From the NCBI GenBank assembly GCA_035420565.1, contig DAOLVF010000002.1, positions 5,896-69,895 on the forward strand: DNA of 64,000 nt, written 5' to 3'. The position numbers and the translations under genes are program-made. The stretch comes from Spirochaetota bacterium (GTDB lineage: Bacteria > Spirochaetota > UBA4802 > UB4802). Below, one piece after another: positions 1-64,000 of this stretch (the first letter of the stretch is position 1; each line of letters begins with the position of its first letter). Under the pieces are notes generated by a model. That model did no database searches, was not told the origin of the DNA, and saw nothing but the letters and a program-made list of their open reading frames with translations.

Positions 1-618
1 GCCAATGCTACACTGCTTGCTGCACTATCCGATGATGCGGGCGGTATGTTTGTTTTATATAAAATTACAAATGATATATATGTCCGTAGAATTTTATCCA
101 CCATGGCTATCTCATGGTCAAATACTATTAATAATGTTGTTGATGCTGCAATATGCAGATCAGCAACAGGTGTTATTGTAACGTATAACAAAACAACCAA
201 TTCAAGTCAGCTTTTTGCTCAAAGGTATACCGGTGCCGGTGTGGTTGAATTTGGTGAAACAACCATTGTTGCTCTGACTCCTTATGCTTACACAACCAAT
301 CTAACAATTACCCCTGATAGGAATGATGGTGCCATCATAAGCTGGATTGATGAGCGTTACCTGTCACAATTAGGCTATACTGTTATGGCACAGGCTATCA
401 ATGCAACAGGCACACCACAGTGGGATGCTGATCCAGGTGCCGGTACCGATTACGACGGTGTTCTTATAGGCATCACGAATATATGGTATAAACCCTATTC
501 AGGATTAAAAGCGGCATTTTATAATGATGGCGCACCACCCTATGGAGGTATATTCATATGGTATGACAGGCGCAACAATAAGCAGGATATCTACTATGAT
601 ACACAACCATACCCGTAG
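1..618 (+). CDS. hypothetical protein, C-terminal portion; the reading frame is open to the window edge. The Thr/Asn/Gly-rich sequence suggests an exported or surface protein
   Basis: Frame 1 has no stop from nt 1 to 618, and the ORF track shows 46..618. No recognisable catalytic motif. Confidence 0.4.
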   Translation, partial: ANATLLAALSDDAGGMFVLYKITNDIYVRRILSTMAISWSNTINNVVDAAICRSATGVIVTYNKTTNSSQLFAQRYTGAGVVEFGETTIVALTPYAYTTNLTITPDRNDGAIISWIDERYLSQLGYTVMAQAINATGTPQWDADPGAGTDYDGVLIGITNIWYKPYSGLKAAFYNDGAPPYGGIFIWYDRRNNKQDIYYDTQPYP

Positions 619-671
619 AATACTTTTATCTGCATATAAAACGAAACTATACAAACTTTGCTCTGACTTTT

Positions 672-932
672 TTATATTCCACTAATCAAGACTTCTTTAT
701 CTATTTTTTCAAAATCTTTCATCAAGAGAGAAAATCCCCTGAATTCTTCATCACTCCATGTCCCGGCAATATCGCCACTATCCCTCATCCTTGAAGTTCT
801 CTCTTCAAGCCCAGGAGATTTGTGAATAAGGGAAAGTATTGTTTTGTTAATGCTTGTTCTGTTATTTTCTGCAAGCATACACAACTGATGATATGTTCTT
901 TTTGGCATTTGTCTAAGAGTAATTTGATTCAT
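672..932 (-). CDS. small ribbon-helix-helix (CopG/Arc/ParD-like) DNA-binding protein, antitoxin-like, with no adjacent toxin gene
   Basis: The N-terminus MNQITLRQMPKRTYHQLCMLAENNRTSINKTILSLI fits an RHH beta-strand plus two helices. Length is 86 aa. Confidence 0.4.
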   Translation of the reverse strand: MNQITLRQMPKRTYHQLCMLAENNRTSINKTILSLIHKSPGLEERTSRMRDSGDIAGTWSDEEFRGFSLLMKDFEKIDKEVLISGI

Positions 933-1371
933 TATATGCTTCTATGATATCATTCTATGATACTATCATAACTATTCTTTAAGTGTTTATCAAATAATTT
1001 ACTTCATTTAGATAGTATTTTATATTTTTGTGCCACTACATAGTAAAACGCATTGTATGGCTTGATGATATTCTCCATGGAATATATGTAAGTGTTTACC
1101 ATCATCTGTGGCTGGATTATGTATTAACGGTGCTTCTATAGCCAGTAACTTTCTGTCATGCTCCATGACAATCAACAGAATCCATCATATCACGTTACGC
1201 AAGTTGCTGCTGGATTTACGTTTGCTGTAACCAGAGTGCATAAAAATGAATTAGTGCACATGCAATGGTATATATAAAAAGTAACTATCGCCCAAAATCT
1301 TTTTTGATTTACCTGAAATTAGTATTATGTTATGTTGTACATAGCTATCATTATCATGAGTTTTATACACT

Positions 1372-3381
1372 ATGCCACCATTTAAAGTTATTTCATCATA
1401 TACACCTTCAGGCGACCAGGCTAACGCCATAGAACAACTGGCAGATGGGATTAACAAAGGTTTGAAGTTCCAGACGCTTCTTGGTGTCACCGGCTCGGGT
1501 AAAACCTATACCATGGCAAAGGTCATTGAGAAGATTCAAAAGCCAACCCTGGTACTGACACATAACAAAACACTGGCTGCACAACTGTACCGCGAGTTTA
1601 AAGAATTTTTCCCTGAGAATGCCGTGGAATACTTTGTATCATACTATGACTACTACCAGCCTGAGGCGTACGTAGTTTCCCAGGACTTGTATATTGAAAA
1701 AGATGCCAGCATCAACGATGAGATTGATCGCCTGCGTTTAAAAGCAACCTCATCACTGGTGGAGCGCCAGGATGTGATTATCGTGTCATCGGTTTCGTGT
1801 ATTTATGGTATTGGTAATCCCGAAAGCTTTGAAAAAAATCATATACGGCTTGCCACTGGTCATGAGGTTGACAGGCAACAGCTTTTAATGAAACTTGTTT
1901 CCATACACTATGACCGTAATGACATTGCATTTACCCGTGGAACATTCAGGGTCAGAGGCGATACCGTGGAGGTTTTCCCTGCTAATCTACAATATGCATT
2001 GCGCATTGTCTTTTTTGGCGACGAAATTGAGGCACTGTATAAAATAAATCCGTTAACCGGCAACCGGATAGAATCTATTACGCAAGCGCATATCTACCCT
2101 GCAAAGCATTATGTTTCCAGCAAGGAGGAGATGGAAGAGACAATCCGGATGATACAGATTGAGCTGGAGCATCGCATCAACGAATTTACCAGCAGTGGCA
2201 GATTGGTTGAGGCACAGCGGCTGGAAACCCGCACGCTCTATGACATAGAGATGTTGCGCACCGTGGGATATTGCAACGGCATTGAAAATTATTCACGCAT
2301 CATTGATCGCAGACAGCCCGGTCAGCCTCCGCACTGTTTGTTGCACTACTTTAAAGGCAACTACATGATGTTTGTTGACGAGTCACATGTCACCATACCG
2401 CAGGTACGGGGGATGTATGAGGGCGATAGATCCCGTAAAAGTAATCTGGTTGAATATGGATTCAGGCTTCCTTCAGCACTGGATAACCGCCCCTTACAGT
2501 TCCATGAATTTGAGACCATGATTGACAGGGTTGTGTTTGTTTCCGCAACCCCTGCAGAATATGAACTGCAAATATCAGCGCAGGTTGTTGAGCAGGTTAT
2601 ACGCCCCACCGGTTTGATAGATCCCGAAATAGAGGTGCGCCCTGCAACCGGTCAGGTTGACGACCTGATTGGCGAGATTAAAAAAAGGGTTGCGGTAAAT
2701 GAACGTATACTGGTAACCACATTGACAAAAAAGATGGCAGAAGACCTGACACAGTATCTTACCGAGGTAGGATTACGGGTTCGCTATCTGCACTCGGAGA
2801 TAGAAACCATTGAACGCGTTGAAATTATCCGCGATTTGCGGAAGGGCATATTTGATTGTCTTATTGGTATTAACCTTTTGCGCGAAGGTCTTGATATCCC
2901 CGAGGTTTCACTTGTTGCAATCCTAGATGCCGATAAGGAGGGATTTTTACGCTCAACACGCTCGCTTATACAAACATCAGGCAGAGCAGCACGCAATAGT
3001 AACGGGAAAGTCATCATGTATGCCGATACCATTACCCGATCAATGCAGGAAGCAATAGACGAAACCAGAAGGCGTCGAAAAATCCAGATGGAATTTAATA
3101 CCCTCCACAACATTACTCCAAAAAGCATTTCCAAAGAGATTGTTGACATTATTGAGCGTGAATATCATTCTGACGATGTTTTTGCCGATCTTGTATCAGA
3201 ATATGCAAATGCATATCGCACCAACAATGTTGAGCAACTGAAAATGGTACATGAGAAAATTAAACAGGACATGCTTGAAGCGGCAAACAATTTTGAATTT
3301 GAAAAAGCTGCTGTTTTGCGAGACCAGATGTTTGATATAGAAAAGAAGATCGATATAGTGAGTAAAGCATCCGGGCGATAG
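1372..3381 (+). CDS. uvrB: excinuclease ABC subunit B (UvrB)
   Basis: Walker [16 protein letters not shown], helicase motifs, and a C-terminal UvrB/UvrC interaction helix ([12 protein letters not shown]). 669 aa. Confidence 0.95.
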
Positions 3382-3404
3382 ATACTATATAAGGGTATGA
3401 TACT

Positions 3405-4244
3405 ATGGAACAACCATCGTATGAGGAGCTATCTCCAATTATAACAATGGCATTACAGGAAGATATTGGCAGCGGTGATATAACAAGCCTTGCACTATTT
3501 GATGAGTACCAGTATGCCTGTGCCAGAATTTCATCAAAAAATGATGGGATATTTTGCGGAGGGTTTTTGATAGAGTATATTTATCACACTATTGATCCTG
3601 CCATTTCAGTGACGATATACTGCAATGAAGGAGCTGCAATAAAAAAAGATGATGTTGTGTGTGATATTGAAGGCAGTGTACGGGCATTACTTTCGGCTGA
3701 GCGTACCGTTCTTAACTTTTTACAGCGTACCTGTGGCATTGCAACACGGACAGCACGCCTTGTTTCACTGGTCAGTGATACACCTATAAAAATATTTGAT
3801 ACACGCAAAACAGTTCCTGGGTTTAGATTACTGGATAAATATGCCGTTTATTGCGGCGGGGGAACCAACCACCGGATGGGACTTTTTGATATGATTTTGA
3901 TTAAGGATAATCATATCAAGGCTGCAGGCGGAATACAACAGGCAGTAATGATGGTACGGCAGAAGTATGCAAACAGGTATACCATTGAGGTAGAGGTAGA
4001 AACGCTGAATCAGGTACATGAAGCGGTAGAGGCTGGTGTTGATATCATCATGCTCGACAATATGACAAAAGACAGGATTTCACTGGCATTATCCATCATC
4101 AATGGTAAGGCTAAGGTTGAAGTTTCCGGAAATATGGATGAGCATACGTTGAAAGAGATAGCTGATTTACCGGTTGACTATGTTTCAGTTGGCGCATTGA
4201 CTCATTCGGTCAAAGCATTTGATCTTACCATGCGTTTAATCTAA
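3405..4244 (+). CDS. nadC: nicotinate-nucleotide pyrophosphorylase (quinolinate phosphoribosyltransferase)
   Basis: Full-length QPRTase family similarity (ERTVLNFLQRTCGIATRTARLV ... IMLDNM ... EVSGNM). 279 aa. Confidence 0.9.
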   Translation: MEQPSYEELSPIITMALQEDIGSGDITSLALFDEYQYACARISSKNDGIFCGGFLIEYIYHTIDPAISVTIYCNEGAAIKKDDVVCDIEGSVRALLSAERTVLNFLQRTCGIATRTARLVSLVSDTPIKIFDTRKTVPGFRLLDKYAVYCGGGTNHRMGLFDMILIKDNHIKAAGGIQQAVMMVRQKYANRYTIEVEVETLNQVHEAVEAGVDIIMLDNMTKDRISLALSIINGKAKVEVSGNMDEHTLKEIADLPVDYVSVGALTHSVKAFDLTMRLI

Positions 4245-4255
4245 TAAAATCTAAT

Positions 4256-5095
4256 TTAATAGGTGTAAAATCCTCGTCCTGCTTTTCTTCCTAAATATCC
4301 TGCCTCTACATATTTTTTTAACAACGGGCACGGACGATATTTGGGATCTCCAAATCCCTTATACAGTTCATCAGTAATAGCAAGGACAACATCCAGTCCT
4401 ATCATATCAGCCAGTTGCAGCGGTCCCATGGGCAGATTCAATCCCAATGTCATAGTTTTATCGATAGTTTCAGCATTCGCCGCCCCTTCATACAGAGTAA
4501 ATATTGCTTCATTAATCATTGGCATAAGAATTCTGTTTAATACAAATCCTGGAAAATCCTTTGATTCAACAGGTGTTTTCCCCAGAGATTTAACAAAGCT
4601 TTTCACTGATTCAATGGTTTCACGAGTCGTAGCAATACCACCTACTATCTCCACCAATCGCATAACACGGGCGGGATTCATAAAATGGATCCCGACAACA
4701 TATTCAGGACGTTTAGTAGCTGCTGCAATAGTGGTAACAGACAATGATGATGTATTACTTGCTAAAATAGCCCCTGATTTGCATACAGCATCCAGCGCTT
4801 TAAATACCTCTCTCTTCAATGCAATGTCCTCGGGGATACATTCAATAATGATATCTGCATTGCGCATATCCTTTATGTTTTTATGCAATTTCAGACGTGA
4901 AATGAACTCACCACGTTTTGTTTGCTCTAAACGCTTTTCGGCAATATATCGATCAAGGCGTTTTGTTATAATTTCATAAGCAAGTTTTAACTGCGTCTCA
5001 TCAGTATCATGCACTATGACATGATAGTTATGTTCAATTGCCAGATGAGCAATATCTGTTCCCATGGTACCTGCACCTACAATTCCTACTATCAT
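4256..5095 (-). CDS. hbd: 3-hydroxybutyryl-CoA / 3-hydroxyacyl-CoA dehydrogenase
   Basis: N-terminal Rossmann motif [15 protein letters not shown] and a C-terminal 3HCDH domain. Start moved to the internal ATG at 5095 because a strong GGGAGG RBS precedes it. The longer ORF would overlap the upstream gene. Confidence 0.85.
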
Positions 5096-5105
5096 AGAAA
5101 CCTCC

Positions 5106-6071
5106 CTATACAGTGGCATTCACAATATTTCTTTGTTTACCATTGAAAAATGCATGGATGTTTGCTGCAATCTCATTAATTAAAACCTGCCGAGTTTCTT
5201 TAGAAGCCCAGGCAATATGAGGGGTTATGATGCAATGTGGCGCTTTAAGTATGGGATCATCAATGTCAGGTGGCTCTTTTTCCAGTACATCCAGTGCTGC
5301 ACCGGCAATGACATTATTGTTCAATGCCCATGCCAGATCCTTTGTATCAATGATAGGACCCCGTGCCATATTGATAAGATATGCTGTTGGTTTCATCTTC
5401 AAAATAAAATCTTTATTGATACAATGGTAGGTATAATCATTGAGTGGCATGTGGATAGTTATAAAGTCGGATAGTTTACAAAATTCATCAGCAGTATAGC
5501 GTGGTATAGAACTATCACCTGACAATGCATTGCCTCGTTTAAAAGCTATAATCCGCATCCCAAAGACAGCGGCTAACTGTGCAACACGTTTACCAATATC
5601 ACCATAGCCCATAATGCCCAATACCTTGCCAGAAATGCACATAGTAGGCCACTTTCCCATGGTAAAGATTGGTGAGTTGCTCCAGCTTCCGTCATGGGTT
5701 GCTTCGTTATAATTAATGAGATTGCATGCCAGCGACAGTATAAAGCACATGGTAAGCTCGGCAACAGATTCACGGGAATAGCCCGGAACATTTGCAACAG
5801 CAATTCCTCTGCTGTGTGCTGCCTCAATATCAATGGTATTGTATCCGGTAGCCGCCACTGCAATAAGTTTACAGTGCTCCAGACACTCTATTTCTTTACG
5901 TGTAAAAACCACCTTGTTGGTAATAATGATATCCGCAGCTTTACTACGCTCTATTACCTCTTCAGGTTTCGTTATGGAATAGGTTATCAGCCTTCCTGCT
6001 TGCGAAAGTGGTGTCAGATCAATATCGCCAAAATCAACCGTGGCAGCATCAAGAAATACTATCGTATACAC
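5106..6071 (-). CDS. D-isomer-specific 2-hydroxyacid dehydrogenase (glycerate dehydrogenase / hydroxypyruvate reductase-like)
   Basis: NAD-binding motif [16 protein letters not shown] and catalytic R/E/H spacing (MARGPIID ... ITPHIA). A probable GTG start at 6071 is preceded by GGAGGA. Confidence 0.85.
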
Positions 6072-6227
6072 GGATATCAATCCTCCAAAAAAAAGTTATG
6101 TGCCCTTGTCATTCCTTCTGGGCGGCCGCAACACAACCATCGTAAACTCCCAAGAAATAACAGTACATTGCAACAGACTTAGAAAATTAAATAAGTTACC
6201 ACTATGACCTAAATGTCAATAGTTTAT

Positions 6228-6716
6228 TTATAAAGTACTATACATAATCGTTGTTGGATTGCCATCATTATCAAGAGCATCTTCTAAGATGCAAAACCCT
6301 CGTGAAGTATAATAGTGAATCAGATCAACTGTATCATTATGCCCTTCAAAGAGATATACTGTTCTATACCCTAATTCCTTTGCTTTATCAATAACTGCCT
6401 GTACAAGAGCAGTACCTATACCCTGAAAGCGGTATTCAGGAACAATATATAAAGAGGCAAGCCATGGATTGAGATCGGTTCGTGCCCACAGATCATTGTT
6501 TTTCAATGAAACCATCCCTACCGGAAGTTTTTTTTCATCAATGGCAACCCATGCCAGTGGAATGGTTGATGAATGCGCACGTTCCATGTACGAACGGATA
6601 ATAACATCAAACGGTATATCACGTTGAGTATACCACTCACGATATGACCAATAGGCTAAAATAGGGGCATACTGGGGAAAATGATTCAATAGATGTACCT
6701 GCACCATTGTTGCCAT
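6228..6716 (-). CDS. GNAT family N-acetyltransferase
   Basis: Acetyl-CoA-binding motif RFQGIGTALVQAVIDKAKELGYRTVYL. The ORF 5' end is probably over-extended and an internal Met was chosen. Confidence 0.7.
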   Translation of the reverse strand: MATMVQVHLLNHFPQYAPILAYWSYREWYTQRDIPFDVIIRSYMERAHSSTIPLAWVAIDEKKLPVGMVSLKNNDLWARTDLNPWLASLYIVPEYRFQGIGTALVQAVIDKAKELGYRTVYLFEGHNDTVDLIHYYTSRGFCILEDALDNDGNPTTIMYSTL

Positions 6717-6773
6717 CCTTATTGATTGATAGTTATAGACATGAATAGCAACAATGGTTGTTGTTCGCAACTA

Positions 6774-8402
6774 CTATTTGGGAATCTGTAGCCGCTGCTT
6801 CACTTCTTCCAGTTGCTTTGACAATTCTTTGTTATCCCATCGCAGCTCTTTTGCTGCTGTTTCAGCCACCAGTGTCAGTTTATCATTACCGGGATTTCCA
6901 GCCGTGCAAATACCTGTTCGCCTGAAGACAATATCAGGCAACGTACGAGCCATTTCATGGCGGATAGCATAAATTACCTCAGCCAGAATTTCCCCATCAT
7001 GGGTTACTATCTCCCTGAACTTTTTATTTGACCCAGCTATTTTGATTACAGTATCAACTTCAGTGCCAAAGTATTTTGCCAGCACCTCAAGGGACTTTTT
7101 ATCCAGCAAAGAATTTGAGGTGTAAACAGTATTAAAAAATATCTCTAAATCTTTTATTTCACACCCTGCTAAATACTGTTTATGAGTTATGGATTTTGGT
7201 AACGAATATTGTAGTTTTTTTTCAACAACCTTCATTACCTTGACCGCTAAATTTCTGCTGGTTGTATATTTCCCACCCTCAACCGTTATAAGTCCCTGAA
7301 CGCCTTCTTCCGAATTATCGTAAATTTCATATCGCCGTGAAGATTGGTAGGTACCTTCAACCTGATCATCAACCAGAGGTCGCAAGCCTCCATAGGTATA
7401 CTTTATATCATTATACGATAAAGTACCATCACCAAAATATTCATTAACATCGTCAAGTAATTCCTGAATACTCTCTCTGGTTACCCGATAGTTATCGGGA
7501 TTACCAATATATTCCTTATCAGTTGTGCCAATAAGGGTATATCCTCGCCAGGGTATCAAAAAGAAATGCCTGCCCTTTTTGCTCATCAACGTTACAGCAT
7601 ATTTATGTACTATAGGTTTTGTGATGATATGAATCCCTTCTGACCTTCTAATCTGGTGTTTTACAGTGCCATTTTCAGCCTTTTTTAAGATTATATCTGC
7701 CCATGGGCCACCGCAGTTTATGACAAGCTTTCCTTCAACATCTATTTCTTTATTGTTCAAAGTATCGTAAACGATAACACCAGCGATTGAGTTATTACGA
7801 TACAAAAAGTCTTTTACTTCAGCATAATTTGCAACCTTTGCCCCATAGTTCACCGCAGATTTTATAAATGATAGTGTTAACCGTTCAGGGAAGATACTCT
7901 GGCAATCATAGTAGATAGTAGCCGCAGTCAGCCCTTCAGATTTCAGATTGGGTTCTTCCTGTAATGCCTTTTCCCTGCTAATTTGAGAGTGTACGGGTAT
8001 TTTTTTTGATCTATCCCATGTCCAGCCTTTATCAAATGAAAGAATATCGTACATGATCATACCCATCTTTAGAACCCAGCGGTTATTGAGCAGCCTTTTA
8101 TAATTGGGTATCATGAATGGAAAAGGGTACACCAGCGTAGGGGCAATATTCTCTAATATTCTTCGTTCACGTAAGGACTCTCGCACCAGGGAAATCTCCA
8201 TGTTCGCAAGGTATCGTAATCCTCCATGGATAAGCTTGGAGGTTGCAGCCGAAGTAGCCCATCCAAAGTCTTTTTTCTCCAGCAGTGCAACATGTAAACC
8301 CCTTGTTGCGGCTTCATATGCCACAGCAGCACCGGTAATGCCGCCACCAATGATAATAACATCAAACTGCTCTTTGTTATTTTCTTCAATAAAACGTTTC
8401 AT
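6774..8402 (-). CDS. glpA: FAD-dependent glycerol-3-phosphate dehydrogenase (GlpA/GlpD family)
   Basis: FAD dinucleotide motif FDVIIIGGGITGAAVAYEAATRGLHVALLEKKDFGWATS and a DAO domain with a C-terminal helical domain. The true start, MKRFIEENNKEQ at 8402, lies 5 nt after the gntR stop. The first 103 aa of the 644-aa ORF are an artefact. Confidence 0.85.
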   Translation of the reverse strand: MKRFIEENNKEQFDVIIIGGGITGAAVAYEAATRGLHVALLEKKDFGWATSAATSKLIHGGLRYLANMEISLVRESLRERRILENIAPTLVYPFPFMIPNYKRLLNNRWVLKMGMIMYDILSFDKGWTWDRSKKIPVHSQISREKALQEEPNLKSEGLTAATIYYDCQSIFPERLTLSFIKSAVNYGAKVANYAEVKDFLYRNNSIAGVIVYDTLNNKEIDVEGKLVINCGGPWADIILKKAENGTVKHQIRRSEGIHIITKPIVHKYAVTLMSKKGRHFFLIPWRGYTLIGTTDKEYIGNPDNYRVTRESIQELLDDVNEYFGDGTLSYNDIKYTYGGLRPLVDDQVEGTYQSSRRYEIYDNSEEGVQGLITVEGGKYTTSRNLAVKVMKVVEKKLQYSLPKSITHKQYLAGCEIKDLEIFFNTVYTSNSLLDKKSLEVLAKYFGTEVDTVIKIAGSNKKFREIVTHDGEILAEVIYAIRHEMARTLPDIVFRRTGICTAGNPGNDKLTLVAETAAKELRWDNKELSKQLEEVKQRLQIPK

Positions 8403-8406
8403 AGCA

Positions 8407-9123
8407 TTACCCCTTATTGGAATAAGTTTTAGTATAATATTCAAAAATTCTTTTTTCGGTGTACTCCAGCACATCTCTGGTAATGGAAAATGCCTTTTCT
8501 GCCTTTTTATCCTGAAATGCTTTATATAATTGCTGGTGGAACTGTTCTGAGCGTTTTCGGTTATCAGGATTTTCAAAATACAAATAGCCAAAGTCTCTAA
8601 AAATCTGATTAAAGAAATGCAAAATGAATATGTAGAGCATATTATTGCTGGTCTTTGCAATAAAATGGTGCACTGCAAGATCCTTTTCCAGAATATCTTC
8701 CTGTTCATTAATTATCCTGGCTAACTCCTCCAGATCGCTGGTGCTACACTCCTTTACCGCTCTGGCTGCCATCTCTGGTACAATGATCTTTCTCATCTCC
8801 AGGACATCCTGTAATATCGGCAAAGGAATAGTATCATTAAGGTAGATCATCATCCTGAAAAGTTCTAAATTACCACTTGAGCGATAATCGTTTACAAAAA
8901 TCCCCTCACCATGTCGTATCTCTATAAGCCCCAATGTTTCCAGCTTCTTCAGCGCTTCACGTACTGTTGCCCTGTTAACATCCAGGTCTGCAGCAATATC
9001 GCGCTCGGAAGGCAGTTTATCCCCGGGCTGTATAGCATTGTTAATAATTTTTTTGGCAAGCAGGGTAACAATCTGCTCCCGGAGGGTGTTTTTTTGCAAT
9101 TGCCCTAATGTGTTTTTTTTCAT
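8407..9123 (-). CDS. GntR family transcriptional regulator with an FCD (FadR C-terminal) domain
   Basis: wHTH motif ERDIAADLDVNRATVREALKKLETLGLIEIRHGEGIFV plus a helical FCD domain. It is translationally adjacent to glpA. Confidence 0.85.
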   Translation of the reverse strand: MKKNTLGQLQKNTLREQIVTLLAKKIINNAIQPGDKLPSERDIAADLDVNRATVREALKKLETLGLIEIRHGEGIFVNDYRSSGNLELFRMMIYLNDTIPLPILQDVLEMRKIIVPEMAARAVKECSTSDLEELARIINEQEDILEKDLAVHHFIAKTSNNMLYIFILHFFNQIFRDFGYLYFENPDNRKRSEQFHQQLYKAFQDKKAEKAFSITRDVLEYTEKRIFEYYTKTYSNKG

Positions 9124-9148
9124 ACTGCCACCTTTAGTTTAGTGGTTC

Positions 9149-9163
9149 AGTGGTTCAACCACT
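9149..9163. promoter_or_regulatory. perfect 15-bp palindrome AGTGGTT-C-AACCACT, preceded by the direct half-repeat TGGTTCAG. Candidate autoregulatory GntR operator
   Basis: Seen directly 26 bp upstream of the gntR start codon. GntR/FadR operators are typically palindromes around a GT-N-AC core. Confidence 0.35.
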
Positions 9164-9222
9164 ATCAATATACCAGATATATAGCAAAAAATCCACATTA
9201 ATTGAAAAAAAATAAATGATTT

Positions 9223-10410
9223 TTATAGCAGCTGGTGTACACCATCATCTATGGTGCATTCATAGATATCAGGGGTCCTTCCCTCTTTTTTTTCAAATCG
9301 TTCAGCGATAGTTTTTTTAAAGTGTTCAACTGCATACAGAGCTACCATCGTTACCGTACAACCACCAAAACCGCCACCCATAAGCCGTGAGCCATACACG
9401 CCATCAATTTCTGATATCCATTCAACCATCGCATCTATAAGAGGAATACTCACCTCAAAGTAGTTACTCAGACTATGATGCGATTGATAAAGAAGCTTAC
9501 CGGCTTTTATAAGATTATACTTCTGAATTTCCTGTGCAAACTCATGTACACGATGGTTCTCAGATATTACATGAAACACCCTTTTATATTCAGTAATGGG
9601 AAGAATATCCTTGATGGTAGCAAGCTCATCAATACTGCAATCACAAAGACAATTAATGGCAAATCCAGACTTTTGTAATAAAGTCAATGCCCTTTCGCAT
9701 TCATTCCTTCTTTCGTTATAGCCCGATTCCCGTAAACTGTGCTTTACGCCGCTATTCACAAGGACAAAACGTATTGCAGATGCATCAATCGGGATATACT
9801 GAAATTCCATGGTTTTGGTGTTGAGCAAAAGCCCATTGTTTTTCCTGCCATTGACGATTGCCATTTGGTCCATTATCCCACATTGAACACCGGCAAAATC
9901 CCACTCTACCTGTTGCGCTTGTAACGCTACATCTATATTTTTCATTTTTTTGCCATGCAAAGTACATAACGCATACAGCGTTCCAACAGTAATTGCCGCA
10001 GAGCTTGACATGCCCGCACCAACAGGCAGGGTGCTATAAAAACTAATATCAAATCCAGATTCAAAATGTATATCTGACAGTACACAGGCACCTAAAGGAT
10101 ATACCAACCATTTATGTTTTGCCACATCCCTGATGTTTGGCAAGTGTATATTGCTGATAGCTATCTCCCCTTGCTCATGTTGCTGGTAAGAAGCAAAGCG
10201 CATGATGCCATCATTATTGCGTGATGCACATATATATATATGTTTATCGATAGCTATTGGGAAAACGGTGCCACCATTATAATCGATATGTTCACCGATA
10301 ATATTGATACGCCCTGGAGCAACAAATACACTGACATCAGAAGATTGAGGAAAATATTCTTTATGATGTGTAATTGCTGTATCAACTACTGAAGGCATAG
10401 ACACTAACAC
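9223..10410 (-). CDS. galK: galactokinase
   Basis: Galactokinase signature PGRINIIGEHIDYNGG, GHMP kinase motif PVGAGMSSSAA and C-terminal GGGFGGCTV. Confidence 0.9.
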   Translation of the reverse strand: MLVSMPSVVDTAITHHKEYFPQSSDVSVFVAPGRINIIGEHIDYNGGTVFPIAIDKHIYICASRNNDGIMRFASYQQHEQGEIAISNIHLPNIRDVAKHKWLVYPLGACVLSDIHFESGFDISFYSTLPVGAGMSSSAAITVGTLYALCTLHGKKMKNIDVALQAQQVEWDFAGVQCGIMDQMAIVNGRKNNGLLLNTKTMEFQYIPIDASAIRFVLVNSGVKHSLRESGYNERRNECERALTLLQKSGFAINCLCDCSIDELATIKDILPITEYKRVFHVISENHRVHEFAQEIQKYNLIKAGKLLYQSHHSLSNYFEVSIPLIDAMVEWISEIDGVYGSRLMGGGFGGCTVTMVALYAVEHFKKTIAERFEKKEGRTPDIYECTIDDGVHQLL

Positions 10411-11267
10411 AACAAAAACTGTAAAAGTGGAAATGCATGCTGAGTTAATGCAATTGTTACGGGTTTGTCAAAAGAATTCTCTGTATAACGTATTATGCCA
10501 AAAAATGATAACCATGTAATGACCGAAAAATCAAGCAATGAAACAGCAAACAGGTCGTTATATTTTGCAATCCCGGTTAGTTCAAAAAATGTCTGTGCAA
10601 CCTCGTCCAACTGTACTGATTTGTTTGTGTTTACAATGATATCCAATAGTAGCTGTCGGCTATTTTTAATCTCATTTGAGATGTATCCACCCGATGGAAA
10701 AAGGCTTTTCCAGTTACACTTATTCCAGAAAGCTAAAAACATCTGCCGATATAGATCGTCACTGTTTATTTCCATTATTTTATTCTCATTAATAATACCG
10801 GCAACCTTTAATATGATGCCAGTTTGTTTACAGTATATAGTAAGTAAATCACTATCATACTGCAATAAGGGATTGCTCAATAAACTATTGACGCATTGTG
10901 AGTAAAAATCTGCAGATAGCCGTTCATTTTTTTTTGGTTTTTGGTTTGTATTTTTAAGTATGTTGAGTATACACCGTGCAATAATTATTGCATTACAATT
11001 ATTTAAACATTCGCTATAATCATTTTGTATTTTTTTTGCTGCAAACCCAGCTTCAAAGGTATTGTTAACGTTCCATACCAATTTATAGCAGGATTGAAGA
11101 ACATCATGCATAATTTTATCTTTTTTTATTGATTTTACATTATTAAACCGCTTATCAATCTCGCTTGCAATCAAATCATTTGACAATTCATGTTCAAGTG
11201 CATACAGTGCAAGCGTATTTATTGATGATTTAAACCGATGCGTTATCACATCAGCAGCATGTTTCAT
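10404..11267 (-). CDS. hypothetical protein whose stop overlaps the galK start
   Basis: 287-aa ORF with no recognisable motif. Coding-like composition and a 7-nt overlap with galK. Confidence 0.5.
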   Translation of the reverse strand: MKHAADVITHRFKSSINTLALYALEHELSNDLIASEIDKRFNNVKSIKKDKIMHDVLQSCYKLVWNVNNTFEAGFAAKKIQNDYSECLNNCNAIIIARCILNILKNTNQKPKKNERLSADFYSQCVNSLLSNPLLQYDSDLLTIYCKQTGIILKVAGIINENKIMEINSDDLYRQMFLAFWNKCNWKSLFPSGGYISNEIKNSRQLLLDIIVNTNKSVQLDEVAQTFFELTGIAKYNDLFAVSLLDFSVITWLSFFGIIRYTENSFDKPVTIALTQHAFPLLQFLLC

Positions 11268-11298
11268 AGTTATATACTACTCCCTCAAAAATGGAATA

Positions 11299-11430
11299 AT
11301 ACCGTGTCATTCTTAATGAGCAAAGCAACTGAAGAATCTTGTTGTCCATATTGTCATTCTGAGGGGCAAAACCACAAAGAATATATTCTTTCATAAATGA
11401 CAAGATTCTTCGCTAACGCTTAGTATGACA
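11299..11430. repeat. MITE-like dispersed inverted-repeat element, copy A (short form)
   Basis: Contains two GTCATTCT(G/T)A...AAGAATCT units and ends ...ATGACA. Shares 5' and 3' modules with the copies at 22.9, 36.3 and 49.0 kb. Confidence 0.6.
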
Positions 11431-11988
11431 TACCCTTACAACGACTGCATGCATTGCTTCAACTTAGCTCAGCACAGGCACTTTTGCTTTAGAATGGCTA
11501 TAGGCTTCACCATAAGAATGCCAATAATGCTTCATTTCCATCATATTTAGGAAGATGCCCTGTAGCCATAAGGAAATCCACTGTTAAAAATATTTTAAAT
11601 AAAATGTACCAAAAAGGAATAAAACAATACAATATATGGTTACATCAGCTTATGAAATTAATTGATAAACATACTATCATGAATTAATTTTTAGTCAATT
11701 AATATTTTATTAAAATAAAAAAAAGTTGTAAAGGTAAAAAAATACTGTACATTTATTTACTTCACTAATATTAATATATTAAAAATTTTTGGTTTTTACT
11801 TGCATTAATAAAATGATTTTTTTTATTAATATTAATGTGTAACATTATTTAAACAAGGGAACCTCTAATAATTATATTCTGAATGTTTCCTTGTGAACAC
11901 AAGCATTGACAGCATGTTTTTTATTTTTTAATAACGAAAAACTTGATTTTTAAGGGCGTTCATAAATATAAAAACAAGAGGTCCGGGG

Positions 11989-12912
11989 ATGTGGTTATTG
12001 TCTTTAATTGATGCAGCACAAAACGAAATAAAGGAAATTCAGAATAATACAAAATGCATTTTGCATGTTTTATCTGAAGAAATTGGCGAGCGAACATTGC
12101 GAAAATATGATAATTTAAATAAAAGCCGCCAATTCATATACAATTATTTACACCAAAGCAATGACAATGTATATGAAGAAAAATATCTGGTAGATAATTT
12201 GGAAGTAAGCAATATTATTGCTGAAATACCAGGTTTTGAACATAGTAATGAAATAATAATTATTGGCGCACATTATGATACCATAGAAGACACTTCCGGT
12301 GCTGATGATAATGGATCCGCTGTAGCCGGTCTGCTTGAACTGCATAGGATGTTATCACAGTATACATTCAGAAAGACATTGCGTTTTGTTGCATTTACTC
12401 TTGAGGAACCACCTTTCTTCTCAGGACCATATATGGGCAGCATGGTACATGCGCTGGGATGTAAAGATAAAGGTGAAAACATTAATTTAATGATCTGCCT
12501 TGAAATGATAGGATATGCAGGGAACAGAATGCAGCAGGATTACCCATTAAGGAGTATGCAAAACGAATATCCACCATATGGAAATTTTTTAGCTGTGGTT
12601 TCATTACCAAGCTATGCACCGTATGCATATAAATGGAAAAAGGAGTACAATAAATATGCAAAAAATAAGATAGTTGATATGATAGGACCAGCTTCCATAC
12701 CCGGAATAAATTTATCAGATCATTATTCATTTAATAAATTTGGATTTCCGGCAATAATGATTACTGATACGGCATTTTACAGGAATAAAAACTATCATAC
12801 AGAAGGCGATACCTATGGAACAATAAATTTTAAATTTTTATCAGAATCAATATTTAATACATTCATGGCAGTAAAAACGCTATCAAATGAAAGGGATATC
12901 CTTGATGAATGA
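11989..12912 (+). CDS. M28 family zinc aminopeptidase
   Basis: Metal-ligand region IIIGAHYDTIEDTSGADDNGSAVAGLLEL and downstream EEPPF. RBS AAGAGG. Confidence 0.75.
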   Translation: MWLLSLIDAAQNEIKEIQNNTKCILHVLSEEIGERTLRKYDNLNKSRQFIYNYLHQSNDNVYEEKYLVDNLEVSNIIAEIPGFEHSNEIIIIGAHYDTIEDTSGADDNGSAVAGLLELHRMLSQYTFRKTLRFVAFTLEEPPFFSGPYMGSMVHALGCKDKGENINLMICLEMIGYAGNRMQQDYPLRSMQNEYPPYGNFLAVVSLPSYAPYAYKWKKEYNKYAKNKIVDMIGPASIPGINLSDHYSFNKFGFPAIMITDTAFYRNKNYHTEGDTYGTINFKFLSESIFNTFMAVKTLSNERDILDE

Positions 12913-13444
12913 ATTCAAACCATTACCAATACAGGATTCTCATCGACTCATTAATGCAGGCAATGTTATATTGATTTCAGCTCAGTCCAAGGAAAAAAAG
13001 ACTATAACAACCGTTGCATGGCATATGCCAGTAAGCAATAATCCAAAGTTATTATCATGCGCACTGGCAAATAAGCGATATAGCCTGGAATTAATCAAAG
13101 AATCCAAAAGCTTTTGTATAAATATTCCTGATTTTGCTATGCTTGATACAGTTATATTTTGTGGGACTTATTCCGGACGAACAGTGGACAAATGTAAAGA
13201 AGCACATCTGACTGCCTTACCATGTTCAGACATTGACGGATTTTTTATTGCTGAATGTGTTGCCTACATAGAATGCCAGCTTTATTCAATGGTGGAGGCT
13301 GGTGATCATACTATCGTTATTGGCCAGGTTACATGCGCTCATGCAAAAATACATTGCTTTACACCTGATGGTGTCATTGATATTAACAAAGTGCAATTAA
13401 TCCACCATTTAGGCGGAACTCATTTTGGAATTCTAAAAAATTAG
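12905..13444 (+). CDS. flavin reductase-like (FMN-binding split-barrel) domain protein
   Basis: Flavin_Reduct family similarity (TVAWHMPVS ... [25 protein letters not shown]). Start chosen at the ATG that overlaps the M28 stop (ATGAATGA). Confidence 0.7.
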
Positions 13445-13457
13445 GACGGATAACGAT

Positions 13458-13661
13458 ATGGAGTGTAAAAAAGATCGAAATCTAAAAGTATGCACCTGTA
13501 CTTATGAGCCTTGCTCACGGAAAGGATTATGCTGTGATTGTATTTCATATCACCTGAAAAGCAGGGAACTCCCTGCTTGTGCCTTCTCAAAAGAAGCAGA
13601 AAAGACATATGACCGATCATTTGAACATTTTGTAAAACTGGTTTCAGCAGGGAAGATATAA
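13458..13661 (+). CDS. small cysteine-rich protein (8 Cys in 67 aa), probable metal-binding DUF
   Basis: [21 protein letters not shown] cysteine cluster. RBS and spacing are consistent. Confidence 0.5.
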
Positions 13662-13737
13662 CATATGTATTCTTCTATACATAGCATTATTCACCAGTGT
13701 CATTGAGGGCTTGACCAGGAATCTAAATAATTAACTG

Positions 13738-13812
13738 ATATCCTGAAATGAATTCAGGATGACACTCTGCACATTGTTATTCCAGGCTTACTTCTGCATC
13801 AAAATGACTGTC
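13738..13812. repeat. partial copy (F) of the MITE-like element, internal module
   Basis: CCTGAAATGA..TTCAGGATGACAC..CACATTGTTATTC matches the central part of the copies at 36.3 and 49.0 kb. Confidence 0.4.
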
Positions 13813-13955
13813 GCCAGCTATTTCCATCCCCTATGGAGGTCATAAGCCAGCCATGGGTAACTCCTCAGAAAATAGAAATTTTCATCTAATCAGCAGTTGA
13901 AAAATAATTGTACCAGGATTTTGTGGGACAAAATATTACAATTTTAGATATACCA

Positions 13956-14843
13956 TTACTTCTTTGCCAGGTACATCAAAGGATCCAGTGGTTTCCCCGA
14001 TTGATTAATCTGGAAATGAAGTGAAGGATTGGTAGCATCAAGTATCCCGATTGTTGTCCCACAACCAACAACCTGCCCTTCCTTAACCCGGATTGCATCA
14101 AGTTTGGAGTATATTGTGTAAAAATCCTTTTTATGCTGTATAACAACAAAATTTCCAAACCCCCGCATTGAACCAATTTTTACAATGGTACCATGTGCAC
14201 TTGCCATAACATTGCTTTTTGGAGTGCTTTTAATGAGTATACCAATGGGTCGCGCTCCATTTTTGTTATCACGCCCAACACCAGCAACATATGTTACCGG
14301 CCACATAAACAATGGTTTTGATATACTTTTTTTAGTAGCCCCCTTGCTGATTTTGCTTTGTTTATTTATTCCACAATCGGCGCTGTCATCCGATATGGGT
14401 ATCAAAATACGCTGACCTGCTTTAATGGCAGTAGGATTAGCGATATTGTTCATAGTCTGGATGTCATTAATGGAAACAGCATATTTTTTTGAAAGTCTAT
14501 ATAATGTTTCACCTTTTTTAACAGTATGCCATATCCCGGATTTACTATTATTTTCAGGTACCGGATTAATGTGCTGATAACTATCGCTCATGATATGTTT
14601 AGTATCATCTTCTTCATATTTACTATATTTATCATAACACACTGGCATGGTTGTATCTTTTTTATTTTTTTGAATATACATAGTATCATCCTGAAAGGGG
14701 GTATACTCTTCAGGCTGTTCAAACTTATAGTAATTGTGCTTATCACGGGATGTATCGGGTTTAGATCTATATGCAGGTGGGACACAACTAATTGAAACCA
14801 ATATAAATAGTGTTATAATAAAGGCACTCATCCATGAATACAT
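13956..14843 (-). CDS. LysM domain / M23 family peptidoglycan metalloendopeptidase
   Basis: LysM motif TVKKGETLYRLSKKYAVSINDIQTMN and M23 motifs HGTIVKIG ... GNFVVIQH ... LHFQI. N-terminal signal anchor. Confidence 0.85.
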   Translation of the reverse strand: MYSWMSAFIITLFILVSISCVPPAYRSKPDTSRDKHNYYKFEQPEEYTPFQDDTMYIQKNKKDTTMPVCYDKYSKYEEDDTKHIMSDSYQHINPVPENNSKSGIWHTVKKGETLYRLSKKYAVSINDIQTMNNIANPTAIKAGQRILIPISDDSADCGINKQSKISKGATKKSISKPLFMWPVTYVAGVGRDNKNGARPIGILIKSTPKSNVMASAHGTIVKIGSMRGFGNFVVIQHKKDFYTIYSKLDAIRVKEGQVVGCGTTIGILDATNPSLHFQINQSGKPLDPLMYLAKK

Positions 14844-14950
14844 GGAACATCTCCTTATGTTCCGTTTGTTAGCACATTACCGGGAAGTAATAGTAACCCT
14901 TATCATTATATCGGATAGTTATTCTGCAGAATTGAGTAATTAATTATTTT

Positions 14951-15370
14951 TTATTCATGATAGTCGACAGTTGTTGTTACAGTTAACTTGCCATGTCGAA
15001 CATTTTTTATAGCCAGCAAATTATCAGCAATTTTTTTAACCTGTTGAGCGGTACCCCGCATTAATAAAACCTCTAAACAATTATGTTCATCCATATGAAC
15101 ATGTACTGATGAAATGATGTATTTATAATTGTCATGTTGCAGGTCATTGAGTTTATCAGCTATCTCACGAACATCATGGCTGTAAACTAATGTCAATGTC
15201 CCGATAACTTCACTATTGGGGTCGGAAACATCTTCTTTAACAAGCATATCTCTGATTAAATCACGTATTGCCTCTGAACGATTGACATATCCTTTTTCAT
15301 TGATTAAGGCATCAAACCTATCAAGAAGCTTTTCATCTATTGATACACCAAAACGAATGACACTATTCAT
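14951..15370 (-). CDS. nikR: nickel-responsive regulator NikR (RHH + ACT-like metal-binding domain)
   Basis: N-terminal RHH RFGVSIDEKLLDRFD...GYVNRSEAIRDLIR and C-terminal H-x-H...C ligands (HVHMDEHNCLEVLLMRG). 139 aa. Confidence 0.75.
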   Translation of the reverse strand: MNSVIRFGVSIDEKLLDRFDALINEKGYVNRSEAIRDLIRDMLVKEDVSDPNSEVIGTLTLVYSHDVREIADKLNDLQHDNYKYIISSVHVHMDEHNCLEVLLMRGTAQQVKKIADNLLAIKNVRHGKLTVTTTVDYHE

Positions 15371-15513
15371 AATGCTTCCCTCACATTAATTTTTTACATA
15401 GCTATGATGGAGCAATAATCTACTTTGTGCAAGTAAATTTTTTATAGCGAAGGAACAATGACAATGCTGGGCTATGAGGAGTGTTATAAACTGCTGTTGA
15501 CAGAAATAATTAT

Positions 15514-17058
15514 TTAATCATTCACCACACCACGACGTAAACTATTGGCTATAACAATAATATGGTGAGTAATACTATTGATTATGGTAAATAATGAAGT
15601 ATAAAGATAACCAACCTGAAATAGCATTATAAGTGGTATTGAAACATAGAGGTTTTTATCAAAAGCAAAATATACAGCAAGGGACATGTACAGCCCAAGA
15701 ATAAATTCAATGATTGATACAATATTAATGGTATGGAGGCTATATTTATTCTTTAACAAAGTCTTTACATGCTCTACTGCATTGATACGGTGCAATGATG
15801 CAACATTATATTTTGGTGTTCTGTTGAAATCACTTTTTTTATTGAACAGGGCTTCAATGACAGCTTTACTGTTGTTGATGGACAAGCCGATACCAACAGC
15901 AAGTACCATTGGCAGATAGACCAATGGTTTAAACTTTGAATCAAAGCTATTTTTATTATGATAAAGAATGGATAATTCAGTGTAAAAATAAAATATTACA
16001 ACTGATAGCGTTGCTAATATAAAAATAGGCAAATCAAGATATGCAAATTTTTTAAATCCACCATAATATCGCACCCACAGTGCAACAGGCATCAGAAGGG
16101 TAAGAAATACCATGAGCAAGTAAGCAAAGTTTGCACCTAAATGCATAAATGATTCAATCTTAATTTTCAATGGAAGTTGAGCATTGAGGATAGTTTTATA
16201 AAGCTTTTTGAAGACTTGGATAGAGCCTTTTGCCCATCTGAACTGTTGTGCTTTAAAAGCTGAAATTTCGATAGGCAATTCGGCAGGTACCGTAACATCA
16301 GGAAGATACAAAAATTTCCAGCCACTAATTTGCGAACGGTAGCTCAAGTCTAAATCTTCAGTGATTGTATCATGCTGCCAGCCTCCACCATCAATAATAG
16401 CCTGTCTTCGCCATACACCGGCAGTACCGTTAAAGTTAAAAAATCTTCCGGAACGATTCCTGGCAGTATGCTCAATCATGAAATGACCATCTAATAAAAT
16501 ACTCTGGCACTCAGTTAATAGTGAATAATGGCGGTTAATATGGTCCCATCTGGTTTGAACCATGCCGATAGTTGGGTCAGTAAAATAATGTATGGTTTTT
16601 TGTAAAAAGTCAGGATTGGGCATAAAATCGGCATCAAATACAGCAATGAACTCGCTGTCAGTATATTTAAGCCCATTTTCCAGCGCACCGGCTTTAAAAC
16701 CCGTTCTATCTGTCCGGTGGATATAGATAATAGTATAGCCTTCTTTACGCTTTTGTTTGCAGATCTTTTCAGCTAACGCTGATGTTTCATCAGTAGAATC
16801 ATCCAGAACCTGAATCTCTAATTTCTTCCTGGGGTACTCTAACTGTGTTACCGCGTTGATAAGGCGCTCCACCACATATTGCTCATTGTAGATAGGCAAT
16901 TGAACGGTAACCTTTGGTAAATTCTTAAAAACAGCTTTTGGTTTAACTTTGTTTCTACTATGTTTAATGAAAAGATACATCGTATAATAGCGGTGAGCTC
17001 CAAATATTGAGAGCAATAATAATATCAGACCATAAAAAATAAGTATAAAAAGCTTCAT
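15514..17058 (-). CDS. processive family-2 glycosyltransferase (cellulose/chitin-synthase-like, QxxRW)
   Basis: DxD regions VLDDSTDET and FDADF, QQFRWAKG, an N-terminal TM helix and four or more C-terminal TM helices. Start at the Met preceded by AAGGAAG. Confidence 0.8.
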   Translation of the reverse strand: MKLFILIFYGLILLLLSIFGAHRYYTMYLFIKHSRNKVKPKAVFKNLPKVTVQLPIYNEQYVVERLINAVTQLEYPRKKLEIQVLDDSTDETSALAEKICKQKRKEGYTIIYIHRTDRTGFKAGALENGLKYTDSEFIAVFDADFMPNPDFLQKTIHYFTDPTIGMVQTRWDHINRHYSLLTECQSILLDGHFMIEHTARNRSGRFFNFNGTAGVWRRQAIIDGGGWQHDTITEDLDLSYRSQISGWKFLYLPDVTVPAELPIEISAFKAQQFRWAKGSIQVFKKLYKTILNAQLPLKIKIESFMHLGANFAYLLMVFLTLLMPVALWVRYYGGFKKFAYLDLPIFILATLSVVIFYFYTELSILYHNKNSFDSKFKPLVYLPMVLAVGIGLSINNSKAVIEALFNKKSDFNRTPKYNVASLHRINAVEHVKTLLKNKYSLHTINIVSIIEFILGLYMSLAVYFAFDKNLYVSIPLIMLFQVGYLYTSLFTIINSITHHIIVIANSLRRGVVND

Positions 17059-17212
17059 AGGGGGTACTTCCTTTTTTTGTAAGAAGGATAAATACAATAA
17101 TGAAATATTAAAAACGGAGTATAGCGCATAAAAAATACTTTACAATAATTTATGAGTACCATATAATAAATCATTACGTTGTATGTCAATACTATTTATC
17201 AGGAGGTATACA

Positions 17213-17863
17213 ATGACTCAGGCTACTATTCAGGCATTACAGGGTTTGCGGGATTTATCAATGATTAAGTGGCATGTAATACCGCTACTGGCTATTGTTT
17301 TCTATATCTATACACGTGAGATGAAAGAGGCTCGAACAAGCGGCAACTGGAATGCCATTTTTGCAGGACTTACGATTTTTGGTGTGGATTTTTTCAATGA
17401 AACATGGAATGGATGGGTTATGCACCTTACACAGCGTTCAGCAGTATGGACAACACCAGGGGATACTGCACTGCGCACCATGGTTGGCTGGAATATTGAA
17501 ATAATGTTTATGTTCTCCATTCTGGGGATTATTTTTTATCACACGTTAACCGGCAAAAACATAAAGATTTTAGGTATTCCCGAACAATGGTTCTGGGCTA
17601 TTGGGTATTCAGCTTTTTGTGTGTTTGTTGAATGTTTACTCAATGTTGGTGGACACCTTGTCTGGGAATACGAATACTGGCGGTTGTCATTCAAGGGAGT
17701 GTGGCTCATCTTTTTGTTTGGATATTTTCATTTCTTCTTCTTTGCTAATATTGTGATTGGACTATCCACTATCAAAAAGAAGATTATTGCTGTTGGCATC
17801 ATCTATGCTGTTCCAATAATCATGAACATAATAGCACTTGGTTTCCTGGGATGGATGTATTAA
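17213..17863 (+). CDS. hypothetical polytopic membrane protein, divergent from the GT2 gene
   Basis: Five to six hydrophobic helices. AGGAGG RBS 6 nt upstream of the ATG at 17213. Confidence 0.5.
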   Translation: MTQATIQALQGLRDLSMIKWHVIPLLAIVFYIYTREMKEARTSGNWNAIFAGLTIFGVDFFNETWNGWVMHLTQRSAVWTTPGDTALRTMVGWNIEIMFMFSILGIIFYHTLTGKNIKILGIPEQWFWAIGYSAFCVFVECLLNVGGHLVWEYEYWRLSFKGVWLIFLFGYFHFFFFANIVIGLSTIKKKIIAVGIIYAVPIIMNIIALGFLGWMY

Positions 17864-17882
17864 ACAGTAACTATCGCCCACA

Positions 17883-19208
17883 TTAAAATTGTGGTTTATA
17901 AATTTCTTCAGGAAATTTTTTTAATATCGTTGCAGGTAGCGCATTGCTTTTGGCAATCTGAGCATATACCATGCCACTATGTTTGATGGTACGTTTCTGG
18001 GTTTTAAAATCAACATGCACCAATCCAAAGCGCGGTTCGTACCCATGCTCCCATTCAAAGTTATCAATGATCGACCAGTAGAAATACCCTCGGATGTCAA
18101 CACCTTCGGTGATTGCTTTATGAAGCATCTTGAGGTGATCAATAAGCACACGCTGTCGCCAGCTATCATCATTGGTGCCTATGCCATTTTCGGTAATATA
18201 CATGGGAATATGCGAGAAAGCATTATGCATTAGCTTTATAGCCAGATAAAATCCTTCGGGGTACGGTTCCCATCCAAGGCTGACACATAAGCCTTTTTTG
18301 CCACATACGGGGTTGTCAGTAGCAGGTACGGCCAGATCCTTTAATCGCAATGATAGCCTGATGAAGTTATAAAAATTAACGCCTATAAAATCATTGGTAT
18401 TGATTAGCTCCCTGTGTGATGAAAAAATTTGCAAGGGCAATTTTCCCTTTTTTAAGGAGCGGATAATAGCTCCATTAAAACAATAATCAGCAAACGCTGT
18501 AAATAGCTTATCCATGATACTGTTAGGATTGTACGGTTTTGTGATCTGAACATTGTGCACTATCCCAACCTTTGCATCAGGGTCAACAGATTTAATGGTA
18601 TGGTAAGCAATGGCATGCATCAGCATTGTTGTACCCAGCGCTTTAATGGCTTTGAGCATATTTTTTTGTCCAGGAGCAGATGTACCGGTAATATAGCCAA
18701 GCATGACAATACTTGGCTCGTTAATGGTATTGTAGAATTTTACCTTCCCTTTCAATGTTTTAGCAACAACATCGCAAAACTGTTTAAAATGCTCAAGGTG
18801 TTCTTTATCTCTGTTTAATAAGCCGCCTTCGTTGCACCACCAGATAGGAAGTGTAAAATGAAACAATGTCACAAAAGGCGTTATTTTACGCTTCAGCAAC
18901 TCGTTTATCATCGTCACATAATGGTCAAGTGCCTTTTTATCAAGCGTCCCGGGCTGGGGGAAAATCCGCGACCATTCTATTGACATGCGATATGCATTGC
19001 AGTTGAGCTTTTTTAAAAGATCAAAATCCTGTTTGAAGCGATTCCAGTGATCACAGGCAACAAGCGCGCTGTCATTATTTTTGATTGTACCTTCTTTTTC
19101 AAAAAGCCACCAGTTGTTGTTTGTAGTGCCACCTTCTATCTGATGAGCAGCGGTTGCGGTGCCCCACAAAAATCCCTTTGGAAATACAATATCTTCTTTT
19201 TGCGCCAT
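17883..19208 (-). CDS. GH1 beta-glucosidase
   Basis: FLWGTATAAHQIEGG N-terminal signature and nucleophile motif YITENGIG. Confidence 0.9.
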   Translation of the reverse strand: MAQKEDIVFPKGFLWGTATAAHQIEGGTTNNNWWLFEKEGTIKNNDSALVACDHWNRFKQDFDLLKKLNCNAYRMSIEWSRIFPQPGTLDKKALDHYVTMINELLKRKITPFVTLFHFTLPIWWCNEGGLLNRDKEHLEHFKQFCDVVAKTLKGKVKFYNTINEPSIVMLGYITGTSAPGQKNMLKAIKALGTTMLMHAIAYHTIKSVDPDAKVGIVHNVQITKPYNPNSIMDKLFTAFADYCFNGAIIRSLKKGKLPLQIFSSHRELINTNDFIGVNFYNFIRLSLRLKDLAVPATDNPVCGKKGLCVSLGWEPYPEGFYLAIKLMHNAFSHIPMYITENGIGTNDDSWRQRVLIDHLKMLHKAITEGVDIRGYFYWSIIDNFEWEHGYEPRFGLVHVDFKTQKRTIKHSGMVYAQIAKSNALPATILKKFPEEIYKPQF

Positions 19209-19520
19209 AACACCCTCGCTTTATTATTGTACTACACTATAAAAACATCTTTTTTACATTATTGAGTTGCTATAAAAAAATCAATAAAAAAATTATTATA
19301 CAGCAACCTATCATTGTGGTTACACATACTCTATGAACAACAGCAATGTAGATTACCATATATGGAATTATGGAACAAATGAGTATGATTGGCGATAGTT
19401 ACCGGTAAAAAAGTGATTGTAAAAAACCTATGAAAAGTGATTGAATAAATTCATTACCATACTTATATGCTGTGACAATAGCATTTTGAGCGCAAACAAA
19501 GAATCATGCCGTTGTGGGGA

Positions 19521-19600
19521 TATGTCATTCTGAGCGTCAGCAAAGAATCTCGTCTTTTGTGAAAGAGTATATTTTCTGGGACTTCGTCCCTCAGAATGAC
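19521..19600. repeat. MITE-like element copy B (80-bp minimal hairpin form)
   Basis: TATGTCATTCTGAGCG...AAAGAATCT...CCCTCAGAATGAC with 11-bp terminal inverted repeats. Confidence 0.55.
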
Positions 19601-19662
19601 AAAATGTGTTGCGTTTACCTGGAATTATAACGGTAAAAAATCATAGTGTTAAGGAAAATTAT

Positions 19663-20973
19663 ATGCCGACAACAATAAAAAATTTGGGACCTTGCACCGT
19701 TGTTTCTCCATTAGCAGTAAAATATCGCCAGCGTGAAGCTGCTTTTATTAATGATGCCATTAGAGTTCGTTTTAATGCATTCATAGGTAAAAAACCTCCC
19801 TCTGGTGGTGAAACAATTGAAAGCTTTGAAGCTGCAGGACCTCGTGAGAAGATTTTTTTTAATCCTGAAACAACACGAGTCGCTATTACCAGTTGCGGAG
19901 GATTAAGTCCGGGGATTAATGATGTTATCCGTTCACTGGTGATGGAATCGTATTATGGATATGGAATAAATGACATCATTGGCATACCCTATGGTTATAA
20001 TGGATTAAATCCTGAATATAATTATACCCCCATCCCCTTAAATCCTGACAATGTAAAATCAATCCATATGCAGGGCGGAAGCATTCTGGGTTCATCGCGT
20101 GGTGGCACCAGGGATATGGATAAACTTGTTGATACACTGCAAAAACTAAACGTCAGCATCCTCTATACAATAGGTGGCGATGGTACACTGCGGGGCTCAC
20201 ACGACATTGCCATGATTGCATTACAAAGAGGGTTGCCCCTGGCAGCAGTTGGTATCCCAAAAACTATCGACAATGACATAAGCTTTATTCAGCGTTCATT
20301 TGGATTTGAGACAGCTTTTTCTATTGCTGTAGAGGCAATCTATGCAGCGCATACAGAAGCAATAGGAGCACCCAACGGGATAGGACTTGTTAAACTTATG
20401 GGCAGGCACTCAGGTTTTATTGCGGCAAATGCAGCGCTGGCAAGCAATGATGTCAATTTTGTATTATTGCCCGAGGTTCCCTTTGAACTGTATGGAGCAA
20501 ATGGATTATGCGCCCATCTTGAAAATAGGTTGCAAAGAAGAGGACATGCTGTCATATGTGTCGCTGAAGGCGCAGGACAGGAAATACTGCAAAAAGATTC
20601 TGATAAACAATATGATGCTTCAGGCAATGTAAAATTGGCTGACATTGGTGCCTATCTAAAAGAAAAGATACAGGAATATTTTAAACAAAAAAAGATTGAA
20701 ATTAATTTAAAATACATTGATCCAAGCTATATGATACGCAGTGCCCCCGCAGTTCCCAATGATTCTATCTATTGTACATTATTAGGGCAGAATGCCGTTC
20801 ATGCCGGTATGGCCGGGAAAACAGATTTAGTCATTGGCCAATGGAGTAATATATACACTCATGTCCCGGTTGAGGTTGCAATTTCAAAACGAAAGCGCAT
20901 AGATCCCCATTCGCGCTTCTATAGCAGTGTACTTGACGCAACAGGACAACCTTTTGCGATGATAAATGAATAA
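19663..20973 (+). CDS. pfp: pyrophosphate-dependent 6-phosphofructokinase (PFK family, long B-type)
   Basis: ITSCGGLSPGINDVIRSLV ... TIGGDGTLRGS ... GIPKTIDNDI. Start at the Met preceded by AAGGAAAA. The PPi-versus-ATP assignment rests on the long-form architecture and is an inference. Confidence 0.8.
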   Translation: MPTTIKNLGPCTVVSPLAVKYRQREAAFINDAIRVRFNAFIGKKPPSGGETIESFEAAGPREKIFFNPETTRVAITSCGGLSPGINDVIRSLVMESYYGYGINDIIGIPYGYNGLNPEYNYTPIPLNPDNVKSIHMQGGSILGSSRGGTRDMDKLVDTLQKLNVSILYTIGGDGTLRGSHDIAMIALQRGLPLAAVGIPKTIDNDISFIQRSFGFETAFSIAVEAIYAAHTEAIGAPNGIGLVKLMGRHSGFIAANAALASNDVNFVLLPEVPFELYGANGLCAHLENRLQRRGHAVICVAEGAGQEILQKDSDKQYDASGNVKLADIGAYLKEKIQEYFKQKKIEINLKYIDPSYMIRSAPAVPNDSIYCTLLGQNAVHAGMAGKTDLVIGQWSNIYTHVPVEVAISKRKRIDPHSRFYSSVLDATGQPFAMINE

Positions 20974-20999
20974 TAATTTTATTCTAAAGGAGGTTTGCA

Positions 21000-21518
21000 A
21001 TGGCAAAGGAACATAAAAATGCACCAATTATTTGTGCAGTTATTACCGGTATCGCACTAGCAGGAGCTGGTGTAGGCATATGGAAAAGTATGCCACTTAT
21101 TATAGCTCTCAGTATTATTCCAGCTATTGTCTATGAAATATACAGAACACAGGGTGTGTTTACAACATTGGCATCATGGCTAGCGCTGATCGTTACCATT
21201 GCAGCGCTATATGTTATCTATAAAAATACCATGATTGATATTGCCCCCTATATATCAAAATTTATGACACTGCCGGTTAATACAAAGCTTATACCTGTTG
21301 CATATGTTGCACCGGTTGTTCTTGTCATTATTGCTGTATTTTTGTTTAAGCAAACTGCAGGTATCTATACCCGCTGGTTAGCGCTTGTAATACTGTTAAC
21401 ATCAGTTGCGCTTTTCTATAGCCTGGACCCTTCATTTATTAAAAATCTACTTTCAACTCCGCAGGTTCAGCAAAACATCAAAGAAGGCGTAAAACGGGGG
21501 ATACGCAATATTCATTAA
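21000..21518 (+). CDS. hypothetical membrane protein (about 5 TM)
   Basis: Hydrophobic helices throughout. AAGGAGG RBS. Confidence 0.5.
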   Translation: MAKEHKNAPIICAVITGIALAGAGVGIWKSMPLIIALSIIPAIVYEIYRTQGVFTTLASWLALIVTIAALYVIYKNTMIDIAPYISKFMTLPVNTKLIPVAYVAPVVLVIIAVFLFKQTAGIYTRWLALVILLTSVALFYSLDPSFIKNLLSTPQVQQNIKEGVKRGIRNIH

Positions 21519-21523
21519 ACCTG

Positions 21524-22687
21524 TTACTGTATAGGCGCTGTAATTACTTTGTAATTATTACAGTACTTTTCATATATTGTCATTATACAATTATAATTAA
21601 TGGATAAAAATTCGTTAGCGGTAAATCCAACGGGATTTTCCTTCCTGTAGCTCTTGATATGAAATGAAGCGAGCACCCGTTGAGCATTGATCATATACTG
21701 TCCATCAATCTTTTCAATATACCCTTTCTTGATGCAAAATTTTAAAAACCGTTTTAATTTTTTGTGGCGATAGTTACTATCCAAAAGGTATTCATCAATA
21801 CCGGGCAGTTTCCCTTCTTTGACCAGCACAATAATATCATTGATGACAGTATCTAACTGTGATGCCAATTCTTCTTTTTTAAGAACTATCGCTTTATCAA
21901 TATTTTCAACCGCCATTGCCATGCGCTGGAGATATGTTGCAGCAATCTGACTGAAGGTTATGGTATGTAAACTTTTTAAAATTTCAGAAACTCTATCTAA
22001 AAATTTTTCTTTATCCCCAAGCATAAAAAAGGGCTCCCCAACATTTATAAAAATATCCTTTTTACCGGCTATGCAACGGTCAACCTTAACATTAATTGGC
22101 AGTATATATAATTTTTGCCTGAAGTGGCGATAGGTACTATCAACAAGCTGGAATATCCCACTGCGTAAATTTTTTAAACCTCCAAAACTCCACGTTGTCC
22201 CTTCCGGAAATATAAGCGTAGAAAAACCACTATGTATAGAATGTTTAAACTTTACCATCTGAGAGTGTATCTCATGTTTCACCTGATTTTTATTGTCAAA
22301 ATCTTCTATGAAGGGGCGTGGAATATCAATCAGTTTCATCTTTTTGAAAAAAGCTTTTGGCAACCCTGTTTTATCTAAAAAATAAAAAAAATAATAGAGC
22401 AGTTTATTCTTTTCTCCAAAATTTGATGCCAGATAGTTCCCACTTAAAAAATCTTTTTTTGCCATTACCACAAAGTGTGGACGTGGTTTCAATGAATAAT
22501 ATACCTTTGAAAGGGATGGCACCTCAAAATAGCTATCATGCGTAGGGGCAAATATTACAAGGTGGGGGATTTTTTTTAGATATTCTTTCCCTTTTAAATG
22601 AGCTTTATGCCGCATAATCAATGAAGCAACTTTAAAACAGAAAATAAAAAATTCATAGACTATGCCATTTGATGGCTGCATATACAT
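21524..22687 (-). CDS. putative lysophospholipid/glycerol-phosphate acyltransferase-like protein (PlsC-like)
   Basis: PTHDSYFE (H-x4-D-like) and FPEGTTW motifs resemble acyltransferase blocks I and III. The match is weak. Confidence 0.45.
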   Translation of the reverse strand: MYMQPSNGIVYEFFIFCFKVASLIMRHKAHLKGKEYLKKIPHLVIFAPTHDSYFEVPSLSKVYYSLKPRPHFVVMAKKDFLSGNYLASNFGEKNKLLYYFFYFLDKTGLPKAFFKKMKLIDIPRPFIEDFDNKNQVKHEIHSQMVKFKHSIHSGFSTLIFPEGTTWSFGGLKNLRSGIFQLVDSTYRHFRQKLYILPINVKVDRCIAGKKDIFINVGEPFFMLGDKEKFLDRVSEILKSLHTITFSQIAATYLQRMAMAVENIDKAIVLKKEELASQLDTVINDIIVLVKEGKLPGIDEYLLDSNYRHKKLKRFLKFCIKKGYIEKIDGQYMINAQRVLASFHIKSYRKENPVGFTANEFLSINYNCIMTIYEKYCNNYKVITAPIQ

Positions 22688-22817
22688 ACCTCAAACCACT
22701 TTACTGGTATAAAAATAAACTATTCACCAGCAATTGTCAATAGTAAAAAATACATTAAAGTATAATGAAAAGCATGGTGTTTTCATCTTCAAATGATTGC
22801 ATTCCTCTTAAAATAGA

Positions 22818-22970
22818 ATACCGTGTCATTCTGAGAGACCCAGTCCCCAAGAATCTATCCTTTCATAAAAAGCAGAGATTCTTCACTTCGTTCAGAATGA
22901 CATCCCCATGCCACAGTGAGATTTTTTTCTTCGACTTCGCTCCACACAGACGGCTTCAGCTCAGAATGAT
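22818..22970. repeat. MITE-like element copy C
   Basis: ATACCGTGTCATTCTGAGAG...CCAAGAATCT...AGATTCTTCACTTCGTTCAGAATGAC...GCTCAGAATGAT. Shares its 5' module with copy A and its 3' module with the copies at 36.3 and 49.0 kb. Confidence 0.6.
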
Positions 22971-23146
22971 AGACGCTAAATATGTTCATCCCTTATGGCT
23001 GGATGAATGCTCTGCCATAAGCAACTACCCTAAAATTGCCTAAAATAATATTCTATAGGTGTTATCGTTTGATTTATAATACAATATTTTTTTAAAATTT
23101 TTTATTTTTTTATTTTGCTATTGACAAGAATTGCTATATATTTAAC

Positions 23147-23182
23147 TAATCAATTTAATTTTTTAATTAAAATAATTGATTA
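23147..23182. promoter_or_regulatory. inverted repeat TAATCAATT-N18-AATTGATTA in the TetR promoter region (candidate TetR operator)
   Basis: Seen directly 26-60 bp upstream of the tetR start. A TTGACA hexamer lies at 23121. Confidence 0.3.
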
Positions 23183-23207
23183 ATGTCATGGATGACAACT
23201 TAAAAGT

Positions 23208-23948
23208 ATGGTTATTGATTACATGGAAGAATTTAAATATTCAAAGGAAACTCGAACTGTCATATTGCAGGCTGCAAAGACGGAATTTGCTGAAAAAGGC
23301 TATGATGGTGCCCGTTTAAGTTTAATTGCTAAGCGAGCGGGGGTAAACCAGGCACTTATCCACTATTATTTTTCCAATAAGGAAAAACTATACCTTGAAG
23401 TGCTGCAATACCTGTTTCACCATGGAGAAATCAGCATTATCCGGGAACATCTGAAAGATGTTACATTAAATCCTAAAGAGGCTCTTTTTACAGCAATCTA
23501 CATACTGGTATATCTGCATCATAATGCCATTGATCCTGAAATAAATAAAATTATTTCATGGGAATTAGCGCAGGGTGGCGATAAATTTAAAATGCTCCTT
23601 ACCGATTATATGTTACCCAAACTCAACATGCTGTCGCAGGTAATTCAGGAGGGTATAGAAAGCGGGGACTTTGAAACTGATGATCCTTTTCTTGTTGTCT
23701 TTAACCTTACCAATATGGTTTTATCATTTGAAAATAGCAAACAATATCTCAAAGACACACCATGGTATGATCGCTTCTATGGCGGTGATAATGGAAAAAA
23801 GTTATTTGAGTTTGCCTTAAAAAGCACATTCAAGTCATTAGCCCCCAAACATAAAGCTTGTGAGATACCGCAAATAAATGAGGATTTAAAACATAAACTT
23901 GAAGAAATTATGCAAAAACTTAAAAACACTTCGGAGCATGAAAAATGA
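23208..23948 (+). CDS. TetR/AcrR family transcriptional regulator
   Basis: HTH motif TRTVILQAAKTEFAEKGYDGARLSLIAKRAGVNQALIHYYFSNKEKLY. Confidence 0.85.
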   Translation: MVIDYMEEFKYSKETRTVILQAAKTEFAEKGYDGARLSLIAKRAGVNQALIHYYFSNKEKLYLEVLQYLFHHGEISIIREHLKDVTLNPKEALFTAIYILVYLHHNAIDPEINKIISWELAQGGDKFKMLLTDYMLPKLNMLSQVIQEGIESGDFETDDPFLVVFNLTNMVLSFENSKQYLKDTPWYDRFYGGDNGKKLFEFALKSTFKSLAPKHKACEIPQINEDLKHKLEEIMQKLKNTSEHEK

Positions 23949-25396
23949 CAGTTAAATGCAACACAATTTTTAAAACAATACTATCAGTATTCATGTATTT
24001 GGTACTGTTTATAATTACCGCAACAGGTACAATCTATGCACAAAATCCATTAACATTAAAAGAAGCTATAGATATAGCACTCAAAAACAATAACACCTAT
24101 AAAGTAGCATTATTGAAGGTGGAAGAAAACCGCTATAAGGTGCGCGAAAGCTGGGGGATGTTATGGCCAAAACTTTCTACGGATGTTTCCTATACCCGCC
24201 AATGGTATGAAGCCGGTTTCCAATCGCAGGTTGAAGGACAATATAATGTCAAAATTATTAATGGGGAGATATCTATAAATCCCGGTACATTTTATAATAC
24301 ATTACAATCCTCACGCAACAATTTTATTGCCAGCGAACATGATGCAAGGAGGGTAAAGGCTGATACAACTGTCACAACGCTGAGGCTCTACTATCAGATA
24401 TTGCTGACAAAGGAATTGATAGCCATGCATGAGGGATCACTAAAGGCATTGGAAGAAAATTTACGTATAGTGACAATTGGCTATCAAAAGGGAACTTTTT
24501 CAAAATTGGATTTTTTACGCGCCAAGGTAGCCTACAACAACGAAAAAACACAGCTGATCAATGCAAAAAATGATTATTTAACAGTGTGCGCTACATTTAA
24601 TATTCATCTAAACCGGGAAATAAATGAAGCCCTTATACTGGACGAATCTGTTTTAAAGGTGCATGATGAAGATTTACAATACCTTGTTCTTGAAGAAGCC
24701 AAAAAAAATGAGATCGTTGGACAGCTTATTGCATTGGCTTTGAAAAATCGTCCAGAACTTTTGCAATTGACTTATTCCAAGACAGCACTGGAATATGCAA
24801 CCGATGCAACCTCATCCGTTTATCTATGGCCAAGTTTTTTTGTGAGCGGTAGCTATGGCTCAAGCAAGAATATATCAAAGGATGGTGGGGGAGGACTTAC
24901 GCCAACAGGGGACCCAACTATAGACCCAATTTTACTGGCTATGAGTCAGGGTATGTCCGATAGTTTTGCTCCCAGTGGCTGGAACGACAACTGGATGATA
25001 ACCTTTGGTGCTACCTATAAGTGGGGTGGATGGTCACCACTGGATAGCACCCATGCTAAAGCTAAACAGTTAGAAAGCCAAACAAATCAGATAGATTTAC
25101 AACTACAGGATTTTATTAAAAGCATACGCCTTGATATCCAGAGTGGATTTTTAAAATTGGAATCAGCGTCAAACTCTATCTATTCACAGCAGGGTAATGT
25201 GGAAACTGCCGAAGAATCCTTAAAGACTGCTACCATACAGTTTAGAAATGGTATTATTGATAATTCAAAATTTTTAGAAGCAAATGTAGCTCTTATCCAG
25301 GCTAAAACATTGTATATTCAGGCATTATATGATTATAAGGTATCACAGGCCGAATTGAATAAGGCAACTGGTATTGATTATTTTACAATTCAATAA
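23945..25396 (+). CDS. TolC-family outer-membrane efflux protein
   Basis: Signal peptide and two OEP repeats with a coiled-coil/beta pattern. Start overlaps the TetR stop. Confidence 0.8.
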   Translation: MTVKCNTIFKTILSVFMYLVLFIITATGTIYAQNPLTLKEAIDIALKNNNTYKVALLKVEENRYKVRESWGMLWPKLSTDVSYTRQWYEAGFQSQVEGQYNVKIINGEISINPGTFYNTLQSSRNNFIASEHDARRVKADTTVTTLRLYYQILLTKELIAMHEGSLKALEENLRIVTIGYQKGTFSKLDFLRAKVAYNNEKTQLINAKNDYLTVCATFNIHLNREINEALILDESVLKVHDEDLQYLVLEEAKKNEIVGQLIALALKNRPELLQLTYSKTALEYATDATSSVYLWPSFFVSGSYGSSKNISKDGGGGLTPTGDPTIDPILLAMSQGMSDSFAPSGWNDNWMITFGATYKWGGWSPLDSTHAKAKQLESQTNQIDLQLQDFIKSIRLDIQSGFLKLESASNSIYSQQGNVETAEESLKTATIQFRNGIIDNSKFLEANVALIQAKTLYIQALYDYKVSQAELNKATGIDYFTIQ

Positions 25397-25424
25397 TTGC
25401 TAAACGAACCATGGAGGTTTTATA

Positions 25425-26351
25425 ATGAAAAAAGGCAGAGCAAAAACAATCTTAACTATTGTTGCTATTATAATTGCACTCATTGCATCCTATAGATTGG
25501 TCATGTTTGTAGTTGAGTTAATAAATCCCCAAAAACAGGTGGAAGAGGAGCATGTTGTCGCTGTTAAGGCTGCAAAAGCTGTTCGTATGGATATCACAAA
25601 GACCCTTGATCTAAGCGGTGATATTGTTGGCAAAGAGGTTGTTCATGTATTTCCACAGGTACCAGGCAAGGTTATGGAGATTCAGGTAAAAGAAGGGCAA
25701 TATGTTAAAAAGGGGCAGGTTGTATTCAAGATAGACAGAGACATAATTGGAATGGAATATATGCCGGCTGTGGTAGAGTCACCATTAACAGGCTATGTTG
25801 GCACCATCATGGTGGACAGAGGCATGTCGGTTACTACACAAACCCCACTTGCGCAGGTGGTAACCATGAATCAGGTTGAGGCTGTGGCACAGCTTATTGA
25901 GGAGCAGATTAACATGGTTCAAATTGGTATGAAGGCTAAGGTGCGCGTAGTATCATTCCCCAACACCTCTTTTACGGGAACGGTGTACCGAAAAACTGCA
26001 TTGCTTGATGCAGCAAGCAGAACACAGGAGGTACGTATACTTATTGATAATCCTCAGTTAAAACTGAGGCATGGCATGTTTGCAGATATTCAGATAATAC
26101 TTGGCTTTGTTAAAAAGGCTGTCATTATCCCGTCCGACTGCATTATGAGCGATGCTTCTGGCAATTACTATGTGTTTAAAGTAATCGACAACAAGGCATT
26201 TAAACAATCAATAACACCAGGCTATGTACACAAAAACATAACAGAGGTTGTATCAGGTATCAATGATGGAGATGTTGTGGTAACATTAGGAAAAGAAAAT
26301 GTAAAGCACGGCGTTAAACTGCTGGTATACATGGAAGAGATTAATTATTAA
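25425..26351 (+). CDS. RND efflux periplasmic adaptor (membrane fusion protein, HlyD/AcrA family)
   Basis: N-terminal TM anchor plus biotinyl-lipoyl-like and beta-barrel domains (VKEGQYVKKGQVVFKID). Confidence 0.85.
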   Translation: MKKGRAKTILTIVAIIIALIASYRLVMFVVELINPQKQVEEEHVVAVKAAKAVRMDITKTLDLSGDIVGKEVVHVFPQVPGKVMEIQVKEGQYVKKGQVVFKIDRDIIGMEYMPAVVESPLTGYVGTIMVDRGMSVTTQTPLAQVVTMNQVEAVAQLIEEQINMVQIGMKAKVRVVSFPNTSFTGTVYRKTALLDAASRTQEVRILIDNPQLKLRHGMFADIQIILGFVKKAVIIPSDCIMSDASGNYYVFKVIDNKAFKQSITPGYVHKNITEVVSGINDGDVVVTLGKENVKHGVKLLVYMEEINY

Positions 26352-26382
26352 GCGATAGCATCATTATAAGGAGTTTCATGGT

Positions 26383-29300
26383 ATGAAAATTACAGATATT
26401 TCTGTTAGCAGGCCAGTAACAGTTAGCATACTGTATATTGGTATTATTATACTCTCAGTTGTGAGTTATTACTTTATTGAATTAGACTTTTTCCCTGATG
26501 TTGAATTCCCTATTGCTGTAGTATACGTTGAATATGAAAATGTAGGACCAAAGGAGATAGAAAACTCGGTGACCAAACCTCTTGAAGAGGCAGTAGGGTC
26601 CGTTAATAATGTTGATTATGTTACTTCCGTTTCCAAAGAAGGCATGTCCTCAATCACCATTAAGTTCCAGTGGGGTACTGACATGGTAGAGGCAGTAGCC
26701 GATATCCGCGAGCGCATTGACATGGTACGAAGTAGACTGCCTGAGGGTATTGAAAACCCGGTAACTGTAAAATTTGATATATCAATGCTTCCTATTATGG
26801 GACTGGCAATAACCGGAGAGCGCGAGCGGTCATATATCAAGAAATATGCTGAGGATAATATAAAGAATCTTATAGAGCAAACTGATGGTGTTGCTTCGGC
26901 ACAGGTTGTAGGAGGTGAGGACCTTGAAGCTAAGGTTGAGCTCATTAAGAGCAGAATGGATGCCTATAGATTATCGATTGACCAGATTATACAGACACTT
27001 GCCCTTGAAAATCAAAATATAGCCGGTGGTGACATCAAAACCGCGTACACAAAATATACATTCCGTACCGAGGGTGAGTTTAAGTCCCTGGATGATATGC
27101 GCAACATCGTCGTTGCAGTGCGCAACAATACGCCAATCTATTTACGCGATATCGCTCGTGTTTCATTTGAGCCTGGCGAGGTAAAGGATATTGTACACAT
27201 CAATGGTGAAAATGGTACGGTAATGCTTATCCAGAAACAGTCGGGCAAAAATACTGTTCTGACTGTTCGAAATGTTTACAAAAAATTGGAATCGATAAAG
27301 CCAACACTTCCTGCAGGCTTTGATATACGTCCTATCTTTGATCAGGGGGAGATGATACAGTTCTCAATACAAAACCTTTTAAATAATCTTATTCAAGGAA
27401 GTATTATATCTATTGCTGTTGTTCTGCTTATATTGCGTAATATCAGGGCATCACTTTTAGTAGGGTTATCAATACCAATATCCGTTATCACCTCATTTGT
27501 TTTGATGTATTTATTTGATCTATCTCTCAACATGATGTCACTGGGCGGGTTGGCAATTGGTGTTGGTATGGTTATTGACAATGCTATAGTTGTAACCGAT
27601 AATATTTTTCGATATCGTGAAAAAGGGGCGCGCCTTAATGAGGCATCAAAACTTGGAACGGATGAGATGGGGGGAGCAATCACAGCCTCTACCCTTACCA
27701 ACCTTGTGGTATTTGTGCCATTTATGTTTAGTGCAGGGTTAGCCGCTCAGTTGTTTACCGATATGGCATTGACCATTACATTTTCAATGATGAGTTCATT
27801 GTTTGTTGCTTTAACCCTTATCCCCATGCTCATTGCAAAGTTTGTACCTACAATAGAGCATCACTATACCGGCAGATCAAATGTTCTACAGCCTCTATTT
27901 GATAAAAGTGAAAAATTCTTCATTGATTTAGAGAACTTTTATGGCAAAGCAATAAACTGGGCACTGGATAATAAAAAAAAGGTTATTGGCTTTGTTGGCA
28001 TAACCTTCCTTATTGGTTTAATATTGATACCACTGTCGGGGATGGAGTTTATGCCTGAACGCGACGATTCCAGAATAACCATAATGGCAACCCTTCCTAT
28101 AGGGACCAATCTTGATGAAACTACTAGAATTATGAAACTAATAGAAGAGCGCACATTGCCAATATTTAAAGAGGAAGAATTAAAGGTAGTCATGGTTAGG
28201 GCAGGATATGGAAAGGGAACCAATGCAGCATTTAATGATTTAACTGACTATAAAGCAAGGATCCAGATAGAATTAAAGATGCGAAAATACCGCGAACGAT
28301 CAAAGGCTGAAATACGTGATATTTTGCGAAAGGCATTACAAGGAATCCCAGGGGTTACCTATAACTTTACCTACCAGAGCAGGGGATCAAGTTCAATAGG
28401 AATGGGTTCTGAAGGAGCCACCATCTCCATTGAGGTATATGGTTATGACTTTGAACAATCCAATCAATATGTTCAGAGTATTACAAACAGTATTAAAAAC
28501 ATACCTGGTTTAAAAGATATAGATATATCCCGTGAAGAAGGCTTACCCGAAAAGGTAGTGGTGGTCAACAGGGAAAAGGCATCAAAGATGGGCATCAATG
28601 CCTATCAGGTTGCCAATCTTATCAAGGACAATGTTTCTGGTTTTGTAGCCTCTCGCTATCGTTTTGAGGGTGATGAGTACGACATCAATGTGCGATTGCG
28701 CGAGGCTGATAGGCAAACGGTTGAACAGATTAAGTCATTGGAAATTGACACTCCTATGGGAAAACGAATAAAGATAGGGAGCATAATTGATGTTATTGAC
28801 AAAACAGGGCCAACTGCTATAGACAGAAAGAATCACGAACGGGTAGTATACATTAACTGTAAGGCTGAAGGAAGAGCTCTCAGCACTGTTGCTGCAGATA
28901 TAAATTCAGCACTCAATAAAATTCCAAAACCACAAAATTTTTATGTATCAATTGGTGGATCGTATGAGGATATGCAGGATACCTTTAATGATCTGCTGCT
29001 GGTATTAATTCTGGGTGGCATACTAACCTATGTTATTATGGCAGCACAGTTTGAATCACTGATCAGGCCATTTATCGTAATGTTTTCAGTTCCTACCTGT
29101 ATGTTTGGTGTTTCATTATTCATGTTTTTAACAGGTTCACAGTTCAGTGTTGCTACACTTTTAGGTATCATTATGCTGGTAGGTATAGTGGTCAATAATG
29201 CGATAGTTCTTGTGGATTATACTGATATTTTAATACAACGGGGATGGGGTTTACGCGAAGCGCTGGTTGAAGCCGGAACAAAACGACTCAGGCCAATTAT

Positions 29301-29508
29301 GATGACTACCCTCACAACTGTACTTTCGCTAATCCCTATGGCATTCAGTGGCGGTGATGGATCTGAAATGTCACAACCAATAGGCAGAGCCGTTATGGGT
29401 GGCATGAGTACGGGATTTATTTTTACACTTATATTTATTCCTGTTATATACATGATCGTTGAAACCAGGCGTGAAAAGTATTCGGCAAAACATAAAGCAA
29501 AGTTTTAA
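26383..29508 (+). CDS. RND efflux permease (AcrB/CzcA superfamily, 12 TM)
   Basis: 1041 aa with the typical TM1-large loop-TM2..6 duplication and conserved AcrB motifs. Confidence 0.95.
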   Translation: MKITDISVSRPVTVSILYIGIIILSVVSYYFIELDFFPDVEFPIAVVYVEYENVGPKEIENSVTKPLEEAVGSVNNVDYVTSVSKEGMSSITIKFQWGTDMVEAVADIRERIDMVRSRLPEGIENPVTVKFDISMLPIMGLAITGERERSYIKKYAEDNIKNLIEQTDGVASAQVVGGEDLEAKVELIKSRMDAYRLSIDQIIQTLALENQNIAGGDIKTAYTKYTFRTEGEFKSLDDMRNIVVAVRNNTPIYLRDIARVSFEPGEVKDIVHINGENGTVMLIQKQSGKNTVLTVRNVYKKLESIKPTLPAGFDIRPIFDQGEMIQFSIQNLLNNLIQGSIISIAVVLLILRNIRASLLVGLSIPISVITSFVLMYLFDLSLNMMSLGGLAIGVGMVIDNAIVVTDNIFRYREKGARLNEASKLGTDEMGGAITASTLTNLVVFVPFMFSAGLAAQLFTDMALTITFSMMSSLFVALTLIPMLIAKFVPTIEHHYTGRSNVLQPLFDKSEKFFIDLENFYGKAINWALDNKKKVIGFVGITFLIGLILIPLSGMEFMPERDDSRITIMATLPIGTNLDETTRIMKLIEERTLPIFKEEELKVVMVRAGYGKGTNAAFNDLTDYKARIQIELKMRKYRERSKAEIRDILRKALQGIPGVTYNFTYQSRGSSSIGMGSEGATISIEVYGYDFEQSNQYVQSITNSIKNIPGLKDIDISREEGLPEKVVVVNREKASKMGINAYQVANLIKDNVSGFVASRYRFEGDEYDINVRLREADRQTVEQIKSLEIDTPMGKRIKIGSIIDVIDKTGPTAIDRKNHERVVYINCKAEGRALSTVAADINSALNKIPKPQNFYVSIGGSYEDMQDTFNDLLLVLILGGILTYVIMAAQFESLIRPFIVMFSVPTCMFGVSLFMFLTGSQFSVATLLGIIMLVGIVVNNAIVLVDYTDILIQRGWGLREALVEAGTKRLRPIMMTTLTTVLSLIPMAFSGGDGSEMSQPIGRAVMGGMSTGFIFTLIFIPVIYMIVETRREKYSAKHKAKF

Positions 29509-29520
29509 GGGGGAATTACC

Positions 29521-29808
29521 ATGGTGATGTTATTTATTGTATATCACAATGCTGTTGATGAAGAGGTTGTTGAGATAACAAAAAAGTATGCAAAAGGGTA
29601 TACAAAGTTTGTAGGTGTACTGGGTGAAGGGAATAAAGAGCCACAATTAGGGACGCATATATGGGGAGGGCTTAACAACTGTTTGATGGTAGCAATAGAA
29701 GATAATAAAATGAAAGATGCTATTGCGTCCGATATAGCATCTTTAAAGGTTAAATTTAAAGATGCTGGCGTTAGCATTTTTGTATTGCCGTTAAAAGAGA
29801 TGCTTTAA
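29521..29808 (+). CDS. small PII-like / DUF3240-like protein immediately downstream of the RND pump
   Basis: 95 aa. Beta-alpha-beta pattern with GYTKFVGVLGEG and IFVLPL. Its position after an RND permease is typical for DUF3240. Confidence 0.45.
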   Translation: MVMLFIVYHNAVDEEVVEITKKYAKGYTKFVGVLGEGNKEPQLGTHIWGGLNNCLMVAIEDNKMKDAIASDIASLKVKFKDAGVSIFVLPLKEML

Positions 29809-31694
29809 ATAGAGAGTGTTGTAAAGGGGATTGTCGGTTTACCGTCAATCCCCAGAGTTTTATATATCATATTTTGATCATCATCATCCTCAAAGCTTAC
29901 AATATCAATACATTCAGCGTACTGTTCTTTTATCCATTGGCCATATATCCCTGCACAACCTTTTGCCACAACAGCCGGCACAGGATAGGCAAAGTGATAC
30001 TGTGTAATTTCATCATAATTGCTGCGCAACAGTTTAATGATAGGGTTGATACAGCGGTAATGGTCTTTAGCTCTGAGATATGTTTTCAATGATTCAAATA
30101 CCTGGAAGATACGCACAGGCAGCTTATCATAGGTATCCTGAAAATACATCATCCTGCAATAAAAGGTATTATGTGTTGCTGTAAATACTTTGCTGGCAAT
30201 ATCCTCATCGTTAAGAACTGCATCATACATAAGGACAATTGAGCAGAGCATTGTGTCCCATGGATACTGCTGGATTATTAATTCTACGGCATGTTCAATT
30301 TGCGGGTAACTATCGCATAGCAAATAAAAGGTAATATGACTTGTTTGCATATAATCAAATACTTCCATAGGGATGGAACGGCGCTTTGTAAGGTCAATGC
30401 AGGCTCCCGATACAAGCTCCCCCTGCTGAAAAATGAACGATGGCAGGTATGGGGTATCAAAGGTAAACCCTGTGGTGTCTTCAAAATAACATGTGATGGC
30501 TGTTATATCATGCTGCGTAAAATTGAACCCTTCAATGAGGTAATAAGGTGGCTTTTGCAAAAATGTTGCACCTGCAGCAATTGCCTCATCATACAGAGCG
30601 GTACCCGGCAGCACCATCAGTGGGTAAAGTTCCAGTTCATTCCCAAGCCCTGCATCAAGCAGAGTGTCCATTGTTGTATAAAATGATTCAGGGGTATCAT
30701 AGGGAAGCCCGGGGATTATGCCAACCTGTAAATTGATGCCTGCATCTTTTAAATAGAATATCCCCTGTAGCTCTTTTTCCGGGTTTGTTTTTCTGCCAAT
30801 CTTTTGTAAACATTTTTTATTTAATGTTTGAATGCCTACCTCAGCGCTACGGAAATTGGCTTTCTTTAAGGTCATAGCAATGTTGCTGGTAATGGTATCG
30901 GCCCTGAGCTCAGTATGCAGTGAGACAGAGCATCTGCTGGATATCAGTGTTTGCAGATAATCATTGAAGTGTGATGATTGATTAAATGTAGGGGCTAAAA
31001 GATACAGTTCCTGTATTTCATCACTCATACTTTTTTTGATAATATCGGCAAGCTTGTGCGGCGGTAAGGCTCTGACCCTGCTGGTATTTTTAGAATAGAG
31101 ACAATAGGTGCATTTGAAAGGACACCCCCGAATAATTTCAACACTCAGGCTTTTATCATGCATTGGTGTGAGGTATCCAGATGTATAGGGTTCCACTATC
31201 TGTGACAGCGGAATAAAGGTGTCAGAGCCCTGAATAAAAACGGCGTTACCATTGACCATATGAATAAATTGTTTGCAGGTATTGTTATAGTAATGATTGA
31301 AAAAATATTCGCCTTCGCCAATGACAAATATATCTATGCACGGTTGGTGCTGTTTCAGGATATATGAGTTTACCTGTATTTCTGGACCACCAAAGAGTAT
31401 TATGATATGTGATGCCATAGCCTTAATCGTTTTAGCAATTGCCAGTGAACGCTCTACATTCCACAAATAGCAAGTGAATGCAACATGCGTTGGCTCATTG
31501 TGCAAAATATGATTCACAATCATCGAATCAGAGCCATAGTTCTGGATGCTATACGGCAGTTGTAATCCTTTCATGGTACCACCAGAGGTTAGCTCACAGA
31601 AGGCGTGCAGGGTTGCAGCAGCATTGGGGATATTACCGGTAATGTACTGTAATCCATGATCAATCAGCGGAAGTTGTACAAATTGAATCTTCAT
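29805..31694 (-). CDS. B12-binding domain radical SAM protein with a long C-terminal extension
   Basis: rSAM cluster motif GCPFKCTYCLY (C-x3-C-x2-C) preceded by a Rossmann-like B12-binding N-domain. About 250 aa of unassigned C-terminal sequence. Confidence 0.85.
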   Translation of the reverse strand: MKIQFVQLPLIDHGLQYITGNIPNAAATLHAFCELTSGGTMKGLQLPYSIQNYGSDSMIVNHILHNEPTHVAFTCYLWNVERSLAIAKTIKAMASHIIILFGGPEIQVNSYILKQHQPCIDIFVIGEGEYFFNHYYNNTCKQFIHMVNGNAVFIQGSDTFIPLSQIVEPYTSGYLTPMHDKSLSVEIIRGCPFKCTYCLYSKNTSRVRALPPHKLADIIKKSMSDEIQELYLLAPTFNQSSHFNDYLQTLISSRCSVSLHTELRADTITSNIAMTLKKANFRSAEVGIQTLNKKCLQKIGRKTNPEKELQGIFYLKDAGINLQVGIIPGLPYDTPESFYTTMDTLLDAGLGNELELYPLMVLPGTALYDEAIAAGATFLQKPPYYLIEGFNFTQHDITAITCYFEDTTGFTFDTPYLPSFIFQQGELVSGACIDLTKRRSIPMEVFDYMQTSHITFYLLCDSYPQIEHAVELIIQQYPWDTMLCSIVLMYDAVLNDEDIASKVFTATHNTFYCRMMYFQDTYDKLPVRIFQVFESLKTYLRAKDHYRCINPIIKLLRSNYDEITQYHFAYPVPAVVAKGCAGIYGQWIKEQYAECIDIVSFEDDDDQNMIYKTLGIDGKPTIPFTTLSI

Positions 31695-32321
31695 TGAAAT
31701 GGATCAATAAGGTGTAATGAAATCTTCAAGTAACTATCGCCTGCAATTCTTTATTACATAATTTATAAAACTATAAATGCATCCAATGCATCCGTTGAAC
31801 ATATACAACTATTATTATACGTTATTTGAAATCAATAATTTTATCAACAAATTAACCTGAATTTATCACTATTGGGTTTACCATGCTTTTTGATACAATG
31901 AAAGCCATTGCAACAATTTCAACACAATGTTTTTAATAGTTTCAATAAATAGAAGGATTAAATATAATTATTTGTTATATATTATAACAACATATTATAT
32001 AAATAATATATTTTTTTATTTTAATATAAAAAAATATTTGACATAAAATGAATAGTAATTTCTTATCGTAAAAGTTTACTATTAGATAATAAAAAACTGC
32101 ATCAATACATTATAGTTTATTTTGGCTACACTAACTGGTAATTGTAAGAGTAATTACTCTATCAGTAAAACGATTATGATGTAGCGGAATACCTTTGAAG
32201 GATATATTATTATCTTTTAAAAAAGAAAAACATTGGGTTGGGTGTAGCCAAAATTTTTGTTTTATTTTTTTTTGCACTACTCACCAGAAAAAACTTAATA
32301 CCTTATCCCAACGGGATGGAA

Positions 32322-32945
32322 TCATATAGTATCAGAGGTAAATGGTCCTCCATCCAATACAAAAAAACCATACTCGGCAAAAAGGTTGGGCATAATAGGT
32401 ATTGTTACTGAATGAGAACGAATGGTTGAAAAATGCATTTCTTTTTTTATAGGATAACCAAACGCATTGCAAAAATCTCTGAAGTCCTTAATTGTTAAAA
32501 GATGTATATTCGGTGTTTCATACCATTCATAGGGTAATAATTTATTTTTCGGCATTCGGCCATAGATTGAAATATACAACCTCAGGCTATAATGGGCAAA
32601 GTTAGGAAAACTGAAGATAGCATTTAATGATATACGAAGCGATTCGCGTATAACAATCTCTGGTTTTTTTGTACTTTGCAACGTCTGATTAACAATCACA
32701 TAATCAAATGAATTGTCTTTATAATCGTTTAACCCTTCATCGATGTCGCCCTGATAACAGTACAATCCTTTTTCAACACATTGGCTTACACCTTCCGGTG
32801 AGATTTCAACACCAAATCCTTTAACTTTTCTTGTAGTTTGTAGCAACTTCAACAACTGACCATCACCACATCCTAAATCAAGCACCCGTGCACCATATGG
32901 AATCTCTTTTAGAATCAAATCATATGCAACCCTGTATTCCTTCAT
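32322..32945 (-). CDS. metW: methionine biosynthesis protein MetW (SAM-MTase-fold partner of MetX)
   Basis: VLDLGCGDGQLLKLL motif, about 200 aa, immediately downstream of metX with an overlapping stop/start. Confidence 0.75.
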   Translation of the reverse strand: MKEYRVAYDLILKEIPYGARVLDLGCGDGQLLKLLQTTRKVKGFGVEISPEGVSQCVEKGLYCYQGDIDEGLNDYKDNSFDYVIVNQTLQSTKKPEIVIRESLRISLNAIFSFPNFAHYSLRLYISIYGRMPKNKLLPYEWYETPNIHLLTIKDFRDFCNAFGYPIKKEMHFSTIRSHSVTIPIMPNLFAEYGFFVLDGGPFTSDTI

Positions 32946-34105
32946 TACCGGTGAACCTTTTCAAACTCCCGTTTTAAAAAATTAGCTATATTATGCTCCA
33001 ATTGTTCATGTGGCAGTAGAAATGTATCATGCCCTTTATCACTCTGTATTTCGGTAAAAATAACATTTTTGCTGTTCATACGCAACGCTCTAACAATCTC
33101 GCGCGATTGTGAAGTTGGGTATAACCAGTCAGAAGAAAAACTTATAACAAGGTAATTAGAATTTACATTAACAAAAGCATTAGCCAGATCACCATTAAAA
33201 TCATTCTTCAAATCAAAATAATCAATAGCTTTTGTGATATACAGATATGAGTTAGCATCAAATCTCTGAACAAAATCATTCCCTTTATGGTGAAGGTATG
33301 ACTCAACTTCAAACTCAAGATCCAGGTGAAATTTAAAAATATCTGAATGTTGCAATCTTCTGCCAAATTTTTCGTGCATCAGCTTCTCGCTCAGGTAGGT
33401 TATATGTCCAATCATACGCGCAAGTGATAGTCCATTCTTAGGATTTTCATTGTTATAATATTTACCATAATTCCAGTTGGGATCAAGCATAATTGCCTGT
33501 CTGCCAACTTCATTGAATGCTATTCCCTGTGCCGAAAGAGACGCTGCCGTTGCAATTGCTACTACAGACTGCACCATCTCAGGATATGATATTGACCATT
33601 GCAATGCCTGCATCCCACCCATTGAACCTCCAACAACTGATAAAAGCTTTTGTATCCCCAAAAATTTAATTAAATGATATTGCGCATTTACCATATCCTG
33701 AATAGTGACAATGGGAAAATCCAAACCATATTCTTTTCCCGTTTCAGGATTAATGGATGATGGACCGGTTGAACCGCTGCATCCGCCAATAACATTGGAA
33801 CAAATAACAAAATAGTGTGATGTATCAAAAGTTTTACCGGGACCAATATAAATATCCCACCAACCCGGATATATATCTTTTTTTGAATGGTATCCTGCCG
33901 CATGTGCTGAACCTGAAAGGGCATGAAGTATTAATATGGCATTACTTTTGTCACTGTTAAGAGTACCGTATGTTTCATAGGCTAATGTTATTGGCCCAAG
34001 TTTTTTCCCTGAAACCAATAACAATTCATCAGGTGGCTCAGCAAAAGTGAAATAATTAGTAGTAACGATACCAGCCGAATTTCCAGGTATTATCTCCGCT
34101 TTCAT
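32945..34105 (-). CDS. metX: homoserine O-acetyltransferase
   Basis: Alpha/beta hydrolase with [12 protein letters not shown] nucleophile elbow. Full-length MetX similarity. Confidence 0.9.
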
Positions 34106-34130
34106 CTAAGTAAATAATCAACTCCCCCTT

Positions 34131-34290
34131 AAAATAAAAAAACGCTTACCGGAAGATCGTGTAAGCGGATACTTATTGCTATCTCATCTCCCGGAATATC
34201 TTCCGCTGGAATTGGCACCGGCTTTTCGTTCCGGTTGCCGTGGTTTCACAGGGCCAGTCCCTCTACCACTCTTGATAAGATAGTACGATT
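34131..34290 (-). promoter_or_regulatory. SAM-I (S-box) riboswitch with intrinsic terminator in the metX-metW leader
   Basis: Minus-strand sequence CUUAUCAAGAGUGGUAGAGGGACUGGCCCUGUGAAACCACGGCAACC...GGUGCCAAUUCCAGC...GAGAUGAGAUAG matches S-box P1-P4 conserved elements. It is followed by CCGCUUAC-loop-GUAAGCG plus a U7 terminator, then the RBS AAGGGGGAG and the metX ATG. Confidence 0.85.
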
Positions 34291-34423
34291 ACTATTCTTT
34301 ATAATCGTGCTATATACAATGTATTACAACGATTAATACTATAAAAACTACAATTGATAATTAAATAAAAGTATAGCACATAAATGAAGCAGGGTAAATA
34401 ATTTTTTTGTTGATAGTTTTGCA

Positions 34424-34762
34424 TTAAAAACTTTGCAGGGCAGCATCTACGGAATTAAAAACTTTTATCATTGATGTTACTTTAGTAAGTTCCAGAACCT
34501 TTTGTACTTCCGGTGTTGGTGCTGCTAAGCGTAGTTGTGATTTCAAATTCTGATTAATATTTAAAAATATACCTATCCCCGAACTCGTTATCATTTTAAC
34601 ATCTGCAAGATCAACAACCAACCGTTTTATCCCTTTATTCACAATAGCTTGTTGCAATTTTTCTTTAAGGTCGGGAACATCAAGGGTATGAACCTCTTGC
34701 ATATTAATCTTTACAACAAATGTACCATTCCCTTTATCTGCCAATTCAATCATACTGTCCAC
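34424..34762 (-). CDS. STAS-domain anti-sigma-factor antagonist (SpoIIAA-like)
   Basis: 112 aa with the STAS pattern LVVDLADVKMITSSGIGIFL and a conserved Ser. Confidence 0.8.
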   Translation of the reverse strand: MDSMIELADKGNGTFVVKINMQEVHTLDVPDLKEKLQQAIVNKGIKRLVVDLADVKMITSSGIGIFLNINQNLKSQLRLAAPTPEVQKVLELTKVTSMIKVFNSVDAALQSF

Positions 34763-34953
34763 CTTTTACTTTTGTAGTATGAATTATTAAATTAATACTT
34801 AATAAACAGTAAATAATAGTACTATTTACATTTTCAAGTCAACAAAAAAATATTTAAAAAACTTTTTAGCTTGCCCTGAATAATCTTTGAACAGCCTTTA
34901 CAATGATGCATGTTTATTTGTGCGATAGTTATTGTGGAATGTACCTGTTAGTC

Positions 34954-35973
34954 TTAAACAGTTGTTATATTATTACTTTTTTTTATCCTTATCTGATTTG
35001 GTGATATTTTATAAAACTGTGTAAAATGCCTGTAAAAAGTTGCTAAATTGGCATAACCTACATCTAAAGCAATTTCAATTATTTTCCTATCAGTATTTGA
35101 CAATGTTTCCAATGCTTTCTTTAACCGTATATTTTTTATATATTCATTGATGGTAATTCCTTCATTGCTTTTAAAAATCTTGCAAAGATAATCAGGATTC
35201 ATCTCACATTGGAGTGCTATTGTATATTTATCAATTGGGTGGGTGTAGTATTCATTAATATGTTCTTTAATTATCTGAACAATTTTAAAATGTTTTTCAT
35301 ACATACCACAATAATTTTCCTGCTGAATTGCAATAAAATCCATGTCTTTATAGACATATACCTTCAATGCTATGACACATACTAAAACAACATTGACAAT
35401 GACAAGGATAGTCATACCCAATATTAAAACATGAAATAAAAATATTTTTGCTATACTTATCCACAAAAAAACAATTGTAATCACGATTATAAAAATAAAT
35501 TTTTCCTTTTCTGCAAATGGTTGCACACAGCTTGTTGCAGGTTTAGGTTTCACTGATATAAATACTAAGGATACCATACAATCAACAGTGCTTATTATTA
35601 ATTGCTCTTTTGGCGTCAAAAACACTATACTGACATAAACAAGAATACTTTTCCCAACAATACATTGCACTGCTCTATAGGATGAATCTGAATTATTTGA
35701 TGCATCTGGTAACACCATGAAAACTGCACTAAAACAAAACATCAACAGACAAAATAAAAAGAACGCATATTGCAAACTAAACGCAAATACATTAAAAGGA
35801 TAAATATACATTGCAGTCATTCCTGCATGGATTAAAAAATAAAAAAGAATTATTAAAAGTTCTTTATATTTTTTTATCCAGTAAATAATACCTACAACAA
35901 TTGCACAAAAACATAATACAGTAAATACTATAACGGGTAAATAAAAATAAATCAGTATATCTTTTATACTCAC
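34954..35973 (-). CDS. membrane-anchored AraC-family transcriptional regulator (N-terminal polytopic domain)
   Basis: Five to six N-terminal TM helices plus a C-terminal AraC HTH (LATFYRHFTQFYKISPNQIR). Confidence 0.75.
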   Translation of the reverse strand: MSIKDILIYFYLPVIVFTVLCFCAIVVGIIYWIKKYKELLIILFYFLIHAGMTAMYIYPFNVFAFSLQYAFFLFCLLMFCFSAVFMVLPDASNNSDSSYRAVQCIVGKSILVYVSIVFLTPKEQLIISTVDCMVSLVFISVKPKPATSCVQPFAEKEKFIFIIVITIVFLWISIAKIFLFHVLILGMTILVIVNVVLVCVIALKVYVYKDMDFIAIQQENYCGMYEKHFKIVQIIKEHINEYYTHPIDKYTIALQCEMNPDYLCKIFKSNEGITINEYIKNIRLKKALETLSNTDRKIIEIALDVGYANLATFYRHFTQFYKISPNQIRIKKSNNITTV

Positions 35974-36250
35974 AACAACCCTCCTCCAAAAAAATTACAA
36001 TATCGTGGTCTATGCCATCCCTCAGTGTGTTTGTATCGGAGTGATGCATCTTCACATTGCATTTATCTATTCATAGTCATTGCACAACCTATTACATTTT
36101 GGCAAAAATATCTTTTCTCTATCAACATGATTGCCATGATAGTTTTTATCCTCGAAATAACATTACCCTATCGTTTATCATATTTGTATAACAACAGCTC
36201 AATGTTTCTTCCCCACCCAAAAGAGCATATGGCTCCTCCGAAAATAGAAG

Positions 36251-36479
36251 TATGTGCCAATGTCATCCCAGACTTTGTCCGGAATCTCTTTTTCCACATT
36301 CGTCATTCCGGGCTTGCCACGGAATTTAAATATGTAATCTTAGAGCCTGAAATGATACTGAAACCGGTTCAGAACATTATTCAGGATGACACACCCCACA
36401 TTGTTATTCTGAGGAACGCAGCCCCGAAGAATCTATTCGTTTATAAAATGACGAGATTCTTCACTTCGTTCAGAATGAC
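36251..36479. repeat. MITE-like element copy D, full-length 229 bp
   Basis: TATGTGCCAATGTCATCC...TTCAGAATGAC. The same length and termini as copy E at 48885..49113. Composed of four GTCATYC...GAATCT hairpin modules. Confidence 0.7.
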
Positions 36480-36865
36480 TATCGGTTTCGCCTCAGCATG
36501 ACGATACTATGCAATTTTCATCCCCTACGGGTAGTCCATCGACAACTATCTCATAGAAGCACTCTATTGAACACTATATGTTGTATTCCACCTTGTGTGT
36601 ATATTGTTATACCATATTCCTTTGCTATACTTTTTTATTATATTAATTCATTCTGTTATTTTCTTATTGACCATAAACAAACTGTACAATGTGTCAATCA
36701 ATTATTTTATTTCATCGCATAGTTATAACAAATAGTTCTTTAAAAATATTGCAATGTTGGTAAAAAAATTATTGAAGAAAATACAATAATAGCGTAAGTG
36801 CAATGAAGTATTATTCAATTCCAGCAATAAATGAAAAAAGTTTACAATACCATAGGATAATCCAC

Positions 36866-38041
36866 ATGGAATTACACAAAAAAATCAATATCTTAATTAT
36901 AAATTATGAATTCCCACCGTTAGGTGGTGGCGGGGGTGTAGCAACCTATGATTTAGCCTTAGAGTGGGTAAAAGTTGCCAATGTACATATCATAACTTCC
37001 TCTTTCAAAGGTTTACCCCCATATGAATATATCAATGGGATACATGTCCATAGAGTTAAGATTTTATTTAGAAAGTCTCGTGATGCAGCAACATTTATCT
37101 CGATGTTTAGCTATTTACCAGCAGGTTTTATCAGAGCACTGTCGCTCTTTAAGAAATACAAATTTGACATTATCAATACACATTTTGTTGTTCCATCAGG
37201 ACCATTGGGATATGTGCTATCAAAGCTATTTAAAATCCCAAATGTCTTATCGCTTCATGGTGGTGATATTTATGACCCCAGTAAAAAATTTTCACCACAT
37301 CGCAATCGTTTCTTCAAATTAATAGTCCAATATCTTCTTAACAAGGCTGATGCTATCATAGCACAATCCTCAAATACTCGAAACAACGCCTTCCACTACT
37401 ATAAAATCAAAAAGGACATAGGCATAATACCTCTTGCTTTTCATCCTCCTGTTATACCAAAGAGCTCAAGGAAATTGTTAGGGCTGCATGAAAAAGATTT
37501 TATCTGTATAACAATTGGAAGGCTCATTAAACGAAAAGCAATTGATGTGTTGATTAAAGCAATAGCCCGGATTAATAATCAACATGTAAAATTGATTATC
37601 ATGGGTGATGGACCCGAACGTGAGTATCTTGAACAACTGGTCCAAGAATTGGCACTTGAAAACATTGTTACATTTTTAGGGTTTGTATCTGATGATAAAA
37701 AATATGCATACTTATCAGTATCCGACCTTTTTGTTTTAACATCATTGCACGAGGGGTTTGGGATTGTTTTTATGGAAGCGATGTATTGTGGACTGCCAAT
37801 TGTTACCACTAATTCCGGTGGGCAGGTTGATTTTTTAGAAAATGAACACAATGCCTTGCTGATTGATGTAGGCGACATACAAAAATGTGCAGAATGTATA
37901 ATGCGATTTAAAAATGATAAAAAGCTCTATGCTCAATGTTCAAAAAATAATAAAGCCAGAATTACAGCTTATTATGCCGAAAATGTAGCCAAGCAATATA
38001 TGGATATTTTTTATCAATTAGTGGATATGAATGAAAATTAA
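36866..38041 (+). CDS. family-4 glycosyltransferase (GT-B, RfaG-like)
   Basis: EFPPLGGGGGVATYDL N-terminus and the GT1/GT4 C-domain motif (LTSLHEGFGIVFMEAMYCGLPIVTTNSGG). Start at the second Met; the longer ORF begins at 36803. Confidence 0.8.
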   Translation: MELHKKINILIINYEFPPLGGGGGVATYDLALEWVKVANVHIITSSFKGLPPYEYINGIHVHRVKILFRKSRDAATFISMFSYLPAGFIRALSLFKKYKFDIINTHFVVPSGPLGYVLSKLFKIPNVLSLHGGDIYDPSKKFSPHRNRFFKLIVQYLLNKADAIIAQSSNTRNNAFHYYKIKKDIGIIPLAFHPPVIPKSSRKLLGLHEKDFICITIGRLIKRKAIDVLIKAIARINNQHVKLIIMGDGPEREYLEQLVQELALENIVTFLGFVSDDKKYAYLSVSDLFVLTSLHEGFGIVFMEAMYCGLPIVTTNSGGQVDFLENEHNALLIDVGDIQKCAECIMRFKNDKKLYAQCSKNNKARITAYYAENVAKQYMDIFYQLVDMNEN

Positions 38042-38678
38042 AACAGCACTTATTACCCGGAGTAAAGAACTGGTTTCAGAAGTACGACTGGTACAACCCC
38101 TGGATGCAAGCATTCACGGTTCAATTAATACTCTTAAAGATGAAGGATTTGATATAATACTTTTTGATAGTGAGCAGATCGACATAAGTGATGCACAATT
38201 TTATTTATCAAAAATACGAAAACGTTTTTCTCATGTACCGGTTATTCTCATCGTTCGTACAGGATACCTTGAGTCTATAAACAGGGATTGGTTTTTTGAT
38301 GATTTTATCATCTTCCCTTTCAGAAAAGGTGAGCTTAAGGTCAGGATAGACTGTTTAATAGGCTCTGAAATTGAAATAAAAGATGCAGTCATTAGAGTTG
38401 GAAATATAGCTATTGAACCTGACAAATACATTGTATCGGTTAACAATGAAAAAGTTTCATTAACATTTAAAGAGTTTGAATTGTTAAAACTTTTTATTGA
38501 AAATAAAGGAGTAGTTTTTACACGTCAGGAATTATTATCACGTATCTGGGGTATAGAGTATATTGGCGGTACACGCACTGTTGATGTTCACATCCGCCGT
38601 TTGCGGTCAAAAATAGGCGATGAATTCAATAATATTATTGAAACAGTGAGAAATGTTGGCTATAAGTGTAAGGATTGA
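38031..38678 (+). CDS. OmpR-family winged-helix regulator with an atypical (degenerate) receiver domain
   Basis: C-terminal trans_reg_C (TRQELLSRIWGIEYIGGTRTVDVHIRRLRSKIGDEF). The N-terminal receiver lacks the acidic DD pocket. Confidence 0.75.
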   Translation: MKIKTALITRSKELVSEVRLVQPLDASIHGSINTLKDEGFDIILFDSEQIDISDAQFYLSKIRKRFSHVPVILIVRTGYLESINRDWFFDDFIIFPFRKGELKVRIDCLIGSEIEIKDAVIRVGNIAIEPDKYIVSVNNEKVSLTFKEFELLKLFIENKGVVFTRQELLSRIWGIEYIGGTRTVDVHIRRLRSKIGDEFNNIIETVRNVGYKCKD

Positions 38679-38770
38679 TGAAAGAAATATGCTTGCCAAT
38701 CTACATGTTTTTTTCGTTAATGTAAAAAAACTTTATTAAGTTTTTGTAATCAGTTTTTTCAGGAGTAATT

Positions 38771-39259
38771 ATGAATCAGGTTAAAAAGATTGAAAAGATT
38801 TTAGAATCTGCTTTGAATGAGGATTTAACTTCATATTTTTTGCTCATTAAAGCTATGAGAAAACATTTACCCTTATTTGGTTCAACAAAAAGGATTACTG
38901 CAGCGCTTTTGAAAGAGTGCATCGGGGATATCTCAAAACTGGATTTATCTGAAATAACGTCATTAAACATGGCAAAATCTGACGGAACAATTGTCTTTGA
39001 AGATATTAAAAATGGAAAAGCACGTATATTTATAAATATTGGTAAGAATCATAAAATCACCCCTGGTGATCTTATCCGTGAGATATCAAAACGTTCGGGT
39101 ATTGATGGAAAACTGGTTGGTAAAATTGATATACATTCCACTTATTCGTTTATTGAGATACCAGAACAATATGCTGAACTTGTATTAGTATCACTTGATA
39201 AAGCAAGGATTAAAGGTATTCCTATCGTAGTAGAACCAGCAAAAAAGAAAAAACAATGA
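38771..39259 (+). CDS. DbpA-type RNA-binding domain protein (no helicase core)
   Basis: C-terminal FINIGKNHKITPGDLIREI...GKIDIHSTYSFIEIPEQYAELVL...KGIPIVVE resembles the DbpA RNA-binding domain. 162 aa, no DEAD motifs. Confidence 0.55.
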   Translation: MNQVKKIEKILESALNEDLTSYFLLIKAMRKHLPLFGSTKRITAALLKECIGDISKLDLSEITSLNMAKSDGTIVFEDIKNGKARIFINIGKNHKITPGDLIREISKRSGIDGKLVGKIDIHSTYSFIEIPEQYAELVLVSLDKARIKGIPIVVEPAKKKKQ

Positions 39260-39264
39260 GATAA

Positions 39265-40068
39265 ATGATACCTTTACTATGTCCAATCTGCAAGGACTCA
39301 CGATCAAAACAAATTGCAAACGATATTTTTTTATGCAAACCATGTAAAATATTGTTTAACAATGCATATCAACCATCACCTTATACTGCTGATTATTTTG
39401 GTGAAGACTACAAGAATCAGTACGGAAAAACATACGAAGATGATCATGACGCAATATACACTGCTTCATTACTGAGAATAGAAAAAATAAAAAAATTACT
39501 GAATAATAATCTGTCCGAAAAGAGTCTTCTTGATATAGGATGCGCATTAGGTTTTTTTTGTAAGGCAGCTAAAGACAGTGGTTTTCAATTCGTTGAAGGA
39601 ATAGAAATATCAGAATATGCAGCACAATATTGTAAGGAAAAGTTTTCCATATCAGTTACTACAGTTGATTTTGAAAAGTTCCTGACAGCTAAAAAATATG
39701 ATGTTATAACGGCGTGGTATGTTATGGAGCATTTTGCTAATCCTTTTGCAATGTTTCAAAAAGTATATTCGATGTTACATAATGATGGTATTTTTGCATG
39801 CACGTTACCATCATATTTTGGACCATTGTTTTATTGTCACAGAGATATCTGGATTAAAAATCACCCCCCAGACCATAGAATTGATGTATCACCACGTGGT
39901 ATTACACGATTATTAAAAAACATGGGTTTTGTAAAAGTAAAGTGCTATCCTTCTGGATATCATCCTGAACGGTTTTGCTCTTTGGCATCAAAACATAAAA
40001 AAATATATATAAAACTATCTGATAGTATTTGTTTTTCAGATACTATCATGGTAATAGCAAAAAAGTAA
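39265..40068 (+). CDS. class I SAM-dependent methyltransferase with an N-terminal zinc ribbon
   Basis: CPICKDS...CKPCK zinc ribbon followed by the LLDIGCALGFF SAM motif. Confidence 0.7.
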   Translation: MIPLLCPICKDSRSKQIANDIFLCKPCKILFNNAYQPSPYTADYFGEDYKNQYGKTYEDDHDAIYTASLLRIEKIKKLLNNNLSEKSLLDIGCALGFFCKAAKDSGFQFVEGIEISEYAAQYCKEKFSISVTTVDFEKFLTAKKYDVITAWYVMEHFANPFAMFQKVYSMLHNDGIFACTLPSYFGPLFYCHRDIWIKNHPPDHRIDVSPRGITRLLKNMGFVKVKCYPSGYHPERFCSLASKHKKIYIKLSDSICFSDTIMVIAKK

Positions 40069-40266
40069 TATAATAAATTCTTGACATAGACATTCTAAAA
40101 AATAAAATTGTAATTTTGTTATGTTTATTTACAAATTTGTGCTATTATTAAAAAGCTATAATTGATATTATCAATTTAACATATTAATTATTAATAAAAT
40201 ACTTACTTATCGAATATTTAACTGCGAAACTGTATCGTACTATTTTCATAATAATGAGGTGGAATA

Positions 40267-40425
40267 ATGAAAAGAACATTTCAACCAAGTGTAATCAAGC
40301 GATTACGAACACATGGATTTAGAGAAAGGATGAGTACCAAAGCTGGAAGAGAAATACTGAAAAGAAGAAGACAGAAGGGACGTTGTAAACTAACTGTGTC
40401 AGATGAAAAACGTAATGTAAAGTAG
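40267..40425 (+). CDS. rpmH: 50S ribosomal protein L34
   Basis: 52-aa ORF, too short for the ORF track: [44 protein letters not shown], the canonical L34 sequence. RBS GAGGTGG. Confidence 0.9.
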
Positions 40426-40432
40426 CATATAT

Positions 40433-40816
40433 TTGTATAATTATTTTCCGGTGAAAAGGAGATATTCAATAAAAGGGCGGAGGAGTTTTAAAGATGTTAT
40501 TGTTAATGGCAGACGATTTTATAGTAAAGGTATACGAATGATAGTGCATATACAACCAGCACATGAAACATTGTTTATTGGGAATGAGTCAGTTTCACAT
40601 TTTTCCATAGCTGTTAATAAAAATTTTGGGGATGCAGTTGAACGTAACAAAATCAGAAGAAGAATAAAATCTATACTTAATACTCTTTTGCCTCAGATAC
40701 AACAGGGTTTTGCTGTTATTATTTTTCCTGATAAAACCTGTAAGGCAATGCCATATACTCACCTTTCAGGTTTGGTAAAACAATTGTTGCTTAGATCAGG
40801 AGTGCTCAAACAATGA
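40433..40816 (+). CDS. rnpA: ribonuclease P protein component
   Basis: Basic protein with RNR motif [11 protein letters not shown], directly after rpmH. The start codon is non-ATG (TTG at 40433 or GTG at 40451), so the 5' end is uncertain. Confidence 0.8.
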
Positions 40817-41034
40817 AGATAAATATTATTTCATTGCCAATATTATTGATAAAAATGTATAAGCTTATTATTTCACCATTGTTACCCAATGTTTGCAGAT
40901 TTTATCCAACATGTTCAAGCTATGCAATAGAAGCATTGAGCAAACATGGACTCTGTAAAGGTGGTTTTTTATCAATCAAGCGGATACTACGCTGTCATCC
41001 ATATTGTGACGGTGGGTATGATCCTGTTCCTTAG
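40813..41034 (+). CDS. yidD: membrane protein insertion efficiency factor YidD
   Basis: [27 protein letters not shown]...[14 protein letters not shown], the canonical YidD motif. Confidence 0.9.
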
Positions 41035-41144
41035 CACAATTCTTGACAGTTACCCCTCATATCACTCCTTTTCACCTATTATAATATTTCAATAATAGTC
41101 ATATTTTTTTATTTTATATCTAGAAAGTTAAACAAGAGGTTGTT

Positions 41145-42764
41145 ATGGAAAAAAGGGCTTTAATTGCAGTTTTATTATCTTTGCTGATATGGATATTATG
41201 GTTTTATTTATTTCCGCCGCAGGAAAAAAAACCTGCAGTTCAAGATAAGAAAGTTGAAGTTGAACAAACGGTTGAAATTAAAAAACCTGAATTGAAACAA
41301 CTTTCAAAATTCCTGGAATTATCCCGCTTAAAGGAAGAAGTGACTGTTGATTCACATTATTATAAAGCCGTGCTTTCCAATCATGGCGCTGCATGTACCT
41401 CGTTCATTGATAAAACCCGAAATATTGAGCTTGTGGTCAATAAAAGCAAATACATTGCCAGGGGTATTTTTGATTTTCCTGTACATTTTACAACTGGAGA
41501 ATTTTTGCTATCAACAGAAAGTGATTATACAAACTGGAAATTACAAAAAGAAACAGATTCGATACGCTTTTTTACAGGTGCTATCGTGCAAAATAATCCA
41601 TTGCACATTGTAAAGACATTTACCTTTGATGAAAAAGGGCAATTTTTTACGGTGTCATTCAGTATCACCAATAGAGCTATAAATGAATTTTCTTTTCCTG
41701 AAGGCAGATTAATTTATTCTCCTTCAGATTTTTTAGGCCCCTCAATGGATTTTAATAATTCGTACAACGAGTTGAACAGTATATATTATCTTGATGATGA
41801 TTTTGAAAAGGCACGGAAAGGCTCAGGATTTTTTTCAAACCATGAGGATATAAAAGAGATCAATGGTGTTGTAAAATGGGCAGGCATCATGAGCAGGTAC
41901 TATCTGCTCATAATGATACCGCAAGGTTTTCAGGGTTCTGGTGTTGTTTACGATAACAGGGAACATACTGGATTCAGGACGGGGATTATTGTACCGGCAA
42001 AACCTCTAAAGCCTGGCGAAAAAATAGAACACGTTTTCAAGATATATGTTGGGCCTAAAAATAAGGATAAACTTTTAGCTGTGGATAAACAGATTGGAGA
42101 TGCAGCCGATGTAAGCAAATGGATAGAGCCTATACGTGATTTTATGATGTGGTGTTTGCTTGGCATTAATAAATTGTTAGGGAATTTAGGCTGGTCATTA
42201 GTAATATTTTCAGTTATAACAAAAATAATGTTCTTACCCTTAACCAAACGTTCTACTGAGTCAATGAAGAAGATGCAGGAATTAAACCCAGTTGTTCAAG
42301 AACTTCGCGAAAAGTATAAAGATAAGCCTGATATCTTGAATAAGAAGATAATGGAAGTATATAAAAAGAACAAGGTCAACCCCATGGGTGGGTGCTTACC
42401 ACTATTGTTGCAAATGCCATTTTTCTTTGCACTTTATAGCGCTCTGATTAATTCTGTAGATTTATGGCAGGCACCATTTATTTTGTGGATTAAGGATCTT
42501 TCATTACCTGATACTGTTTTCACCATTTCAGGATTCAACATTAATATTTTACCTATAGTGATGACAGCAACAACATATTTACAACAAAAAATGTCTACTG
42601 GCGAAGCTTCTCAGCAGCAAAAAATGCTTTTGTTTATGCCACTTATATTTATAGTTATATTCTGGAATATGCCATCCGGATTGGTATTATACTGGATCAT
42701 GCAGAATGTTTTACAAATAGCTCATCAAATGGTAGTAAACCGGAAACCAAAGACTGAAAAGTAG
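41145..42764 (+). CDS. yidC: membrane protein insertase YidC (long periplasmic domain form)
   Basis: N-terminal TM, large periplasmic beta-domain, and a C-terminal 60-kDa-IMP core (GGCLPLLLQMPFFFALY). Confidence 0.95.
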   Translation: MEKRALIAVLLSLLIWILWFYLFPPQEKKPAVQDKKVEVEQTVEIKKPELKQLSKFLELSRLKEEVTVDSHYYKAVLSNHGAACTSFIDKTRNIELVVNKSKYIARGIFDFPVHFTTGEFLLSTESDYTNWKLQKETDSIRFFTGAIVQNNPLHIVKTFTFDEKGQFFTVSFSITNRAINEFSFPEGRLIYSPSDFLGPSMDFNNSYNELNSIYYLDDDFEKARKGSGFFSNHEDIKEINGVVKWAGIMSRYYLLIMIPQGFQGSGVVYDNREHTGFRTGIIVPAKPLKPGEKIEHVFKIYVGPKNKDKLLAVDKQIGDAADVSKWIEPIRDFMMWCLLGINKLLGNLGWSLVIFSVITKIMFLPLTKRSTESMKKMQELNPVVQELREKYKDKPDILNKKIMEVYKKNKVNPMGGCLPLLLQMPFFFALYSALINSVDLWQAPFILWIKDLSLPDTVFTISGFNINILPIVMTATTYLQQKMSTGEASQQQKMLLFMPLIFIVIFWNMPSGLVLYWIMQNVLQIAHQMVVNRKPKTEK

Positions 42765-42914
42765 CAACATGGAAACGAGGATAAATGTAAGTCTTAATGC
42801 AAAAATTATAGTACATTAAATACAATATGAGATTTCTACCATTTTTTGATTTTTTCAGGAGGTGTGTAACAAATACTATTATCATAATTCATTATTATAA
42901 GTATCATAGGAGGC

Positions 42915-43562
42915 GTGGAGATGAAGGTTTTAGATATTGAAGGAAAAACCGTTGAAGAAGCAACAAAAAAAGCATTATTACAATTAAAAATTGATGATAT
43001 GAACAAAATCAACATTGAAGTCCTTGATGAAGGTAAAAGCGGAATATTTGGTTTTGGCATATCACGCCCTGCTAAGATTAGAGTATACTATCAGCAGCAA
43101 AATGATGTTGGTGAAAAAGCAAAAGAAATAATAGAAAAAATAATGTCATTAATGGATGTTAATGCTACTGTTAAAGATTTTAAAGAAAGCGAAAATAAGG
43201 TATATGTAGAGTTAGAAAGTTTAAATTCAGGTTTAATAATAGGTAAAAAAGGTAAAACACTGGAAGCATTGCAATTCATGATAAATCTTCTGGTTAATAA
43301 GGTTACCAGTTCAGAAAAAAAGATTATCCTTGACATAGAATCGTACCGAGCAAAAAGAGAACGAGCCTTACGAAAATTATCGAAGGAGATAGCTTTAAAA
43401 GTAGCCCGAACCGGAAAACCATGGACACTTGAACCCATGAATCCGTTTGAACGAAGGCTTATTCATTTAACATTACAAAATGACTCAAAAGTGACAACAA
43501 AAAGTGAGGGACAGGGCATATATCGAAAGGTAAAAATTATGCCCATTGAAAAAGGCAGGTAA
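42915..43562 (+). CDS. jag: Jag/KhpB RNA-binding protein (Jag_N, KH, R3H)
   Basis: KH motif IIGKKGKTLEALQ and R3H motif ERRLIHLTLQNDSKVTTKSEGQG. Strong AGGAGG RBS. Confidence 0.85.
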   Translation: MEMKVLDIEGKTVEEATKKALLQLKIDDMNKINIEVLDEGKSGIFGFGISRPAKIRVYYQQQNDVGEKAKEIIEKIMSLMDVNATVKDFKESENKVYVELESLNSGLIIGKKGKTLEALQFMINLLVNKVTSSEKKIILDIESYRAKRERALRKLSKEIALKVARTGKPWTLEPMNPFERRLIHLTLQNDSKVTTKSEGQGIYRKVKIMPIEKGR

Positions 43563-43563
43563 G

Positions 43564-44925
43564 ATGCAAGAAACCATTTGTGCTCCAGCAACACCGCCTG
43601 TACATGCACCAATAGCAATTATACGAATCAGCGGCCCTGAATCCTTACGGGTCGCTTCTTCTATTTTTAAACAACACAATAAACAAACTATATCCACACC
43701 CCGTTATGCATACTATGGGACAATCTTTGATGGGGAATATGAAATTGATGATGCGATAGTTATTTATTACGCACAACCGCATAGCTATACAGGCGAGGAC
43801 ATGGTTGAAATATTCTGTCATGGCAATCCTATTATTGTTAATAAAATAATGAATCGCCTTCTGGCATTGCATGTACGTATAGCCCAGCCAGGAGAATTTA
43901 CTAAACGAGCTTTTTTTAACGGAAAAATGGACCTCACCGAAGCTGAAGCTATCAATCATATTATAACAGCCCGGAGTGAATGGGAAATAGCTACGGCAAT
44001 ACAGCAAAAACATGGATCGTTACGCACTACTATCAATAAACTGAAACAAACAATAGTAGAGTTAAAAGCTGATATTGAATGTGCCATTGACTTTATTGAT
44101 CAGGATATCGAAATAATCTCTTATCAGGATGCTCAGCAAAGGATAGAAGATATTATTCATACCATACAGGAAATTATCAACAGATGTAAGGTTGGGAATA
44201 ATTTATCTCATGGGATAGATATTGCTATTGTTGGCAAACCCAATGCAGGGAAATCAAGCTTTTTAAACTGTGTGGTCAATCATGAGCGTGCAATTGTTTC
44301 AGATGAACCGGGTACAACGCGTGATGTTATAAAAGAATCAGTTACCATTCATGGCATTCAATGTAATCTATACGACACAGCAGGGATTCATGATGTAGCA
44401 TCAGGGATTGAACTGCTGGGAGTTCAAAAAAGCTACAGGATTATTGACGAGGTTTCACTCTTATTTTTTATCCTTGATGCTACAAGTGGTTTTACCGTTG
44501 AAGATTCCCATATTCTTGAGCGCATCAGTTCCAAACCATATATCCCCGTTATTAATAAATGCGATATTGCCTCACCCGAACAAATCAATGCTATCAATAC
44601 ACAATTGCCCAAAAAAGGGATTGTGTTTGCAGCCACAACAGGCTATGGTATGGATGTGCTGGAGCATACGGTGTCTGATTTTATTCAAAGCTCGTATGTC
44701 AACTACACCAATTCATTTATTGCTGATATTCGTATTATACAGCTTTTAGAGCAATCCAGCGCAGGTGCCCATGAGGTGCGGGAGCAGCTACTCAAGCAAA
44801 GCCCTCACGAGATTATAGCATCAGCATTGCAGGATGTCATTGACACTATTGGTGCAATAACCGGTGAAATTACTGTTGATGATGTTCTCAATTCAATCTT
44901 TTCACGCTTTTGTATAGGCAAATGA
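43564..44925 (+). CDS. mnmE: tRNA uridine-5-carboxymethylaminomethyl modification GTPase MnmE
   Basis: G1 motif GKPNAGKSSFLN, G3 motif DTAG, and C-terminal CIGK. A possible earlier start lies at 43546, overlapping jag. Confidence 0.9.
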   Translation: MQETICAPATPPVHAPIAIIRISGPESLRVASSIFKQHNKQTISTPRYAYYGTIFDGEYEIDDAIVIYYAQPHSYTGEDMVEIFCHGNPIIVNKIMNRLLALHVRIAQPGEFTKRAFFNGKMDLTEAEAINHIITARSEWEIATAIQQKHGSLRTTINKLKQTIVELKADIECAIDFIDQDIEIISYQDAQQRIEDIIHTIQEIINRCKVGNNLSHGIDIAIVGKPNAGKSSFLNCVVNHERAIVSDEPGTTRDVIKESVTIHGIQCNLYDTAGIHDVASGIELLGVQKSYRIIDEVSLLFFILDATSGFTVEDSHILERISSKPYIPVINKCDIASPEQINAINTQLPKKGIVFAATTGYGMDVLEHTVSDFIQSSYVNYTNSFIADIRIIQLLEQSSAGAHEVREQLLKQSPHEIIASALQDVIDTIGAITGEITVDDVLNSIFSRFCIGK

Positions 44926-44929
44926 TGGC

Positions 44930-47608
44930 ATGGTAATGGTAAAATATTGTATAACTATAGTGTTAAGTTTATATATAGTGGCGATAGTTACTGTTGATGC
45001 ATCTTCAGATATCATAGGTCATGATACCGTTACTATGTATTGTAGTGGAGATTCACAAGCACTCGCTGAACAGTATGTAAACGGTGCGCAAAACCTTACA
45101 ATACCAAACCTGCTCATTTTAGCGGATAGTGAACATATACAGCAGATAATTGGAATTGAAAAAACAATAGAACTGCTGGAATTGCTTTCTACCAATGCAC
45201 AATCACCATACGAAAAAATGTTTATCAACGATATTGCAGATATATCAAAAGAACGTTTCTATAAAAACGATGTAAAAGGAAATCAACGCTGGTATATCTA
45301 TGATAATAGTAAGGAACCAATGCCCAAAAGCGTGATATCTTTCCAAACACAACTGGATACCCTAATACTTCCTGATAAAAACAAAATAGCAGTAATGCAA
45401 TCATGCGCGGGGTATATACCTGTAAAGCAATACACCCAGATTTTACACGCAACAGGACTATGCAGCGCATCGTTTGAATTACATAAACCGGTTTCTATGT
45501 ATGTTTTTTCCAATATGGAGTATGCCATTTTTATCAATGGAACAAAAGTATGTGTTAATACGACAACAACAGTAAAAAAAGATGCTCGAATCATTCATAT
45601 TGAACCACAGGAGGGATTCAGCATAGCAATATATTACAAACCAGACAATGATATGTACTTAAAAATACTGTTTCGTGATGAAACCAATGCAACGATGCAG
45701 TTACCTGCTACCGACACCATGTATTATAATCCTGTTAACTGTTATGAGATATTCTATGAATATCAAAATCAACTTCTGTCAAACTATATGAGCAACCATT
45801 CGCCTGATAATGCACTGCAACTTGCTCTTTTTTCAGAATCAATTCACAGCACAGAGGCTTTCAAATATTATCATCAAGCATTGCGTTCACACAACGATTT
45901 TATCTCATACCGATTGTGTTCATTGCTACTGAGGTATAGCCGTGCATTCCCGGATAGCATTTTGTTGTTGAGAACTAACGTGCAAAAAAATATACAACCT
46001 CAAACAGTGCTGGGTGGCTATTTTTACGATATGCTCTATTCACCAGAGTCCATGAATATTGCAGAAATACAGTGGCTACCCATACTTATACAAACTTTAT
46101 ACATCCAAAAAGAAGAACTCATTAATAAAAAAGCAGATTTAGATTTTTTGTTCAAACGCTTTCCGCAAAGCCATGAACTTGCCTTTACCATAGCATCTAT
46201 CTATTCATCCTATGATAATCACAAGGCGACAACAATATTGGAAACATATAAAAACCTCAATGATAAGGAGCTTACATTGCTGATTCACTGCTATACTGAA
46301 AATAAACAATTTGAAAAAATAGTAACTATCCTTTCTGGTGTCAGGGAACATACATTTTTTTATGATTATATCAATGCCCTCATTGCACTTGGTAAGTATG
46401 GTGAAGCAAAGAGCGCTTTGTTTAAAACAATTGCACAGGGTTTTGACACTGAAGCTTATGCGCTATTAGCCACAATAGCTCAATTAGAAGGCTATGACGC
46501 CAGCATGTATAGTCAAAAGCATCATGCGATTGTCAATAGTCTTGTTGTGCATCCCGATTATATGAAAGCCACTTTTGATGATTACGTGCAAAATTATTTT
46601 TTTAAACAGCTTGCTTATGAAATTATCAATCATACCACAAACAAATTAATGTATTCATGTTATGCAGTGCGGATGGTTCATGATGCACTATATTGTACCA
46701 TATACGACGCATACCATTGTACTGATATATCCGTATTCAATACCTACCAATTTTCTCCCGACACTGAGAATATTAGTTATACTCTCTATGCATACAATAA
46801 CGAAGGGAAAATGAAATCATACACCTTTTATCCCGGCAACTATACAATACAACAGAAGATACAGGAATATTTACACGATAGTCACTGTGAATTTTTTGTA
46901 ATAGCGATATCATTTCGATTGCGAAAAAACATCGATATAATGCATATACAACAAAATTACAAGCAATCACCATTTACGCTGGATATTATCGTTTTATCTC
47001 CTGAATCAGATGTAACCATATCGGGAACAATGCGCCTCAATGAAATAACAACCAATGTTAGGTATATTCATCACTATACCTGCAATAGTAATGAATTGTT
47101 ATCGCCAAACAATAGGGAATTTGTTATCATGGCTATCCAACCACAAGCATTAATTACATGGATAGAAGAACAGAATGCCCTGTTTAAACGCGGCATTGAA
47201 CTCTTAGACATAAAAGAAATTCAGGGCAACTCAATAGATGAGGCAATACACGAGGTGCTCCAGGAACTACAAACCTATACTATTGCCGATAATGTTTATG
47301 GTATCACTTCTATAGTACAATGGACTCTTCTGCATAAAGGAACACAGCTTGATGCTATGCTCTACGCACGATACCTATTAGCTAAAAAAGGTATTATATC
47401 CTGCATTGCGCTGGGGGATTCACACAAAAAGATTGTTGCTAAAAAAAATAATCTTTATTTTGATACAGTGTTTCTGTATATACCATTAACCCCTGATAAG
47501 GGGATATGGTTAACTTATAAAAACTCATACCCCTCATCAGAAGTACTCAATATATCAAATATTTTACTTATTGTGGGTGGTGAGATTATCAGCAAACAGA
47601 GCAACTAA
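44930..47608 (+). CDS. large hypothetical protein (892 aa) with an N-terminal signal anchor
   Basis: Uninterrupted ORF with coding-like composition. No confident domain call; possibly TPR-like helical repeats in the mid-region. Confidence 0.5.
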   Translation: MVMVKYCITIVLSLYIVAIVTVDASSDIIGHDTVTMYCSGDSQALAEQYVNGAQNLTIPNLLILADSEHIQQIIGIEKTIELLELLSTNAQSPYEKMFINDIADISKERFYKNDVKGNQRWYIYDNSKEPMPKSVISFQTQLDTLILPDKNKIAVMQSCAGYIPVKQYTQILHATGLCSASFELHKPVSMYVFSNMEYAIFINGTKVCVNTTTTVKKDARIIHIEPQEGFSIAIYYKPDNDMYLKILFRDETNATMQLPATDTMYYNPVNCYEIFYEYQNQLLSNYMSNHSPDNALQLALFSESIHSTEAFKYYHQALRSHNDFISYRLCSLLLRYSRAFPDSILLLRTNVQKNIQPQTVLGGYFYDMLYSPESMNIAEIQWLPILIQTLYIQKEELINKKADLDFLFKRFPQSHELAFTIASIYSSYDNHKATTILETYKNLNDKELTLLIHCYTENKQFEKIVTILSGVREHTFFYDYINALIALGKYGEAKSALFKTIAQGFDTEAYALLATIAQLEGYDASMYSQKHHAIVNSLVVHPDYMKATFDDYVQNYFFKQLAYEIINHTTNKLMYSCYAVRMVHDALYCTIYDAYHCTDISVFNTYQFSPDTENISYTLYAYNNEGKMKSYTFYPGNYTIQQKIQEYLHDSHCEFFVIAISFRLRKNIDIMHIQQNYKQSPFTLDIIVLSPESDVTISGTMRLNEITTNVRYIHHYTCNSNELLSPNNREFVIMAIQPQALITWIEEQNALFKRGIELLDIKEIQGNSIDEAIHEVLQELQTYTIADNVYGITSIVQWTLLHKGTQLDAMLYARYLLAKKGIISCIALGDSHKKIVAKKNNLYFDTVFLYIPLTPDKGIWLTYKNSYPSSEVLNISNILLIVGGEIISKQSN

Positions 47609-47610
47609 AT

Positions 47611-47706
47611 TTATCGCCCTATCTTCTTTGCCATTAGTTTCTTTTTTCTTTTGAGTCTTCGTTTAGCTCGTTTTCGTTTAATCCTTGGATTATACTGCTT
47701 GCTCAT
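47611..47706 (-). CDS. possible 31-aa ultra-basic peptide (MSKQYNPRIKRKRAKRRLKRKKKLMAKKIGR)
   Basis: ATG preceded by AAAGGAGA with 11-nt spacing. 58% K/R. Below the ORF-track size cutoff and of unknown function. Confidence 0.3.
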   Translation of the reverse strand: MSKQYNPRIKRKRAKRRLKRKKKLMAKKIGR

Positions 47707-48010
47707 AGATTTTCAGGTCTCCTTTAAAAAAATTAATGTAGCCATTATCAGGGAAATACAATTTTTAACAACAAATTTATTTCTTTACTTCGATTGTATA
47801 TTGTATCATGATAATGAGTCTTTTCTTTATACTATAGCAAAATTTTTAAGCTTGATATACCCATTTTATAGTGACAATTATTGTTTATAATGAGTAATTA
47901 TTATAGTATTATATTTAACTTGCCCAATTGATAAAAAAAATCGCAATTACTTGCTAAATGCCAGATTACATGAAACAGAAAAACATCATACAATAATGTC
48001 AACAGATTTT

Positions 48011-48706
48011 CTATAGCCCTCTGATGTCACAGTAAGTGGCAAAGGTTTGGACAAATTGGCGGAACAATAATAATATTTCTTCTGGATAAGGTTTTACTCT
48101 GTGTAAGTCTTCATCCATTGTGTGATCATTGTTAAATTGCTGTAAATAATAATGGGATACCTGACCAATCTGTTCTTTAATGCTATGTAAATCTTCTAAT
48201 GTTACAAATTCTGGCACACAGGTAGTGCGCACCTCAAATTGGATATCAAAATCTTTAAGCAAACGAATAGATTCTTTGATACAATTAAACGATAACTTTG
48301 TTTTTGTTAAAAGCGAATATTTTTGAGGAGATGTCTTTATATCTATTGCAACATAATCAACAAGATTTTTTATTATAATTTTTTTTAGAATATCAGGCTG
48401 GAAACCGTTGGTATCTAATTTTATTTTCATTCCCAGCGATTTAATATTTTCAAGAAATTGCAGTATCCCTTTTGCAATCGTTGGTTCACCACCTGTCAGT
48501 ACTACCGCTCCAATGAGATGTTTTCTACTTCGTAAAAGATCAATTACTTCTTCATTTGAATAATAGTGTAGGTTACAATCATTATATGCTAATGATGGAT
48601 TATGACAATAACTACACCGCAAATTACATCCCCCGGTAAAAAGTACTGTACTAATAGCACCCGGATAATCAATGAGTGATGTTTTCTGTATACCCCGAAT
48701 ATTCAT
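48011..48706 (-). CDS. nrdG: anaerobic ribonucleoside-triphosphate reductase activating protein (radical SAM)
   Basis: DYPGAISTVLFTGGCNLRCSYCHNP (C-x3-C-x2-C) and GGEP motifs. Lies directly downstream of the nrdD pieces. Confidence 0.85.
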   Translation of the reverse strand: MNIRGIQKTSLIDYPGAISTVLFTGGCNLRCSYCHNPSLAYNDCNLHYYSNEEVIDLLRSRKHLIGAVVLTGGEPTIAKGILQFLENIKSLGMKIKLDTNGFQPDILKKIIIKNLVDYVAIDIKTSPQKYSLLTKTKLSFNCIKESIRLLKDFDIQFEVRTTCVPEFVTLEDLHSIKEQIGQVSHYYLQQFNNDHTMDEDLHRVKPYPEEILLLFRQFVQTFATYCDIRGL

Positions 48707-48860
48707 GATCTACAACCTTTAATAATTCTTTTGCCATGAATTCCTTTCTTTCATGAAACTCTTCCTGCTTGCCTTTATTCCATTGATTCACAGGTCGGAA
48801 ATAACCAACAACACGAGAATATACCTCAACAGGTATTTTCTTTTCAGTATTTCTTTGCAT
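48669..48860 (-). CDS. nrdD: stand-alone C-terminal glycyl-radical segment of class III ribonucleotide reductase (NrdD fragment)
   Basis: SRVVGYFRPVNQWNKGKQEEFHERKEF carries the NrdD glycyl-radical motif R-V-x-G-Y and the flanking conserved WN-GKQ-E residues. It has its own GGAGG RBS 8 nt upstream of the ATG. Confidence 0.7.
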   Translation of the reverse strand: MQRNTEKKIPVEVYSRVVGYFRPVNQWNKGKQEEFHERKEFMAKELLKVVDHEYSGYTENITH

Positions 48861-48884
48861 CAGAACCCCCTCCGAATATAGTTT

Positions 48885-49113
48885 TATGTGCCAATATCAT
48901 TCTGTACTTGAACAAGAATCTCTTTTGCCGCTTTTGTCAATCCTGACCTTTTCAGGAATCCAAATTTGTAACCTTATATCCTTAAATGATCCTGAAACCA
49001 GTTAAGAATATTATTCAGGATAACACACTGCACACTATCATTCTGAGAGACGCGCTCCCAGAGAATCTATTCTTCCATAAAACGAAAAGATTCTTCACTT
49101 TGTTCAGAATGAC
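48885..49113. repeat. MITE-like element copy E, full-length 229 bp, between the two nrdD pieces
   Basis: TATGTGCCAATATCATTC...TTCAGAATGAC. Collinear with copy D at 36251..36479. Confidence 0.7.
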
Positions 49114-49231
49114 AATAGTACTCCATTTTTATCACTTACCATAACTGCAATGCAGCCATCAACAATCCCTTGAAAATAAATATACAGTCAAGCAATACTC
49201 ATAAATACAATCTATTCAACAACTTATACGT

Positions 49232-51319
49232 TTACGAGACAATCCGATGGGTTGTCTCTATGGGTTTTGATAATTCTCTATCTTCTATTTCGACTTCTAT
49301 TCCAAACATCTCAAGCTCTTCTTTTGTATGTGGATAAGGACAATATGTGTGATTCCCAGGTATATATCCATGAACAGGGCAAATACTAAATGTTGGCGTA
49401 ATGGTAAAATATGGTATGTGATAGTTATAAGCTATTGATTTTACCAGTATTTTTACCATTTCCGGATCATCAATCTTCTCTCCAATAAAACAGTGAACAA
49501 CGGTACCGCCGGTAAACTTTGCTTGTAACTGATCCTGATGGTCAAGGAGATCAAATATATCGTGAGCATATCCCACCGGTGGATGGATCGAATTTGTATA
49601 ATATGGTTCATTCTTACCAGAGGTAATAATGTCCGAAAATCTATTTTTATCATGTCGTGCAAACCTATAGCTAACGCCTTCAGCAGGGGTAGCTTCAAGA
49701 TTATATAAATTGCCTGTCGCATGCTGATACATGACTATTTTACTGCGCATAAAATCCAGCACTTCCCCGGTGAAAGCTTTTCCTTCATCAGTTGTAATGT
49801 CCTGCCCTAAAAGGTTTAAACAGGCTTCATTCATACCAACAAGTCCAATTGTTGAAAAATGATTTATCCAGTACTTCTTAAATCGTTTATATACATCACG
49901 GAGATAGAATCTGGTATAGGGATAAAGATTGTTAGAAGTAAAGTTTTCTAAGACTTTTCTTTTGATCTCAAGTGAATTGCTTGCTACATCCATCAAATGT
50001 GATAAACTTGCAAGGAATTCATCCTTTGATTTAGAAAGGTATCCTAACCTTGGCATATTAATGGTTACCACACCTATACTTCCCGTTAAAGGATTAGCTC
50101 CAAAAAGCCCACCACCTCGTTTTCGCAGTTCACGATTATCAAGCCTTAATCGGCAACACATCGAGCGGGCATCATCAGGATCCATATCAGAATTTACAAA
50201 GTTTGCAAAGTATGGGATACCATATTTAGCGGTTATCTCCCATAAAAGATGTATGGAAGGATTATCCCAATCAAAATCTTTTGTGATGTTATACGTTGGT
50301 ATAGGAAATGTAAAAATTCGGTGTCGCGCATCACCCTCAAACATACATTCTGCAAAAGCAGTATTAAATATATCCATCTCTTTCTGAAATTCAGCATAGA
50401 TTGCATCCATACTTTCTCCACCAATAATGACATGTTCATTGGCAATTGAGCGAGGTACGGTCAGATCCATGGTAACATTGGTAAATGGCGTCTGGAATCC
50501 TACACGAGTTGGTATGTTCATATTAAAGATGAATTCCTGGAGACACTGCTTAACACCTGCATAATCCAGATTATCATACCGTATAAATGGCGCAAGGTAC
50601 GTATCAAAGTTTGCAAATGCCTGTGCACCGGCTGATTCCCCCTGTAATGTATAAAAAAAATTGACTATCTGCCCCAATGCGCTTCGGAAATGTTTTGCCG
50701 GCCTGCTTTCAACCTTTCCGGGAACTCCTCCAAAACCAGTTAATAATAAATCTCGCAAGTCCCAGCCTACACAGTAAGCCGACAGCAAACCTAAATCATG
50801 AAGATGCAGATCACAATTGGTATGAGCATCGCGTATCTCAGGTGGATAAATACGTTCAAGCCAGTATTTTGCAGTAATTGCAGAAGCAATATGGTTATTT
50901 AATCCCTGAAGAGAATAACTCATATTACTATTCTCATTTACCCGCCAATCTGACCTATCAAGATAATCTTCAATGAGCTGGATTCCTTCATTAAGAAGGT
51001 CTTTACTTTCTCGTATCTTTCTGTGCTGTTCACGGTAGAGGATATATGCTTTAGCTACCTTAGCATGCCCTTTCTCAATGAGCATCTTTTCAACTAAATC
51101 CTGAACATTTTCTACCGTCGGGATATGTTCATCCTTATACAATATGGATAATATATCAACAACTGATTCGGCAATATGTACTGCTGCATTCCTATCGGTA
51201 CCACCAACTGCTTTTGCTGCTTTAAAGATTGCTTCTGTGATCTTTTCAATATCAAATGGCACTATTCTGCCATCACGTTTCCTTATAAACTGAGGGGTTG
51301 TTGTTATTACATCTGACAT
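49232..51319 (-). CDS. nrdD: anaerobic ribonucleoside-triphosphate reductase, large body (ATP-cone + 10-strand barrel), lacking the glycyl-radical C-terminus
   Basis: N-terminal ATP-cone VIKRDGRIVPFDIEKI and class III RNR barrel similarity throughout. The C-terminus ends ...CPVHG...YCPYPH (zinc-ribbon remnant) with no RVxGY motif. True start at 51319; the first 42 codons of the ORF are an artefact. Confidence 0.9.
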   Translation of the reverse strand: MSDVITTTPQFIRKRDGRIVPFDIEKITEAIFKAAKAVGGTDRNAAVHIAESVVDILSILYKDEHIPTVENVQDLVEKMLIEKGHAKVAKAYILYREQHRKIRESKDLLNEGIQLIEDYLDRSDWRVNENSNMSYSLQGLNNHIASAITAKYWLERIYPPEIRDAHTNCDLHLHDLGLLSAYCVGWDLRDLLLTGFGGVPGKVESRPAKHFRSALGQIVNFFYTLQGESAGAQAFANFDTYLAPFIRYDNLDYAGVKQCLQEFIFNMNIPTRVGFQTPFTNVTMDLTVPRSIANEHVIIGGESMDAIYAEFQKEMDIFNTAFAECMFEGDARHRIFTFPIPTYNITKDFDWDNPSIHLLWEITAKYGIPYFANFVNSDMDPDDARSMCCRLRLDNRELRKRGGGLFGANPLTGSIGVVTINMPRLGYLSKSKDEFLASLSHLMDVASNSLEIKRKVLENFTSNNLYPYTRFYLRDVYKRFKKYWINHFSTIGLVGMNEACLNLLGQDITTDEGKAFTGEVLDFMRSKIVMYQHATGNLYNLEATPAEGVSYRFARHDKNRFSDIITSGKNEPYYTNSIHPPVGYAHDIFDLLDHQDQLQAKFTGGTVVHCFIGEKIDDPEMVKILVKSIAYNYHIPYFTITPTFSICPVHGYIPGNHTYCPYPHTKEELEMFGIEVEIEDRELSKPIETTHRIVS

Positions 51320-51597
51320 ATAAAGACTCCCAAAAAAGAAATAAACCAACACGATCACTGTATAGCACACAATGCGATGGTTATTATTAGCTTGATAAGA
51401 TATGTTTTTGTATATTACGTTAGAATAATAAAATAAAAAAGTCAATCATAATTATGTCACGTAACAAAAAAAAATGAAACACTAAACATATATTTATATA
51501 AATCACTATAGTATAAATATTACGCAAAAATTTAAATTGTACTTTGAGATGGTATTACCGATAGTTACACTATATTAACTACAAAGAGGTATGAAGT

Positions 51598-52122
51598 ATG
51601 GTTATAAATAAAATTCCAGCAATACTGAGCTTAATACTCTTTATGACTATAGAAATAGTATTACCTGGCATGGTTTATTCAGATGACACCACTACCTTTA
51701 ATACATTACGAATATCTTCTGAAGATATTCCTGCTGGGTTCATGTTTGGGGAAATACCACAGTTTGCAAAAAAGGTATTCCCGGAAAATCCCTGTATTGT
51801 TAGCACTGAAGGTATCCAGTTTTTAGCTGGCAAGCTTTATCCTGAGGGCAATCCATATAATATCAAAAACATGTATGTTGCAATAATGTCAGAATCATCA
51901 CGGCCATTTGGTGATGATATAGTATGTTATGTGCTCATGTTTAAGGATCAAACATCTGCTTCAAGCGAGATAAAAAAAATTCAGGAATTCTATAAATATA
52001 ATAAGGATAGGATAGTTTTGATAATAAAAGGGCAGATAGCAATTATGTTATTTGCTGATGATATAAATAATTACAAATATATTGCAGAATTAGGTAACAA
52101 ACTATCAAGCAAGCTTGATTAA
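51598..52122 (+). CDS. hypothetical exported protein
   Basis: N-terminal signal/anchor helix. No motif. Confidence 0.45.
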   Translation: MVINKIPAILSLILFMTIEIVLPGMVYSDDTTTFNTLRISSEDIPAGFMFGEIPQFAKKVFPENPCIVSTEGIQFLAGKLYPEGNPYNIKNMYVAIMSESSRPFGDDIVCYVLMFKDQTSASSEIKKIQEFYKYNKDRIVLIIKGQIAIMLFADDINNYKYIAELGNKLSSKLD

Positions 52123-52547
52123 TAAATATTTCTGGTAATTAACATCTCCTCTAATTCATCAGCTTTTGCAGCAATATAAACAAGCGATTTCATAAACCGC
52201 TGAGGGTCGCAATCTTTAAGCAATAAAGAATTACGTAAAATAAGTGTATCATTTAATAATGCCAAAGCGCCATAGTCAAAAGTACTATTGAGTTTTAATG
52301 AAAATTTATATAATTCAAAAGATTCATTCTTGATTGTCCCAATTACAGAATAATAATTAATTATTCTATCTCCAGATTCATCTTTATTAAGAGTAATTAA
52401 TATCTCCTGAGATCGGTTATTTTCAAATTCTATCGTCGTTGTATATGCACCCTCTGAAGTTTTATTGAACTTCATTTTAAATTCTGATGCTATTGCCGCT
52501 ATAAAACCGTCAAAAAGCTCCATATTCCACCCTTTCACAATAATCAA
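52119..52547 (-). CDS. hypothetical protein, possibly YbjN-like (type III secretion chaperone-like fold)
   Basis: About 140 aa, acidic. Weak resemblance to the YbjN family (LALLNDTLILRN). Low certainty. Confidence 0.35.
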   Translation of the reverse strand: MIIVKGWNMELFDGFIAAIASEFKMKFNKTSEGAYTTTIEFENNRSQEILITLNKDESGDRIINYYSVIGTIKNESFELYKFSLKLNSTFDYGALALLNDTLILRNSLLLKDCDPQRFMKSLVYIAAKADELEEMLITRNIY

Positions 52548-52550
52548 TAA

Positions 52551-53225
52551 TTATGATAACAACTTTTTAACATTGTCATGATGTAACGGTTGATGAACCA
52601 TAAAAGCGTTTGATGCATTGTCTTCTATAATTTTCTTAATAACTTTTATATCAGGACTATCGTTATCGGCAACTCCTAAAGCACGTGATAGTGTTTGCTT
52701 ATAGCTTTCAAGTATTTGTGAGTTATTAATTAAACTATTATGTATAGCATTCATTGTTTTTATATCATTGTTAGCAACCGCTTTCTGTAGTTGAGTAATT
52801 TCTTGAGATGATCCTGCAACAACATCAGCAGGTGGGATAGCAGGAACATTTGCTGTACCAGGTGATAACCTGTTAAAATAGCTGTCTATGGTAGCAAGTT
52901 TAGCAATTATTTCTGTATAACTGGATTCTTTAGAATAAGCTTTTTGTATAAGTTCAAACGAAATGTTAAGAGCCATAGTAACAAGCTTATGAGCTTCCTG
53001 GACAACCGTATATGCAGAAATCGTTTTTTGCAACGATACATGATGCTGTACATTATTTACTTGTGCAACAGGCACACCTGTTTTTCTGCCTGTTGATGGG
53101 ACCATCATTGACGGTACAGGCAAATCATTTGATATCCTCATGTAATCCCCTCCCTGATCACCAGTAAGTGTAGTATATGGAATTAATAATGTCAACAGTA
53201 AAATTTTGAAGATCAAAAAAATCAA
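52551..53225 (-). CDS. hypothetical protein, operonic with the YbjN-like gene
   Basis: 224-aa ORF with a 4-nt gap to the downstream gene. No motif. Confidence 0.4.
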   Translation of the reverse strand: MIFLIFKILLLTLLIPYTTLTGDQGGDYMRISNDLPVPSMMVPSTGRKTGVPVAQVNNVQHHVSLQKTISAYTVVQEAHKLVTMALNISFELIQKAYSKESSYTEIIAKLATIDSYFNRLSPGTANVPAIPPADVVAGSSQEITQLQKAVANNDIKTMNAIHNSLINNSQILESYKQTLSRALGVADNDSPDIKVIKKIIEDNASNAFMVHQPLHHDNVKKLLS

Positions 53226-53296
53226 TATTGAAAAATTACAACATGTGTTGTATGTTTGTAAATATAAGAATATATTTATATAATGGATTATACTCT

Positions 53297-53494
53297 ATGA
53301 AGAAGATAGTAATTTGTTTAATAATATCTATTCTGTTTTTTGGGGTATCGTGCAAAAAAAATGATGATAACAAAGTACCCATGGAACAGATACAGATCGA
53401 TGGATCACATGATTTTTCTATCATTTTTAAAGATATTATCGAGAAAGAAAAAAAAGATGCCAGCCGATATAAAAAGGGACCCTTTGATGAATAA
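53297..53494 (+). CDS. small lipoprotein (65 aa)
   Basis: MKKIVICLIISILFFGVSC lipobox. The stop overlaps the next start (ATGAATAA). Confidence 0.45.
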   Translation: MKKIVICLIISILFFGVSCKKNDDNKVPMEQIQIDGSHDFSIIFKDIIEKEKKDASRYKKGPFDE

Positions 53495-54152
53495 GCTCAT
53501 AATTATTCCTGAAGACAAATTGATTGCATATTGCCTCAATTTGTCACACCCTGCACTGGAATCAGTGGTTATACGCGAATGTGTTGATCCTCTATGTAAT
53601 GGAGATAATCCCTCACTATACCGCAGGCATTTTTCACTGTTTCATGCTTTATATACCATTAAGACCTGCCCACAATATTTTCACTTAATGGTATATATCC
53701 ATCCTATGGATATTGTTATACGAAGCTATCCCACAAACAATGCGTGTATTCATTATGATCCCTGGTGCGATGCCTTTTGTAATAGAGAAACAGTTGATGG
53801 AATATATTGCTCGTTTCACTATGAATTTTATGAACCATACAATCATAATTGCCTCTATGATCCATTAATGAAATTTTATTGTGATTCATATAATATTAAT
53901 TATGAATTTTCAGTTGAGCTCAACAAGGTTTACCATGGTTTTAAGAAATATATTGCCAGTCTCAAGGAGGTGGAGAAGGCTTTATTTTTCTTTCAATTTA
54001 ATGCAATAGATACCTGTAACAGATCATTGTTACAGAAGCGTTACAGGGAACTGGTAAAAAAATACCATCCCGATAGGTATAACGGTGATATGGCGATGAT
54101 TAAACAGATTAATGAACACTACAGCTTGTTGAAAGAAATCGTTGTAATATAA
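53487..54152 (+). CDS. Cys/His-rich protein with a C-terminal J-domain (HPD motif)
   Basis: RYRELVKKYHPDRYNGDMAMIKQINEHYSLLKE is a J-domain helix II-III with HPD. Upstream are about 14 Cys and 12 His in 150 aa. Confidence 0.55.
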   Translation: MNKLIIIPEDKLIAYCLNLSHPALESVVIRECVDPLCNGDNPSLYRRHFSLFHALYTIKTCPQYFHLMVYIHPMDIVIRSYPTNNACIHYDPWCDAFCNRETVDGIYCSFHYEFYEPYNHNCLYDPLMKFYCDSYNINYEFSVELNKVYHGFKKYIASLKEVEKALFFFQFNAIDTCNRSLLQKRYRELVKKYHPDRYNGDMAMIKQINEHYSLLKEIVVI

Positions 54153-54304
54153 ATATTTCTATTATATATTGACAATGATAATATATATTATTATGGTGTA
54201 TATTTTTTATTAATTTTTATTTTACCATATATTATTGAATAAATTAAGTCCCTATTATACAATAACTTTTGATTTAATAATTTATAGTAATTAGGAGATA
54301 ACTA

Positions 54305-55450
54305 ATGAAAAGAAAAATATTACAGATAGTTCCATGTATACTTCTCATTGGTGTAGTTTTCTTTGTTTTTAATAATTTTTCCTGTTCAAATAGCGAACCT
54401 TCAGTATTTGGCAATAATAGCAGTTCACCATTGAAGGGGCATCAGGAAACAGCTCGTGCTATTGAGATTCAAGATGCTTTCAGGAAAATCTATGAACTAT
54501 ATAAGGACAGGGTAGTTTTTATTACAACCGAACAGGTGGTTGAGTTGCCTCCAAACCCTTTTTTTGATGATCCCTTTTTCCGCCAATTTTTTGGGATTCC
54601 CCAACAAAAATCACGTAAACAAAAACGTTCCGGATTGGGGAGTGGTTTTGTTCTATCAAGCGATGGTTATATCTGTACTAACTACCATGTCATTGCGAAT
54701 GTTGATTCAGTAAAGGTAAAGGTTAAAAATAAAGAGTACGAAGCTACAATTGTTGGATATGACCAGAGAACAGATTTGGCATTACTGAAAATAAATCCTG
54801 GCGATAAGCTTGAACCTGTTTTTTTAGGTGACTCTGATCAAGTAAAGGTTGGAGATTGGGCAATTGCTATTGGAAATCCCTTTGGGTTGGACCGTACATT
54901 TACTGTTGGAGTTATTAGTGCTACAAGCCGAAAGGATGTAGATATGATGGGTGGTTCACAGTCGCATATACAGACTGATGCAGCAATTAACCCCGGAAAT
55001 TCTGGTGGGCCTCTGGTTAATATTAATGGGGAGGTTATAGGCATTAACCGCATGATTTATTCCCAGAGTGGTGGCTATATGGGGATTGGATTTGCAATCC
55101 CTATTAATACGGCTAAGTCTATTTTAGAGCAGTTAAAGAAGTATAAAAAAGTTAAAACCGGCTATATTGGCGTACAGATAGTTCCATTGACAGAGGAATA
55201 TGCAAACGAATTGGGGCTTAAAAATACTGAAGGTGCTCTTGTTGGTGGTATTATGGAAAACAGCCCTGCTGAAAAAGCTGGTATACAACCAGGTGACGTC
55301 ATTATATCAGTTGATGATAAAAATATCAAATCATATGAAGATCTTATAGAAATTGTTAACAAGACACCTATTGGCAAAACCTTAAAAGTTGGCGTATGGC
55401 GTAATAAACAAAAAATCTACTTATTTGTTACGGTAAAAGAAAGGCCTTAG
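54305..55450 (+). CDS. htrA: HtrA/DegP-family periplasmic serine protease (trypsin domain + PDZ)
   Basis: Catalytic His (TNYHVI), Asp, and Ser (GNSGGPLVN). C-terminal PDZ. Confidence 0.9.
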   Translation: MKRKILQIVPCILLIGVVFFVFNNFSCSNSEPSVFGNNSSSPLKGHQETARAIEIQDAFRKIYELYKDRVVFITTEQVVELPPNPFFDDPFFRQFFGIPQQKSRKQKRSGLGSGFVLSSDGYICTNYHVIANVDSVKVKVKNKEYEATIVGYDQRTDLALLKINPGDKLEPVFLGDSDQVKVGDWAIAIGNPFGLDRTFTVGVISATSRKDVDMMGGSQSHIQTDAAINPGNSGGPLVNINGEVIGINRMIYSQSGGYMGIGFAIPINTAKSILEQLKKYKKVKTGYIGVQIVPLTEEYANELGLKNTEGALVGGIMENSPAEKAGIQPGDVIISVDDKNIKSYEDLIEIVNKTPIGKTLKVGVWRNKQKIYLFVTVKERP

Positions 55451-55461
55451 ATATTAAAAGC

Positions 55462-55680
55462 ATGCACAGTATGAATAAGTACACACATTATATATTAATA
55501 ATAGCGGGAATAGTTGCTGTGGGATATATAACCTTTCGCTATATTATCCCGCTATTATTTAAATTAATAAGCTTTATAGTAGGCTTTTTGGCTTATGGAG
55601 CAGCAGTTGTTTTAGCTGTAGCGATAGTATTAATAATTATTGGCTATATTGTTCGGATGTACAAAACTCATTCTCAGTAA
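55462..55680 (+). CDS. small 2-TM membrane protein
   Basis: 72 aa, two hydrophobic helices. Lies between htrA and the PBP1A gene. Confidence 0.35.
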   Translation: MHSMNKYTHYILIIAGIVAVGYITFRYIIPLLFKLISFIVGFLAYGAAVVLAVAIVLIIIGYIVRMYKTHSQ

Positions 55681-55756
55681 ATAACTTGATACCACTATCC
55701 ATTTGAATGCTAAACTAAGCTATAGTAATATAATAAATAATTGAGGTCAGAACAAC

Positions 55757-58159
55757 GTGAAAGAGCGTTTGAAAGCCTGCTTAAACAGTTTTAAACAGTT
55801 TATAATTAAATACATGCATGACACACGCACATGGTTTTACGGGATTATAGTAGTATCACTCATCGGCGGTTTGCTTTTTGGGTATATTGTTGCTCAGGTA
55901 CAAAATTGTCTTGGTATAGATAATCTAAAGCGTTTCCAGCCAAGTGTTCCTACTAAACTGTATGATGTTAACGGTGAACTTATTGCCGAACTTTTTCAAG
56001 AAAAACGTGATTTAGTATCATTTGAAGAACTTCCAAAAACATTGATAAGGGCGTTTGTTGCAACTGAGGATCAGGACTTCTATACGCATATAGGAATAAG
56101 TCCTATGGCAATGACACGGGCAATGGTTAAAAATATTATTTCTCTTAAAATTGCACAGGGCGGCTCAACCATTACCCAGCAATTGGCAAAACGGCTTTTT
56201 ACGTCAGGCGAAAGAACATTTACCCGTAAAGCATTAGAATTAGTTTTAACATTGCAAATTGAAAAGAAATTCTCCAAAGATGAAATTCTTGAAATGTACT
56301 TTAACCAAATTTATTTAGGACACGGATGTTATGGGATTGCATCTGCTGCTGAGCTTTTCTTCAATAAAGAGGTTAGATTTCTTAGCCTTGCCGAAGGAAG
56401 CGTTTTAGCTGCATTACCTTCAGCTCCTGGTCGGTACTCCCCATTTATGAATACCCGTAATGCTTATATTAAAAATTGGGATATTTTAAACAGAATGGTT
56501 GACTGCGGCTATTTAACTAATGAAAAAGCTAAAGAAGTATATACCTCTTTCTGGCCCATTTTTGTTGATACCATAAAAACTGAATTTCCTACTAAAACCG
56601 CATATTCAAAAATCGTGGATAATGCCCCATTTTTTACAGATTATGTACGTCAGATACTTATTTCCCGATATGGCAAGGATGTAGTGTATAATGAAGGATT
56701 GCAAGTATATACCACATTAAACTTGAAACGACAACAAGCAGGTGAAAAATATCTTGTGGAAGGTTTAACCAGGCAAAATGAGATATCTGCTCGTGCCAAT
56801 CAATATCTTTCAGGAGCTGTTGATAGAGGATTATTCTCTGTATACCAGCAATTAGGACTTCTTTTTAATTTACCCAGAATTATCGTCAAAAGTGATACAG
56901 AAACAATATTCAAAAAATATATGGTTGATAATCTGTTGAATGAAATGGAGCTTTTAGCGTTATTATGCAATGTTGATGCAATGCATAATGATATTGAAAA
57001 ATTTATGATAGTAACCAGTGGGATTTCTTCTTCATTAAAAGTTGAAGGGGCTCTTATAGCTATTGAACCTAAAACTGGATATATAACGACAATGGTTGGT
57101 GGATCAGAATTTGCTGTGAGCAATCAATATAACAGATCAACTCAGGCTCGCCGTCAGCCTGGATCAGCATTTAAACCATTTGTTTATGGTGCAGGTATTG
57201 AGTCAAAATTAATTAATACAGCCATGGCTCTTCCAGATGCACCTATTGTTGATATTGATGCTCAGGGAAGCACCTGGAGCCCGAATAACTATGAAGGCGA
57301 ATTTATGGGAATGGTTCATTTAAGGAGGGCTCTTGCCGCATCAATCAATGTAATTTCAGTACGGATATATGATATCATAGGTGCAGATACTATCATAGAT
57401 TTTGCATCACGCGTATTAAAGGTTTCTCCTTCACGCTTCCATCCCGGGCCATCATTAGCTTTAGGAAGTTCAGAATTAACACCATTAGAAATGGCAACAG
57501 GATATGCGATTTATGCTAACAGAGGGAGGGATGTCATTCCATTTTCCATTCGTTATATTACCGATAGAGATGGCAACGAAATAGAAAATATTGAAGAAGA
57601 TGTTGGCAATATCATTGCAGCAAAAGAAGCAGACGGTTCAATTCAGATTATTCCCGAAAATGTAAATTATATAATGACATCATTAATGCAGACTGTTGCC
57701 GAAGGAGGTACACCTACTGAGGCTTTGCGCTTAATTGCAAAATTTGACAAAAAATGTGCAGGCAAAACAGGCACTACTCAAAACTGGACAGATGCATGGT
57801 TTTGTGGTTTTACTCCTGATATTGCAACAGTTGTTTGGGTTGGATATGATAAACCTTTTATGTCATTGGGACGACATCAGGCTGGTGCAGCAGTAGCAGC
57901 GCCCATATGGGGATTTTACATGAAGGAAGTTTACAATGGAATGCCGGATCCTCAATGGCCAGCTCAACCAAAAGATGTTTTTTATGGTGCTACCTGTAAA
58001 TATTCAGGCTGTGCACCTGGTCCAAATTGTCATGAATTAATCAGTGATTTAATGATACCTGGCGGAACTCCTCGTTGCATTTGTAATGGAATACACTATA
58101 ATATGAAATCTGTTTTTGAACAATATATGGAAAAAGAAGGTTTAAAAAATGAGGATTAA
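55757..58159 (+). CDS. mrcA: penicillin-binding protein 1A (bifunctional transglycosylase/transpeptidase)
   Basis: GT51 motifs (RAFVATEDQDFYTH, GGSTITQQLAK), transpeptidase SAFKP (SxxK), SxN and KTGT. Confidence 0.9.
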   Translation: MKERLKACLNSFKQFIIKYMHDTRTWFYGIIVVSLIGGLLFGYIVAQVQNCLGIDNLKRFQPSVPTKLYDVNGELIAELFQEKRDLVSFEELPKTLIRAFVATEDQDFYTHIGISPMAMTRAMVKNIISLKIAQGGSTITQQLAKRLFTSGERTFTRKALELVLTLQIEKKFSKDEILEMYFNQIYLGHGCYGIASAAELFFNKEVRFLSLAEGSVLAALPSAPGRYSPFMNTRNAYIKNWDILNRMVDCGYLTNEKAKEVYTSFWPIFVDTIKTEFPTKTAYSKIVDNAPFFTDYVRQILISRYGKDVVYNEGLQVYTTLNLKRQQAGEKYLVEGLTRQNEISARANQYLSGAVDRGLFSVYQQLGLLFNLPRIIVKSDTETIFKKYMVDNLLNEMELLALLCNVDAMHNDIEKFMIVTSGISSSLKVEGALIAIEPKTGYITTMVGGSEFAVSNQYNRSTQARRQPGSAFKPFVYGAGIESKLINTAMALPDAPIVDIDAQGSTWSPNNYEGEFMGMVHLRRALAASINVISVRIYDIIGADTIIDFASRVLKVSPSRFHPGPSLALGSSELTPLEMATGYAIYANRGRDVIPFSIRYITDRDGNEIENIEEDVGNIIAAKEADGSIQIIPENVNYIMTSLMQTVAEGGTPTEALRLIAKFDKKCAGKTGTTQNWTDAWFCGFTPDIATVVWVGYDKPFMSLGRHQAGAAVAAPIWGFYMKEVYNGMPDPQWPAQPKDVFYGATCKYSGCAPGPNCHELISDLMIPGGTPRCICNGIHYNMKSVFEQYMEKEGLKNED

Positions 58160-58319
58160 TAGCTATTGTCAAATTTCACAATCAAATAACAAACTCTATT
58201 ACTAGCCGATAATACTTTCTTAAAAAAAATTTTCTACTTGATTTTATTAAAATTATGTGCTAAAATTATTAATTTATACGTTATAATAAATGTGGGTTAA
58301 TTTATTTTGAGGGTATCCT

Positions 58320-58799
58320 ATGTTTAAAATAGGTGATAAGATAGTGTATCCTTTACATGGGGTAGGTATCATAAACGCTATCGAAAAAAAGGTAGTATTA
58401 AACAAAAGGAATGAATTTTATCTTATAACAATCATCAACAGTGGCATGAAGGTTATGATTCCTACCGCAAAGGCAGAGTCCATAGGGTTGAGGAAGGTTA
58501 TTCCAAAAAAGGATGTAACAAAAGTATTAAATCTGTTACGCCAAACAGACATTGAGACCGAGGATGACTGGAAAATTCGTTATCAAAACAATGTTGATAA
58601 GATTAAAAGTGGATCAATATTTGCAGTGGCTGAGGTTGCCAGGGATCTATATAAACGTGGAAAAGATAAAGAGCTTTCTATAATGGAGCGAAAGCTTTAC
58701 GAGAATGCTTATCAGCTCATGATACATGAGATAGCTTTAGCAAAGGACATTGATGTTGATGAAGCAGGCAACATTGTATCAGATGCACTTTCCTCATAA
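58320..58799 (+). CDS. carD: CarD/CdnL family RNA-polymerase-binding transcription factor
   Basis: N-terminal RNAP-interacting Tudor-like domain FKIGDKIVYPLHGVGII. 159 aa. Confidence 0.85.
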   Translation: MFKIGDKIVYPLHGVGIINAIEKKVVLNKRNEFYLITIINSGMKVMIPTAKAESIGLRKVIPKKDVTKVLNLLRQTDIETEDDWKIRYQNNVDKIKSGSIFAVAEVARDLYKRGKDKELSIMERKLYENAYQLMIHEIALAKDIDVDEAGNIVSDALSS

Positions 58800-58924
58800 T
58801 TGCTCACTACAGTTTATAATTTTTGTATCAGTCACTTTATTTATAAAATATTTAACTTTATGGATCCATAATGTTTTTTTTATCAAAATTTTATTTTAAT
58901 ATATATAAAGGAGTCAGTATATCC

Positions 58925-59926
58925 ATGATAGCAATTATACGTTTTTTATTTATTATTACTTCAGCTGTTGTTACCGGTTTATATTTTTTCCAAATTTCAT
59001 TGCAATCAGCCATAATAGCTGCTGTGATTGCATCTGCTATAGCACTTATACTCATTATTGCAATAGAATATATTTCACATACTATCTCAACAAGGATGGT
59101 TATTGCAGCGCTGGTTGGCATTTTTATAGGACTCATCTTTGCGCATCTTTTAGTGATAGCATTTAAATCATTACCCCTTACCATGCAACCAAACACGGTA
59201 AACATTATAAGTGCCATTATTTACCACATTATAGGATTTGGATCCGTATTATTTTTTATAATAAATTGTGAGGATATTGCAATTTTTGATGCGATAGTTC
59301 CTGTAAAACGTGACGAAGCAAGGGATGGCGCATCATATAAAATTCTTGATACCAGCGTCATTATAGATGGTCGTATTTCAGATATCTGTGATACTGGATT
59401 TATTGAAGGTATTCTTGTGATTCCCAATTTTGTATTGAATGAATTGCAAATGATAGCTGATTCATCTGATTCTATTAAGCGTAATAGAGGAAGACGAGGT
59501 TTAGACATACTCAATAAAATGCAGAAGGATCAGAGAATTTTAGTAAAAATTTCTGATGTTGATTTTCCCGAAGTTTCAGAAGTTGATGCAAAATTGGTCA
59601 AATTAGCCAAGCTTATGACTGCAAAAATTATTACCAATGATTTCAATCTAAACAAAGTTGCTGAGTTCCATGGCGTTAAAGTTTTAAATATTAACCAGCT
59701 TTCAAACGCCCTCAGGCCAATAGTGCTACCGGGTGAAGAAATGTCTGTTTCATTAATAAAAGAAGGGAAAGACCCCAATCAAGCAATTGGATATCTTGAT
59801 GACGGGACTATGGTAGTAGTGGAAAATGGGAGATCACGGTTAAATTCAACGGTCGATGTGATAGTTACTTCAGTACTCCAAACAACCGCAGGGAGAATGA
59901 TCTTTGCAAGAATCAAAGAAGACTAA
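58925..59926 (+). CDS. PIN/TRAM-domain membrane protein (YacL-like)
   Basis: Four N-terminal TM helices, a PIN domain ([12 protein letters not shown]...), and a C-terminal TRAM-like beta-barrel. AAAGGAG RBS at the internal Met. Confidence 0.75.
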
Positions 59927-60491
59927 TTATGATGTGGTTGTTCTTTGCGGAAGTCCTCATAAAGAAGGAAATACTGTTGCAATTTTGCAATTACTTTTTA
60001 AGGAACTATCGAACATAACAAAAGCAATACATTTTGCCTATGAACTACATGTACATCCATGTATAGACTGTGGATTTTGCCATAATGAATTTGGCTGTAT
60101 TTTCCACGACGATATGGATATGCTTTACGCTACCATAAAACAAAGTACATTCCTGATTGTTGCATCACCATTGTATTTTTCGCATCTTCCTTCACCTCTA
60201 AAAGCAATTATCGACCGCTGCCAGGTTTTCTGGGAATACTATAAGAATAATCCATCACAAACAAAACGACATGCAATGGCTATATTAATTGGTGGAGGGA
60301 ATTATTATGATATGTTTATGCCGGGAAAAATTACATTACGACATTATTTCAATTCATTGCAGTATCACTATGATGAGGACAACTTCTTATTATTACCAAA
60401 CATAAATAGCAAAAATGATATAGAAAATGCCGATATTATGAAAAAGGTAGAACAAACAATCCATTATATACATACAGTATTACAAAGATAG
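59904..60491 (+). CDS. iron-sulfur flavoprotein / NADPH-dependent FMN reductase family
   Basis: [13 protein letters not shown] flavodoxin-like P-loop and a compact Cys cluster [13 protein letters not shown]. The start codon is non-ATG and uncertain. Confidence 0.7.
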
Positions 60492-60622
60492 TAGTAGTTA
60501 TGCATTCCCTTTTATAAGGACACTTTGATGGGTTTAGCTTTACTGAAAGTAGATAAATGTTTATTATTAGCAATTTTTTCCCGATAAAACAATGATAATG
60601 ATTGCTTTTTTTTGGAGGAAAT

Positions 60623-61867
60623 ATGAAATTATATATTACTCTAACCTTCCGATGTGATGATAAAAATTTTTTATTATTTATTCAAAAAGTCATCCAAGCA
60701 GATTGTACCATTCAAAGCATTAATTATTTATCATCTGAACAAAACTATAAAATATATAAAGCAGAACTTGTTTATACTGATAGAAGATTATTTAAAGAAA
60801 AAATATTACAATGGATAACGAAAGAATGCACACTCATAGAATGCAGTGACATTATGAATCAAGGCATAGATGGTGGTCTGCTTAAAGTCTCAAGCAAGAT
60901 ACCATTTGAAACTCCAGATGAATTTGAGGGCAAAGTTCTGGGATATTTTGAGTTGATTAAAGATAATACCATAACAAAAGATACCTATCGATACACAGGT
61001 ATATCAAAAAATATTGGGATGATTATCCTAAATGAAGAAAAAAATGAATTGCAACCAGATGAAATATATAATTATCTCCTGATCGAACGTGATTCACTCA
61101 TTATTAGCCATTGCAATAATTATAATCCTCAACCCCTTTTGTTGAAATATAAATCAAAAGAAGATATTATAAAAACACTTTATTCTGTTTCAGGCAATTA
61201 TGCCTTAATGCGTGTTGCCATTATGAATAACATAGAAGATATATCATTATTCCATCAGATGAGTGAGGTAACACCCCCTATTATTAATAGAGAATTTGAT
61301 GAGATACCACTTTATATTACTGTAAAAATAATGAATCTATTGAAGTTGCATAACATCAAATTATCAGATTCCGTTGTTGGATTCATTGGTGTAACAACAT
61401 CTTTACTTCGATGTACTCGATTGTTAAACAGTATTGGGTGTAGCAAAGTATTAGGTTTTGATCCTAATGAAAAAAACCTTTACTATTTTGAAAAGGAAAG
61501 CGGTATAGCAACCAGCACTGATAATGTCTTTGAAAATGCAGATATACTTTTGTTTGTATCAGATATTTGTGAAAATATCGATTATTATAAGCTTCAGAAA
61601 GGACAATTAGTATTGTCTAATCCAGCCATTCATTTTGATATGTTAATATCTGAAGAAAGAGGTGTTAAAGCAAACGAATATCTTAATATAGAAAACTCAT
61701 ATCTTCTTTTGCCTGGTATTATTGATATGATGTTAATGAATGATATTAAAACCTTAAACGATAATTGTTTAATAAACATTGCAAGAGCTCTGGTTAAAGC
61801 AAATATTGATATCGATAATACTGAAAACATATATACCATCAAGGATATTATAAAAAATATACAGTGA
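60623..61867 (+). CDS. hypothetical protein (N-terminal ACT-like fold, possible Rossmann-like C-domain)
   Basis: GGAGG RBS at the internal Met. No confident family assignment. Confidence 0.45.
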   Translation: MKLYITLTFRCDDKNFLLFIQKVIQADCTIQSINYLSSEQNYKIYKAELVYTDRRLFKEKILQWITKECTLIECSDIMNQGIDGGLLKVSSKIPFETPDEFEGKVLGYFELIKDNTITKDTYRYTGISKNIGMIILNEEKNELQPDEIYNYLLIERDSLIISHCNNYNPQPLLLKYKSKEDIIKTLYSVSGNYALMRVAIMNNIEDISLFHQMSEVTPPIINREFDEIPLYITVKIMNLLKLHNIKLSDSVVGFIGVTTSLLRCTRLLNSIGCSKVLGFDPNEKNLYYFEKESGIATSTDNVFENADILLFVSDICENIDYYKLQKGQLVLSNPAIHFDMLISEERGVKANEYLNIENSYLLLPGIIDMMLMNDIKTLNDNCLINIARALVKANIDIDNTENIYTIKDIIKNIQ

Positions 61868-61870
61868 CCG

Positions 61871-62635
61871 TTACGGAGATAACAAATACCATTCAATATT
61901 TTTATATTTAATCTCAATTATTGCATATTGCTTTTGTTCAAATGTAACATAATTATTTTGTAAATCAGGTATGGGTATAGTTTTTAAAATACTCTTCTCA
62001 GGTTTTATTATAACCATTCCGTATTTATCCACAATTATTGCATCTTCTGGTAAAACATCATAAAGCTTGATTTTATTAATAAATCCGATAAGAAAACCTT
62101 TATTTCTTTCGTTAGACGTAATAGGATAAACAACACAAAAGTTAAAATTTCCTGACATCACAGGATATTCAGATGGTTCACAGATAGATATATCATTGTA
62201 ATTGCATTTCATTAAACATTGCTGTAATTGAGGCGATATATCAAATATTCTGCGTCCATAATAATTTTTATTTTGCATCGAGTAAACAACCTGATAGGCA
62301 TTATTAGTAATTATAAGATCATCATAAAGCTTATGGGTAACATTATTGAGCATTTCGGTAATATGTTCATGTTCCAGTAAGTAATATTTATTCCCACCAT
62401 TATCCATTATAAGCAGATGAGTCAAATTGGAAATAAGTTCATATTTGATAATAATTTTAGTTGCATTTTGCATATCGCACACATAATGTGAAAAAAAAGA
62501 TACAACTGGATTGTTATAATTGTTAGTTATTTGCCTATTAGTACAAGACGAAATTAAAGTTATAAGAAGTATAATGGTTGCAACTCTAATATATTGTAAA
62601 ATATGGCATTGTATTCTAATACTCAAATCTATCAT
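61871..62635 (-). CDS. hypothetical lipoprotein
   Basis: Signal peptide with LISSC lipobox. No motif. Confidence 0.45.
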   Translation of the reverse strand: MIDLSIRIQCHILQYIRVATIILLITLISSCTNRQITNNYNNPVVSFFSHYVCDMQNATKIIIKYELISNLTHLLIMDNGGNKYYLLEHEHITEMLNNVTHKLYDDLIITNNAYQVVYSMQNKNYYGRRIFDISPQLQQCLMKCNYNDISICEPSEYPVMSGNFNFCVVYPITSNERNKGFLIGFINKIKLYDVLPEDAIIVDKYGMVIIKPEKSILKTIPIPDLQNNYVTFEQKQYAIIEIKYKNIEWYLLSP

Positions 62636-62838
62636 AATCCTTTCATTATTTGTATTTTTTTATTATACTATACATATTTATAATCGGTTTTATCACTGAA
62701 TCTTACAATAAAAAGGAATCAAGTAAATAGCATATTAATAATTAATAATCTAATAAAATAATATTTGCCAAAATTTATATTCAAATGGTATAATTAAATA
62801 ATTTATAAACTTATTTAAATAATTCAAAAGGTTCTATT

Positions 62839-63456
62839 ATGAAAAAATTACAATTTATTAGCTTAATACTTTTAATTTCTTTATTTTCATGTACCAGCAT
62901 AGATGTAGCATATACCAACAAACAGATCATTCAAAAAAGAATGAAGCGTGTTGCAGTTTTACCCTTTGAGATAACCGGAGCTGATTGGGGCAATGAATTT
63001 GCCGATGCTATCTCCCATCAATTTTTTAAAAGTGGCAAGGTAGCAACAATTGAAAGAGAAGCAATTGAAAAAATATTGCAGGAGCAGCAATTGCAGGCTT
63101 CCGGATTAATTGACGAAAAACAGGCTATAAAATTAGGAAAATTATTTGGTGCTGATGTAATAATAATCGGTCGAGGTACAGCACTCCAGGCATATCGTAA
63201 AAATAAATATGAACCTAACTGTATTGATACATTTACTCTCAAAGCTATTAATACTGAAAATGGCGAGATTCTTCTTACAGTGCGTAAGGAACCAGGCATA
63301 GCATGGGATTGGCGCTATAGAGCACAATACTGTTGTGGACTTACATTAATCTGGGACACCAATGATATATTAGTTGAAAGTTCACAATATGATGATATAG
63401 CAAAGCAACTGGTTAAAAAAATACTACTCATTATGGAAAATGATAAAAATAAATGA
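62839..63456 (+). CDS. CsgG/LpoB-like periplasmic lipoprotein
   Basis: Lipobox LFSC, then KRVAVLPFE...VATIEREAIEKILQEQQLQASGLIDEKQAIKLGKLFGADVIIIG, the CsgG/LpoB-type fold signature. Confidence 0.6.
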   Translation: MKKLQFISLILLISLFSCTSIDVAYTNKQIIQKRMKRVAVLPFEITGADWGNEFADAISHQFFKSGKVATIEREAIEKILQEQQLQASGLIDEKQAIKLGKLFGADVIIIGRGTALQAYRKNKYEPNCIDTFTLKAINTENGEILLTVRKEPGIAWDWRYRAQYCCGLTLIWDTNDILVESSQYDDIAKQLVKKILLIMENDKNK

Positions 63457-64000
63457 AATATTTATTAATAACTTTTTTTTATTCATTGTTTTTTTTATTT
63501 ATAGCTGTACCATTTTCCAATTTATTTTCATCCGAATTTGATGAATTGGATAAACCCCCCGAAGGGATGCATAAGGATCAGCTTCTTATACTTGGTGCTG
63601 TTTCAATTGGCATGCCTTATGGCAATCTTATAACAGCAGAAGAAAAATTCACAAAAAAATCATCGTATCAACTTACACCCGAAACCTCAAAGCTTATCTA
63701 TCTTTCCCATCTGGCATTTGGAATAACAATTTCTGGTGAATATATGCCTGCAGATTATATAGGTATCCGTTCTAAATTAAGAAGGTCTATAATAATACAA
63801 AACACAAATTTTGGTTCTGACTATAAATCATGGAAAAAAACATTATATAGTGATTACTCTATCTATTTAGGTCCCTCTTTTCATATGACATCTCGGAAAC
63901 CATGGGATATAGCTCTGTCTCCTTTAATTGGTATAGCATTTTCGCAATATAATCCCACTCCTATAGCAAAAGAACTACTGGATGGTTATGACGGCCCACC
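63453..64000 (+). CDS. hypothetical exported protein, N-terminal part; runs off the window end
   Basis: The ATG overlaps the preceding stop (ATGA). Signal peptide MKYLLITFFYSLFFLFIAVPFS. The frame is open to nt 64000 and absent from the ORF track because no stop falls inside the window. Confidence 0.4.
   Translation, partial: MKYLLITFFYSLFFLFIAVPFSNLFSSEFDELDKPPEGMHKDQLLILGAVSIGMPYGNLITAEEKFTKKSSYQLTPETSKLIYLSHLAFGITISGEYMPADYIGIRSKLRRSIIIQNTNFGSDYKSWKKTLYSDYSIYLGPSFHMTSRKPWDIALSPLIGIAFSQYNPTPIAKELLDGYDGP

Follow-up and report, generated by a model that had tools for sequence, protein, structure and literature searches.

The window analysed here, a 64,000-nucleotide stretch of DNA from an uncultured Spirochaetota lineage, contains a block of five genes, which we refer to as g1 to g5. 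The genes, the intergenic region between g3 and g4, and the two genes downstream of the block are as follows:

51598..52122, plus strand: g1, 174 aa, exported protein with a predicted Sec signal peptide, undescribed family
52119..52523, minus strand: g2, 134 aa, acidic protein with a predicted class I T3SS chaperone / YbjN fold
52551..53141, minus strand: g3, 196 aa, disordered N-terminus and helical body, remotely flagellin-like; first gene of the g3-g2 operon
53142..53296, no strand: g3/g4 divergent intergenic region, probably containing both promoters
53297..53494, plus strand: g4, 65-aa predicted lipoprotein with lipobox ...GVSC, divergent from g3
53487..54152, plus strand: g5, 221 aa, J-domain protein in Pfam DNAJ_related (PF12339), predicted to be cytoplasmic
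54305-55450: htrA, downstream of the block
55757-58159: PBP1A gene, downstream of the block

All five open reading frames are present in the window, and gene calling recovers them on many independent contigs from metagenomes and MAGs; each also has homologues in other species. Judged by these calls and homologues, they are genuine conserved genes of this lineage. The g1 and g2 genes are convergent, their 3′ ends overlapping by 4 nt, while g4 and g5 share 8 nt (GATGAATAA). Both this overlap and the proximity of htrA and the PBP1A gene to the block agree with the initial annotation. The same annotation had described g3 as a 224-aa protein encoded 4 nt from g2, and both values require revision. 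The start codon of g3 is ATG 53141, with a Shine-Dalgarno sequence (GGGAGGGG) ahead of it, giving a length of 196 aa in all gene calls and homologues. For g2, the start lies at ATG 52523, yielding 134 aa; the listed homologues all measure 132-151 aa, nearly all of them 134. The gap between the two genes is therefore 27 nt. Within the g3/g4 intergenic region, consensus-like promoter sites occur at 53195-53167 (minus strand) and 53256-53284 (plus strand), no more commonly than in shuffled sequences. The promoter and terminator scan of the block likewise did not rise above chance, and an Rfam scan of 48.5-56 kb returned no match. The GC skew changes sign near 51.5 kb; a replication origin at this point was rejected, as throughout the window the skew tracks the strand of the genes, and DnaA boxes are about as frequent as expected by chance.

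Scans of all five proteins against Pfam, NCBIfam, PADLOC, and PHROGs yielded only PF12339, DnaJ, and sub-threshold CesT-type matches, the last of which concern g2. The AF2 model of this protein (pLDDT 89.3) adopts the alpha-beta fold of class I T3SS chaperones and YbjN, in which a beta-sheet is flanked by helices alpha1-alpha3. Its mass of 15.4 kDa and pI of 4.8 fit the size and acidity by which class I T3SS chaperones are defined (PMC13466201), bearing out its earlier description as a small, acidic, YbjN/T3SS-chaperone-like protein. The Pfam subfamily scores of g2 all fall under their cut-offs, including that of PF22550 (19.1 bits, cut-off 27), which matches 15 of 16 g2 relatives with E never better than 1.9e-5. 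PF10722 touches only two of these 16 relatives, and weakly, and the CesT-type models fit better; this sets g2 apart from the YbjN family, represented by E. coli YbjN, Erwinia AmyR, and Deinococcus DR_1245. A search of PDB sequences with an HMM profile of the g2 family gave noise only.

In the g3 protein, a disordered N-terminal region of ~35-60 residues, devoid of a Sec signal, precedes a body made of helices; the C-terminal helix (AL.AQGNI..E....LL) is conserved. When a profile of 41 family members was aligned to the flagellin core using hhalign, we obtained a score of 41.4 with an E-value of 1.8e-5 and a probability of 78%; a separate run gave an E-value of 2.4e-4 and a probability of 43%. 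The long forms of g3 align with flagellin end to end (1-238 on 2-271, E 7e-5). Observed scores ranged from 35 to 41, compared with 11.6-22.6 for the controls, which comprised reversed profiles (11.6-16.5), column shuffles (13.0±2.1), and block shuffles (16.2±2.6, maximum 22.6). The short forms, to which the g3 of the window belongs, are homologous to the long forms with a probability of 99.2%, and the window clade taken alone reaches a P of just 0.04 against flagellin.

In these alignments, g3 follows the D0-D1 core of flagellin and FlgL colinearly, first with its N-terminus (MKI..N), then with a helix of the pattern ALSIAQ.A.....L.IS.RLRN.A, and last with the C-terminal helix; like that core, it is all-helical with disordered termini. 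In contrast, the D0 segment with its LSSG.RIN...DDAAG signature is absent from g3, where a variable low-complexity region takes its place, and a regular-expression search for this signature found no instance in the window or in any locus examined. None of 24 g3 members matched the Pfam flagellin models (PF00669 / PF00700) at E up to 1, and the g3 HMM retrieved only coiled-coil noise from the PDB. The predicted structure of g3 has a pLDDT of 59.5 and derives from a shallow alignment; designed helical bundles score equal to FlgL against it. Comparisons with FlgN, FlgK, and E. coli FlgL gave no match, and identity with FlgM was rejected, as neither Pfam nor hhalign lent it support. Taken as a remote similarity, the profile alignments indicate that g3 is possibly flagellin-derived.

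Of the genes on the plus strand, g1 begins with a hydrophobic signal sequence (KD19 2.26), in line with the export originally proposed for its product; neither the protein nor its family profile matched Pfam, NCBIfam, or PDB sequences. The signal peptide of g4 ends, as judged by eye, in a lipobox cysteine (...ILFFGVSC), consistent with its previous assignment as a lipoprotein. Among 37 relatives of g4, the small-residue-Cys motif is found in most, whereas a few are anchored by a segment that is not cleaved, and the mature peptide of ~45 residues is conserved.

The g5 protein consists of an N-terminal PF12339 domain, in which the motif CX10CX9CX2H lies, and a J-domain at the C-terminus; the latter has the HPD signature (KKYHPDRY) and stops right after helix III. 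Its PF12339 score of 28.2 bits exceeds the cut-off of 25, its PF00226 score of 25.9 bits falls just below the cut-off of 27.8, and all 36 relatives match both PF12339 (best E 5.9e-13) and PF00226 DnaJ; the earlier view that no gene of the block could be annotated with confidence is thus not quite accurate. The J-domain is genuine, as initially proposed: the family profile matches solved J-domains (E 5e-13) and HPD is invariant. Beyond HPD, the family-invariant residues are C87, C98, C108, and H111. The protein has 11 Cys and 11 His; of the dense Cys/His region noted previously, only these four residues are conserved family-wide; C16 and C37 are conserved among close relatives only, and the remaining cysteines are specific to the lineage of the window. 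The invariant CCCH motif is a probable zinc site, and a TRM13 CCCH zinc finger is matched by four of the 36 relatives.

Assignment of g5 to better-known J-proteins was considered and rejected, in agreement with its earlier placement outside the DnaJ/CbpA/DjlA types. The NCBIfam DnaJ models, taken for DnaJ/CbpA, give 20 bits against cut-offs of 338-377, and HscB gives 18.5 bits against 46.75, with the J-domain alone aligning in both cases, and neither the G/F region, CxxCxGxG zinc domain, and C-terminal domains of DnaJ/CbpA nor the C-terminal bundle of HscB; the membrane segment of DjlA is absent. The architecture, the length of ~215-250 aa, HPD, and CX10CX9CX2H are those of the PF12339 J-proteins throughout, from which g5 differs in nothing essential, merely carrying extra non-conserved Cys and His. 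By these profile matches, g5 is a class C J-domain protein of the catalogued, uncharacterised DNAJ_related (PF12339) family. We detected neither a signal peptide nor a membrane or hydrophobic segment in g5, and the protein would therefore act in the cytoplasm.

To relate the block to its wider genomic context, we compared loci centred on g2 in 80 species. The g3 gene lies directly upstream of g2 on the same strand in 38 of them, g1 adjoins g2 in 30, g4 is present in 31 (divergent from g3 in 25), and g5 is found in ten. In a further ~38 species, g2 is solitary, flanked by genes for an M28 peptidase and for PHO4. The g3 gene remains beside g2 even though its own identity across species declines to 13-23%, far below the 62-99% of g2. 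As delimited by these neighbourhoods, the conserved unit is g4 together with g3-g2 and g1, and it is only in the clade of the window, a narrow group of spirochetes, that g5 has g4 on one side and htrA on the other. A metagenome scan centred on g5, with a 12-sequence alignment as query, returned 40 loci, in which other block genes were kept only in the eight closest. Of 30 distant loci with a g5 homologue, 29 contain none of g1, g2, g3, g4, and htrA, and no recurrent neighbour dominates (at most seven loci). The g5 gene has no demonstrable tie to envelope genes, and the proposal that the five genes form one module is not borne out. We favour, and think rather probable, the reading that separate units lie side by side in the block, a g4/g3-g2/g1 neighbourhood being juxtaposed with a cytoplasmic PF12339 J-protein.

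Within this juxtaposition, g2 and g3 are likely to be a chaperone-client pair, as suggested by the predicted fold of g2 and the gene order; g2 would bind g3 while both are in the cytoplasm, serving this client as chaperone or regulator. The chaperone-plus-cargo arrangement put forward in the initial annotation is thus reasonable given the adjacency in 38 of 80 species, but agrees less well with the solitary g2 loci. The pair resembles the class IA T3SS chaperones encoded next to their effectors, such as SicP-SptP, ExsC-ExsE, and CesT-Tir: g2 matches such chaperones in fold, size, and acidity, and its neighbour has a disordered, Sec-signal-free N-terminal region. The pair departs from them in that the host is a spirochete, with an injectisome neither known nor seen at the loci examined, in the sub-threshold Pfam subfamily scores of g2, and in the conservation of g2, which is much better than that of its client. 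We infer, with less support, that g3 might be handed to the flagellar type III exporter, which would be the sole type III exporter of a spirochete. In this case, g3 would end in the periplasm, which could then be the common site of the exported g3, g1, and g4.

Alternatively, g2 could be a cytoplasmic protein of the YbjN type, active in stress or regulation and with a main role independent of g3, the latter being an unrelated helical protein with a flagellin likeness arising from composition and periodicity, in an operon that has no link to secretion. That g2 is highly conserved, and stands alone in about half of the species, suggests another function or a partner besides g3, and members of T3SS-chaperone/YbjN-type families also occur in bacteria lacking a T3SS (PMC13466201). 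The missing Pfam flagellin match and the low confidence of the g3 model are also compatible with such a role. However, the hhalign scores of g3 lie ~7 SD over block shuffles in an alignment colinear to both termini, and g3 stays beside g2 in 38 species despite an identity of less than 25%, which leaves this alternative doubtful, if still deserving of serious consideration.

A more specific form of the chaperone-client reading, which we regard as distinctly unlikely, would make g4, g3-g2, and g1 an accessory to the periplasmic flagellum of spirochetes, as a module specific to this lineage. Here, a flagellin-derived g3, now without the N-terminal D0 segment, would be piloted to the flagellar exporter by a class I CesT-fold chaperone, and g3 would then act in the periplasm alongside a Sec-exported protein and a small lipoprotein. 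A short secreted flagellin homologue is known in Campylobacter FlaC. Searches with E. coli flagellar queries found neither flagellar nor injectisome genes in the loci examined, which sample few neighbourhoods and are hence uninformative on this point. Class I chaperones have been seen as partners of injectisome effectors, whereas flagellar substrates use helical chaperones, the flagellin chaperone FliS being of the helical class III type and not CesT-fold (PMC13466201). If the proposal holds true, a flagellar-type substrate would for the first time be served by a class I chaperone. Such a CesT-fold protein, tied to a flagellin-like partner in spirochetes, would blur the division between injectisome and flagellar chaperones, and the module may include parts or regulators of periplasmic flagella that have so far gone unnoticed. 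The g3-g2 pair, if confirmed, would matter more than g5; it stands as a computational lead in uncultured organisms, not as a discovery.

The chaperone-client pair could also operate by regulatory switching of partners, in the manner of ExsE-ExsC or FlgM. In this scenario, g3 would be a small secreted or decoy regulator mimicking flagellin termini, and its export or degradation would free g2 for another conserved partner. A precedent is provided by CesT, which binds CsrA besides effectors (PMC13466201). The conservation and solitary loci of g2 fit a second conserved partner, and the flagellin-like C-terminal helix is the best-conserved part of g3. We nevertheless consider the switch improbable, as g3 is unlike FlgM, no sigma-28, CsrA, or FliW genes were seen near g3-g2, and the scheme is wholly inferential.

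The initial annotation had viewed g4, the Cys/His-rich g5, htrA, and PBP1A as an envelope-stress or periplasm-facing quality-control module in which the five genes act jointly, and this we hold to be highly improbable: the 8-nt g4/g5 overlap, the position of htrA 152 nt downstream of g5, the g4-g5 adjacency that persists down to 38% g5 identity (in locus L110, and also in L031), and the co-directional htrA downstream of g4 in 16 of 31 species speak for it, but g5 is devoid of a signal peptide or membrane segment, bacterial Hsp70 is cytoplasmic, 21 of the 31 species with g4 have no g5, distant g5 loci have neither g4 nor htrA, and htrA is preceded by a promoter-like site of its own, itself weak evidence. 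Synteny in close relatives spans nrdG to CarD and is therefore uninformative on linkage within the block. The neighbourhood data already largely refute the module, and the two outcomes that the initial annotation had named as counting against it, a known-family match for the J-protein and no conserved linkage of the five genes, are largely what we observed, with PF12339 matched throughout the relatives of g5.

By analogy with established J-domain biology, the C-terminal J-domain of g5 would recruit DnaK through HPD and stimulate its ATPase activity, while the N-terminal domain with its probable zinc site would select the client. The N-terminal domain of the PF12339 family is without a solved structure, these proteins have no described function, and the literature library searched contains no paper on them; g5 is one more member of a widespread J-protein family without known function. 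The protein library searched, with 1.84 billion entries, contains 486 clusters of this family, and the family-wide CCCH motif found here offers a handle on zinc binding and client recognition.

The block comprises five genes, all of them real. Gene calls on numerous independent contigs, from metagenomes and MAGs, contain the same five with identical products. They occupy the following window positions:

51598-52122, plus strand: g1, ORF for an exported protein
52119-52523, minus strand: g2, ORF for a chaperone-fold protein of 134 aa; ATG 52523, with AAGGGTGG just ahead of the start
52551-53141, minus strand: g3, ORF of 196 aa; ATG 53141, with GGGAGGGG just ahead of the start
53297-53494, plus strand: g4, ORF for a lipoprotein
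53487-54152, plus strand: g5, ORF for a J-domain protein

The initial annotation had begun both g3 (given as 224 aa) and g2 at over-extended TTG codons, leaving a 4-nt gap; since they start at ATG 53141 and ATG 52523, the gap is 27 nt. The 8-nt overlap of g4 and g5, the g4 lipobox, the KKYHPDRY motif of g5, and the htrA and PBP1A genes downstream of the block were all confirmed. At 52119-52122 the convergent g1 and g2 share 4 nt of coding region, with TTAA common to both stop codons. This leaves no space for terminators, and the two transcripts must therefore overlap in antisense.

The window comes from an uncultured Spirochaetota bacterium. Its g2 is 99% identical to that of UBA2205 contig DCUV01000060.1, and the window also matches anaerobic-digester metagenomes. 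The gene order runs rpmH-rnpA-yidD-yidC-jag-mnmE, an 892-aa gene, nrdG/nrdD, the block, htrA, a small membrane protein, PBP1A and CarD. Relatives whose g5 is about 60% identical keep the full nrdG-to-CarD order, so synteny among them is uninformative on functional linkage.

Using the g2 alignment as query and one genome per species, we obtained 80 species loci, all from uncultured Spirochaetota, to which iterated HMMs for the individual genes were then applied. In 38 of the 80, g3 immediately precedes g2 on the same strand; 30 contain g1, which in nearly all cases is convergent on g2. g4 occurs in 31 of these loci, htrA in 19 and g5 in only 10. Among the 31 g4-bearing species, 25 have g4 and g3 in divergent orientation, and 16 have htrA downstream of g4 and co-directional, with g5 between g4 and htrA in 10. 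g2 stands alone in about 38 species, usually flanked by genes for an M28 peptidase and PHO4; 34 of them form one cluster on the g2 tree (loci L023-L056 and others), so that one rearrangement accounts for most. In the opposite direction, scanning metagenome contigs with a g5 alignment yielded 40 loci. The eight most similar (≥38% identity) retain g4, g3, g2 and g1, and the distant ones (30-37% identity) contain no g1-g4, no htrA and no dominant recurrent neighbor. Together, the two scans show that the five genes are not conserved as one unit: what is conserved is a core of g4, g3-g2 and g1, and g5 is a local insertion.

In the 34-species cluster g2 is monocistronic (e.g., 8001-8405 in locus L036), typically with the M28 peptidase gene divergent and the PHO4 phosphate-transporter gene convergent; it is still 62-75% identical to the window copy, which for a protein of this fold class is unusually high conservation. 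In three species (loci L088, L091 and L092) a g4-type lipoprotein gene precedes htrA by about 200 nt, on the same strand; g3 is missing and g2 is 5-7 kb away, an arrangement that hints at a separate g4-htrA link.

g5 scores 28.2 against PF12339, above the gathering score of 25, and 25.9 against PF00226, narrowly below 27.8. Among 1.84 billion representatives, a profile search returned 486 clusters at E ≤1e-3 and 78 at E ≤1e-10, most matches being full-length (215-250 aa). All 36 sampled members match both PF12339 and DnaJ (best E about 6e-13), and 4 of the 36 also match the TRM13 CCCH zinc finger. Invariant across the 36 are only E25, H48, F49, C87, C98, C108, H111, Y131 and HPD; the previously described dense Cys/His region consequently comes down to a single CX10CX9CX2H motif shared by the whole family, which is probably a zinc site, plus lineage-specific extras. 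The family profile matches solved J-domains (E 5e-13), and no solved structure covers the N-terminal domain. A curated-model scan and sequence analysis bear out the placement of g5 outside the DnaJ, CbpA, DjlA and HscB types. It is a new member of the known but functionally undescribed PF12339 family, on which our literature search found no paper. g1 and g4 both bear export signals and represent two new small families, restricted to this lineage, outside which no relatives were detectable.

g2 has 292 homologs; among the 120 matches listed, identity is never below 68% and the length is nearly always exactly 134 aa. Of 16 relatives, 15 matched PF22550 (CesT_Tir_1), 11 TY-Chap1, 4 CesT and 2 YbjN, no match reaching the curated cut-off. 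AlphaFold predicts the g2 structure with confidence (pLDDT 89.3, pTM 0.83), and the size (15.4 kDa) and pI (4.8) agree with the textbook description of class I T3SS chaperones (PMC13466201). The suggested pairing of chaperone and cargo for g2 and g3 has support from fold and synteny. Because g2 is far more conserved than g3 and solitary in half of the species, we argue that it also has a partner or role not involving g3; it may act in an ExsC-like partner switch, or may have a generic YbjN-type function.

The g3 family (44 matches, 41 distinct sequences) is fast-evolving, with 13-23% identity to the window protein outside its own clade. Its members keep MKI..D/N at the N-terminus, a low-complexity segment that is variable and about 35-60 residues long, the helix ALSIAQ.AQ.....AL.IS.RLRN.A and a C-terminal I..NP..AL.AQGNI..E....LL, and have neither a Sec signal nor a membrane segment. 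With HMMER, none of 24 members matched any Pfam family, flagellin models included, and the PDB search gave coiled-coil noise only. As the motifs resemble flagellin, we compared g3 by hhalign with the D0/D1 core of eight real flagellins from E. coli and plasmid records. The score was 36.1 for 24 sequences (P 1.4e-4, probability 52%) and 41.4 for 41 (E 1.8e-5, probability 78%); a second run gave E 2.4e-4 and probability 43%. The 30 long forms aligned end to end (1-238 versus 2-271, E 7e-5), and all alignments were colinear, terminating at both C-termini. Controls scored far lower: 11.6-16.5 for reversed profiles, 13.0±2.1 (maximum 20.1) for column shuffles and 16.2±2.6 (maximum 22.6) for 14-column block shuffles. 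The short-form clade of the window reached only P 0.04 by itself; its homology to the long forms is secure (probability 99.2%, E 7e-20). The LSSG.RIN/DDAAG segment sought as a mark of flagellin membership is missing from g3. A derivation from the flagellin superfamily appears moderately probable from these profile comparisons; FlgM, FlgN, FlgK and FlgL of E. coli gave no match.

Starting from the folds, motifs and gene order observed here, a mechanism can be outlined. By analogy with established J-protein biology, g5 would recruit cytoplasmic DnaK via HPD, and its putative zinc-containing N-terminal domain would pick the client. Fold and operon structure suggest that g2 is a cytoplasmic binding partner of g3. 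More tentatively, g3 could be exported to the periplasm via the flagellar type III apparatus, given its Sec-less disordered N-terminus, flagellin-like termini and spirochete setting. Spirochete flagella reside in the periplasm, which exported g3 would share with them and with g1 and g4. The g3-g2 pair would add a new version to the chaperone-client theme, one in which the client is possibly derived from flagellin. The earlier interpretation as an envelope quality-control module was not upheld.

Several further features were observed around the block. Two separate ORFs encode the anaerobic ribonucleotide reductase (48669-48860 and 49232-51328, both minus strand): the 695-aa NrdD ORF terminates ahead of the glycyl-radical motif, and a separate 63-aa ORF, which overlaps nrdG, bears ...VEVYSRVVGYFRPV.... 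The pieces lie 371 nt apart in the window, where Rfam has no match in the gap, and 42 and 3 nt apart in the relatives' loci L006 and L008; L011 and L012 have the same layout. The 892-aa protein (44930-47608, plus strand) has an N-terminal signal sequence and no Pfam match, and every close relative keeps its gene between mnmE and nrdG. Between htrA and PBP1A, a 72-aa protein (55462-55680, plus strand) consists almost entirely of two hydrophobic segments and has homologs at the same position in 12 of the 80 species loci. A 31-aa ORF at 47611-47706 (minus strand) is nearly all Lys/Arg (MSKQYNPRIKRKRAKRRLKRKKKLMAKKIGR) and is also called as a gene in L008.
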